Below are positions 1 through 64,000 of a DNA stretch of 64,000 bases, in pieces. Both the position numbers and the translations under genes were made by a program. Position 1 is the first letter of the stretch; every line of letters begins with the position of its first letter. The stretch is from Lophium mytilinum (Eukaryota). The notes under the pieces were generated by a model. The model saw only the letters and a list, made by a program, of their open reading frames with translations. It did no database searches and had not been told where the DNA came from. The stretch is taken from NCBI GenBank assembly GCA_010093605.1, contig MU004184.1:2179-66178 (forward strand). Reading direction: 5' to 3'.

Positions 1-599
1 ACTATTTATTTACTATATTCTTAAGATATATATTAGCTAGTTACTATAATAGATATTATAGTATTTATAGTTCTTATTACTAAATATACTTCTAGAGAAA
101 AGATAAGTATATACCTCTAAATTTCTTTATATATACCTCTAATTTCTCTATATATACCCCCTTATTATTTAATCTTCTAATTAGCTAGAATAGGCTAGAA
201 CTTTACCCGGAGCTCTATTCTTATACTTAACTTACTTACTAATTTTACTTCTCTAAATATAGTATAGCTATAAATAATTATATTCTTATTCTATACCTCT
301 ATAATATACTAAGTCTTAGCCTTATACTTAGGTAGTACTAGTATAGCTTACTATTAAAAAGCTTCTATATTAGATAGTATTATATTAGATAGAATAGAGG
401 GGGTTATTAATTAAAATAGCTAGGGGGGTATAGTAGTAATATAAGGGGCCTAGGTTTAATATAGAGATACTATAATAAGGTAAGATTTTAACTATTTTAG
501 TATACTTCTAGATATATAGATATATATATAGTAATATAATAGCCTCTATAAATAAAAAATAGAAAGAAAATAGTAAAATAGATATAATATATAGCTTTA

Positions 600-781
600 T
601 ATAATAGATCTAGGCCTCTTTTCCTAGCTATATTATGTATTTACTAGGAATATTATTATTCCGCTACTAACATGCCTAGATAGTTCTGCGAGCAGCCTTA
701 TACTCTAGCTTCTTGCAGCTTATCTTATAATATAATTCTACTTCTTATTTAATATACCTCTATACCTACCTGCCTATAATA
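600..781 (+). repeat. 5' LTR
   Basis: Gap-free match to 8727-8908. Ends are TA...TA, consistent with RIP-converted TG...CA. Confidence 0.93.
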
Positions 782-899
782 CTATAAGCTACCTAATATA
801 CTAGAATTTCTTTTATAAGTTTCTAGATACGCGTTATAAAATAGTACTCTAAAAGGCTGCGCAGTAGCCTTACTATTAAGAACTTTAGCTATATAGCCT

Positions 900-1120
900 T
901 AAATTACTTAATTACTTAGTTAAGAACCTATAGGTTAGCTTAGTTAATTACTTAGTATAAGGCCTGCAGGTTAGCTTAGTTAATTACTTAGTTAATTACT
1001 TAGTATATAGCCTGCAGGTTAGCTTAGTTAATAGCCTACGGGTTAGCCTAGTTAATTACTTAGTATATAGCCTGCGGGTTAGCTTAGTTAAAAAGATAGC
1101 CTAGTATATAGCCTACGGGC
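900..1120 (+). repeat. Tandem repeat array in the retrotransposon 5' leader
   Basis: Recurrent units GCCT(G/A)C(A/G)GGTTAGCTTAGTTAA and TTACTTAGT. Confidence 0.8.
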
Positions 1121-4100
1121 GCCCTTAAAATAATCTATAGATCTACTTATATATATATATTTATATAAGCTGTATAGCCTTACTATATACTATATAGACC
1201 TTCTATTATTTACTATAAAATATATAGCCTTACTATAAGCTATATAGACTTTTTATTATTTACTATAGGCTAATCTAACTTAGGTCTAGCTATATAGCTA
1301 CTTTAGCCTAGCTAATTTCTTTCTCTCTCTCTCTTCTATATACTTACCTACTTTTACTAATAACTTTTCTTTCTACCTTCTACTAAGCTATAAGAAGCTA
1401 TTATTTCTTTTACTTAACCTATAGGTTAATAGCTTATCTATTATTACGCGTAAACTATAGGTTACCTACTACTTCTACTATTTTATCTTACTAGCCCCTA
1501 TTATAAGTACTATAGAGGACCTAGTCTTTATTATATCTAAACCTAAGAATAAAAATAAGAGTAAGACTAGTTCTAGTAATATATTCTCTCTAACTTATAA
1601 TCGCCTTAAGCGTAAGTAGAAGTCTTAAGATAATAAGCCCGAGTAGTTTACCTAAAATACTAGCGGAATTATAGTAGATATATAATAGACGTCCGCTATC
1701 TTAGGTTATAGCTAATAGGTTGCCCTTAATAATAGGGATAATAATAATAATAATAATATTAGAGACGTTAATAGTCTATTATTCGGGCTAATTAATACTC
1801 TAGGCAAGAAGTATATTAGTAAAATACTAGTAAATCTTATAGTGTAGACCCCGGGTAACTTTATTAAAGACTCTATATTTATTAACTACTCTACTCTCGC
1901 CCTTAGTATAGATAAGTAACTAGGCCTTATCTAAATTAATAATATAAATAGCTACCTTATACTTATTAAAGCTAACTCTAAAAAGTAATTTTAGATTCTG
2001 CAAGAATATAAGATATAAGCCTAGCGCGAAAAAATTATATATAAGAATACTAAAGAGCGTTGCAACACACTATAAATTAACCTTAACCTTAAATAGAATA
2101 TTATAAAAGAATATAAGAATATAGTGCAGGATAAAGAGAATAAGGTTTATAAGCTCTTAGATAAGAATAAGTAGTTAGAATAAGAACTTTAGAAGGCTAA
2201 GGCTAACCTTACTATAATCTCTAGGGCATCTACTAATAACCTAGTTAAGGTCTATAAAGATAAGTCTAACTAGTAGAAAGCTAAACTTACTAGCTAAGCT
2301 AATAAGCTTTTTTAATTTACTATAAAGACTAAGAAGCTAGAGAAGAAGGTAGAAAAGCTTAAAGAAAAGCTAGAGAAAAGTAAAGTAAGGATATATAAGG
2401 TAAAAGAGGATACTAATTACTAAGCTAAGAACCTCTCTAACTATAAGAAGAACTATAAAAGCGCTAAGGCCGCCTATAACTTTTAAAAGAATAAAGTATT
2501 AGCCCTAGAAAAAGAAGCTATAAAGCTCCGCTAGATAGTTACTACTAATATTATATTATCTACCCTAGAATAATAATCTATACTAGTTAAGGTGTTAGCT
2601 ATAACTACTAGAAAGCCTAATTACCTAGATTCTATTTATTAAACCTTCCCTATTATCTCTTCTCTATTTAGCGGCAAGGATTTCTTTAATAGAAATAACC
2701 GCAGTAATATAGGTAGAGAGAACCTATATAAGCATAAGAAATAATCTAGAAAGTTAAAACCTTATTAAAGTAAGCACCGCAATAATAATAACTCTAGTAG
2801 TTCTAGCAGCTTCTTATCTAGCTTATCTAATTCTAATAGTAGCTACTATAGTTATAATTACAGCTATTACTATTCTAAATATAAATACTTACGCTTACGC
2901 TTACACTTATATAACTATATTACTAACGCACCTAAATTTAACGGTAATAAGATATAATATATAGGATAGAAGGCCCGTATTATAATAAAGTTAGAGGGAG
3001 GCAGTTATAATTTCTACTAAGAGAAGAATAGGCTTATATATATAATAGGCAGGATTAAACTTAACTCTATAGCTAGATAAGCTATAATAGCTTAATAAGA
3101 GGTTAACCCTATTACTACTCTTACTAAGGTATAGCAGTTTATAGATAACTAATACCTTAATCTAGATATAGAAAATATAGCTTATAAGAATCTATACTTA
3201 ATATTCTAAGGGGCGACTAAGTTAATTAATAACTTCTAGAGTCGCATGTAGAAGTAAACTAACCTAATTTCTTACTAGAATAAAAATAAGAATATAATGC
3301 GTAAACTTTAAGAGTAAAGGCTTATCTAGGTTAATAAAGAAGCTACTTTTAGTAAGGTTTTTAATACTATAGTAGAGATAGTTATAGCTATATAGCATTA
3401 CTAGCGTAATACTACTATAGCGGCGCGCGTTAATGCCTTTTATTATACTAATCTAGTAGCCTAAGCCTAGCGCGGAGGTTACTAGCATAGAGAATATAGA
3501 GAATACTAAGGTAGTTATAATACTTATAGAGGTTACTAATTATAGTGCGGCTTATATAACTAAGCCCTTTAACCTAACTAGCCTCTTACTATTATAGCCG
3601 CGGGTGTTAATAATAATACTAATTCTCGCACTAGTTAGCTATAGGCCCTAGTTAATGTCCTAGTAAACTAGAAGCCTCTAGAAGTAATAACTAATACTAA
3701 GCGCGCTATACTGCGGGCTAATAGTAGTTATTACTAATACTATATACCTAGCTATAAAGAAAAAGATAATTCTAACTACTCTATAGCTTAACTTATTACT
3801 AATCGCCCTACTCTATTTTCTTACTCTAGCTAGCTAGGCGCCTTAGCTATTCGCGCTATATAGCAGGGATAGGGAAATACATAGCCCTAGATTATAGCCG
3901 CGACTTAGAGCCTATAGTAAGTAGTACTAACTTAATACTAGTTATATAGTTAATATATAAAGAAATAGTAGGCATAATTAATAAACTAGATAGACTTAGG
4001 CTAGAATCTCTAAATACTCTTAAAATTAGTAAAGCCTTAATTTAGATAGATATTACTCTATAGAATAAGTACTATCTAAAGCTACTTAGAGAAGTCTAGA

Positions 4101-7100
4101 TATATAGAAATAGTAAGCCTATTTCTACTATACCTACTCTTTTACTAATTAATAGTAGAGCTATATATAATTTTATTAATACTACTTATATACATATCTA
4201 TAATTTACCTCTTATCCCCTTACTCCGCGCGTGCATACTTAAATTAGCTAATAGAGGCACTATTACTAAGAAGATTACCTATACTACTCTTATATACTTC
4301 TAACTTAATAGTTATGCTAAATAGATAGAGGCCTTTATTACGGAGCTCGGCCCTGCATTTCTTATTCTTAGATATAAATAGCTTAAGAAGTATAACCCCG
4401 CAATTAATTAGTATAAGAGGCGTTTTAATTTCTTCTAACTATACTATTATTATTACTATATAATATAGAGTACTATAATAACTTAAAGCCCCTTATATAG
4501 GCTAGAAATAGTACTTCTAATAAGTATAAATATATAATATAATATATATTATATATCTACCGGCCTAACTTATATATATATAAAGAAAGAATAGAATATA
4601 AAAAAACTTCTACTATATATTCTATAAGAAATAGATAATAATTATAATATCCTTATCTATAATAATAGCATCTAGGTGCTTATTATCTAATAGGGCACTA
4701 ATATTCTAGAACGCGTTAACGCTATTATAATAACTAATATTAATAAGTTCCTCCGCGCTAAGATATATATAATAAAGGATAAAATCCTCTATAAGCTTCT
4801 AAAAGAATACTACCTATATATTAATATATTTAATTAAACCGACGTAAATACTCTTCTACTAAATTAACCTAGCGTAGATTATAAAATTTACCTACTTTTA
4901 GGCGTAGAAGAGAAGCTTCTATAGGCCCGGCCTTATTTAATATTAAAAGGAGAGCTACAAGTTATTAAGAAATAGATAGATAATAATCTCGCGAAAGGCT
5001 TTATTAAACCCGCCTAATCTAATATCTTATTACTAATCCTCCTTATTAGGAAACTGGACGGCGGCGTATAATTCTATATTAACTACTAAGCTGTAAATAC
5101 CCTTATAGTTAAATTATAATACCTAATTCCACTAATATAAGAAACTATAAACCGGCTTAGTTATGCTAAATAGTTTACTAAGCTAGACGTTATTAGTGCT
5201 TTTAATAGAATTAGAATAAGACTAGAGGATAAATATTTTATAGGATTTACTATACGCTACGGTGCGTTTAAATTAAAGGTTCTCCTATTTAGATTAACTA
5301 GAGGACTAGCAATATTTTAAGGTTATATTAATAACGCCCTATATAACTACCTAGATAATTTCTATTCTATATACTTTAATAATATTCTTATATACTCTAT
5401 AGATAAGAAGAAATACTAAAAGCATATTAAGAAGGTCCTTTAATAACTATATAAGCACGGCTTGCAGGCTAATATTAATAAATCCAAATTTAGCGTTAAA
5501 TAGGTTAAATACCTAGGCCTTATTATTACTACTAAAGGAATTTATATAGACCTAGATAAAGTTAAAGTAATTATAAGCTAGTAAACCCTAACCTATATTA
5601 AAGATATATAAGCATTCCTTAGCCTAGCTAACTTTTATCGCCGTTTTATATATAGATTCTCTAGGATTATATATCTACTAACCTTAATAATATATATAAC
5701 TGGCGATAACACGTTAAAAAAGAATAAGAAAGGCAAATCTTAGCCTAGGTTCTACTAGAATAATAATTACGAGATAGCCTTTAGAACTCTTAAGGCAGCG
5801 TTTATCTTAGTACCTATACTTACCTACTTTTAATATAGTAAAAAGGTCTATATTAAGATAGACGCTTCTAACTATATTATAGCTAGTATTATATTATAAA
5901 TAGAAGAAGACGGCCTTCTATATTCTATAGCCTTCTTTTTAATAAAGATATTACTATAGGAAATAAACTATAAGATATATAATAAGGAGCTTCTCGCAAT
6001 TATTAAAGCTTTTAAATAGTAGAGACCTAAACTAGCTAGTGCTAATTCTAAAGACTCTATAGAAATTCTTATAGATTACTAAAATCTAGAATAGTTTATA
6101 ACTATAAAATAACTTAATAGATATTAGGCCTAATAGGCGGAATTTCTTATAGGCTTTAATTTTAAAATTATATATTAACCTAGAGTATTTAGTATTAAAC
6201 TAGATAGCTTTACTAGACGTTTATAGAACCTACCCTAAGAACCTAATAATCTATAGAATTAATTTTAATATTAAATAATACTAAAAAGCTATTACCTTAG
6301 CCCTAGCGTTGCACTATTAGTTACTAACGCTAAACTCTAGGTAGATAATATAGATAATGCTAAAACTAAATAAATAAGCTATATAATAAGTAGCCTAACG
6401 GCTAACTTTTATCTAAGCTTATTATTTAAAGAATTACCTTATTATTTTATACTTAACCTATTACTAGCTATAAGTTTATATATTAGCTTCTTCTAGCTTA
6501 CGCTAGCTATTATATAAGATGGCGCCCTTCTAGTAAATTAACCTAACTAATCTAATCCTAATAAGGAGCTAGAATAGATACTTAGTAATTTAATTAGTAA
6601 CGCTTATTATATCCCGCTAGAACTAGAGAAGCTAATAGATTCTATAGTATACGCGCTAATAGTACTTATATAGAATAGAGCGCGCACTATTCCTATAGCG
6701 CTATAATAAGTTATTAGAAACCTTAACCTAGGCGTATTTAAGGTTATTAGCAAGAAAGCTAATATAAGGTTATACTATTATAGTTAATTATTTATACTAG
6801 ACTATACAGCCCTATAGTTATAATTAATATAGATCGCCTATATTATACTAGCTAGCGGCTATCTAGGTAAGTATAGTATATATAAGCTTCTCTAGAGGTA
6901 CTATTTCTAGCTAAAAATAATAGATTCTATTAAGTAATTTATAAAAGCCTACTATAGCTATTATTAAGCTAAAGCCTCTAGAAGTAAGAAGTAAGAACTG
7001 CTACGCAGTCTTTCTATAGGAGAACACCGCTAGACTAATATTATATTTAACTTTATTATAGATCTTTCTCTCTATATAAGAAATAGTATTAAATATATAT

Positions 7101-8711
7101 CTATTCTAGTTATAATTAATTATATATCTAAGTAATAATACTATATTCTAATAGCAGGCATAATAGTAAAAGATATTACTAACGCGTTTATCTATAAGAT
7201 CTTCCGCCTCTACGGCCTACTATAATAAATTATTAGTAATTAAGGCACTAATTTTACCTCTAATTTCTAGCAAAGAGTTTATATACGCTTAGGCGTTAAC
7301 CTAAAGTTATTAACAGCCTATTACCCTAAAATAGATAGATAGATAGAGAACGTAAACTTATTTATAAAAGCTTTTCTTAGGCTTTTTATTAACTACTAGT
7401 AGAGTAATTAGGTTAACTAACTTTCTATTAGTAAATTTATTATAAATAATATAGTTAACACCTTAATAGGCTTCTCCCCGTTCTTTTTTAATTATAGTTT
7501 CTATCTATAATAAGGCATTAAACTACTAGCTCTATTAAAATAAGGGCTAGCCTATTACACGCGCGTTAATTTTATACTAGCTAATTAATACGTTGCGCAT
7601 CTTTAAGAAGTACTAGTAGAGGGATAGTAATAGATAACCTAGGTAAAGAATAAGTAGGTAGAGTTCGCGAATTAATATTAGAACCCCCCGCCATTAATAA
7701 AAGTAGATAATTAGGTATAGCTTAACGCTAGAAACATTAAGATAGAATATAAAAATAAGTTGCTAGATTATAAGAATATTAGACTATACTAAATTAAGGC
7801 TATTATTAATTACAGCGTAGTATATAAGCTAAAGCTTCTATAAAACCTCCTTAATTAGTATATATAGCCTATATTCTCTCTATACCTACTCTACCTTAAT
7901 AACTTAGTTCTAGTTCTAGGATAATAATAGCCTAAGCTACTACTAGTTATTATTATTAATAATAAAGAAGAGAAATATATAGAGTACTCTATTAATAAAA
8001 TTATTACTAGTAGATAGTATTATAGAGAATATTATTAAAAACTATAGTATAAGCCCTAGTAGACTAGCTATATAAAGCTAGGGAACTAGAAAAACTAGGC
8101 TATATTTATAGGCGCGTAAAAGCTAGTCTAGAAGTTCTATTAACTCTATTTATAAGAAGATAGCCCTTATATAGACTTTCTAAAGCTACTAGAAAAATAG
8201 TAGTATAAAGATAACCTAGATTTAAATAATACTATATATATAGTAGCCCTATAATTATATAGTTAAAGTTAGTAGGCTTAAAATTAATATTATAAGTTAT
8301 AATATTAGCTAGCTATTTAAAGTAAGGCTAGTTCTTTACTTTAGATTCTTAGTTGCACGGTTTCTACTAAGTTATTAGAGGAGGTTGTTACTTAGTAACA
8401 CCTTAAGTACGCTATTATAAGTATTCCGGCCTATCTAAGATTATAGTTATAGTATAGTATAGCTATAACTCTTACTTAGTATACTTAGATTAAGGGGCTA
8501 CTAATATATAGGCAGTTATTTACTAATAGTAAATTAATAGCCCTTCTATTCTTTAATAGACTTTCTATTTAATATAGCTTAGCGTACCTAAACTCTATAT
8601 ACTTACTATATATAATATAGCCTCTCTACGCGTAATATAGCCCTATTAAACACGGTTTAATTACTACTATATAATTAGTTTACAAGTCTTATTAAAGAAG
8701 GGAGCTTCTTT

Positions 8712-8726
8712 AAAAGGGAGGGGTAG
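8712..8726 (+). other. Polypurine tract of the LTR element
   Basis: AAAAGGGAGGGGTAG directly abuts the 3' LTR. Confidence 0.85.
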
Positions 8727-8908
8727 TATAATAGATCTAGGCCTCTTTTTCTAGCTATATTACGTATTTACTAGGAACATTATTATTTCGCTACTAACGT
8801 ACCTAGATAGTTCCGCAAGCAGCCTTATACTCTAGCTTCTTGCAGCTTATTTTATAATATAATTCTACTTCTTATTTAATATACCTCTATACCTACCTGC
8901 CCGTAATA
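8727..8908 (+). repeat. 3' LTR
   Basis: Matches the 5' LTR and is followed by TSD CTTTA. Confidence 0.93.
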
Positions 8909-9663
8909 CTTTACTATAAGTATAGCTTTAAGTATAGCCTTATATATACTAAAGTAGTAATCTAAGCCCTTTAAGCTAATTAGAAGATTAGATAATAGAG
9001 GGGTATATATAGAGAAATTAGAGAGTATATATAAAGAAATTAGAGGGTATATACTTATTTTTTTTCTACTTTTATTCTATTTAAATTAATAAAAAGGCGT
9101 AGAAGAGTTACTAGAATTAACTTTATCTTTTTTAGTATTAACTAGTATAGCGCCTTTATCTTTTTAATAGCTTTAAGTATACTTATACTTCTTAGATTTT
9201 AATTTAAACTAATTTTTACTAGTAGCCTAGAATAGATTTAATATACTTTTTAAAACTCTATATACTTTATATTATACTATTAAAATAAGTATAGTTTTCT
9301 TATATTATATATAGCTACTAAAAACGCGTACTATTAGAAAGAAAGCTAAAAATAAAGCTATAAAGTTTAATAAGTTTCTAGAAGCTATTATATAGTAGGT
9401 AAATAGCTAGTATATAAATTTAAAAAAAAGCTTAGTATATTATAATACTAAGTATAAAGGTAATTATACTACGCTTTAAGAGGTATAAAATCTAGTTTAA
9501 TATTATACTACTTAGCTACTATTAACCTCTATATTTATTCCTGTAATAAATTTAGCCTCGTTACTAGCTAGATATAGGCACGCGTTCGCTACATCCGCTA
9601 GTTTATACAACCGACGTAGGGGGACATTGCTCATGAATTTCGTCTAATTTTCTGGGGTATCGG

Positions 9664-10699
9664 ATGGCCACTAAAGGCTTCAAATCTGGTTGCGGTTTAG
9701 CCTTCCGTGAAGCTATCGAGGTGCAAGATCACCCACAAGCCTGTGCCGCCTGGAAAGGGGCATATCGTCCCAAATGCTCGGGCATCATCTCTCCACCAAA
9801 CAAACGGCAGGGAAAGGACTGCAGGTCGACAAGTTGTACGTTGCGGAACAGATCAAGTACGCTGATAAATGTTACCTAGCCATGACAATTGACCGAGAGA
9901 AGTACTGCCCGGCAATCATCTTGAGGAAGAACGGTGGTATCGACATCGAGACGGTGGCCAAAGAGCATCCAGAGCAGCTGCTCACGTTCCATTTTTCCGT
10001 TACCAAGGGAATCACACCAGAGATCTTGGATCGAATCGCCGCACCACTAGGAACAGGGCCAGCAGAGACGCACAGTCTCGGAGAAATCTTACGCGGCATG
10101 CACCGGTCTTTTGTCGCCAAAGCCGCCACGCTGCTCGAGATCAACCTTCTGGTGCGGTCGGCTGACGGCTCCTTCACCTGTCCTGATGCCAAGTTCACGT
10201 TCGACAATGCTGCCGAGAACCGGCAGACGGAGCTGTTTGCACTCCGAGACCCTGCCCACGAGCACGCAGACGAGGTTCAAGTTTAGAAGTCGGGGCTCGT
10301 ATATGTGCGGTCAGACAGCAATATCGGGAACGTGGTCAACGGTGCCGGGTTAGACATGGCTACGAACGACGCCATCGCATACCATGGAGGCGCGAGTGCG
10401 AACTTCCTCGATGCCGGAGGACAAGCAACCCAGGCGACTATGCAGAAAGCGTTTGAGATCATCCTGCGAGATGAGAGAATGAACACGCTATTCGTGAATA
10501 TATATGGGGGAATCATCAGGCGTGATATGATTGCTGAATCCATCATAGCGGCGGCTCCAGAGCGGTGGTGAGGCTGCAGGGCACGAATGCAGAACTGGGG
10601 TTGAAGTTGGTGGAAGAGGCAGATCTAGGACTCCATACTGAGTCTGATTTTGGCAAAGCTGCTTAGAAGGCGGTTGAGTTAGCGAGATCAGCTAGGTAG
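9664..10699 (+). pseudogene. Succinyl-CoA ligase beta subunit pseudogene
   Basis: Motifs MLGHHLSTKQT, GGIDIE, ATLLEINLL, DAKFTFD, NIGNVVNGAGL-MATND, ANFLDAGG, VNIYGGI and VVRLQGTN. In-frame TAG at 10284-10286, a frameshift/deletion near 10560, a second TAG at ~10664, and a lost N-terminus. Confidence 0.88.
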
Positions 10700-10739
10700 C
10701 GGTGATTTGGATCTAGGTTCAGTAGTAATAGGATTTCCT

Positions 10740-11765
10740 CAGCACTATCCTTCATGTTGATCTTTCCGTACGAGTCCCATATAAACGTTCTCCACATCTG
10801 ATCCTCGCCAGTCTTGTCCATCATAATTCTATACTTCTCGCCCACGTACAAGGGCAACATGGCTCGGTAAGTAATGGATTGCGGCACGGCTTCCGCTTCA
10901 GCCGCCTTTACTGTGTCTCTCCAGTGATCAAGCATGTTGATAAAATTCGAAGGACCATGTACGACGCGATCACGACGTCCTTCAACTTCACGACACCCCT
11001 CCGGGGAGTAATGGATCTTGTGGCCGTTGGATGTGAGAGCGGAAAAACGGAAAAGAGTGATAAGTTCTTGACACAAGTCGCGTGTACTTGGCCGTGTTTC
11101 AGGTCAGTCAGCTCTTAGAGCAGAGCGTTCTGGAGTTCTCACCCTTGGGAAGTGACGATTACTGTCTGGAATGCCTAGCTTCTACGTAATGGCGTCAACA
11201 GTGGCTTTATAACGTTGCTCTCACAATGCGGCACGGAGAAACGATCCTTTTATCAACCAGAGCTACGCCATTCTCATTCTCAAATTGCTTCTCCACTCCA
11301 ACTACGATCATATCATCGCCATTTCAAAGCTTCTTTGGCTCTGCAGACAAGATCTTCCTCACCTCCCGCACCGTTCTGCCCACGCCGAGAAGGCGATCGC
11401 GTTGGCGGTTCCATTCCAGTTGGCCGCCTGCCCACATTCGTCTCGTATACGGCGCGAGCGGGTTGACCGTTCGGTCTGTGCCATGTCTGCCGAGAACCGA
11501 CTCCAGCTGAGCGGATGTGAAATACACCAAATGATATCCAGGGGGGATCGGGGTTCCGGGGGCGGCGCTGTATCTAGCACAGACAGGTTCTTATGCAGAT
11601 TGGGCCGGCTAAGGGTCAGGCTAGTAATTGTCGTTGGTTGGCGTCGAGAAGCTGCTTCTGGGCGGAGATGGGCTTATTGCCGAAGCGCTGAAGAATGTCA
11701 GCGCAGGCGTCGGCGGCGGAGGCGTTGGAGTCAGTGGGTTTGAGTCGCCGTGAGATATACGCCAT
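10740..11765 (-). pseudogene. HTD2 / mesaconyl(itaconyl)-CoA hydratase-like (hot-dog fold) pseudogene
   Basis: Motifs GTDRTVNP-APYTRRMWAGG, LFRFSALT-NGHKIHY, VEG..VVHGP and SITYRA..PLYVGE are spread over different frames with stops. Possible ATG at 11765. Confidence 0.78.
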
Positions 11766-12314
11766 TCTATACTCCACAACACCAAAGGGCAGGTTTAGAA
11801 GGAGGGTAGACTATTAGTTCCGAACGATGAGAAACAAGCTTTTGATTCCGAGCAGTAGGCCGTTTCCGAACAACCAACCTCCTACGTGCATCAAATGATC
11901 TATAAAAATACGCTTCGCGGTTCAACTCGAGCTAGCTTCATATGACTATTAAGAAATAGACTAGATTAAAAAGGAAACAGCCCTATCTTGAAGTAAATTT
12001 CGTGTTAGAGTCTACGCATGTCATTCTCGTTCCGAATATACAGCATGATGCCGAAGTCAGATTTGCGAGGGGCATGCGGGGTAGGTGCATATAACCGAGA
12101 TCTACATCACGTGACTTGCACCTTTTGGTGGCTAACGTCCTCGATGCTGGCGCACTTCCCCACGATCAAGCAGCCGGACCGGGTGTCCGCGAGTCAAGCC
12201 CTATGCTTGGTACGATGGGGGCTGTTAAGATGAACTGCATCAGTGCGATGACTTGCCATCTTCGCGCTTCTTTTCGGTGTCAGTTAGCTTGTCGTCCTCA
12301 CCAACTCCCACATC

Positions 12315-13769
12315 ATGCAGACAGCTCCCAGCCTCCTCCCTGAGCCGGTTCGTACATCAGAGGCTGCCCAGACGCTCACACGCGAAACATCGAAACCAGA
12401 GGTCGAGCATGTCGAAAATATCAGCCTAGAGCCCAAAACAGCTCCAGACGAAAGAACAAATTCTGTCACCAAGCTAGATTCATTCACAAACATCGAGACC
12501 GTCGCACTAGTTGTCAAAGATGTGAAAGCAGACTTCGAATTAACGCCGATTATCCTCGATGAAGTTCGTCCGGATGAGGTCCTCGTAGAGATGAAGTACA
12601 GCGGCATATGTACGTCGAAGCTTGCTTCTTTTTCCTATTCCAACGAAATGAAACCGCGCGTATAGAGCTTTATCGAAGAGGTTTTGACATTCATCAATTC
12701 AGGCCACACGGATATCGTCCTCCAGCAAGGACTGCTCCCAATGGTAGAATTTCCCGCAATCTTTGGCCACGAAGGCGCAGGCTTCGTCCGCTCGATCGGC
12801 AAAGACATTGGCACCGATCGCTTCCAAGTCGGAGACGCCGTGCTGCTGTCTTTCAATCATTGTGGACACTGCAAACCGTGCGCGTCAGGACACCCAGCCT
12901 CCTGTCTAACCTTCCCCGAAATCAACCACAACGCGGTTCGTGTAAGCGACCGCAGTACGCCCGCGAGGACGAAAAGCGGACAGCCAGTACGGAGTCAGTA
13001 CTTCGGCCAGTCCTCCTTCTCGAAACTGTCCGTTGTGAATGCACGCTGTGTGGTCAAATGTCCGTTTCCGGATATGATGCATATCTATGCTCCAATCGGG
13101 TGTGGCTTTCAGACCGGAGCGGGAACTGTACTCAATGTACTCAAACCTAAGAAGGAGCATTCGCTGGTAGTGTTTGGTCTTGGGAGCGTAGGCCTCGCCG
13201 CGCTTATGGCTGCAAAGTACTTAGGTACTGGGCGCATCATTGCGGTCGATATTGTCGATGAGAAATTGAACACGGCGAAAGAACTAGGAGCTACCGATAT
13301 TCTAAACTCCACCAAGCATGCCGATATTGCTCAAGCAATCAAAGAGACAACGAAAGGCGGTGCTAATTATGCGATCGACTGCACTGGCGTTCTGAGGGTC
13401 ATTGAGAGCATGATCGAGTCTTTGGCTCCGCAAAGCACCGCGGCTTTGGTGGGGGTTCCGCCAGCAGGGAAAAAGATCCAACTTGATCCGTTGGCTTTTT
13501 TGAGCGACAGTAAGAAGCTCATCGGCGTTATTGAAGGCGATTCGAACCCCACCGAGTTTATTCCGCAATTGGTGGAGTTGCATCAAGCGGGGCATTTCCC
13601 AATTGAGCGCCTTTGCAGGACGTATCCCGTGGCTAAGTTGAATGAAGCGATACACGACTTGCATACTGGCGAGGTTAGCATAGATCCATGTTCTTGTTTC
13701 AAAATGTGCTTGTGCTAACGATTGACTTGCTAGGTGATCAAACCAGTAATTGATTGGAGCGAAGTGTAG
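12315..13769 (+). CDS. Zn-dependent medium-chain alcohol dehydrogenase (aryl/benzyl-alcohol DH type)
   Basis: SGIC|HTD (intron ~12610-12702), GHEGAG, structural Zn cluster CGHCKPC...C, GCGFQTGAG, GLGSVG. Second intron ~13674-13733, then last exon VIKPVIDWSEV*. Confidence 0.9.
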
Positions 13770-14274
13770 CGGCGACTAGATGGCGAAGATGTTTGCAAGA
13801 AATGTATGATCGATGATAAAGGAAGCTTTCAACTCTATCCAGAGAGTTTACGTTGCAACGTAATTGCTAAAGATTTTCGGAGGAATTTGATGGCGCGGAA
13901 CTGCTACCATACAACCACCATGTTCAAATGAACCAATGCCAATCTCTGGGCTTCTCGTGACTTCTTAAGTGGCTTACCTCGTACTGTGTATGCAGCATCG
14001 ATTTTGTATCCGAAGTTAATAATCTGAAGCTCTAGAAACGTGACGATCGGACCTTACGCAATCACGTGTAGTAATACTTAAAAGTCCCTGACGTTCAAGG
14101 AAATAAGAAACCTACTGCGACAATGCAAACCTTCCTCTTAAGAATAGGCCCTTGAAGATACTGTGTGAATTCAAATCTACTAACTAAACGTGCCAACGTC
14201 CCTCGATACCCCTTGTCTACTCCCTTAATCTAGAGAAGCCCTTTATATATTACCGTCCCGTCACTCAAGCTCTG

Positions 14275-17200
14275 CTACCACGCAATCTTCGCCAATATGC
14301 CTTTCGGACTCCGTCTCGCCACAAACTTTCTCCCCTCATCAAGCAATAATATCGCCATTCCAAACGCCATCGGCAAGAACCAGTAGCCCACAGGCACCGT
14401 CGCGGTACCGAGGACGACATGAAACTTCGGGACATACAAAAAGAAGATGGCGATAAGGAGGGAGAAAACAATCGCTGGGAAGAGGTAGAGGTTCCGTGTG
14501 CTCTTGCGGAAAACAGGCGGGTGTTGGAAGAACGAGAGACGCCGTGTGCGGATGCCGAAGAGGTTGAACCATTGCCTGAGATGAATGTATTAGTGAAGTG
14601 CGTGACGAGGCTAGACGGAACTGGGCTTACATAACGACCAAATTGACGAAATAGATGGACGAAGCGGTGTTCAAGATGCCAGTCATCTCATCCGTGGTCA
14701 TGCCATCTGGCGAAGCGCCGAACCCGAACCAGAGCACGCTAAAGGAGAGGCCTTTGCGCTCGGCATACCAATAAGCCATCGCAAAGCTGCTGACTGTCTC
14801 TAGTACACCAATGAAGCCGTACGAGTGCAGCACTAGCTTCCAATCTACGAGGTGATCCTTTGCAGGGTTGCGGGGACGCTGGAGCAGGACATCTGCCTCG
14901 GGTTTCTCGTAAGCAATGGCAGTCGCAGCAGCGCAGTCAGTGAAGCAGCATATAATGATCATGAGGAAAGAAGAAAGAATCTGGGGCAGGCCGAAGAGGA
15001 CGTTGGTCATGACTGGCCAGAATTCCGAGAAGGATCCGGCGGGGAGAAGATAGCAAATCGTCTTCTTCAAGTTGTCGAAGACGACGCGGCCATACTTGAC
15101 GGCTTCAACGATGGCAGAGAAGGACTCGAGGAGGACCATGTCAGCGGCTTCAATGGCGATGTCAGATCCGGACCCCATAGCAATACCAATGTCGGCTTGC
15201 TTAAGGGAGGGAGCATCATTGACACCGTCGCCGGTCATGCCGACGATTTCTTTGCGGGCTTGGAGTTCCTTGACGATGCGTAGCTTCTGTTCGGGGGTGG
15301 TGCGAGCAAATACAATCTCATCGTATTGGCAAAGACGATCCCACTGCTCTTCATCCAGGTCCATCATATCGGGGCCGCTGAGGACGATGGATCGAACTGC
15401 CTTTTCAGCGAGGGCAGGGTAACGCGCTCTCTCTTCAGAAAGGTTGAAAGAGCTAGGCTCTTGTCTACTCAAGGCGTCTATGTTGTCAATGCGGTCTTTT
15501 CGGTTGGTGATGATGCCGCAGGAGACTGCGATAGCCTCAGCGGTCAGCTGAAAGTCACCAGTTACCATGTGGACCTTGATTCCAGCGCCACGAAGGGTTC
15601 GGATTACGCTTGGAATTTCGTCCCTCGGGGGATCAACGAGACCAACAAGACCAACAAGCTCAAGTCCTCCGACGACATGGCTCATGATCATATTCTCGAA
15701 TTCGCGGGATTGGGGGTCCAACTTGCTGAGCTCCGGGCTAAGATGCTTCCGAGCCATGAGGATGACGCGCTTGGCTTCTGAAGACCACTTGTCCTTGACA
15801 GCCTCGATGGCGGTGCGAGTATTGGTAGGAAGGCTCTGGGCGGAGCCGTTGCTGGTCATGATCGAAGAGCATCTCGGGAGAAGAATATCTGGAGCACCCT
15901 TGATGAACAAGACTAGTGGGCTTGGTTCGAAGTCCTCTCCTTTGAAATGGACATTGCCAGTTGCTGGTCGAGCCACGGTGATCATAAATTTGTTCTTGCT
16001 GTTGAACGCAACGGTATTTATGACTTTCCATTGAGTCCGGATCTGAGCCACATCGTTGAGGGACTCGGCGAAACGAAGGACGGCTTGATCAGTCGCATCA
16101 CCAAAGTACTTGCGATCCTCAAGAGCAAGGTGCGCAGTGGCTGCATCGATCTCGGCAGCGTTACAGATCGCGCTAATCTGTCCAAGCTCAGCGAAGCCTT
16201 CGGTGTTGGCCGGTCTGGTAGCGGATATTCGGGTCGACTGCGCGATGGCTGCTGCGTCGCTGGCACTCGTAGGAGCTTGATGCACCATGCAATCGGTGAC
16301 AGTCATTTGATTCTAGGCATTTTTAACACCTTCCTCTAGATGTTCTCGGGATTTGTAAGGGTATTACCTTGGTCAAAGTACCTGTTTTGTCCGAGCAAAT
16401 GGTGCTCACTGACCCTAAAGTCTCTACGGTTTTCAAAGATTTGCAGAGGATTTTGTTCTTCTTCATGATGGACGCAGTGATGGTGAGGCTGTTTCTTGTT
16501 TAGTGTCATGCAGTCTCTCGGCCAATGGATATGACTCCGAACCTTGCTGTGACGGCGATAGGAAGTCCTTCTGGGATGAATGCAACCGCGACGCTCACGC
16601 AGTCAACGATGAGAACAGGAACCGAGATCCAACCTGGATGAGAATGCCGAAGCCAAGAAGCCCTGCCAGTCGTCAGCCCCGTCGTCCCGTGTACCTTTCT
16701 CGTACATATCTTACCAAACGATGATGACAACCAGAATCATAGTAAGCATGATGGCGACAATAGCAGCTACAAAATAGTAGATCTCTTTCTCCAAGTTGGT
16801 CAAGCCGGTCTTCGGGGTGTTGGTCATTTTCGCTATCTAGATTGGAAATTCCAAGTTAGTATTGATAAGCTCGCAAGGTAATGCCATTTACTTACGCGTC
16901 CAAAGACTGAGCGATCTCCAGTTGCTACAACAATTGCTACAGCAGTGCCTGCGGTGCAATGGGTGCCGGCCATACCGATACATTCCGTCTCCAGGTAGTT
17001 GTTGTCAGTAGACTCAACGGAGCCACGGGTCGGCAATGTTTCGCCTGCTGGATGTGAGCTCATGCCCTTCTGCCTTGTCTTATTCTTCAAATACCTGTTA
17101 AGATAGAACGATCGAATTTGACGTCTCCTGAAACCTCGATGAAGCGCACATCGGCAGGCAGCTTGTCTCCCATCTTGATGCAGAGAATGTCACCCTGAGT

Positions 17201-18065
17201 TATCTCTGTGCCTAAGACTTTCACACGCTCGCCCTCGCGAATGACGATACACTCATCAGGAAGCATGTTCTTTATGGAGTCCATGACACGGGAGGTTGAC
17301 CAATCTAACTTCCTGTAAGCCTCTGCACCTGAACTCAGAGAAGCAGTGTAAATACCCTGAAAGAAGGAGAAGGCAGCCTGAATGACGAAGACGATAGCCA
17401 GAACGATGCCCAGGGCAAGATTGGCAATAGCGGGCGGTTGTCCAAGAGGCTTCCATGCGATGAAGACAAGGATGGAGGCGGTGAGGAGGATAGAACCAAA
17501 GCCACCAAAGAGGTATCCCAAAGTCTTGATGAGCCATCGCGATGGCGGAGCGGACAAGACATTGCGACCGTGTTCTTTGAGACGTCTCGCAACCTGGTCG
17601 TTTGATAAACCGTTCTTGGTGGATGTAGACAGACGACGAGCGGCCTCTTCGGTGGAAATGATGTGCCAATCAAGGTCTTCGACGGAGGCTATAGAAGGCT
17701 GTTAGCATTGCCATCTTGCAATGTCTCAAGCAAGCTTACCATTTTCCTTTGTTTTGGAGTGCTTTGGTTCTTTGACGTCAAGAGACTTGCTGTCTTCAAT
17801 ATTGATGGAACTGCTACAGCGTCAGTGAAGCCGGGTCGATGATTAAGGAAAAGACAGCGTACAGGGTTCGATAAGCAGTTGGAAGGACGACTCCGGGCTC
17901 CACGATGCGACGGCGAGAGATGGAGCGAATGGACATGCCATCGTCGTTGGAATCTCTTCGCGCACGAGCACGTGTTGGACGGGAGTCCACATCCTCGGCG
18001 TAGCGAACATGATGAGCAGGCTTCTCAGCGGACTCGATGTCGTGGACGAGGTCAGGGTCAGCCAT
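14275..18065 (-). CDS. P-type ATPase, Na+/K+(H+/K+)-ATPase alpha-like, multi-exon
   Basis: Motifs [59 protein letters not shown] and [16 protein letters not shown]. Start MADPDLV at 18065, end ...AKIAW*. Confidence 0.92.
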
Positions 18066-20276
18066 TGTATCGGGATGATGGCAAGGTTTCACGGGCAGAT
18101 TGAATGCAGAGAGAACAGAAGAAAGAGGGTATGATCTGTCCTGAGTGACGGTAGGGGCACTGTTTTGAGGAGACGCATAAAGTGATAGGACCACGATAGG
18201 TGCTGCGAGTCGATTGAATAATGGATCACGTGATGCGCGAATTATGGTGCACCAACTGTGAAAGGAATGCCGCGAGGCAGTGCTGCAACGCGCCAGTCTA
18301 CCGTCAGCGACTGGGCGCCTCCCTCTGTACGTAAAACTGGACTGGTAGCGATCACTCTGCTCTACATGGCCAGTTCTAGCCGACTTTGCGTTACGGACTT
18401 GGAGAATTATGGATATGAAACGAGGTGCCGCAGTGTCAGCATTACTCGCTGGATTCGCTCGCGATACGAGGCGGGAATGGACAGTCGTAGCAGAAGCCCT
18501 TGCGCAGCTGAATGCGGGAACAGAAGGAGATTGGCAGAGCGAGTCCGATATCCTCGCCGCATGCGTCAAACCCAGGCTTTCACACATCCCCACACACACG
18601 GCATCCCGAATGCAGCGAGCTGCTTCATGACCAGATTACAGACGAGGCACCAATCAAAGATGCAGTTGATGGAGGCAGCACCTTCGCCCAAGAAGATTTT
18701 AGGCGTGTACTGTGTTGGTGAGGTCTGAAAGCGGCTCGTGTGCAGATTTCCGGTTTCCAGGGCTTTGTGTGGAGTCGAGCCCGGCGACCAGCTCCACCAC
18801 CATGACGGCCTCGGTATGCCTCATCATCAGCTAGTACCATCACTCATTGTGTAAGAGGAGGCGGTAAGAGGGTCGTCTTCTGTGCCTCGTGGCAAGAAAA
18901 GTCGATGCAACTCTGAGGTTTGATTAGGCTCAAGAAAGAAGACTCGGCAATCTCGCGAACGGCGTCCAAGCGCCCATATACCCGTCCACCATTTCAGGGT
19001 CCCGCACTTCGCGTGGTAAACACGCCTTCCACTCACGCTGTAGCCAACGAATAACAAGCCATAGCGATGGTGGTGCTGTCGATGTGTGAATAGGCTCGCA
19101 GACAAGAGTGCGGGCATGCCGTCACCTGGTCTGTGCGTCCCGCAGCGCATGGCTAGCGTCGGGGCTGTGCAGTTTCATGCAACCGATTCTCACGGAATAT
19201 CAACCAAACCAGCTGCTCGCCCATGGACGCAGTGCGTGGTTTTCCCCCTCTCCCATCTGGAAATGAGCGACTGCGTGGTTTTTCCCCAAATCCCTCGCCC
19301 GGCACGCTGTCACTACGCTCCCTCGCAGTGGATTAAGCGTTCCAAGACGTCATCGAACAACCCACAGACCCTGCCTCCCCGACCACGTTCTGTATGCCCG
19401 TGCCCCTATTCGTTGTGTTGTTCCCCAGCATCGTGGCTCCCCATCCGTGCGAGCAGCCGACGCATATGGACCGCCGTCGCGGGCCAATGACCCAGATGAG
19501 GATATTGCTCGCGAGACCTACCGTCGACGTTCCACGGTGGTGAGATTTTCTACACAGTTTCTAGTTACAAAGGCGTTTCCGCCTCAGCTTATTCGAATAC
19601 TCCAGCCCAGGTTGCAGACGTGAAAAAGCCAGACTGCATAAAATGGTGGTCTGAGCTCTCTTGGCGTAACCCGAAGAATTGGATTCCCGCAGGCGCTAGT
19701 GGGGGTAGTATGAGGAGGGCATCGGGAACCGTATCCTGACACCGAAAACTACCCCCGTCCCAGAAAGGATAGTGATGGTTTCTTTGGCACAATCCGGTAA
19801 CCCGCGATAGATCATCTGTTTCGCGACTCTCCACAGCCACCGAGCAGACAGGCGCCCTCTGATTACATCGAACTCGGTTGACCCAACTTCTCACCGCATC
19901 ATCATGGTACTACGAAATTGTGCCGGCAACATCGTCGGGATAGGTAAAGATGAGTTAGATAGTTTCGACGAGCTTGATTCTTCCAATCCATCATTAGTCC
20001 CATCTCCACTCACACCTCTTCGTGCCAATGTCCGGCCTTCGGCCAATCTGTAGACCACCTCTATCCTCTCTCCGTCTTTAAAACTCCGAGCATCATAAAG
20101 CGCCTCTAAACTCCTCTCCAACTTTAGAGCACACCCGCACTTTGATCGCTTCCTGGCATTCGTTTCTTCCTCGACCCTCATCGTGCTCTCGTAAACTCCA
20201 CCACGCCTCTTTTCCCAATCCTCCCCCTCGCTGCGTTCAAGAACGCTGCTAGCAAAGTGAAACCATCACCATCACC

Positions 20277-20811
20277 ATGCCCACCCAACCCCAATCCCCA
20301 ACCCGGCATGTCTCCTTTGCCGAGCCGGCCTCCCTCTCAGCACTCACAAACCGCTCTCGCCTCCTCTCAATCTCAGAACCTCAACCCCGCCCGGCTCCCA
20401 TCCTTCGAGAGGGAACCCGCCCTACAATCTACCGAACGAGACCATCTTCCACCCAGCTAAAAGCCCCACCGTCAACATTGACGCAAAGCGTGCAAGGTAT
20501 GCCAACTATCCCCTCTCAACCGTTTCCACGTTATTCATGAATTAGATCAATCAGATCTACTCGCACACCTTTCTTTCTTGCGCGCGCTCGATACTGACCA
20601 AGCTCCAGGCCTTCCATCCCCCACTCCTTCCTCCTCAGACATTGCCTTGGCTTACCGAACTCGCTACGCAAACTACCTCGCCTCAACCTTCAATATCAGT
20701 GTGCAAGCCGCACAAGTCGAGACGGACTATCAACTCTCATCAAGAAGAGCTTCAGAATGTTCTGAGGCCGAGACGGAACCCAGGGGCGAGCACGAACAGA
20801 GGCCCAGCTAA
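20277..20811 (+). CDS. Hypothetical protein (2 exons)
   Basis: GT-AG intron 20497-20554 joins ORF 20277 in frame to ORF 20578-20811. No recognisable domain. Confidence 0.5.
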
Positions 20812-21162
20812 CACCGTCCACTAGTAGTGGCTGGGGCATAAAGGTGGTTTCGGACGATGATACAGAGAATATACTCTGCATCCAGATCACCTCTACGAAT
20901 TTTAGAGTGGTGTTGGGACTTTGATAGCAAAGCGTTTTGAAACAGAAATGAGCTGCATAAATTGTCTACTACAACTCGACGACTTTACGAGCTGGTAATT
21001 AATCGTGAAGACTCGCCGCAAATACATCCTAGCCACCCATGCCGTCTCTCAAACTATAAGTTCCAGTCCACGAAAAAACGTACATCGTCCCGAACTCTTC
21101 TCGTCATTTGCAGGTCAAGCACATCTGCTGCATAGCGAATAATCAACAGCACTACCATCTAC

Positions 21163-22838
21163 TCAGATCAAACTAGCCTTCTCAAGCTCCCTCCCCACAT
21201 CACCTCCCCCTTGCAACGTGACTTCACACCGATGCGCCTTCGGCGCAATCAAAAAGAAGTTGATAAACTCCATACTCTCCTCTGTTGTACTTTCACTAGG
21301 CCGCAACCCATGGCATTCCCTGAAGAGCATCGCCGCCGCATACCTAAGCTCCATCCTCGCGAGATGCACCCCGACGCAGCTCCGCGCGCCCGCGCCAAAG
21401 GGATGAAAGGCGAGTTTTGCTTCGGCGCTTTGGGGACAAAGGAACCGGGTGGGGTCAAATCTAGGTTGTTGTTAGCTCGAGGCATACGACAGGAAGAAAG
21501 AGACGTACTTCAGAGGGTTCTCCCAGATCGCTGGATCGCGATGGAACGTGTACGCCTGCGTGCACACCGTCGTGCCCTCCGGCACATACGAGTCCTGCGG
21601 TCCGAACTTCGCACCGCCTTTCGGCACGACGCGGGGGAGGCTGGATGGAGCGGCGCCGTACAGCCTCAAAGTTTCCTGGATTACAGCGTTCAGCAACGGT
21701 AGCTCGATGAGATCCGCGTCGGTGAAGTCTGGAGAGAGTGTTGCGACTTCTTCCTCGAGTTTCCGCTGGAGAGCTGGACGCTGTAGGACTGCCCATGTGA
21801 GGTACGTCAATGTGGTCCCTGTTGTGTCTGTTCCTGCGATGATGATGTTGATAGCCTCCATGCGCACGTCGAGGTCGTTGAGCGTCGTGTTCTCTTTCTC
21901 CGAGTCCTCGATGACGTTGCGGAAGATGTTGGCTTCCCCGGTGCGGCTAGTCGCGAATTCAACGGCGCGGGCGGCTTCGCGCCAGATGTAGTCGTTCGCG
22001 TTGAACATCTCTTGGACGGGCTTCATCGGGAGGTAGCGGAGGATGCGGAGGAAGGGCATTTCGACCATGATGCCGGCGCCTTTAGTGAGTTTTTTGAGGA
22101 CGCGGATGAATTCGGTTTCCTATGAGAATGTAGATGTTAGCATCTTTCCCTGAATGTTGGTGATTCCGGGGCAAACCACTAACCTTTCCACCCTCCACCA
22201 TCTTGAACGACTCTCCGAAAGCCAAATGAGCACTAACGTCCGAAGCCAGAAGCATCCACCAGTTGAACACGTCCGCCTGTCCCCTCAACGCCTCTTGCTT
22301 GATCTTCTTCACGCACATCGATGCCGTCTCTTTGACAGTCTGGTCCCAGTGCTCCAGCAGCTGCGTCCGACTGAACGGCCGCATAAGTAACTTCCTCCTT
22401 TGCGAGTGGTCTTTAGGGTCGATCATGGTAAACACCCCAAGCACTGGGAAGTTCGCCAACTTGCCATACCACGCGCTCTTAAGGTAGCGCGAGCCTACGC
22501 GATGGATCTCTTTGAAGGCATCGAGATCCGCAATGGCGACCTCGGTGGGCGAGATGCGCACGACGGGGCCGTAGGCTTTGTGGAGAGCATCGATGTAGAA
22601 GATACGCTGGCCGGTGACGACGGCGCGTTTGAGGCGGAGGTGCGTAAAGTGCGTGTACCAGGGGCCGGGGAGGTGGTGGAGCCAGGATGTGGCGGCGGCG
22701 AAGAGACTCTGCGGCGGGTTTAGGATTGTGACTTTAATCCAGAGGGGGGAAGTTTACCTGGACAAAGAAGTAGGATATGACTAGGCAGGGTATGGCTGCT
22801 ATCGCCGTGAAGACGTTAAGAGGAAGTAGTTCTGGCAT
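21163..22838 (-). CDS. Cytochrome P450 monooxygenase (4 exons)
   Basis: N-terminal membrane anchor, PGPW, YGPVVRISP, AGTDTT, ETLR (EXXR), FDPTRF and heme motif PFGAGARSCVG. Confidence 0.93.
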
Positions 22839-24380
22839 GGCGAGTTGGGAGCTTTTTCGGCGCAATGAAGACCTTTTCTGCAACGGATGAAGTTGACAAT
22901 ATAGGAAGATAGCGAGAGGAGGTACCTGATGGTGCATCTTTCAGGGAGCATCATTGTTGTCGTTCGGATCGATTAAAGCGGCCCTGCTAAAGATAGACAT
23001 CCCTCGCGGGGAACCTGGCTGTCAGTGGGTTCCCCGGTATGCGAACCATAGCCAGGATATGTCAATCAAATTCATCCGATTGGTGCCCATGATGGGTACC
23101 GAGAGGGCGTTTCTAGCCGTTGTGCCTGTCACCCAGACATAGAGTAAGATTATACGGATCAGGGCGCTGGTACGAATGTTTACTCTCCGGAATCCCAATG
23201 GCACCCCAAGGAGAACCTCCGGCGACGCCATACTGTCCATGCATAGATTAGGATGCATAATGAATGATGCGTGAAGTGATGATAAAGTTTACGAATAGTG
23301 ATTGGAATGTGTTGGGGAGCCGAAGATAACATGATGGTTGATACTTTTAGCCCGAGTGGCCTTTCCGTACTCGATTTTAGAGGGGTATCGGCAACAGCTT
23401 CCCAAGTAAGCCCGGGCACCGTGTAGTTTCGTTACTTCTTAATATTCTAATGTTCAAGCTTTGCCTAGGAACCTGAACCTGCAGGGTTTGATGAAGCGGG
23501 GAAGCATTTCTGGTGGTGATACGACGATTATTCGTAGGGCGGCGCTAGGTGAGGGGCCGACCCGTGTATCCTCGACGTCGCTGGACGGAGTACCGTGGGC
23601 GAACGAGGGCCGCGGTGGTCTCGATGCGTGCTGGGTACCAAGATTACACTCCTCTCCATCTAATCTCGCGATAGTATGGATACATAATCGTTGGTGTTTG
23701 GCCTGTCATGGGAGAATTTTAGGCTGAAAAGCCAGTGGGTAGAAAACTTCCCCAACCTCCTTCATTAGTTGTACTTCCTGTTACAGCACGTCCATTTCAA
23801 CGGTACGGCTTCGAGTTTTTGACAGTAATTCTTGTTTCGGGACGTCATCCGAGACGAGCGAGGATATTCTTGACGACGCATTCGTAAAGTTCGCGCAAGC
23901 CTCAGAGGCGGTCGTCTGTAGTGTTGAGATGTACAAGCTAGCCTCAAGAACTTCTCCATATGCCCACAAGTATTGATTCACTGCTGCACGGAGCGTCGTT
24001 AGTTCCTGAAAGCTGCAAACGGGAGGATATGCTAGTGTGATGGTCTCAAGATCTTTCGACGTCCCAGGATGAAGGTCACAGCCAGCAAGGACTTCTTTCG
24101 ACTCCGACATCGTGAAAGCGATTCATACGTATGGAGCCATGATGATTTCGTTACGCACAGCTAATAAGTTGCGTTAGGTACTGGTTTTTGGTGATGGGTT
24201 TGTTGCAGCGATGATGACTTGATGGACACCACCTGGACTGCGAAAGTCGCAATTCCACTCGCGATTTTCGCCCCACCTATCGACCTACTCCGTGCCCGTA
24301 CGCCACGACGCACGATCCGCCGCTCAACGTTCCAGAAATCTCAAACTTCACCATCCCTAGAGACGATCCCGTAAGCTGGG

Positions 24381-24424
24381 GCGCACGTCGCCGTTCAAGA
24401 AAGCTCACGTCGCCGTTCAGGAAG
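24381..24424 (+). repeat. 22-bp tandem duplication
   Basis: GCGCACGTCGCCGTTCAAGAAA followed by GCTCACGTCGCCGTTCAGGAAG. Confidence 0.7.
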
Positions 24425-24831
24425 CGGTAAGCGCATGACATTCACGAGCACACCCTTGCCCCGGGGATTTTTGGTCCCACTAGATCTGTCCCTTAGCTCC
24501 CGTCGTCCCTTTTCCTGGGGTCCTTTGTCGATAGGGCGTCCTCCTTTTGTCTATCAGCTCTCGTTAGACATCGTCTGACGTGCAGTAGCCTCAGATCGGC
24601 GTAATCTTAGCACTCGGCAGCTTGGCACGAGATGGGGGCGAAGAGCATCTGCCTACTCTCTCCTCTCCTCCTTTATCCACGCTTCTTCGCTGTTTGTTGC
24701 CTGCGTGAGGTCCATCAGCAAGTCGTATAGTCCAACATTCCCATTCTTCAAAGTCTCTTGTCCTCTGAAGCACGCATCGCAGTTCGCAGTCGCAATAATA
24801 CCAGTCCCATGGTTCGTCTCATGCAGCACGA

Positions 24832-27217
24832 ATGTCAAGCCCTGGCTTTCTGTCGCGTGTCGTGAGCAGATACAGGCCCTACAGCATGTTGGGAGACGAG
24901 ACGTTCCAAATTCGGGACGCCAAGGCAACCGGATTGAATTCTACTGGCAAAGACACCTATGAGTTGGTCGACAGAGAAGAGACCCTGGGACATGCATCAA
25001 CACCACCGCTTTCGCAGTTCCAGGGCCCCAGCAACTCCGGATTCCGCGCCCATCTCCCGCCGGCCGTCCAACGATATCTCTTCAGCTACAAAGCCGGTCT
25101 ATTGCGTTCCGCACTGGTCGCTGGCCTCGCACTTCTGCTCAACACGGCGCTCGATTCGTGGATGTTCGCAGATTTTGGTTCCACGTCTGGATCTGGTGTT
25201 GCTCTGCGGACTCGCTGCCGCACTGTCAATGGTGTAGATACAAGTCTCCATATCTTGCTGAACATTATTAGTACCTGTATTCTGGGTGCTTCTAACTATT
25301 GTATGCAAGGTATTGGTGCCCCCACGCGAGAGGAGGTGGACGCCGTGCACAAAAGACAGAAATGGGCCGATATTGGGATCCAAAGCACGAAGAATTTGGC
25401 TTTGATTGCTCCAAAACGCGTCCTTATATGGGCCTTGCTTGCATTTACTTCTGTGCCGTTTCATCTATTGTGAGTAGAGGCTAACTTTCAGTGTCATACC
25501 CTTTGATAATCTTTACTTACCTCATTTTAGTTTCAACTCTGTGTTCTTTACTGCATCCCAGGCCCGGCAGTATGCTGTCGCAGTCGTCTCCTCCGACTTT
25601 GCCAATATCACCACATGGACTCCTACCCTCGCGAATACTGACCCTGCCCTCTTTCCATCTGTAAATAGCTCCGATCCGCTGAACCTCGCTAAATATAATA
25701 GAGAGGACAGCGGACTCCAGATAGTCACATTACTCCAGGATATCCAGAATGCGTCGTTCCGAGATACGGGTTTTACGAAGCTGGCCCCGGAGGACTGCAT
25801 CAAAGACTACGCAATGGGCTTCCTGGAAAAGCATGGGGATGTTGCGGTTGTGTCGAAAAGGCGGAACGACTCGTCGCCCCTTCTGTGGAGCCGATATCCC
25901 CAAAGATACCTCACTCGGGCACATACGAACCAAGATCCATTTAGATGGATCTGCCAGGACTTCACTAAAAACACTGTAAGCCTCAGTGATTGCAGTTTCC
26001 ACAGCGACTGATTTGATTAGGTCCGTTGTAGCTCAGACAACGCTCTGTCCAAGACCAGTGACGGCAAGACTTGGACAGTTTATGGTCAGCCCGTGGACTA
26101 TCGCCTCAGCCGCAGTGCACACGATGTCTGTGAACTCCAGTACAACGTGTGGATGATGTTGGCTGTCGTTATATTTGGTATCTTCAAGACAGCTACCATG
26201 ATCTGGATGATCCTGCAGCACCCGATTGGCGCCCTTCGCACCTCTGGTGATGCCATCGCCTCTTTCCTCGACCGTGAAGATGAAACAACACGTAATATGT
26301 GTCTCGTTAATCCTTCTACCCTTCATCGCTCCGGCTGGCTCGATTCTTTCCCACCTCAGCTTTTCTCTTCTGCGACCCACCGCATTCGCTGCTGGTCCAG
26401 CACGAAACGCTCCACTCTGTTTTTAACCCACGCCATCTCGACAACATTTGGCGTCTGCCTGGCCATCGCACTCCATTTTGCCATTCGTGGCGCGTGGGGC
26501 TCGCAAGCAGCCTTCAGCTCCGGCTTCAGCCCAAACATCCAGTCTCTCGCCAAGGTCGTGGACGACTCAGGAGGCTCATCTACCCTCCTCCCTACCTTGA
26601 TTGTAGCCAATCTGCCACAGATCGTCTTCTCGTGTGTCTACCTGTTGTATAACAATCTCTTTACGCATTATGCGCTTGCCCACGAGTGGGACAATTTCGC
26701 AGAGCGCCGGAAAGGGCTGAGAGTTTCGGATATGCCTCGAGGCGCACAAAGGTCGACGCGGTTCCTAAGCTTACCGGCGCGATACTCAATCCCCCTCATG
26801 GCTTTCTCGGCGCTGCTGCATTGGCTGCTCTCCCAGAGCCTCTATCTTGTGCGCATTGACGGTGTCAACAGCCTGGGGGAGGTGGACAAGCAGGACCGGA
26901 TCGCGCGGCTGGGGTACAGCACTACAGGCATCGTGTGCGTGATTGTTGTCATGACGGTCGGGATACTGGTCACGCTGGCGTTTGGCGCCTTCACCTCGCT
27001 GAGGTCGGGGATCATGGTTGGGAGCAACAGCGCGCTGATTAGTGCTGCTGTGCATCCTATTGCGGACGAAGAGCAGCGGCGCCAGATGCAGTATAAAGAG
27101 GTCATGTGGGGCGATGTTTCGGGAGTGGATAGGGACAGGATGGACGGTGAGGTAAGGCGCGCGACGTTTAGCAGCGGGATCGTGAGGCCGCTGATCGATG
27201 GGTGCGTATATTCCTAA
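24832..27217 (+). CDS. Fungal multi-pass membrane protein (DUF6536-like), 3 exons
   Basis: HILLNIISTCILGASNYCMQ..APTREEVD..H...W.DIG, SVPFHLL|FNS, ANLPQ, GAQRST.FLSLP.RY and LHWLLSQS. GT-AG introns at ~25471-25530 and ~25976-26020. Confidence 0.8.
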
Positions 27218-29334
27218 GGTCTATCATAGTTGCGGTAGAAGGGAATCACGTCAAAACGCACGAATTAGGTTGCTAGCCTTTCGCCTTCTCCCGAGGCATT
27301 CCACGATGATGTCCCAGCTCCGTGCGATCTAGGATGCGTCACGTGAATTGATAGTGAATAGGATGCCGCTATCCCTGCACCATCTACAGCCTATCTCTTT
27401 TCTTTCCACCAGTTGTCGGAGATGATTTGGCAGTGTAAAATACGGAGGAAGAGTATTTCAGGAGGAATCTTCACCCTGCTAACAGCATACCTGGTCACGG
27501 CCCAGGTGAAGCTACCGTTGCGCCAAGCCTGCCAAGCCACTAGCGCAGCTCCTCACCTGCTGCCTCTTCCTCTGTCGCCCGCCAGCTTCATTTTTCTCTC
27601 TTCATCCTCTCTTCGTCGAAAGGCAAGATTCGATCACGTCCGCTCTAACTCGTTGGACGACTGGTGCTTGTACAGGTGGCATGGATCGCAAGTTACTTGA
27701 ATGGTATGTCTTTCACTCCCTCAATTTCTTCGCCGTCACCAGGCCCTCAACCGGTCGCCTTCCTACTCTTTGGCTTTTCACATCCTACCATATTCACCGA
27801 GTTCTATGGCACTGACATATTTCCAGGCTCTTTGGACTCGAGGTTGACGGACTCGAGACTCAACGCTCATTCCATCACCCAGACTCGTTCCAATCCGCCG
27901 TGCAGATTCTCATTGCCTGCCCGCCACCATCTTGCACTAGAGCGAGGGATCCTAGCCGCTCACGAGACCCGACCGCAAGAGAAAGCACCATGTTGTTCAA
28001 CGCTTCCAGCCACGGGCTACCTGCTTGCCAGGGTCAGCCGCGTGTTTCTAGAGAAGACAGCCTGCGCGCTGAATGTAGATCCACCTCCGCTCTGGGTTCA
28101 TGACATTTGCCCTGAACACACTTGCGTATGGTTGGGAAGACGTGCTCATCCGAGCTCGTCTAGATCAAGATAATCCGGTCACTGTTGCGCTATGAAATTC
28201 CCCCCAGACCAGGAGGGGTGCGATTACAAACATGAGGGGAGTGCGTTTTTGGCTTCGTACTATCTGGGATCTGTGGGCTGTTGGCTTTGAATCCTCTCAA
28301 TGGACGTCGTTATGTGGGCTGTGGGGTTTGGGGGTCCTTCCGTTGCGCTCTCTGTGATCAGCTTGGCTAATGGGAGGACCCTCTGAAATGAAACCGGTCA
28401 GTATTCTCCCCATCCCCGGATACCTTTACAGATTTCGGATTGCTAACTACACGTCCGATATTTACCTCTCGCCTCGCGTTCCGCGGCTCATAGGCTTCCA
28501 TGGCAGAATTGGTATCTCTGTTCTGGCTGCTTAGCGAGATGCTGAAGGACGAGGCATGGGATCAAAACCGCAATCAATGAAAAGGGACAAGCTACTGGGA
28601 CCAACCTGGTGGAAGACAGAACGTAGTATTAGAGCGTGGCAAGCAGCCTGTTAGGTACATCTTAAACAATACGCCCTTCTTGAGCTAGTCTACGATATTC
28701 ATGTCATGTATCTCGCTACCAATAGCAGTCAGCTTGGATCCCCACACTGATGACATTTCTCCTGTATAGAGCTTTGGCTTGACAGACCGAAGACTTAGTG
28801 ACCAGGTTGCTCCTTACAGTGGTGTCGAGTGGTCCAGAGTGAAGCCCAATCAGATAGAATGCCAGCGTGCCCAAAGTAATGACCTAGTACTGTATGAACA
28901 AACGGTTTTCAGCCGCCGTGAACTTATGACTGGGTCAAAAGACCCTTAGTGCTGTGCACACAACTACATCTGGTGACAAACCAGCGGAAGTTCCTAGAAC
29001 TTATGAAGGTGAGCTGAGTCTGGCCTTGACTTTGATGCTAGAAAGAGTCAGTGGCCTAGACTTGATTCTTGGAACCTGGTTCAAAGATTTCAGACTAGGA
29101 GCCCATTCGGGCTATATCATCTTGAATGAATTGTATAACGGATAAGCGAGGCGAGACTTAGCGATCTAAACTATTGGTCAATATCACGTCAATGCTTGCA
29201 AGATTTTAGTGAACTGCGTACTTCCAAGAAACTTCGCCCCTCAGATCTCTCCAGCTTCAACGACAATTCCACACTATTCGATTCGCTCTGCCCCATCAAC
29301 CACGCTTCCAAACATCACACTTCAACGACCAGAT

Positions 29335-29916
29335 ATGTCTTCTTCGAGCAACTTCCCCTCCAACCGCGCCTCAACGAAGGCTTCCTCCTCCAAGCTTGCT
29401 GCCGCCCAGACCGGCAAGCCCCCGATTCCACGATACTTCCCAGTTCAGCACACTGGCTACACCCAGACCGAGTCCAACGCTTTCGACGAGATCACCTCCG
29501 TCGCCGACAAGCTATGCCAGCTGGGCGTAGGGGTGGTCACTCGCCTGCAAATGGTGCAAGTTCACGAAGGACAGTGGAAGGCGAGCTGGAAAGCTGCCTT
29601 CGAGAAGCTCGGTGGCGGTCTAGGTGCTCTTCTACACTCAACTATCCAACGGATTGGCACGGCAGACTACTGGAAGGCCCGTTGCGAGGACGCCGAGGAA
29701 CAGGTCAAGGAGACAAAAGACATGAACCAGAAGCTCGTCCGCCTCCTGGAGGCCTACAACAAGGCTCAGCAGCACACGCTATCCGAGGAAGAACGCTCTG
29801 TTGTAGCCACGCTAACTGTAGAGTACGAGGATGCGGTCAAGGAGTGTGAGCGCAAGTGGCCAGGCGACGTGAAACAGGTCCAGCCAGAGGCCTATGTGGC
29901 AGATCTGCTTGGTTAG
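29335..29916 (+). CDS. Hypothetical protein with coiled-coil-like C-terminus
   Basis: Intronless ORF with ATG at 29335 and coding-like composition. No domain recognised. Confidence 0.5.
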   Translation: MSSSSNFPSNRASTKASSSKLAAAQTGKPPIPRYFPVQHTGYTQTESNAFDEITSVADKLCQLGVGVVTRLQMVQVHEGQWKASWKAAFEKLGGGLGALLHSTIQRIGTADYWKARCEDAEEQVKETKDMNQKLVRLLEAYNKAQQHTLSEEERSVVATLTVEYEDAVKECERKWPGDVKQVQPEAYVADLLG

Positions 29917-30648
29917 TTCTTGCAGAACTACTGTGAATGAGAACTAGTACGACAACATGACAGGAAGAATCGAGTCGCAGCAGCCTGGCCGAACGTCCGC
30001 CCTTGTTCGACTCCGTCCCGATTCGGACCTCGAGAGCCAGCAGTCTGGAGAGCTGCAGGATTAGTCGAAGACAGCCACGGGGTTCTAAGACTGTCAGCAT
30101 CAAGCTCAGCATAGAAACGATCAGATATAGAAGGCGGATCCGTAGCATCGGAAGCTTGCTTGTCATCCGGCTGAGAAGGTATAGGAGGCTGGGAATTAGA
30201 CTAGTTGGTATGTCGTTTTGGCGATGCGGATCGAATCCTGGGACGCCCCCGGGCTATCACTTTCTGAGTTCCTCTCTTTGCATTGACTAGAATCCCTAAG
30301 TCATGATCAATGACTTAATGATAAATGAAGCCCGTTGAAATGCCTCGCGTCGAGATTTGCCCTAAGAACCATGGATTTGTGACCTCGTGAAGTCCAGTTC
30401 GACGTTCTTTGAGGCCGTAAAGCGACAGTCAATATGAACCTGTCGGTTTTCTGGATTAAAGGCCTTTCAACCTCGAATTCGGGTCAATACGATAGATTAA
30501 GGCATAAGGTGCACAGTCGCCAGATGAGTTCGCTTGTCATGGAAACTTGCCGGCACCTACACACTCTCCAGCCACCCATACGGTATCGAAGTCAAAGGTT
30601 GAAAGTCAATAGTTGAAAGTTCAGGATACTAGCAGGGCCCAAATGGTA

Positions 30649-32328
30649 TCATTTCATAACATACCGCCACTCAGGCTCGTCTATTGAGCCCTCGCCCTTC
30701 ATCAGGTACTGGCGAAGTATCTCAGCCTCGTCGCGTAGTGGATGTAATTCAGAGCCACGCCACCTGAACCACCAACCAGGGTTCACCCCATTCTCCCAGC
30801 GTGTCATCTCATAACTATGCCAATAGCCAACCCGTAGGTCATCAAGGCCGTACGTAGCGATCAAGCTACGGATCTGCTTCCAAGCAGAACGCCAATGACC
30901 TCCGGTGAGAGTTGTCATATGAAGCGACAAGCTCTTGAGTGTAGCCATATGGCGACCCAGGATAGATACCAGTGTCTTCTCTTCTGTAACCACGCGTTTC
31001 AGTACCAAAGACTTTAGCCCATGCCACGTGATATCTCCGATGATATCATGCAAAGGGGAAAACTCGCCGTAGTAGTTGACGATGACTAGGTCTAGGTGCT
31101 TCAAAAGGCGTATCTTGCGGAGGAAATGATATATAATTCCGTCACCCAGTCGTTCTATGCACTTGTTCGCCTCATCGGAGGGTTCTTCGTCGTCGTCCAA
31201 AGTTGTGACCGATATGCGCATGGTCAGAGTGGAAAGCGTACTCAAAACCTCCAGGTCGAAGGCATTGAAGGGCTGTGCGAAGAAGCGCCAGCTCACAGCT
31301 TCGACCACCAGAGAATCTAGTCGAGTGCCTGCTTCGCGGCAACCGGCCAGGAGGGCATTCAGTTGTCGCACGCCTGAATGCATGCCAGGGGCGTTAAGAG
31401 TCTTGTCGCCACCATAATCGAACCAGTTGTTCTGAGATTCTGCGATCTGCCACTCGTCCATATCCCAGCCTTCTGGTGACAGCTTGATTGCTCGCAGGGC
31501 CGGCAGTTGCTTCAACGCTTGTATGATGGCTCCAAAGTCGAGATTCTGCGCCCACATCGAGTGCTGCCACCGTACGACGTCTCGGTGCTTCTTCACCCGC
31601 TGGCTCAGACCTTGGATTATCTTTGATATTTCCATGGAGCTGCTACCCTCCTTGAAAAACGGGTCTGCAACGTCTGTGAATTGTGGCTCTGGGAAGCGCT
31701 CGCTGAGGAATTTGTTGAGGAAGTCTGGGTTGTTGGTGTCACACAGCATCTGCGGGAAAGCGTCGAAATGGGCGATAGGAAGTGTTTTACCAGCTAAAAC
31801 AGCTTGGATTGCCTCCTCGAAGCTCCACGAGCCGTTCTCGATGCACTCGAAATCGCCTTCAGGGCTCCTCTCATAGCGAGCTTGTTGATAGTATTTGTCC
31901 CACTTCACCTCTCTCAAGTACAATGGCCCGTTTGTCTCCCAGTATTCTGTGGGGCACGTAAAGCACTGGCCATTGAATTGAATCTCCTTGACGTGCTTGC
32001 GGAGTACTGGGTGGCTCGTAATGGTGTCAAAGCGGGCAAAGCTAGTCGGAGAGAGGCAAAAATAGAGGCTAGGAATTAGGTGCTCTAGGCCGATCTCGCT
32101 GAACCTCTTGTTTGTACGGCGGAATGACTTAACGTCCGAAATGGCGAGGTTGTTACAGACCATGTGTAAAAGCTCGGTCGGAAGCGATCCAATGGGTGTG
32201 CTGCTTGGAATGCAGTCGCCGGAATTCGTCCCCTTCTTCGATAGCGCGTCTTCTTCCTGGCCATGACGGCACGTCATTGCTGCGGCAGGGGGTACATCTT
32301 GCGGCGTAGTTAGTAAATAATCCGACAT
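30649..32328 (-). CDS. F-box domain protein with LRR-like C-terminus
   Basis: 559-aa ORF with SLPTELLHMVCNNL...DVKSFRRTNKRFSEIG F-box and later LKHLDL/LKSLVL/LKSLSL repeats. Confidence 0.8.
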   Translation of the reverse strand: MSDYLLTTPQDVPPAAAMTCRHGQEEDALSKKGTNSGDCIPSSTPIGSLPTELLHMVCNNLAISDVKSFRRTNKRFSEIGLEHLIPSLYFCLSPTSFARFDTITSHPVLRKHVKEIQFNGQCFTCPTEYWETNGPLYLREVKWDKYYQQARYERSPEGDFECIENGSWSFEEAIQAVLAGKTLPIAHFDAFPQMLCDTNNPDFLNKFLSERFPEPQFTDVADPFFKEGSSSMEISKIIQGLSQRVKKHRDVVRWQHSMWAQNLDFGAIIQALKQLPALRAIKLSPEGWDMDEWQIAESQNNWFDYGGDKTLNAPGMHSGVRQLNALLAGCREAGTRLDSLVVEAVSWRFFAQPFNAFDLEVLSTLSTLTMRISVTTLDDDEEPSDEANKCIERLGDGIIYHFLRKIRLLKHLDLVIVNYYGEFSPLHDIIGDITWHGLKSLVLKRVVTEEKTLVSILGRHMATLKSLSLHMTTLTGGHWRSAWKQIRSLIATYGLDDLRVGYWHSYEMTRWENGVNPGWWFRWRGSELHPLRDEAEILRQYLMKGEGSIDEPEWRYVMK

Positions 32329-32637
32329 GCCTCAAAAGTCGGATATTTCTCTGAATAGAAGTTGACTTTGACGTGTAGTGCGGTGGGTTGTGAGAGTCAC
32401 ACAGGTGTGAGAAAGTGTGGTCAGCGCAGTCGGGCGGGGAGGTAGATGCGAGGCGACTATGTATATTGGTATCGCACAAAAGGTGTGGCAGTATAAAAAA
32501 GGTCAGATGTGTGGATATATCGTTTGAAATCAGTTCATTCACTTCTTGTGTCCTATTACCACATTTTATCCGGCATTTTGATCCCTGTCGCTTGTGCCCT
32601 GTTGTAAGGTCTTGATCCCATGGCCCGTGAACGCAGG

Positions 32638-32983
32638 CATTCTACTGATTGAGCTTCTCTCTTGCTCACTCGATACCACTGCAAGGAGTCCCCAGCTGGT
32701 ACTCTTTTGGTCAGTCAAACGGTAACCCAATTTCTAGGGTATGAAGATTTCATTTTATCTGGGGTTTCAAAAGCCTATTCGGACACCTCAAACAGAGTTC
32801 GTTAAATGCAGGCCGTAGCGTCGGATATTCAGTGGGACACGAGCTAATATACAAGAATAGACCCAAGTTTGCTACCATAATTGCTCGCTATGGTGATTGT
32901 CATAATCCAACAAACACGGACATTCTACTGATCGAGCTTCACTCTTGCTCACTCGATACCACTACAAGGAGTTCTCCAGCTGG
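32638..32983 (+). repeat. ~62-bp direct repeat pair (32638-32699, 32921-32983)
   Basis: CATTCTACTGAT(T/C)GAGCTTC(T/A)CTCTTGCTCACTCGATACCACT(G/A)CAAGGAGT...CCAGCTGG occurs twice. Confidence 0.85.
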
Positions 32984-33249
32984 CACACCATCTTGCCCGA
33001 CGCACCTTGATGGCCAAGTGGGGCCACTGTGGGGCCGGTCACGGGACTACCTTGGCGCCCACTACAAAAACGTCGCCGGGCGCCGCCCGCTCTGCTTTCT
33101 TTTCTCTCTTCATCATGACGCGGACACAGCGAGGGCGGTCTCTGCTTGGAGAATCAACTCCTCTAAACAAGTGTGTTATGTTTGTTCTTTTGTTCTGGGG
33201 AGGGCCTGGGGCCCTCAGCCGGTAAAGGTACGTTCTCGATGATGATCAC

Positions 33250-34100
33250 TTCCACCAGGCAACGCTGCTGGCGTCGCTGCACCCTCGTGGACGACGACAG
33301 CTGGCGTCTCAGTGTAGTGAAGGCTTCGATCATTCTTTCACGACAATGCTGACTTCCTCGCAGTGAGTGAACACTGGATCAGGTGACGCTGGCAATGAAA
33401 CTCATCAGTTCCTATCAGTGGAGATCCTGAAGACCCGCCGCGACACCCTCCTAACCGAGACCCTGAAACTCGTCGGTGATGAGAGAGCTGAAGAGCTGCC
33501 GACCGAAGGTAAGTTCCCAGTGGATCACTTCCAACAACATTGCTCTAACAAATGCAGCTCTTCTACACGTTCCAGGATGGTGTGCGTGCAGGCGAAGGAG
33601 CAAATGATACAGTCGCTGCGAGAGTCATCACAACAGGATCGCCGTGTCTACGTCGGCAACCTCTCGTACGATGTCAAGTGGCACCAGGTGGACTGGAAGT
33701 CCCAGCGCCCGACAAAGAGCAGAAACTCGAGAGATCGATTCAGAACGCACAGAGCATTGGTATGTGTTACCTCTTCAATGATTCGGTGTCAGAAGCGCTA
33801 ACAATCACCAGGTCTATTCCCACCATGGGTGCGGCGCGGCTTCTCCGAACCGTCGCGACCGGATGTCGATGTTTGACCGAGGAACTCCCCGCGACCTCGC
33901 AGCAGCGTACCATGTCCAGGGATATGGTCCCATTTCTCCAGCCCAGTTTCAGTACCCAAACGGCCACCACTCCTTCTACTGAGCCAAGATCTCCATCACC
34001 GCTATGGTTACCCACCTTGAACTGTTTGAAGATTGGCGGCGAAACAGTCTTCCTGAGGTACGATATATGAGGTCAGGTCATTTCTCGACACGCTCACGAG
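33250..34100 (+). pseudogene. Mosaic of gene fragments: unknown spliced fragment + Gbp2/Hrb1-like RRM start + Mei2-like C-terminal fragment
   Basis: RESSQQDRRVYVGNLSYDVKWH (~33620-33684) breaks off abruptly. It is followed in another frame by PDKEQKLERSIQNAQSI|GLFPP and RDRMSMFDRGTPRD, with intron 33760-33811. Confidence 0.6.
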
Positions 34101-34486
34101 TGGCAAGACGTGGGAGGCCGGCCGGGGTCAATAACCATGGTCGAGAATGGGAAGGGATCTACCCGTGGAGGCGGAAAGACGGCTCGTAACCGCAACGCCG
34201 GACATGGTTGGTTTGGGTTGATTGTTGGAAACGCAGATGACTTCACAAGCGTTAGCCTAGATCCGAAAGTAGTGTAAAAAAGGAAGTTCTCACCGACAAG
34301 GTCACAAATATTGAAAGCATGCAGAAGAAAATTTGAAGTACATGAACGATCTTCCAGACATAGAATTGGCGAGCCATCAAGGCATTGCCACGTACCACTA
34401 ACATGCCGATAGCCCCAAGAAACTCCAGAAATCTAGAAGCCCTACAGCACTATCGCGCCAAACCTTACCAATCAGGAACCATCTGC

Positions 34487-35605
34487 TCAGCTCAGAAAGA
34501 CCAAACTCCAGAAAGCAAGCAGCGCGCCATATTCCCCCTTCACCGACCACCTTTCCCTTCCCCCACTCCGATGTATCGTCCCAAAATGCCTATCAAAGAC
34601 ATCACTACTCACACTCCGCCTGCCCACCGGCTCCGTAACCCCGTTAAACACATCCACCGTCTGAATCGCCGGCCCCACGTTGAAGAAATCCACCAGCACA
34701 AACGTCGGCAGCTGCGCGTACTGCTGCCCGCAATCCCGCATATGATCCATCAGACTCCCCACCCCAGACATCGAGTTGGTGACATTCAGGAAGCGCACGT
34801 CGGGGACCTGGATCCCGAACGCCTGATTCCAGTAAAGGAAGTGGTTGACCAGGAACAGCCGGCCAGAGCTCTTTGCGGTGTCGAGGGTGAGGCCGCCGGG
34901 GCGGTCAGGAAGGCAGTAGAAGTTCTCCAGGCCTACGACTTCAAACTCTGTTTCCCAGACAAAGGTGAACTCGGGGAGGAGATACGGCGCATTGTTTGAG
35001 TCTGGCTGGATGTTCGTCACGAAGACGACGAGGCGCTGATGCGCGTCTATCATCTCCTCGAGCGTCGGCCAGGAGGAGGCGGAGGGGGTTGAGGGCGGAG
35101 GAGTCACGCCGACGCCCGTTTTGGGGACGTACGCGTGGCGTGCGATATCTGCGCTTGAGAATTCGGGGAGGAGCTCTACGGCTGATGCAGCGTCAATGTT
35201 CACGATTAGAATAGTGACGACTTCATTGGGGTGGGTGTCTAACCATACGCGGACTTCGAGGAGCCAGTCGCGGAGGAGGCCCACATCGAACATAGAGCAT
35301 ATAGAGTGGCAGAGGTGCCATTCGCGCAAACCGGTTGTTGGGGATGTTACGGCGTGGACTTGGGCGGAGAGGAGGCGGACACCGGCGTCGAGTTGGGTGG
35401 TTGTGTTGAAGAATTGATTGCCGAAGGAGTTAAAATTGTTGGATGGGGTACGGACGAAAGGGCTATCGTGGGCTCCGAGGTGGGTGATGATGTCGTATGG
35501 CTTTGAGCATAGTAGAGGCGAGTTGTTACAGGCCCTCTGGGTGGGTTGAGCTCTAGCCCAGCTGGGGAGGGTAAGTAGAAGGAGCGGGAAGAACGGGAAA
35601 AGCAT
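34487..35605 (-). CDS. Secreted PLC-like phosphodiesterase (PI-PLC X-like), probably GPI-anchored
   Basis: Signal peptide MLFPFFPLLLL..., ACNNSPLLC, HLGAHDS, NQ...T.QLDAGVRLL, HLCH, NHFL, PTFVLVDFFNVG and a hydrophobic C-terminus. Confidence 0.88.
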   Translation of the reverse strand: MLFPFFPLLLLTLPSWARAQPTQRACNNSPLLCSKPYDIITHLGAHDSPFVRTPSNNFNSFGNQFFNTTTQLDAGVRLLSAQVHAVTSPTTGLREWHLCHSICSMFDVGLLRDWLLEVRVWLDTHPNEVVTILIVNIDAASAVELLPEFSSADIARHAYVPKTGVGVTPPPSTPSASSWPTLEEMIDAHQRLVVFVTNIQPDSNNAPYLLPEFTFVWETEFEVVGLENFYCLPDRPGGLTLDTAKSSGRLFLVNHFLYWNQAFGIQVPDVRFLNVTNSMSGVGSLMDHMRDCGQQYAQLPTFVLVDFFNVGPAIQTVDVFNGVTEPVGRRSVSSDVFDRHFGTIHRSGGRERWSVKGEYGALLAFWSLVFLS

Positions 35606-36219
35606 GCTTTTGAATGCGGAATGCTGGAAGACGCTGAAATGCTCCAAGATGCTGAAAGGCTTCAAGAAGTTGAAAACAACGACGAAAAGCACTTTCGGGA
35701 TCAGATCGAGTACGCGTAGTCATGATGTTGACTGTTGAGAGAAGTATTTGAGGAAGGGTGGATAGCTGCACAAAGCCTTTCATCGTGATATACAATGTTG
35801 AAGTGGAAGGGAGGGTGGGCTAGACAAAGAAGATACGGCATCGAGACATAAAAGCTCATTGTCCAGTTCCGTAGTGAACGACGTGTCAACTCGTAGCTAG
35901 AATGTCGCCTCGTTAGCTCACCTCTATCCACCCTGAGTTGCCTCTAGAAACCTGCGGGTTCCGTAGTATACACATAGCTTCTAAATAGTGTCATAAAACT
36001 TGAAACTTCTCACCAATTTTGTCTCCTTACTTTTGATAATAGATGTAAAATTGACCATTCAACCAATCAGACTAGTTAGTTCTTGAAGACAAAGCAACTT
36101 TAAAGCTTTGAGCACGGTAGCATTGTTCTGCAAAGCCATATAACCACATCCTTCGGGGCGTATATTTTTCCATCGCATTTTGAAACCTCCAGCGGCAAGA
36201 ATCGTGTCTTTTCGGAATC

Positions 36220-36804
36220 ATGTTGGGTCCGTCAGCCAGCTCATCAGAGCCCCATTCCGGCGACTCCCCACGCGCTCCACCACCAACGTCAATCTCCACA
36301 CTCAACGCGTTGAGTGCGGCTGCGAACTCTGTGTTTGACGTCTCTTCCGCGATGCCGGGTGAGCGCGACCCCACTTCTCCTCTCTTTAGCGGTAGATTCG
36401 GCTTCTTAGACAACCCTTTGTCCTCTGCTTCTCTTGCAACGCTCCTCGAGACGGTCTCATCTCCATTACCAGAAGTAACCGTGTATTGGCTGCTTCATCC
36501 TCCATCTTCCGCATTTCGTGGTGGTATCCTGAGCCTGAACTGGGCGGTGATGGTAGCGGGTTGGTCGCATTTTGAGCTACGAAATCCAGATGAACGGCCG
36601 ATTTTGAAGGCAGACTCGGTGTTGAGAATTCGTGGAAAAGAGCTAGGAATGCCGGAAGCGTACTTCAACTGGCTCTGCGGCGATGATGTCCGGTACACGG
36701 AGACGGAGGACGGGTTTATGCTGACGCCGGAGTTCTTCTATGGAGACGAGGAATTCTGGCAGGAAGAACCGACGGTTGAGGGCGCTTTCAAAGTGGTGCT
36801 TTGA
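36220..36804 (+). CDS. Hypothetical protein
   Basis: 194-aa ATG ORF with no recognised domain. Confidence 0.35.
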   Translation: MLGPSASSSEPHSGDSPRAPPPTSISTLNALSAAANSVFDVSSAMPGERDPTSPLFSGRFGFLDNPLSSASLATLLETVSSPLPEVTVYWLLHPPSSAFRGGILSLNWAVMVAGWSHFELRNPDERPILKADSVLRIRGKELGMPEAYFNWLCGDDVRYTETEDGFMLTPEFFYGDEEFWQEEPTVEGAFKVVL

Positions 36805-37121
36805 GGCTAAAGAAATTTGACAAGAATGAGATTTGAGGTGTAGACATAGAAGGGTGTTGACACAGCATGAAAAGCAAGCTGAGGGAGTTCCATAATGGCC
36901 CTGCTTTGCACATGTCGCAGGTGGCTCGCCATATTTACGGTTGCTTTCATGTAAAAAAAACCAACGATATCGAATCTACACCGTGGAGTGACCTACACAA
37001 CGAAAGTAGCTCAATTAGCAAGCCCATCTCCTCAAAATCATCACCCTGAAAGTTTCAGAGGTCCCCCAATTTCATATTACCGAGACTCACAATGTAGTGA
37101 CCATGATCCAAATTGAATGCT

Positions 37122-37890
37122 CTAAGCTGTTACCGGCCTAACCATGGCCGTATTGATCTCCACCCCCTCCGACCCATACCTACCCAAATCAAAGTGGGTC
37201 TCTTTCTTCGGCTCAAAACCGAGCCTTGCATACAACGGTCGCCCCATCTCCGACGCCTCAAGATAAGTCGGCAACCCCGCGGCATCAGCCTGATCCAGCC
37301 CCCACTTCAGCAGAAGAGTGCCTGCACCGCGGCGGTGATGTTGCGGGAGAGTGACTAGGAGATGAAGGACTATATCAAGTCAGCTGTCTCTCCATCTTGA
37401 AATCGATGAAGGGTTTTCAAGCGCCCCCGACGACACCGTCGAGACTCCCGTAGTTGTGAAGTGAAGACTTACAATAAAACGCCCTCGCTCCCATCCACTT
37501 CCTCCTCGAATTTGCCAAATACGTGACAAACTCCTTCTCCGCCAGCCCTCTCCCACCCTCCTGCGCCGCCTCGCCCACCGGCGGCTTCGGCAAACTCGCT
37601 TCGACCTCTTCCTCTGTCCGCTCTTTTAGATTGATCCTCCATTTGGCGCACGCGATCATTTGTCCCGTTTCCTCACTCGGCTCGATATCGGTATCGATGA
37701 CTTTAAGGTGTGTGACATCCTCATCATTCAAAAAGGACTGCCGGTGCTTGTCGACCTGCGCCGCAAACTTCTCCGGTGTGATGGGCTTGGGCACGAGTTT
37801 GGAGGCCATGCCGTTGTTGAAGGCGGCGTTGCAGATGTGGGTAAAGGCGGGGAGGTCCTGCTCCGTGATTTTGCTGAGGATGAGCGGCAT
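37122..37890 (-). CDS. GNAT-family N-acetyltransferase (2 exons)
   Basis: Exon 1 has LKVIDTD...IACAKW. Exon 2 has LHLLVTLPQHHRRGAGTLLLKWG, YLEASEMGRPLYARLGF and a stop at 37122. Confidence 0.88.
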
Positions 37891-38754
37891 ATTGAAAACT
37901 TAAGGCTGAGCGCTCTTGCTGCAGATAAGTGGAGGTATGACAATTGGTAGTGTTGGTCTGAGGTTGCAGATGATGTTCTTGTGGCGGTTCGGTTGGCTAT
38001 GAATTTGTCCAGGATTCGCCTCATAGGGCGTAATTGCGCAATTGTTTAAAAAGTGGGTGCGTGCAACCGTGGTTTGCGCATCGTGAGTCAGCGCAAGTTT
38101 GCCGGAAGTTGGTCTGCCGCTTGGAGGGTGACTCCCGCTATGCGGCGGCTACTGCTGCAGTGAGACGTATGTGGGATGGTTCTGGTGGTTTGGGAAGGTC
38201 GGAAGCTATTTGTGGTAGGGCTGAGTGACGGCCAAACTCTGCGCCAAGCCGCGAGTCATGCGTGTATAAGAGCCCAAAGAGGCAATCGTTTCGCGTCTCA
38301 GATCATGAATTCGCGAATCGTATGAGGGTATTCAAGAACGATGTGTAGAGAAACGCATCCTGTACAGATCTGAATAGAAAGGCAGACCTCACGTGACCGG
38401 TCTGAACAGCTCATCCATTATCCTTACTTCAAAGCCAGAATCCGGGCTACGATCACAGAAAATGCCTTGAGAGGACAGTGCAAGTTGGTCAAACGTTTGT
38501 AGCAGCTCCAAATGTCAACACATTCACTCAGAGCACCTTTCACGCAATCACTGGTAGTAGGACCAAAATCAGTCATGGAATGCATCATACATTACTGGCC
38601 CTTCCACCTAGAAGGGAACCCGAGAGACAATCTCAATCAGGCAGAACACGACGCTCAACGCCTTGTAAACGAGCAGATTCAAGACCCCAAACCAGGCCCA
38701 AAACTCCTTTCCAATCCATCTTGCCTGGGACACCGCCAGTCAATGCCTGAACGC

Positions 38755-39701
38755 TCACATCTTGACCTCTTTCAAGTGGCTGGGCTCGGCCTCGCTCAAC
38801 TGTTCGTGGCGTCCGAATGCCTGAGCTCTCGGCTGACGCACGTAGTCCTGCTGACTCCCATCGTTCCATGTACTCGCGTGCTGATGGGGACCCCATACGA
38901 CCGGGTCCGACGGGTGGTGCTTCGACAGTCTCGACGAGCCTCTTGATGTCACGGTGCCGGAGCGAACCCGGGCTGGAGGAGGAGTGGGTAGGCCGCCTGC
39001 CATGGACATTTCTTTTGCCATGGCGTCGTGGAAGGCAGCATCGGCGACAGGGGCATCCGAGGCAGCCATATTCGCGCGGCGAGCGTCTGCGCGGCGGCGA
39101 TGGCGTCGTTTGAGCCAGACTCCAATGATCGAGGCGCTGACCATGAAGAGAAAGATGACTATCAGCATGACAACCCATTTCCAGTGCGTGGAGAACCTGG
39201 GTGGACGTTAGTACTTGTGGTTCGGCCGTCTGTGGAATGCAGCACTCACCAGCCGTTGTTGCTCGAGTTCTCGCTCACGCCTTTCTTGCCCGCAGAAGTT
39301 GTTCCTGTAGCAGCGCCAGTAGCGGTACTCGTCGCGGTTGTGATTGTGGTTGTAGTGGTCTCGGCCGGCTGCACAGTCGGGCCATTGCACAACGCGATGT
39401 AGTATTGCTCGATGGTCGTTGCGTCTTGGGGAGTGCAGATTGTATCGGTGGCTGACGATTGGCAGAGGGACGGCGAGGTCTTGAGGGTTGTGAGGAGTCC
39501 GCTCTGGCAGACGCAGGATTGGTAGGTATCTTGGTTCGTGACGGGTGCGGCCGGAGGCACGCAGTTGGCTTCGGCTTGGGCCAGGATAGAACATTGTTTA
39601 GCGCACGCCGGCAGCTTACTGTAGTCAATGACCGACTGGGCGGATGCCAGGCTCGAAAGCGCCAGTCCGAAGACGGAGAGGACGACAGTAGTGAATTGCA
39701 T
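38755..39701 (-). CDS. Type I membrane protein with CFEM-like Cys-rich ectodomain and Ser/Thr stalk
   Basis: Signal peptide, LPACAKQC...C...CVCQS...C...C...C, Thr-rich linker, intron at ~39190-39248, then a TM helix followed by KRRHRRR. Confidence 0.8.
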
Positions 39702-41040
39702 GGTCGGCGGTCGCTATCGCGTCGTGGGTAGTGGTAAAGATGTCGCGCGGAGCTTGGAGATGCGGTTGTTGAGAGCAGAGATGGCGCTGTCGAGAACTCC
39801 GAAGGCTTCGATAGCGTTTCACTGGCGGCGGCAGGTGTGGTCAAGTGAATTGGACGGAAAGCCAGTCGCGAAGGCGCAGTCTTGAAGGATCGATCGGGGT
39901 CTCGCGGTGATGCCGGCTATCTCGTATCGTCGGTCGTCATTGCCCGCGCGGGCGAGGAGAAATCGAGGGAGTCGCAGGAGTATCAGGGAAGGGCATGCAA
40001 GCTGGAGAATGAACGAGAGACGTAGTAGTAACGAGCGTGGTGATATCGCGAGAGGGCAAGTCGTGGTGGTGAGAACGGGACAGGTGATTTTCGTCCCTGG
40101 ATGCCCAGCACGGAGTAGCCAATCCAGAGCCACTACCCGACCCTTGCTTCTCGGCGAATCACCCACTTTCCGCTGCTCAATCTTGCTAGTGGCGCGGGAA
40201 CGCCTTGAAGCTGCTTGATATGGCAGCGATTCACTGTCACGGGTAAAGGGGGTGTGAAGGGGATGCATTCACTATTCACTGAGGTGCGCCAGAGACGACG
40301 TTCAACAACCAGAAAGACCGCACGGCGTAGAATCTCATGATCGGAGTCAATTCCTTCAATTCCTCGTCGCAAAACAGGCCCAATCTGCTCGCTGCTAAAC
40401 TACTGCAGCCGTTAGACAAGCTTCCGGGCGCCCCGCTGTTTGCTTGTGGAGGCCGCTCCGGCGCTGGCACGCTAGGTAGGTAGGGAAAAAGTGGCATTCT
40501 CTAGCAGTTCAGCACCGTCTGAGGTGGTCTGGAGAGCTGTCAGGCTTGCCAAAGCTGGTATTTCATGGGTCACAATAGCGTACTGGAGCACCTTTAACAG
40601 TGCTAAAGAAGCAAAAGAGTAGTGGGTATACCTCACTGATTTGCGGACTACCAATTTCCACTGCCACTCATCTACTACGCTTAGAGTGCCATCTTTTTCA
40701 TGCCCCGCGTGGCTGGACACGCCCCTGTCGCTCACATGAAACAACACCACCAGCGCCCGTACTCCGTTGATTCGTTCCTGACAGAGAGGAGGGTTTGCTT
40801 GACATCAATGTGAACTTTTTGCTCTAATTGTGTACCGCACGAGGAAGCGGGCTTTAGAAATGTAGAATGTTTGCTCTTGTGGTGCTGCCGAGTACAAAAC
40901 CTCAGTATTCTGCCGCCAATCTTTGCCTCCGTGCCTCCATGCTCGCGCATCGCGAAACCATCATCATCCATCAAACCCATCAAGTGCTCATCGGCCACGG
41001 ACTCTCATGACGTTCCACCTCAAAGTGCTTCTCAAGCCCA

Positions 41041-41443
41041 CTAATCCTTTCGGTTTGCATCGCAATAATAGCTCCCAACGTTCTTGTTTAGAGGACCCGC
41101 GTCCGCCCCCAGATCCGCAATGCCCGGGTACGTGATATACTTCCAGTATCCCGCCGTGGTATGACACGCTGGACTCCCCGCTGGCCAAAAGTCGCACCAG
41201 CCTCCGCTGTCCGGACCGATTGATGATATCTGCTTGCCCCTGCGTGGCTGTGAGCGAGGGTGGAGGGCGACTACGTAGGGATGCTTCATACCAGTCTCCC
41301 AAATCATTACATTCTCCCCAATTAGTAGTGATGAGTCGGCAATCTCCCCCGAAGTTTGGTTCTGAGCACGTCCAGATGTTGTACGCGGAGACGTAGCTTA
41401 GGAGGAATAGGAAGAGGCTGAGAGTTGTCGTGGGTAGCTGCAT
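41041..41443 (-). CDS. Small secreted cysteine-rich protein (116 aa, 6 Cys), beta/gamma-crystallin-like fungal family
   Basis: Signal peptide; intron 41240-41291 (GTATGA...GCTCAC...CAG) gives WTCSEPNFGGDC...C...WGKQISSIGPD..WC...C...YPGIADL...NKNVGSYYC. Confidence 0.8.
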
Positions 41444-43148
41444 CGTGCTTGCGGGATTACTTTCTTATCGTCTTGAATTTGTGGATTTTCGGGTTTTTGT
41501 AGATATTGCGGTTTGAATCGTTGGGTTTGGAGGACTGGGACCCCGCGTTGATAAATACCCAGTCCTAACGGCGTAGAGGAAGGCACAAGTACGACTGTGG
41601 TGACGTTCTCACAAACGCAGACCTGGTACAAAATGTCAGAAGGACATCAAAAAGGTCCTGAAGCGACCTAAACGTGGCAGATGACACCGAACGGAATGGG
41701 TTGGAAATGGGGGCGGAACCGTGGTTCATGCTTGAGCCAGACAACAGGAACCTCAGAAGACATCAGAAGAGTAGGTCCGCCCTCCTCAAATTGAACCGCG
41801 TTTACTATCTCTTTGACAGCAATCCTTCTGATTCCTCGGAGGTCTCCTGCGAGCGCGAAGCTGCGCTGTTGTCGAGCCGCGAGAAGCTCGTTTCCCGCTC
41901 TAGTTGCTCGGCTTTAAAGAAGGACGCTACGTGTGCTACCGCACACGGCGATCACGCGCAAATATAAGACTTTGCACTCATCTTCCCTTGCTCACACACG
42001 GCGTAGCTCAATGTTGCCCCCCTCGGCCTACTTTTCTTCTTCAGATCTGCGGAAATGGGCCAGATCCAGCCCCTTGGTGGTGCAATGTGCAGGTACAGGA
42101 GCGCGAAGATCCAAAGCATATTCACAAAGGGTCGACGCTGACGAGGTTGAAGAAGAGGAAGTTGAAGAAAAGAAGGAAACATGAAGTACACTCGCTTGAA
42201 AATTTCGCAAAAGTGAAGAGGTTCCAGTATCAGTTACTTTCGATAAGTCTACCTCAATTTTGCTGCTATCAACTCAACGGTACCATTAGAGGATCTAAAT
42301 CGAAGCTCCATTCCCCTCCTTCTGTGGTACTGATTGATGGCTTGTTGTCCCCCTGGGCTAACTCGACGTGGACACTATACACCCCAGGCTCGTTGCCAGA
42401 TTTGGAGGGTAACAGCGCTGATCTTCTCGAAAATCCTCCGTGTACGGTCACGTCTGGCTACTACTCGCTTTTATTGTTTTTTAGATGTTTTGTCTAGATC
42501 GTATTGTACGTGCTAACAACACTATAAACCGCCCCGAACACCGCTGAACAGTTATCAGAACCACCGATTCAGCTTGCTCATTCGGAGCTTCCTTGAGCTG
42601 GACCATGGCCTGGAGGTGAAGTTTGTTATCTCACCCTGTCTTATGGCTGCCAAAGAGAGAGCATACGCTGTTCGATCTGAGGGCGGGGACTTTGATATGG
42701 TCGGAAACACAATGGAAAGCGCTTGCGAGAGAAACGTAGTCGGGGGACCGAAGGTTGATGCCGAGGCTATTGAGACGCTGCGTTTGGACAGTCAGCTATT
42801 TTATGGAGCTTTAAGAACTTGTGCGGATCTCTCGGGGGTCAATTAGGATACTCACGTCCTCCAACAACAGAAACGCCTTTTCGCCTTCATCGACTCGAAT
42901 TCCGATGCCCCGAATCGGTAGCCTAGTAGCGGGAAGCTCGCATTGTTACTTCGTGAAAGATAGGATTGGCGGCGGATTTCTCCCTCATCACATCCATCAT
43001 CTCAGTCATTCCGAACGTCATGCAAGAAAGATTTGCGCATGTCATTGGCGCAATGAGAACACTCCGGGCTACGCAACCTTGAGCAAGGCAAGTCCCTTCC
43101 CCCTTATGAGAGAGTTAGATCACGAAATCAAACGCTAAAAGTAAAAAT

Positions 43149-43722
43149 TTGCTTGGGCCAAGAACCAACCTACCCTTAGTAGCTACCGCCTTGACCTTGA
43201 TCAGCGCTATCCGCCTCTCCCTAATCGGCTTCCACTCCGCTATAGCCTTCAATGGCGTTGTCTCGCTCGCCATCAACAGCCTGTACGCCTCCTTCCCCCT
43301 CGGCAACAGCCCCTTCCAATGCCGCAGACTCACTGGCGACGTCAAGTCCTAGTCCGCCTCCGACACACGACTCTCCGCAACATTACCGACTCCGATCACC
43401 TTGTTTGCGGCCCCTGCATGTTACTCGAGCCGCTGGATAACACCGTGAATGCGTTAGAATGCGCCTGTCGTTGGGTGAAAGGTCACGCCCCGCCTGAGAT
43501 TAGGAAGACCGGAAAATAAGAAATGTCATAATAGTTCAACATCTATCTCTTCGTCATGCAAGTCTTTAGCTTCTGGTCGTCGCAAGCAGACCCTACGCCA
43601 GATTTGATACACTACACCTCGCTCATGGTGGGCGCTATGGTGGTCTTTGGGGTGGTGTATCATCTACTCTAGGACAGTCGGTCATATTCGGGCCCAGTTG
43701 TGGAGGCGTATGTGAGCAAATG
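43149..43722 (+). pseudogene. C-terminal remnant of an APC-family amino acid (GABA/choline-type) permease
   Basis: RTNLPLVA...LSLIGF.SAIAFNGVVSL..NSLYAS, then FSFW and YSGPVVE, interrupted by stops and frameshifts. Confidence 0.65.
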
Positions 43723-46541
43723 AGGCCGAAACGCTCGTCATGGAGATACTAGGTTACATGGTGCATGAGAGCGCTTCGAAATAGCACTGGGGGGTCGTAA
43801 GGGCAAATTCTGAAGCTATTCTAGTCTCGGCTTTGTAAACAAAATTTGGTAGTCATGGTTCGAAAGGCACCTCAAGTCAAGATGGTGATACGGTATGAAG
43901 TCGGGAGCGTCTCTAAGGTGCACAAGAAGGACTCCCCACGATCGTCCTCCTAAAGTCGGGCTATACTTAGCTAAAGATCCCACCTCGCTTAGCCCACAAT
44001 CCAAACTAGGTCGCCTTTGCGGCATCCGATGCAATTTTTCACCCACTCCCGGTTGGCACGACTGAGAACGGACAGCCTGCACTTTTTTATCTCCGAGGCT
44101 TTTAGTAAGAGGTACGAGGACGCTGCAATTGCCGCAGCCCTCCGTCTTGGACCTCACTGACCTACTTCGCAACTTTCAGGTCACGCAGCACCATTCCGCA
44201 ATACTAGTGCCAAAGTAAGAATAGATCAAAGTCCAGGACGACCCTGTCTTATCCTTCTGTAAAATCAACGTCCAAACCTCATGCGGACTTCTTCATTCCT
44301 ACTGTCAAGCTCCCCATAGACTTCAATCTCTGCAGATACTCGACACTCCTAACCGGCTCGACTCCTGGCTCATGCATAGGGCCGTCACAACCATCAACAA
44401 TATTATGATTTCGTAGAATATTTCTTAAGTGCCTGCCGAATAAGGCTAGGAGCAGAACGCGTAGGCTTCCCATTTTGACGAGGTTTGGTAATCGGGTGCT
44501 TTTCGGCTGCTCCATTGTGCTGATGCTGAACGTGGTCTTGCGAGTGTCTGATTGAGGAAGTTTTGATGGCTGAAGTCGTAAACGCAAATATGGCCTTGTG
44601 TTTGCAGATCTAAGCATGGAAGACTTCTTTGTATATAAGTCCCGCTGTGTTGCGGTAATAATGACCGAACTCGACTCCCTATTTTGCTATTGGGGAGCCC
44701 TGACCTGGCAGCGGAATGAAGTGTTCGGAGTCTCCAAGGACTAGGGCTCACGTTGCCGTTCATAACCCTGAACATGTCAAACTAAGAGATAACAGAGCAA
44801 ATGGTATCCCTGGCATGGTAGTGACCATTTGTAGCCTTATGCGAACTTCACTCAATCAGATATCGAATCTCAAGGTAGGTCGCCAAGAGGTTAAATTGCA
44901 CTACGTATACACTTCCTCCTTCCTAAATATTCTAAGCTCTCTCTGGAAATGCTCAGATGCAGACATTGAGGAAAATGAACGTCTCCTAAAACACCCATCA
45001 GCGTGATAATTTCCTGGATATCCCAGAACTATTGCCGTGGTTGACCGCTTCGCTGGGGTGGCCTTTCACAAACGAGGCAAGCACTAATAATGCAGAGAGC
45101 TTCAAGAGAGGGAGAGTGAGCTTTTCGAGTCGCATGATATGTTTTGGCCGTTTGAGCTTCTTCAATCCTGTGTTGCCGCTTTGAAGACACTGGAAGATAT
45201 ACCGAAATGCAGATCGAGATGCTTGAGCGAAGGCAACAGATGAAACGCGAAGATGTCTCGATGTCCGCGCGCCTGAGAACCATAAATACCATTGTGAGAT
45301 CATTTGATATCATTTCTCATACCCGCGAGTTGACCCCCCAGGCACCCGCGACCTCCGCCATCTCTTTTAAGACTGTGAAGTCCGCACAATATGATGTAGT
45401 GATAGGCGATATGCCGTCGGAAAAGCATGACGAGGAATGATTGAATCTCGTAGCGGGTATGCTGCTTTATTTTCCCTCCGCCACGACCGATTCAGTGTTC
45501 TCAGTATCGTTGAAATCAAAAGCTCGCAGCGGCACTCGTTTGCACACCCTACGAAGAGATCACTCTTCCCGTCGAAGATCCAAGAATATTCGTCGAGATG
45601 TTCGAGGGAGGCGGGTATTTGACTTTCCTTGGTGTATACCACGAATCGCATTGCTTCCTCGTTGGCTTTTGTCTCCATCGCTCGTATCGGTGAAGTGAGA
45701 GCTCACCTCCTCAGCGTCGCCCGAAACTCTACCTCCACTCCTACCACTACTACACACATCTCTCTAACTTCCCAACAGACCCCAAGAAGATCTGTGAGTT
45801 GGCGTGTTTGCGCCATTGTGTCGAGTCCGTCCGCCTGAGCTCGATGTGTGCTGCGAACACTGCGCCATATTCGTTCGAATGGCCGGGGAATGGCAAGGAG
45901 CACGTCAGGAGGCCGAATACGTAGAAGAATCGCACGCGAGTGTGCGTCGGTTGGGAGTGGTCGGGGAGAGAGGGGTTGGGTTGCATTCTAGATTGGAGCA
46001 TCGTAGACATTCGGCGGGGTGGAAGAGTGAGCGCACTAAGGATAGTCGAGTAAGAAGTAATGTTTTGATATTTCCCTGTTTCCTAACCACCAAACTAGAG
46101 ACTTAGTACATTAGCCCGTGCTTGTTGGATAGTCCATACCTCGAGGGTGTCCTCAATGCCTTCACGATCCACCCGTTGCACGTCCCGTGACTCCCCTTTT
46201 CGCGCCTCGCCTCGAATCTAACCTTGATCTTATCGAGGAGGGAAGGGGTTGCGAAGGTGATCAAACACCTTAGTGGCTGGCATCTGAGCTGAGGCGTAGG
46301 TCAGCGGAAGTCATAGATGGGGTACTGATTGGGAGCACCTTGAGGAGTGTTGGAACAGAAACTTACTACAATGCCACAGCATCGTAGGAGGATGCTCTAG
46401 GGCTGGACAACATACTGTAGACCTAGATAAACCTCGCCGCTCCATTGCTGCTGCGCTGAGCGCTACCTAGCGCCACACTGACCTCACTGTCGCTGCTCAA
46501 GCCACACTGCTTCACTCCTCAGCCACCTCTTCGCTCCCCAG

Positions 46542-46707
46542 CCACGCGCCGGTTTCCAGGCACCACGCGCCAGTTTCCAGGCACCCTCCTACACCTTCCA
46601 GAGCTTCCGCCAGTTTCTGCCAGTTTCCACGCCCTCTCGCTCGTCCAATCACAGCCCCTCGCTTCGCCCTCTGCTGAGTCATCGCCAATTCTACCCAGAG
46701 TATATAA
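46542..46707 (+). promoter_or_regulatory. Pol II-type promoter of the U4 gene
   Basis: TATATAA at 46701-46707, 40 nt before the U4 5' end. CCAAT at 46645 and 46685. Four GCCRGTTTCY copies at 46548-46628, including a 21-bp tandem repeat at 46542-46583. Confidence 0.6.
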
Positions 46708-46740
46708 GGCCAGCTCCCCCTCGACCTTCCTTCTTTCCTC

Positions 46741-46933
46741 ATCCTAGTGCAAGGCAAGTCTCCTCTCCCCCTCCTTTCCTCATCACCTCGCTCTGAGCTT
46801 CTCACTAACATTCTCTCACAGGGCATTACGCGCGTCAGTGAGGATTCGTCCGAGACCGTGTCTTTTGCTGATTGAAAACTACCAATCGACCTGCTCCTGT
46901 TGGTCTTCGGATCGGCAGGGAATTTTTGGAACA
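46741..46933 (+). ncRNA. U4: U4 spliceosomal snRNA, interrupted by a 68-nt intron (exon 1 46741-46753, exon 2 46822-~46933)
   Basis: Spliced 5' end ATCCTAGTGCAAGGGCATTACGCGCGTCAGTGAGGATTCGTCCGAGA is collinear with yeast U4 as recalled (ATCCTTATGCACGGGAAATACGCATATCAGTGAGGATTCGTCCGAGA). Also present: stem-I TTTTGCTG, 3' hairpin CCTGTTGGTC-TTCG-GATCGGCAGG and Sm site AATTTTTGG (46921-46929). Confidence 0.92.
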
Positions 46934-48555
46934 AACACTCGAATGAGATATCTCTTCAACCTTTTTTCATTGAACTGCTCGGCTTGTCCGGGTACTCGAA
47001 GAAGAACTTGTTTGTTTTGGTGGCTGGAGAGGTGAGGAAGTCGGCGCTGAGGCGCGCTGGTGTTGTCGGGTTGTTTAATGCGCTTCACTACCGTTGTCTG
47101 TAGATGATTCTCGTCGCAGTGCATGGTGTTGCTCGCTGCTGCTAGCTAGGTAGACGCTCTCCAGCATCATGGGAATTCGATCGTCACCAGCTTCTGCTCT
47201 GTTCGACAGTTCACTGGGATGCGAGCTGAAGTAGATTAACGTGAACAACATCACCATGTACATTTGTATTGCTTGACGACGCATCGCGTCAGGGCGGTGT
47301 TGCGCTGTGGGCGCGTCCACAAGCTTTCAGGTGATCCGCTATGGTGTTGAGGCGCGCGTCCGCCACAATGCAGACTCGCAAGGACAGCGAGAAAGACGCG
47401 TAGGTGCGTAGGTGCGCAGGACGAGATACAGGCTTGACACAACGGAAGGCCCTCAGCTTCTACGGTGTTGTGATGCCTCTGGCAGTGACATGTGGGCGTT
47501 CAGACGCGTCGCCCGCGCGCCATCATCGACACAGTGTTGCAAGATCCCAGCAGGATCTCCACGCACAAGCTCTTTTACAGATCTATGGTACACGGTACAT
47601 AACATTTCCATTCTTTTGAGGTCACAGAAGCCTAACTAGTCGGGGTAGAGGTGTGGTGACAGGAGGCTGTCTTCCAGCCGGATGTGGATCTCGAAGGAAG
47701 GCAAACTGGTTGTCTTCACGCACGAATAGATGAAGCTGATGATGGAATGGAAGCCTAAACGCTCACGCGTTCTCTTGGCCGCAGCGATGATGGTGTCGAC
47801 GTGCCTCATGAACCCAGCCAGCCCTTGAAGCTGCTCCATACCGCAACTCACAACTCACATAGCCATCTTCATCCCTTGGTACACCCTAGGAGACTGCGAA
47901 TCCATCACCTAAGCTTGGGACAGGCCACTTAAGGGGCCTGGAGACATCGTGAAGATGCCAGGGAGCTCTTACTGTGAAGATCGACCCGTCTACCACGATC
48001 TTTAAGACCACCGCTGTCGATGTAGCACGTCGCTATAGAATCACCTCTTCCTTACCTCTCCATCTATATTCCCTTCTATGAGGAGTTCTTCGCTGCGTTG
48101 GCCGCATCCGCAGCGAGCTCGCCGGAGACGGAAGTCTGAGGCAACAGGCAGGGCTCGATTAAAAAAAGGTGGCAGTCCACGAATCTACAATCGTAACCCA
48201 GATTTTTCGATGCTTCAGATATTAACATACTCTAGGATTGTGGATTCTACACTCGCCTGGCTCCCCTTGAGGCCCTTTAATATGGTATTATGAACTGGAA
48301 AAAAACGATTCCCGACATGCCTGATAGCTCTTCGGGCCACCTCCCCTGGCGACAGAGTGCACTGGCACTTGATGTTTTACGACGGGTGGCAGGTACGTTG
48401 GACGTTGCTTGGAGGTGCTAATTACCCTTAAAGCTAACAAAACCACCGGTAGCATGGGTTAGGATGACATCGCGCACGGTTCGGCATCCCCGCCATCACC
48501 CTTCATCCCCAACACCATCATCAGTGAGCTGGAAGAAGCCATTCCGTCCCCCATA

Positions 48556-49443
48556 ATGGCTGACGAGGAGTTCCACGATGCCCCCGAATACGCCCCGAAG
48601 CGTGCCCTCGAACCCCCCTCTCCGCCCTCTCGAAAGCGCAAACGACCCTCCTTCCTCGCTCTCAAAGACCAGACGATCGTCACCCTCAAGGTCGGGCCAG
48701 ACGCGCAGCCTCTCTCAATCCACCGGGAGATGATCTGCCAAAGCTCCAAATACTTCACCAAGGCCTTCAAGGGCGGCTTCAAGGAGGCTGAGGAGAACTG
48801 CATCGCGTTCAAGGACGTGGAGGTCCTCACCGCCCAGCGCTTCATGCATTGGCTCTACACAAATACACTAGAAGACGAGGAGGGCGACGAAACTGGTGAA
48901 GTGGCACTTTCTCCCCTGGACCTCACCCACCTCTATGTCTTCGGCGACCGCTACGACGTTCCGGAGCTCCGGAACCAGATCATGCGCGAACTCGAGTTCT
49001 GCAAACCCGACGGCAACGATATCAACGCTGCAGTCATCATCTACGCCTACGACAACCTCCCCGACGACTCGCATCTCTGTAGGTGGCTTGTGAGATGGTA
49101 CGCACACTACTGGGACCCGAATGGCACCACGTCTGCTCAGCCCGATCTACTGGAGGACGACCTGCCTCCGGCTTTCGTTCTCAGCGTCGCTATCATGTGC
49201 CGGAAACGATTCCAGAATCTTTCTTCCAAGCACAGCTACCGCCCTCGCTACGGCGGTCAGTACGGGAACGCCTACTGCGAGCACCACGACCACGGCGACA
49301 ACGCAGACGCGAAGAAGGCGTGTCGAGAGGAGTGCAACAGACTCCACGAGAGGCGCGTCGCTCGGGACAAAGCAGAGGCATCAAGGAAGCAATCCGAGGG
49401 AGACAAAGCCAAGAAGAAGGCTTCAAAAGCTTCGAATACTTGA
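48556..49443 (+). CDS. BTB/POZ domain protein
   Basis: IVTLKVG...IHREMICQSSKYFTKAFKGGFKEAEE...F..WLY...LYVFGDRYDVPELRN. Confidence 0.9.
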   Translation: MADEEFHDAPEYAPKRALEPPSPPSRKRKRPSFLALKDQTIVTLKVGPDAQPLSIHREMICQSSKYFTKAFKGGFKEAEENCIAFKDVEVLTAQRFMHWLYTNTLEDEEGDETGEVALSPLDLTHLYVFGDRYDVPELRNQIMRELEFCKPDGNDINAAVIIYAYDNLPDDSHLCRWLVRWYAHYWDPNGTTSAQPDLLEDDLPPAFVLSVAIMCRKRFQNLSSKHSYRPRYGGQYGNAYCEHHDHGDNADAKKACREECNRLHERRVARDKAEASRKQSEGDKAKKKASKASNT

Positions 49444-49668
49444 GCTACAGCCACTGAACCCCACGGCACGATTCAAGTCGGCGTTTCGCTCTTTGGACGA
49501 CATCGATATCTAGCCGAGCTACCTCACAGCATTTCACATTTACGAGCACGCATTTACAGCCACCAAACGCGATGTTCGAAGACTTCGAACATACCTACCA
49601 GCTACCGCTCTACATCACGCAACATCTCAGCACCGCACTACCATTTATACCACCATCTATATACCAAT

Positions 49669-50610
49669 CTAGCACGCCGGAATCGCCCCCACCCCCGTCG
49701 CCGTCTGCGCCAGCGCCACTTCCGCCGCCCTGCGTCTCGTCAAGCCCGGCAGCGTCTCGCCGCCCGCTTTGTCCCACTTCGGCAGCTCCTGCTCGATGAC
49801 GGTGAGCTCATCCTCGCCCGCGTTCAGTCGGGAAATCAATGTTGAAGACGCCACGTTCCCGTTGCCGACGTTGAACGCCCATGACACGAGCGCGCCGTAC
49901 ATGTTTGCGTTCAGCGTGACGGCCGCGGCGGTGTCGAGGGTTATGGCTTGTTGGGGAGACTGCATCAGAGCGTAAGGTCAGCGGTCGGAGTTTGAAGAGG
50001 AAGAATAATTCGAATTCGCAACGTTCATTCATCACCATTTCTGGACTTCTCATTTGCGTGACTGTGACATCCTGAACTTCTGTGCAACGGATTCGTCACT
50101 GTCTGGGGCACCCGCACAGGCCTTTGAACATCCGAGGGTGATGTCGAGTCCCAAGCACTGCAGATCAGACTTCCTCTTGACTGCCTGGCTACTCACACGC
50201 CAGGCCACCCCTTACAGCGGCGTCGAGTGCGCAGCCGTTACGCCAGGTAGTGCCGAATCCGCGTGTCCAGACTTCTTGCACCAATTTCCCCTGTTTTTTA
50301 GAATCAGAAGAGAGGAGCTACGTACCACCAAATCACTCATCAACAGACTCGTCGCCGTACTCTCCGACAACGGGAACGAGTACGGCACCTCCGAGCACCC
50401 CGAACTCGTGCACTGGTGCCCGTAACCCACTGTCGGCAGGCCGATAGGGTCGGGAGCCGGGGAGGCGACGAAGCCTTCGAATTCCTTGATCAGGGAGACT
50501 GTCGCGACGTTGACGGTTGGACCGGTGCAGGTGCGGGCTTCTTGAGATCTAAGAGTAGGAAGAGCGAGGGAGAAAGGGAGGAGGGCGAGGAGGAGGGGCT
50601 GGGGGAACAT
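49669..50610 (-). CDS. Secreted GH24 (phage-type) lysozyme/muramidase, 2 exons
   Basis: Signal peptide, catalytic E-x8-D-x5-T (EGFVASPAPDPIGLPTVGYGH), ALVSWAFNVG and LPGLTRRRAAE. Intron 50325-49960. Confidence 0.9.
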
Positions 50611-51263
50611 TTTGTGTGGTGGGATGGGATGTATGATGGATGCTTTAGAAGTGAAGAAAGAACCAAAGTTTTATATATTTTTCGTATTGAATGAGGAGGC
50701 GAAGGGGAGCTCAAGTCCGTATCCTCACCCCACATACTGATCTACGAGGCGCAGCTCAGAACGGAAGGTCAAGGCTTTACCCGTCGTCTACCCCTGGCCC
50801 GGGTGTCCTCTGACCAGTAATCGGAAGCGACAAACCGGCAGTGAAGGGACTACGATGTAAGGACTCCGGCAAACCCGGTCCTCAGTCGTGGTGAAGTGGA
50901 GTTCAGGCACCGGGATGCCCTGCAGATCCCGATCCGCCCGCCGCAGTGGTGCTGTCTCACCTACCGAGATGGACATGGATATATATTGCCCTGTGCCTGG
51001 GAGAATCTTGCGGAGGTGGGGTCTGAATCCCACCCTCCCGTTCTTGACATCATACCATGGAATTTGAATAGCGTTAGAGGACTTCAGACGGTGGTGAAAG
51101 TGTGTGCATTACTATATTGCTAGAACGTGGAAACTAGAGTACGTCCCAAACGCTCGCTTATTTACTCCGCAATCGTCAATCTGTACCAGAGACATCGTGA
51201 AGCAGATCGTCTGCAATATCATTCTGTGGGCTGTGGTAGCTACTTGAGGACCTTCACACCTAT

Positions 51264-53072
51264 TTACCTCTGAGAAAACACGCCGCGCAAAAGGCCAATT
51301 GGGAACGCGATGTGCCACTCCCACCACCAAGCCCCGGCATCGGCCCACGCCCACCGCTCCTCTTTGCCGAAGACGATGCACTGCCCGAAGGTGGCTGCGC
51401 TAGCTACCACCTCAGCCAAGGATGCGCGCAGGAGGAGCAGGTTTAGGAGGGGGAGGAGTAGGAGGTCGAAGACCAGGCGCGGAAGCGAGTAGAGGCCAAA
51501 ATGGGTGACTTTCGCATTGTGCTTCAGCGTCACGGGTGCTGTGTGTTGGCCGCTCGTTCCGTTGGTGAGGGGGACCGCAACAGGTGAAGCGGCGGAGCAA
51601 TATGCTGCTGCGATCTGCTTGGTTTGAGAGCTGTTGGTGGAGGGTCCAAGAAGCAGCGCAAGCGACGGGTGAGGGGTTGTGGTGCACGACCTGGGTATCA
51701 CAATCGTGGCGGTGCCGGTCGGCGTCGGTGTTTCGTGAAGATGGAACGAAAGCGACAGGTGGGTTGACGTTGAGGCTGGCATTGAGGCTGCAAATGAGGC
51801 TGTGAAGGCCAAGAGCGTGGAGTGGAGGGCCGAAGATGAGGACACAATGGCACCGGAGCCGCTGAGAATGTTGGTGGCGGAGGACGGAGAGGGCGCTGGG
51901 GTCTTCGAAGAGGTGGAAGAAGTCGCGATGAAGGTCTTCACAGAGCTGTCGACAATGAGACAGTGCGTGGAAACTTCGGTGCCGGAGTCTACGATGATCT
52001 CGTGGAGGACCCAGGGCTCGTCCGCGGAGATATGGCGGGAGGCGAGGGCGCTGTATGTCTGGTTGATGGTAGGCTGTGGGAGGAGCAAGGACGCGTAACT
52101 TTCGGTCATCTTTTCGTCGGAGCTGGTCGCGGAGCTCGAAGAAAAGCTCAAAGCCAGGCCCGAATCTCGTTTAGTACCGTTGCCATTCGTGATAGCTGTT
52201 TTGTCGGTGTCCACGGTACGCTGGGGCTTCTCGAGGAGATACTGGGTACCCTTCGGGCTGCGGTGTAGAATCCGGTGTATTTCGCCTCGAGTTCTTACGA
52301 CTCGCCTCTCAGGCATCTTGATAGGTGTCTCGAGTGCCCCGATGTACTCCTCATAGGCAGCCTCGTCGCCACCGAGCTGCGCGAACCTAGAGTCTGGATA
52401 GATCGCTCCTCCGCCCGCCTTGATGATGACTTCCCGAGCTGCTGCGAGCACCGCTGGCGGTTTGGTTTGATCGCATGGTATCCATAAGTCCACGCTGCCG
52501 GCATGATGTACAATGGCCTCGATATCCCGAGAATACAGTTGCGCCTCGGACGCGCTCTTGGCAGCAGCAGCAGCGTTGTGCGAGATGGATCCGATGCTGG
52601 TAATCCTCGCTCCTCTGTTGCCTTTCTGAACGTGGTGGCTCGTGGCGGTCGCAGATTGGCCAAGTCTGTAGAACTTCGTCACGGCTTTCGAGGCGCGCGC
52701 AGGCGAGGCGAGGGGGAAGGACTCGTGGTCAGCAGCTAGAACTCTGTGACCTTCGGCATGGAGGATGCGAGCGAGAGCCAGGGCCAGAGGCGTGTTTGCG
52801 CCAGTGATCAGGATCGTTTTGCGGGGTGTCGTGTGCTTCTGGGTTTGCTTTTTATGGAGACTTGGAAAGGCGGGTAGGCTGTTGTAGAGCATTGTCGAGA
52901 AGACAAACGCCGTGGTCGAGAAAGAGAAGAAAAGAATGATCAACAGTAGAAGGAAATCATGCCGCGCAGGCCGTTGACAGCTCGTTGGGGCCATTGCGCC
53001 GATCGTTGGCGAATGGTAGGGTGTGAGGATAGACATGCTCAGAAAAGTGGAAACAGTTCGAGTTGCAGTCAT
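51264..53072 (-). CDS. Divergent ATP-grasp-like protein (resembles fungal MysC-type ligases)
   Basis: TILITGAN...LALARILH.EGHRVLAAD...ARASKAVTKFYRL, VDLWIPC, WVLHEII and E.STHCLI. The start may be the ATG at 52994. Confidence 0.65.
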   Translation of the reverse strand: MTATRTVSTFLSMSILTPYHSPTIGAMAPTSCQRPARHDFLLLLIILFFSFSTTAFVFSTMLYNSLPAFPSLHKKQTQKHTTPRKTILITGANTPLALALARILHAEGHRVLAADHESFPLASPARASKAVTKFYRLGQSATATSHHVQKGNRGARITSIGSISHNAAAAAKSASEAQLYSRDIEAIVHHAGSVDLWIPCDQTKPPAVLAAAREVIIKAGGGAIYPDSRFAQLGGDEAAYEEYIGALETPIKMPERRVVRTRGEIHRILHRSPKGTQYLLEKPQRTVDTDKTAITNGNGTKRDSGLALSFSSSSATSSDEKMTESYASLLLPQPTINQTYSALASRHISADEPWVLHEIIVDSGTEVSTHCLIVDSSVKTFIATSSTSSKTPAPSPSSATNILSGSGAIVSSSSALHSTLLAFTASFAASMPASTSTHLSLSFHLHETPTPTGTATIVIPRSCTTTPHPSLALLLGPSTNSSQTKQIAAAYCSAASPVAVPLTNGTSGQHTAPVTLKHNAKVTHFGLYSLPRLVFDLLLLPLLNLLLLRASLAEVVASAATFGQCIVFGKEERWAWADAGAWWWEWHIAFPIGLLRGVFSQR

Positions 53073-53789
53073 CAGTTGTAATTAGGAAACATTAATCAAG
53101 TAAAAAAAGTCGTCCTTGTGGAAGTCATGAGGAGCAGAAGCCGTGGTGTTGAGTGAAGTGGTAGAGGGAAGATGAAGGGAGCTCGCTGTCACGGAGCTGT
53201 CACAAATGTGCTGGCGAGGTTGGACTGGCAGACTGGCAGGACTGGCTTTGTAGGGCGGGGGCTGGGACACGGGCCCCCATGCTGTCATCCCGCATTTCGC
53301 GTCTGCCAAGTCGATTGCCGACTGATACCTACCCGGAATCGCGTCATTCACAGGCCTGGACTCTCAGAAGAAAGGCACGTGATTTTCTAGAGAGGAAGAC
53401 AGTGAATGGGTTTAATAATAAAGGTATTGATGGAATTTGAAGCAATGAGGGACTGTTTGCAGAGCCCGATGTTCGACGTCTGACACCAATCTCAGACACG
53501 ATTAGTCTACTTTACAGTTTGATATTTTACATAATTTACATGCCGTAAATCGGGTATAATGCTACAATGATTGTGTGCCTAGCACAGCATTTGAGCAGGG
53601 AACGCATAATGTCGTCAAAGAAATCTTCAACTCGCCAAGCCGAGTGCCATCTGCAGTGAAAGATATAACAAGAAGTCTGAAGGTGCACACCGTGAAACTG
53701 CCACAATGCCGTGCTGGGACGTAAACTCAATCCTGACTGAATGAGCCGCTAGGAAACTTTGCTTGTCGTCGCAAAGGCATCTGGTCCAA

Positions 53790-55142
53790 TCATTCCAACA
53801 TCTGCTCCGGCGTGGGTGGTCCGTCCATCCCAATACTCTCTAGATCGCGGCGCAAAATAACCATATGCTCATCTCGGTTCTCGTTGCCCTTCCATTTGAC
53901 AGCTTGGGAGTACCAAAGCATGTCCCACGCGTCCTCTGGAATCATTTTGAGGAAGCCAGGGACACGTTTGGCGCGCGAATAAGCTCGCCAGAGAGCTTTC
54001 CGGACGTCTTCATTCGCGCCCATGTAGGCGCTACGCAGGACGGCGTTGAGATGCTTGATTGCTGGGTCGGATTCCGGTTTGAGGGCAAGGCGATTAAGCG
54101 CGGTACGATGTTCCGGATCACGTTGAGCGAGAGTGATGCGCTCTTCGATGGTTATGATTGCATTTGGATCGGTGCTGATAGGGTTCTCCTCCCTACTTGA
54201 CAACGGCGGTTCAATGGCTGAAGCTGTAGTCGCCGCCGACGCTATCGATGCTGATTGCGGACTCGAAAGTTGCACGAGCTGACTGTGTTCTCTTGGATTC
54301 TCCGCTTCTTCCTCGCCAGCCTTAGCTTTGAAGCCCTTCGATTTCTCATACTCCCTCAGCTCCCGTAGCATGGCCGCGGCTTCTTCGTCGTGCTCATCCT
54401 CATGCTGCGCAAATTCCTTCTTCAGCGCAGGGTCGTCCAAGTCCTTTCCGATGGCTTGCAACTGCGCCACAAGCTGCTCATCACTCATCCCTTCGACAAG
54501 CGGGCCTTCACCCAACGCGTCCAGCTCCTGCATCTCCTCCCTCAACTGCTCCTCCCCAAACTCTTCATTCTCGACCTCCATATTTGGGAGCTCCCTCAAT
54601 ATTCTCCTCAGCTCATCATGCTGATCTTCCATCTCTGGGTCCTCCAGCAGATCCGCAATGACCTGCCTCTTCCTTATGAGATCCAGCTCCTTCTCCTCCT
54701 TTCCCCATTTCCCGTCGCCTACCATATCCATCCTCATACTCCTCAGCTCCAATTTCGCATCCGCTAGGTCCGGATCCTTTATCAAATCGCTGAATAGGTC
54801 TGTCCGTGTATTGTCGTCCTCAATATCCAAACTCCCTAGTCTATCGGCTTCGGCTTGGTAGCGGCGGAGGTCCTCGGGGGTCTCGATGGAGCCCACTTTC
54901 ACTGGCGCAGCTTTCCGGTCTGCATCTTGTTCGTAGAAGCCAATAATGGGAGGACCGGCTTTGCTTTGCTTCTTCATCCGAAGTTTGGCGGCTTCGATCT
55001 GCGCATTGAGAGGGGACGTGGTTCGTTGGAGACGGGGAGCTTTGCGGAGGAGAGGAGTGGTGCTTATTCGCCGTCGTAAAGATGGAGATTTTGGAGCTGG
55101 ATGGCGCAGACATTGTAGTATTGGTATTCGCGGCGGAGGCAT
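53790..55142 (-). CDS. Hypothetical, probably mitochondrial protein
   Basis: 450-aa ORF with an Arg/Ser-rich, acid-free N-terminus (RRRISTTPLLR), an acidic helical middle and a C-terminal LWRAY..AK...IPEDAWDMLW. Confidence 0.7.
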   Translation of the reverse strand: MPPPRIPILQCLRHPAPKSPSLRRRISTTPLLRKAPRLQRTTSPLNAQIEAAKLRMKKQSKAGPPIIGFYEQDADRKAAPVKVGSIETPEDLRRYQAEADRLGSLDIEDDNTRTDLFSDLIKDPDLADAKLELRSMRMDMVGDGKWGKEEKELDLIRKRQVIADLLEDPEMEDQHDELRRILRELPNMEVENEEFGEEQLREEMQELDALGEGPLVEGMSDEQLVAQLQAIGKDLDDPALKKEFAQHEDEHDEEAAAMLRELREYEKSKGFKAKAGEEEAENPREHSQLVQLSSPQSASIASAATTASAIEPPLSSREENPISTDPNAIITIEERITLAQRDPEHRTALNRLALKPESDPAIKHLNAVLRSAYMGANEDVRKALWRAYSRAKRVPGFLKMIPEDAWDMLWYSQAVKWKGNENRDEHMVILRRDLESIGMDGPPTPEQMLE

Positions 55143-55388
55143 CTTGATGTATATTATTTAGAGCTGAGATGCATTGAGCGCCGTGGTTGCTGTGAAGTGA
55201 TGGTGAAAGGCGCAGCTCGAGAATTTCGGGAATCTCGAATTATGTAAGCCGTGGTAGCTCTTAACTTACCGTTCTATATTCGCATCAACCCCGCCATCCA
55301 ATCACTCCCCAATCCAAACTCCATCACTACTACAATTCACCACGTTGCATGAACATCTCAATGTGCAGCACTCAGAAGCTCAATCACC

Positions 55389-56381
55389 ATGCACACTGAC
55401 CTCAGGTCGCCCGCATACTATGACCCAGCCCTCTACCCCCTATCCAAAGGCCGTCACCTCCCCACCGCCTGGATCTCCCAAACCCCCCTCCCCAAACGCA
55501 CCCCCTCCCCACCCCCCTCAACGCCCTTCCGCATCTTCGACCTCCCTACCGAACTACGCCTCAAGATCCTCCGCTATGTTCTCCCCCACCACCGCGTCAT
55601 AGAAGTTGGTCCCCGCACCATCAAGCCCTACTTCGCGCGCTCCGCCGGCACGCCCTCCTGCGTGATCCGCCTACGCCTCACACAGCTGCCCTCCGACCTC
55701 AACACATCCCGCAACATCCTCGCCGTGTGCAAGAGCTTCAGAGCCGAAGCAGGCGACATCCTGTACGGCGAGAACACGTTCCGCTTCGTCGTGTCGCGCG
55801 ACATGCTCGGCGCGAACAACATCGAGAACCCGTTCGCGTGGGTGCCGGACGGCGTGCTGGCGCAGATGCGGAAGTGCGAGATACTGATCTCCGAGGTGCT
55901 GGAGCGGCCAGCGGTGTATCGGCGCGTGCGCAGGTGGTTGGAGCGCTTGGTGCAGCGGATGGGCGAAGGGTATGCGTTGCAGAGGCTGAAGGTGGAGCTG
56001 CTGAAGGGCAGGTTGGTGCCGTGGAGGCATGCTTTTAATATGCAGGGCTGGGCGGTGCAGCGGTTTCGGCCGAGTGCGAGGGTGGAGGGGAGTAATGGCT
56101 TTCAGTTTGTGTTGGAGCCGTTGGCGAGGCTGAGGGAGGTGAGGGAGGTTAGGATTCAGGGGCATGTTGACGAAGGGTTCAAGGCGATGATGGAGGAGGT
56201 GATGGGGGTGGAGAGGACGTGGGATGGGTTGACGGCGAGAGTATATCCGGAGAAGGTGGTGTTGCGGAAGAAGAAGGCGGGTGTGAAGAAGACGTACCAG
56301 ATGATGTCTACGAAAAAGTTCTGGCAGCCGGAGTTTGATTGGGGAGTCGTGGGCGACGATGAGATCATGTCGAGTGAATAG
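55389..56381 (+). CDS. F-box-like fungal hypothetical protein
   Basis: PFRIFDLPTELRLKILRYVL, NILAVCKSFRAEAGDILYGENTFRF and LEPLARLREVREVRIQG. Confidence 0.75.
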   Translation: MHTDLRSPAYYDPALYPLSKGRHLPTAWISQTPLPKRTPSPPPSTPFRIFDLPTELRLKILRYVLPHHRVIEVGPRTIKPYFARSAGTPSCVIRLRLTQLPSDLNTSRNILAVCKSFRAEAGDILYGENTFRFVVSRDMLGANNIENPFAWVPDGVLAQMRKCEILISEVLERPAVYRRVRRWLERLVQRMGEGYALQRLKVELLKGRLVPWRHAFNMQGWAVQRFRPSARVEGSNGFQFVLEPLARLREVREVRIQGHVDEGFKAMMEEVMGVERTWDGLTARVYPEKVVLRKKKAGVKKTYQMMSTKKFWQPEFDWGVVGDDEIMSSE

Positions 56382-57057
56382 GTGTTCGGTTTGTCTGTCG
56401 ATGGCTTTGATGGCTGATCTCTTTCCTTTTGTACTGTTTCTTGTCATGATACCCACCAATGTCGGGAGTCTCTGGTTCATCAAACTCGGTTTCAATTCCT
56501 ATTTCTAGTTGATTTGATATAAAGTCAGTTCCAAAAACAATGTGTCAGTGCCCCCTACCATCGTTTCTAGGAAGCCTCATGTCCAATATCCAGCCGCAAG
56601 AAAAGAGGTGCATGCTTTCTCCAAGACTATCTACTCAAGGACCCCCACTCACGTACCCTTCTCCCCAAGACCACACTCCAGATGCCCCAGGTCAGGTTTC
56701 CATGTCAAGTAGTCCACGGGTCCGATTTATAGGCTTCACTTCTTTACATTTTCAGTCCCTCGAGGGTCAAAGGGCCAGGGGTGGCGTGGTTGGATATATA
56801 TGCCGGCAAAAGTACGCCTCAGATGGCCCAGATCAGGTTCTCGTGTTACAACAGTCCACTGGTCTGATTCGTAAGTGCCGATTTTTTACATGGTGAGTTC
56901 GTCGAGGGTCAACGGGCCAAGGGTAGCCCAGTACGTCTAGCGGTCTCACGAATTCGAGATCTGATATGTACAAAGGTAGGCTCGAGAGGATTAATCCTTG
57001 TTGTCCGAAGCATCGTACGAAAGTGCGCCAAACGCGTAATGTCGATCATGCAACGAA

Positions 57058-57109
57058 GCCTATGCGGGGACTATCAGGCTACCGCCTATGCGGGGACTAC
57101 CAGGCTACC
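57058..57109 (+). repeat. 26-bp tandem duplication containing GCGGGG
   Basis: GCCTATGCGGGGACTA(T/C)CAGGCTACC occurs twice. Confidence 0.85.
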
Positions 57110-57496
57110 TAGGTACAGATTGGGGCACCAACGAATCATTTTGCAAGCCATTTCGCACATACACCGGCAGCTAGAGTTCGCTAATGCACGAACCTTGAAA
57201 TTGGCGATCCAGGCTGGACTTAAGGCCTCGCGATCTCTCGCCCGCTGCGAATTAGAGGGGTATAGTAGCTAAAATCCGCTATTTCCGTTCCCTTGCATCA
57301 TGTCTAACAGCCTCAATACCCAGCTATCGATCGAATGTTGTCCGCGTCGCACAAAAGCCAAGGCACCAAGACTTCTATGATGGCGAGACAGGAAGACGAG
57401 AGGTATATAAGGCTAATAGAAATCTGTGTAAATAGGGCAACTCATCTATAAGTTTTATTTGAAATATTACACTACTCTCAAGCCAACACCAACACC

Positions 57497-58270
57497 ATGG
57501 CCTCTAAAACCATCGTCCTCGTCACTGGCGGTAATACAGGTATCGGCTACGAAACCGTGGCCAAGCTCGCCGCCGACCACGCCTCGACCCACCACATCCT
57601 GATGGGCACGCGCAGCCTCACCAAAGGCGCCGCAGCCCTCAAAGCCCTCGGGTCCCCCTCCAATGTCTCCCCCCTCGAGCTCGACATCACTTCCGACGCC
57701 TCCATCACCGCCGCGGCGGCCCATATCAAGGACACCTACGGCAAACTTGACGTCCTGATCAACAACGCCGGCACCGCGGGACTCGACCTCGGCGGCACGT
57801 CCGCACAGTCCTTCTACCCAAAGGGCAAGACTCTCCGCGAAGTCTACACGCACGTCTACAACGTCAACTGCGTCTCCACCGCGGTACTGACCGATGCTCT
57901 CACGCCTTTGCTCGACGCCGCGTCTCCGGGGCCCGCCAAGGTCGTCTTCATCTCGAGCACTCTGGGCTCGATCGGCACGTTTGTGGCCGGGTATCACATT
58001 GTGGATTGTCCTTGGTACAACAGCAGCAAGGCCGCGATGAACTATCTCAGCGCGTGGTATTCGAGGGTGAAGCCGGCGTGGAAGGTTAATGCGGTGTGTC
58101 CGGGTTTGAATGCAACGGGGCTGAACCATGTGCCGTTGAGTGAAGAGACGGATCCGAAGAATGGGGCAATTAGGGCGTGTCAGCTGGTGGCTCAGGCGCC
58201 TGAGGGAGTGACGGGGACGTATTCGAGGAAGGGAATGGATAAGGGGGTTGGAGACGTGATTCCGTGGTAG
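57497..58270 (+). CDS. Short-chain dehydrogenase/reductase
   Basis: TGGNTGIG, LDVLINNAG, ISS, YNSSK (YxxxK) and VNAVCPG. TATA-like TATATAA at ~57404. Confidence 0.92.
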   Translation: MASKTIVLVTGGNTGIGYETVAKLAADHASTHHILMGTRSLTKGAAALKALGSPSNVSPLELDITSDASITAAAAHIKDTYGKLDVLINNAGTAGLDLGGTSAQSFYPKGKTLREVYTHVYNVNCVSTAVLTDALTPLLDAASPGPAKVVFISSTLGSIGTFVAGYHIVDCPWYNSSKAAMNYLSAWYSRVKPAWKVNAVCPGLNATGLNHVPLSEETDPKNGAIRACQLVAQAPEGVTGTYSRKGMDKGVGDVIPW

Positions 58271-59282
58271 GCGCGGCACTGGTTGAGACGGCCCGCAAAG
58301 TTATCAGCATTGTCAACAGTGTACTCTTCCGATCATTTGAGGACCACTGGAAAACTTCTGGAGGTACTAGGCAGATAGGAGTGTCTTACTCAGGTATTTC
58401 GCTGGAGTTCTGATCACTCGAATTCCTATTGGTTGAAGTCTTAGAACTAGAGCTATCGATAACGTGGAAATTCCATCACTGAGAAGAAATTGAAGGACTT
58501 CATCGCCATTCCCCTTTGTGAGCCCGCAGATCTTAGAAGGTAGATACAGTTGACCAAAGCAGAAAGCCACGAGAATAGAACTCTGCAAGAAACTGAATAT
58601 CGCGTGAGCACGTGACCATCATACTCGCGTTTCAGCCCTACCCAAGTACTGCCCCTCAACCTTCAACCCATCGCAGACTCGAGCACGCACACAACATGTC
58701 CGGCGGCTTATCATCCCTAAGTTGAGGACTTGAAAATCGCACTTGAATCAAGCGGTGTTCTTTGTTCATCCTTCAATAATGGCGCGCTACGATTGGCTGG
58801 CATAGCCAGTGCGCGCGATTGAGCAAGTTCCTCCTGGCTTACATCTGAAACTGTTTATTTTAACGCCTTTGTGCTTTGGCTATACCAAAGAGAGCGTAGT
58901 GAATAGAATGTGATTATGTCCAAGAAAAGCCAAGATTCAAGACTGTGTGGTTTCTGGCGGTTAGCGGACTTCTTCTGCGTCCTGAGATCGCAATCTTCAT
59001 CTCCTCTCCATCTCAAAATTATCTGTCTATTTACTCTACATAAATTTTAGCCCTCGTTTTGCTAGCGTCTATGAGATCGTTAGCCTCCTTCATCGTCAAC
59101 TGAAGGCTATACGCTGTTAAAGACAGATCCGCATCGCCGCAAGAATCTACGACAATGAAAAGCAACCGTCTCGAGATTTGAAAGGCACCCTATCAGATCT
59201 CCACGTCTTCAAATAATAGCCGTGAACACTCAGCTTTCAAGACACCGAGTACGACGATCGAACATGCACACTCGTCCCTACT

Positions 59283-61472
59283 ATGGTAACCCAGATGATG
59301 GCGACGAAAAGACATGAAGGGCATGCCCATGGCCTCTCCAAAGACAACCAGCAAGTTGCTGTATCATTTCTATGTGTCGTTTTGGCGGTGGTGCTGCTCA
59401 AGACGTGCTTCCGGGGGCTGGGATGGTACATCGCTCGTCAACGGTACGCCAAAGCTTTTCCCGAGACTCAATCCTGGCTGATAGGTTTTCTAGCTCGAGC
59501 ATTGGAGACTTAGACCTCCGGGAGATTAGTCCGACTTTGAACTCCCTTCATACGTTGATTGAAAGAGTCCAAGCCTTTGCCATTGGTCTTGGGTCTCTTT
59601 CAATTCCGACATCGCTGGACATCTCGTGGGTTCAATATTCCCGCTTCTCTTCCGGAAAGATACTTCTTCTCGCAACCTACACGAGTATCATTGGATTCAT
59701 GATCCGAGTCATTCGTACGCCCGCATCTTCGATCCATTTCATCGAAGACATCGCCTTCCGCGCCGGATGGGTTTCCATCACCCAAGTCCCTCTGATCTAT
59801 CTCCTCGCCACCAAGTCTGGGCCCTCTCAACATCCTAGCAGCCTTCTCATACGAGAGAATCAACTGGGCGCATCGCTGGGTTGGCCGAATACTACTCATC
59901 TCCACCACCGTGCATATGGGCTACTTCTTCTCCCTCTGGATATCATATGGCGTAGTCAGGACCGAGTTGGATATGATGAAGGTGGTAAGATACGGGTTTG
60001 GTGCGTATGGTGTTCTGGCATGGATTGCGATAACGAGCATACTTCCGCTCCGGCGCTGGGCCTACAAGTGGTTCTACCTCAATCACTTGGTATCGACGAC
60101 AGCCTTTCTTTGCCTGCTTTGGCTGCATATTCCGAAGCACGCTCGATACAACGTCTACTTGTGCTTGTTGATCGTCGGGATCGAACTTCTTTTCCGAGCG
60201 GTCACTGTTGTTCACAACAACTTTAAATTTGCGGGTTGGAGAGGCGGATACTCGGCGATCAAGTCTGAGCTTGAGGAGAAGGATCATGCGAGTGGAGGTT
60301 TCTCGTTTGGTCATTCCGTCGAAGTCAAGACATACTTGGATACTGATTATCCTCTTGCACACGGGAACAGCAAGATAACGCGTCTCCGTCTCCGCAACTT
60401 GCCCTTCAATTGGAGACCAGGACAACATTTTCGAACGTACATGCCAAGACTGGGACTGCTAGAAGTCCATCCGTTTACGCCCGCAACCTGCTATGTTCCT
60501 ACTCCTCCAGCAGCTCATGAAGGTGAAATTCAAGATCCCGAAATGGAAGCTAGCACAAACACCGATGGGGACCAAGGCAGGAACTCCCGCGTCCTGGACC
60601 TTTTCGTCCTGTCTCATCGACGCTTCACCCACGGACTCATCGCCGCTGCTCAAGAAGGCATCCATTGCACGGCAATCATCGATGGACCATACGGTTCTCC
60701 ACCATCCTGGTCCAACTACGACAAGGTTTGCCTGATTGCTTCCTCCACTGGCGTCTCCTTCACGCTTTCGGTCATGGATCACCTCGCAAGAGCCGCCGCT
60801 ACGAGTCAGCCTTCGCCTAAGGTTGTCCGCGTAAAGCAAATCGATTTCATTTGGGTCACGCGACACTTCTGTGCAGGCTTTGACGAGGCCATTACCGTCC
60901 TACTGAAGACGCATACACCCAAGCTCCAACAAGCTGGCGTCGACGTCCGCAGTCAGATCTTTGTGACATCCCCGTATTCTATAGGTCAAGAGATGGAAGA
61001 GAGTGTTCTAGACCGGGCGGATACTGTTGGAGGAGCCTCGGCGACATCGAGTCTGCCAAATGAGGGACATATAGAGGAAGACAGAATGAGGCTTCTCGTG
61101 TCCACGGATAGAGATGGATTTACTTTACCGACTGCCTCCATCTATAAAGACATAAATGATGGAGACGAAAATACAACATCAATGGATGCGGACACTTTCG
61201 CTGCGGCCGAACGGCCTCTAATGCAGTCACATCGCGCGGAAACAATCAAGACAACGGCTTCAATTCAGCGCTTCTACGGACAACGTCCAAACATCTCGTC
61301 CATTCTAGACACTGTTTTTCCAGCGGAAAACAAAAGCTCGCAGATTGTTGGTGTCTGCACTAACGTTGGCATGGCGAGCGAAATTGGTAACGCTGCCGCG
61401 AGGATGAACTTTGCCTTTGCTTTTGGTAGGAGAGCTAGAGTTGTGGAGGTTTTCAGCGAAGCATTTACATAG
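59283..61472 (+). pseudogene. Ferric/cupric reductase (FRE family) with a single +1 frameshift (pseudogene or sequence error)
   Basis: AFRAGW..ITQVPL, then in a different frame SYERINWAHRWVGR, H..LWLH, WRPGQH, HPFT, DGPYG and VFSEAF. The frame changes in GGGCCCT at ~59819-59825. Intron at ~59444-59484. Confidence 0.8.
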
Positions 61473-62295
61473 CTAGCTTCAAGTGCTTGTCTCATTATTC
61501 AATTCATATCTTAGATTCTATCATCATGACTACTTCATCTTCATTAGAGCGTGGAGGTTCGTCACGTCAACTCCGATCTTGACTTCATCATCTCAACCCC
61601 ATCTCATCTCGGCTCTTGCATGCCAACAGCCTCTTGCTCCAGTGGACCTCCAGCTCATCTACATCAGCTACATCATCCTATCACTGCTGAGTTCATGCTA
61701 GGACGTCCAGTATGCGTTCTTCACCTCAGAGTAGCTTCAAACAGTTCGCTGACAATCAGGTCTACCACTAGACAGCAACTTCTTACTTACCTCACGACTA
61801 GCAACCGGCGCCAAAGATGTCCTACATACTTCACCTTCTACCAAGAATCAACAATCTTATCGCCCTCCATCACCTGCCCTCCGGCCTCGCACGGGCCCAA
61901 CTATAAATCCACGCCTTCTGTCCTTCCAACACTTCACAGCTACACTCTCATCTCTACAACAACAAGCACGCCTTCTGCTTCACATATTTAGCTAGTGAGG
62001 CCAAGGTAAGCTACCAGGCCGTTGCACAAGTGTTAGCCCGTCTAGTGTGTCAAGATCCAATGCTCTGGCGCATAGTAAAGTGGGTGGACCGAGCACTAAC
62101 ATTGATCACAGCAGACAGGCAGCACGCGCCCACCAGCGGACCACTTTACTTCTCCTTCACTCGTCACAGACACCGCCCCCTAGTAACACAACGGCAGTCG
62201 CGCTAGTCTAAACTTCGCTATAAGAGAGCCCTCCGTCCTTCCAACACTTAACAACAACGTCCAACACCACAACAACAGCCCAAAGCGTGCCCACA

Positions 62296-63195
62296 ATGGC
62301 CACTCAATCCGACACAACCACCCCATTCCGCCTCCTCGACCTCCCCGCCGAACTGCGCAATAAGGTCTACTACTGGGCCTTGCCCCCCTCAATCACCCCC
62401 TACGTGTGCCAGCACAACACCACCCACCACCTCACCTGCACCTTCTGCCACACCGCTACCGACCTGCCCGCCCCTCACCCCGCCGCCGCCCTCCTCCTCG
62501 CCTGCCGCCAGCTCCACGACGAGGCCCTCCCGATCCTCCGCAAATACACAACCTTGACCCTCCCCGTGCAGCCCTGGTGCGCCATCCCCCGCGTCCTATG
62601 GTCGTCCCTCTACTTCCGCAACATCCTCATCGCGCCGCCGCCCAAGGTCGGACCCGTGGACGTGGACGCGTTGACGGCGCTCTTCGACGGCGTGGTGTCC
62701 CGGATGCGGGTGCGGCGCAGCTACGCGCTGTTGCGGCGCCTCACGGTGCACGCGTACGAGTATGAGGCGTTGGAGCGGATGATGGGGTCGCTGCGGTTAA
62801 CAAAACCGGTGCAAGATGTGACGGAAGCGTGGCCGGATCTGCCGGTAAAGATGGAGTTTCGGGTGATTGCGGTGCAGAAAGACGCGAAGAAGTGGGAGGG
62901 GGGGGCGGAGGGGGTGGAGTTGAGGAGGAAGTGTGAGGAGAGGGGGGTGGAGGTGGAGATGAGGGAGAGTGGGCCACGCCCGGTGGAGGTGTTGGTCGGG
63001 AAATGGTGTGTTTGTGCCGCGCAGGCGTATGTGGAGGATGTCAAGCGGAGGCTGAGGGAGGCGCCGAGTCGGGTGCCGTGGAGGGAGATGATGAGGATGA
63101 AGGAGTTTGAGAGGAAAAATCAGAAGAAGTTGGAGGGGTTGGAGGGGAGGGACTGGTCTGGGGGCGTGGAGACTGGGTTTTGCGGTGGTGGATAG
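62296..63195 (+). CDS. F-box-like fungal hypothetical protein
   Basis: PFRLLDLPAELRNKVYYWAL...LLLACRQLHDEALPIL, with ATG at 62296. Confidence 0.72.
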   Translation: MATQSDTTTPFRLLDLPAELRNKVYYWALPPSITPYVCQHNTTHHLTCTFCHTATDLPAPHPAAALLLACRQLHDEALPILRKYTTLTLPVQPWCAIPRVLWSSLYFRNILIAPPPKVGPVDVDALTALFDGVVSRMRVRRSYALLRRLTVHAYEYEALERMMGSLRLTKPVQDVTEAWPDLPVKMEFRVIAVQKDAKKWEGGAEGVELRRKCEERGVEVEMRESGPRPVEVLVGKWCVCAAQAYVEDVKRRLREAPSRVPWREMMRMKEFERKNQKKLEGLEGRDWSGGVETGFCGGG

Positions 63196-63402
63196 GGGTG
63201 GATGACGCCCGTGGACGGGTCAAGATTCTTGATGGCGATTACCCTTTTCTTAAGACGGCAGATTGGACCATGGAATTTTGCATCAGGTTGGGCATTGGGG
63301 GGGCACCTCTGGACGGATGGTAAAAGTTGACTAGATTTACCCTTTTCTGAAGGCTGTATATTAGATATCTGAATTTAGCGTGCGATTCCAAATACTACCC
63401 TT

Positions 63403-63671
63403 CCGAGCCTGCCTATCAGGCATTGAATATGCGACATCGCTGGGCATACTAGGCCACCCCTGGCTCTTTGACGTTAAAAAACGTAGGATGTAAAGAATTG
63501 AAACCTCTAAGTTAGACTGTGCATAGAACATATGTCTAGAGATCGCCTAAATCACCCGAACCTGCATATCAGACGTTGAATACGCGACATCGCTAGGCAT
63601 ACTGGGCCACCCCTGGCCCTTCCACTCTGAAAACGGTAGGATGCAAAGAATTAAAGCCTTTAAATTAGACT
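63403..63671 (+). repeat. ~116-bp imperfect direct duplication (63403-63518, 63556-63671)
   Basis: Shared GCGACATCGCT.GGCATACT.GGCCACCCCTGGC ... GTAGGATG.AAAGAATT ... TTAGACT. Confidence 0.85.
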
Positions 63672-64000
63672 CTAGAGATCCCCCAAATCAAACTCCCAAA
63701 AGTCCGTCCATGCCCACCCCAGCCCATTATCCGTAGGCGTATCAAACGGCGGCAGATCATTCAACTCCTGCACTCCAAGGCCAATATCCATCAAATCTCC
63801 ACCATTACCAGTCGTACCATCAGTTCCAATATTCCCCCCAAGCAGAGCCCCCGATCCACCACCTCCAGCTTGTCCACCAGCATTTGAAAACCCGACACCG
63901 TTAGGTTGCGCACTATCCAAGCTGGCTCTCAGAGTATCCCCCAGTTCACCCCCAATGATGTTTGGCTGCAGCGCAAGCACTTTGTAGCACAATTGCGTTA
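63672..64000 (-). CDS. 3' end of a gene running off the window (possibly a fungal transcription factor)
   Basis: Open frame reaching the window edge, ending in an acidic/aromatic tail WAWTDFWEFDLGDL*. Confidence 0.5.
   Translation of the reverse strand, partial: TQLCYKVLALQPNIIGGELGDTLRASLDSAQPNGVGFSNAGGQAGGGGSGALLGGNIGTDGTTGNGGDLMDIGLGVQELNDLPPFDTPTDNGLGWAWTDFWEFDLGDL

Follow-up and report, generated by a model that had tools for sequence, protein, structure and literature searches.

Can the gene for a spliceosomal RNA be split by an intron that the spliceosome itself would have to remove before that RNA can pair with its partner? A U4 snRNA locus of the fungus Lophium mytilinum raises this question, because a first-pass annotation of its sequence had proposed a GC-AG spliceosomal intron in the segment that forms stem II of the U4/U6 duplex. 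We analysed the whole stretch of DNA that holds the locus, a window of 64,000 nt (assembly GCA_010093605.1, contig MU004184.1, positions 2,179 to 66,178), and compared its U4 gene with U4 genes from other fungi. A component of the spliceosome whose U6-pairing strand is restored only by splicing would be a simple and testable case of self-dependence.

Structure of the U4 locus

The sole Rfam match in the window is to U4 (RF00015), at 46810-46941, with 78.1 bits and an E-value of 1.2e-15 (gathering score 46); at E ≤ 1 no family besides U4 was found anywhere in the window, and U6 is not among the matches either. The gene passes the covariance-model test, with model positions 1-138 aligned without truncation, and the K-turn stem-loop, the 3' stem-loop and the Sm site are all intact in the alignment. 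A conserved U4 5' end stands directly upstream of the 5' stem-loop only once positions 46754-46821 are taken out. The first-pass annotation had described the 5' end of this U4 as absent in place; it can indeed be found as a 13-nt piece at 46741-46753, but Rfam alone shows no gap, because it aligns the last 12 bases of the putative intron to model positions 1-12. As the end of the intron is laid over the start of the model, the annotation that results is that of an uninterrupted, slightly odd U4. On re-reading the sequence, we found the U4 core, the first exon, the donor, the branch point, the acceptor and the TATA box all where they had been claimed to be (Table 1).

Table 1. Features of the U4 locus and of its proposed intron, in positions of the window.
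Feature	Position	Strand	Basis or remark
TGAGTCA upstream element	46675-46681	+	read in the sequence; 66 nt before the proposed start at 46741
TATA box TATATAA, Pol II-type snRNA promoter	46701-46707	+	40 nt before 46741
U4 exon 1, 13 nt, ATCCTAGTGCAAG, 5' end of mature U4 (U4/U6 stem II strand)	46741-46753	+	matches intronless relatives; profile alignment; decoy test
GC-AG spliceosomal intron, 68 nt (predicted splicing)	46754-46821	+	splice signals and intron-aware alignment
Donor GCAAGT	46754-46759	+	sequence
Branch site CACTAAC	46803-46809	+	the A at 46808 is the branch nucleotide, 13 nt from the 3' end of the intron
Acceptor CAG	46819-46821	+	sequence
U4 exon 2 (3' end approximate)	46822-46941	+	Rfam RF00015 alignment
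Rest of the stem II strand, start of exon 2	from 46822	+	Rfam RF00015 alignment
5' stem-loop with K-turn	46828-46861	+	Rfam RF00015 alignment
Stem I strand	about 46865-46873	+	Rfam RF00015 alignment
3' stem-loop with UUCG	about 46891-46920	+	Rfam RF00015 alignment
UUCG loop of the 3' hairpin	46906-46909	+	sequence
Sm site AATTTTTGG	46921-46929	+	sequence; Rfam alignment

The segment between the two exons has the donor, branch site, acceptor, fungal spacing and length of a U2-type GC-AG intron, and it is pyrimidine-rich from its donor to its branch site. GC is the rarer donor type; with its exon context (AAG/GCAAGT, the slash marking the splice site), the donor follows the full consensus save for the C at +2.

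Other features of the region may be recorded here. A 15-nt stretch (CCTTCTTTCCTCATC, 46729-46743), made up of the leader and the opening three bases of exon 1, recurs inside the intron at 46770-46784 with 93% identity, which may be due to chance in pyrimidine-rich sequence or may be a trace of the origin of the intron. Three to four copies of a motif of about 20 nt resembling GCCAGTTTCCAGGCACC lie at 46542-46638, 100-200 nt upstream of the U4 start, and may be upstream promoter elements. Finally, a block of 27-31% G+C within positions 1-10000 adjoins sequence of 49-57% G+C and is reminiscent of the AT-rich, repeat-mutated blocks found in many filamentous ascomycetes. A database search with a P-type ATPase exon of the window placed Ascomycota first among the phyla of its matches.

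Fungal U4 genes and intron-aware alignment

Metagenome contigs were scanned for a 20-base sequence, the core of the 5' stem-loop, which gave at least 116 fungal U4 loci (designated here by L numbers). In most of these, an unbroken run of 27 nt that begins with ATC precedes the core. A position profile of 120 columns was built from 37 intronless fungal loci; the other three of the 40 candidates (L002, L011 and L104) were left out, since what looks like their 5' end is, or may be, the end of an intron. We then aligned the profile to 117 sequences, allowing introns of 35-450 nt that start with GT or GC and end with AG, at a charge of 8 bits for GT and 11 bits for GC. The 106 of 117 rows that scored at least 95 were kept; they represent 77 unique gene sequences, that of the window among them. 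The 11 dropped rows (L003, L007, L010, L048, L049, L053, L056, L057, L059, L070 and L092) are either not U4 or come from contigs that break off within the gene.

Evidence for an intron in the window U4

The intron-aware alignment places one intron in the window gene, after column 13 (46754-46821), with exon 1 at profile columns 1-13, and the joined 5' end fits columns 1-27. Over the full profile the gene scores 147.2 with the intron and 135.9 without it, after the 11-bit GC penalty; over the first 47 columns, the spliced reading reaches 62.0 and the unspliced reading 50.7, also after the GC charge. The gap-free match to yeast U4 that the first-pass annotation had noted was checked by comparing the joined sequence with the yeast-type locus L096: both have 27 nt before the conserved 20-mer, and 19 of these 27 are identical, with no gaps.

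Relatives were surveyed for the intron, a check that the first-pass annotation had suggested. Among the loci listed, the nearest relatives of the window gene are L039, L085 and L095, whose mature sequence is about 93% identical to it and which are its sisters in a tree, with weak support (91/48). All three are intronless and run uninterrupted across the junction, and their first 18 nt equal exon 1 of the window joined to the first five bases of exon 2. Introns were called in 24 of the 77 unique genes; among the loci listed there is no orthologue whose intron is homologous to that of the window gene. L104 is interrupted by a GT-AG intron where the window gene has its own, and a common origin of the two introns was considered and set aside: they are 56% identical (0.56), roughly the level of unrelated sequences, and the two genes are placed apart in the tree, so we do not claim such an origin.

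Could the sequence be read without an intron, with U4 starting near 46810 with a divergent 5' end and the upstream 13-mer matching by chance? The untruncated Rfam alignment is what such a gene would give, and the 5' end of L011 (...TCAG) seems to be a genuine, uninterrupted start, which means that sequences resembling intron ends can be real 5' ends. The decoys argue against this reading. They kept the true last 22 bases of the intron and had the rest of the 300-nt upstream region replaced, either with pieces from elsewhere in the window or with upstream shuffles; 0 of 1500 of the former and 0 of 1500 of the latter reached 62.0 over columns 1-47, so that none of the 3000 matched the spliced score, and the maximum was 58.2. 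Furthermore, U4 positions 8-10 are TGC in 37/37 intronless members of the profile; the spliced window sequence keeps TGC, whereas the unspliced one has CAC. The Rfam scores of L039, L085 and L095 (96.6, 96.6 and 97.2 bits), which we took as the nearest stand-in for scoring the window in its spliced and unspliced forms, leave the unspliced window gene 18.5-19 bits short, and the gap is framed exactly by a canonical donor, branch site and acceptor.

The promoter bears on the same point. In L039, L085 and L095 the TATA box lies 39-40 nt before the start, as compared with 40 nt in the window. Of the 23 genes interrupted within their first 30 nt (the window gene included), 15 have a TATAWA element, and in 14 of these 15 exon 1 begins 40-44 nt away. 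TATAWA was also found in 33 of 62 intronless rows, at distances of 39-100 nt (39-59 nt in 25 of the 33). A start at 46810 would put the TATA box 109 nt away, beyond all 33 intronless values. The TGAGTCA element, which would have a role in the promoter, is shared with 4 of 10 further loci examined (L001, L009, L034 and L038), where it precedes +1 by 75-82 nt, and the pyrimidine-rich leader of the window, which ends in ...cctc before the first A, resembles that of other loci. Because TATA spacing, TGAGTCA and leader are alike in other loci, the promoter appears to be built around exon 1 rather than exon 2, and the spacing points to 46741 as the probable start. Given these results, we consider an uninterrupted gene starting near 46810 very improbable.

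The proposal of a U4 split by a GC-AG spliceosomal intron in its stem II segment has thus held up well: the joined sequence of the relatives, the TATA spacing, the matching splice signals and a clean decoy test together lend it strong support at the level of sequence.

Introns across fungal U4 genes

Among the loci listed, the aligner called no intron in 53 of the 77 unique genes, one in 14, two in seven and three in three. Its count of 24 genes with spliceosomal introns rises to 26 of 77 when L002 and L077 are read by eye; both carry, after nt 7, the intron found in L112 and L106, which the aligner missed because the end of the intron mimics a U4 5' end. L092, dropped because its contig ends inside the gene, shows two more introns. 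The 37 called introns in the loci listed occupy 21 profile positions, with up to three per gene, and measure 46-87 nt, with a median of 56. In 36 of them a YTRAY branch motif can be recognised, at a distance from the 3' end of 10-16 nt in 35 cases and of 6 nt in one. The window intron, with its 68 nt and its branch A at 13 nt, lies within both ranges, and its splice signals agree with those of the other 36. The genes L014, L086 and L111 each combine a U4 of about 120 nt with three canonical GT-AG introns of 53-63 nt, and these three fall below the Rfam gathering score, which the other 17 of 20 loci tested pass. Covariance searches that are blind to introns would under-score or miss such genes, so fungal snRNA annotation is likely to be incomplete. 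That Rfam-based annotation misses the genes with the most interruptions may be why U4 introns went undescribed.

Comparisons of similar genes support the reality of these introns. A single 54-nt block after nt 24, present in L018 and L042 and precisely absent from L060, is all that separates these loci in the gene; they agree fully in mature sequence, their promoters are homologous, and L042 (with the intron) and L060 (without it) are contigs of one metagenome. Within the groups L015/L027/L036 and L035/L072, exons are 100% identical and introns 80-88%, while in more distant pairs introns are 44-65% identical and exons 81-94%.

The donor is clearly GT in 33 of the 37 introns and GC in two, those of the window and of L035; in the remaining two (L054 and L083, after column 62) it is unclear, as the GT labels of the aligner are forced there and the DNA at the conserved exon end reads GG or GA. 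The inserts of L054 and L083 start with GGACGT or GAAAGT where L014 has an intron with GTATGT, and the two genes depart from conserved columns at 4-5 places; either the donors are non-canonical or the two genes are decaying copies. First exons of only 4-7 nt, followed by a canonical donor, occur in L022, L040, L112, L106 and L092, where the 5' splice site would lie almost at the cap. We also considered whether introns are enriched in the U6-pairing segments, in or next to which about 11 of the 21 positions lie, and set the idea aside because the genes are related to each other.

Judged by these alignments, introns are frequent in the U4 genes of environmental ascomycete-like contigs, and the locus of the window is not unique. 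On balance, we lean slightly towards a history in which U4 is no exception among the spliceosomal snRNAs and its genes gained introns repeatedly in many ascomycete-like fungi, at no fewer than 21 positions and with precise presence or absence, the GC-AG intron of the window being one such gain.

Constraint on the window gene

Of the 80 columns conserved at 95% or more, the mature U4 of the window departs from the consensus at 5, whereas 49 of 74 rows have no departure; L096 (13) and L089 (7) alone exceed this among the 74 rows, and L013 and L083 likewise reach 5. One of the five departures is common to the L039 group. The others are private to the window; among them, in or next to the strand of stem I, are one additional C and one substituted base. 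The departures fit a divergent lineage, and would also fit some relaxation of constraint.

Relaxed constraint would be expected if the intron-bearing copy were a silent or decaying paralogue whose insertion is never or rarely removed, with an intronless U4 elsewhere in the genome supplying the cell. The number of departures, among the highest of the 74 rows, fits this idea. So does the occurrence, within a single metagenome project, of copies that have identical mature sequence but differ in the presence of an intron (L042 and L060, with L018), which makes mixed sets of U4 copies plausible, and the GG or GA donors and the 4-5 departures of L054 and L083 hint that some intron-bearing copies decay. 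However, the splice signals of the window are all intact, the donor matching the consensus apart from +2, and its TATA box and upstream element lie at the usual distances. Both stem-loops, the 5' one with its K-turn included, and the Sm site are likewise preserved, the two of five departures in or beside the stem I strand could be specific to the lineage, and intron-bearing genes of other lineages are clearly under constraint. We therefore regard a silent paralogue as unlikely. The reading that we think probable is that of a U4 gene that starts at 46741, with a 13-nt exon 1 and a 68-nt GC-AG intron that the spliceosome removes.

Predicted expression and splicing of the window U4

For such a gene, RNA polymerase II would start at 46741 from the TATA-type promoter, and the capped transcript would carry the 13-nt exon 1, the 68-nt U2-type intron and the body of U4. 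U1 would recognise AAG/GCAAGU, which departs from a full consensus only at +2; the A at 46808 in the branch site would attack, and G46753 would be joined to G46822. Only after this joining would the stem II strand be continuous and able to pair with U6 in the U4/U6 di-snRNP. In the unspliced transcript the strand would be split by 68 nt, and proper assembly is not expected. Transcription from 46741, splicing and the function of the product are all predictions from the features of the DNA. Of two sequencing runs, one, whose kind is not given, yielded a 226-nt contig on 46600-46810 with 3 differing letters and no joint, and the other only an unrelated 34-nt piece; neither run bears on expression.

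It has also been suggested that the intron is real and that its GC donor makes splicing rate-limiting, which would tie the supply of U4 to the activity of the spliceosome as a regulatory loop. The argument for this is one of structural logic: unspliced RNA is unable to form stem II, which makes the output of U4 dependent on splicing, and the donor has a C at +2. The first-pass annotation had called this donor weak. The C at +2 stands, but the site otherwise follows the full consensus, and GC alternates with GT in L035 (GCAAGT) and L072 (GTACGT), which share one homologous intron and have identical exons, so that a GC donor appears to be tolerated in U4 introns. A bottleneck at GC could not be general to the class, since most U4 introns surveyed use GT. 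Furthermore, a product that needs its own machine would give positive and not homeostatic feedback, unless other elements exist. Autoregulation through the U4 intron is thus speculation, and in our judgement improbable, slightly more so than a silent paralogue.

Comparison with known introns in small RNA genes

Introns in the genes for U6, U2 and U5 have been used as clues to the RNAs that lie near the catalytic centre, by the argument that introns enter these genes through reverse splicing. U4 departs before catalysis and yet appears to host introns, which would weaken this argument from proximity. It would be the second case, after U1, of an intron-hosting snRNA that leaves before catalysis, and by our survey a far more abundant one, offering many independent gains and losses to study. 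If the introns are real, the U4 class would make it possible to test reverse splicing near the active site against insertion into any abundant nuclear RNA with a proto-splice site, and it is suited to such tests of intron origin precisely because U4 leaves before catalysis.

An intron in the U6 gene of Schizosaccharomyces pombe, of the mRNA type, was reportedly described by Tani and Ohshima in 1989, and Canzler and colleagues are said to have surveyed fungal U6 introns in 2016. Introns in the U2, U1 and U5 genes of Rhodotorula hasegawae were reportedly found by Takahashi and colleagues in 1993 and 1996. The first-pass annotation named no characterised case in U4, and our search agrees, as the literature searched yielded no description of a U4 gene with an intron, although the class may be known outside that literature. 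In the portions available, a 2018 review of U6 lists spliceosomal introns in U6, U2, U5 and U1, the only snRNAs that it names in this respect, and in rRNA genes, and it describes the U1 introns as being at odds with the proximity argument from reverse splicing (PMC5855946). The accessible text of Canzler et al. 2017 names U3 and U6 as the sole small structured RNAs to be often interrupted by introns (PMC5832005). In the part available of a small-RNA study of Aspergillus fumigatus, U2 and U4 "could only be partially aligned" (PMC2377427), which for U4 would fit introns that went unnoticed. What is known, then, is that snRNA genes can hold mRNA-type introns; what seems to be new is such an intron in U4, as a frequent class that we did not find described.

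The window locus has the sequence features of an intron-bearing snRNA gene with intronless homologues in its relatives, and it can probably be placed beside three known systems. The fungal U3 snoRNA genes of Saccharomyces cerevisiae and Neurospora crassa are alike in that they encode an independently transcribed small RNA with a TATA promoter, a trimethylguanosine cap and a spliceosomal intron, which in U3 lies close to the 5' end. U3 differs from U4 in being nucleolar and outside the spliceosome, so that no self-reference arises. The fungal U6 introns form a second system. As far as the available parts of the sources describe them, they too are spliceosomal introns in a conserved functional segment of an snRNA gene, patchy among related fungi, and in a transcript that is spliced by the machine it helps to build. 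U6 is, however, a Pol III transcript located in the catalytic centre, whereas U4 is a Pol II transcript of the Sm class that is released before catalysis, and the window U4 further differs from the U6 cases in its first exon of only 13 nt and in its GC donor. The third system is that of the U2, U1 and U5 genes of Rhodotorula hasegawae, which, in what the accessible sources say of them, are Sm-class Pol II snRNA genes with spliceosomal introns in conserved sequences, U1 leaving, like U4, before the active site forms. These are single cases from one basidiomycete yeast, whereas the U4 introns of our survey come from many lineages, at 21 positions and with up to three in one gene.
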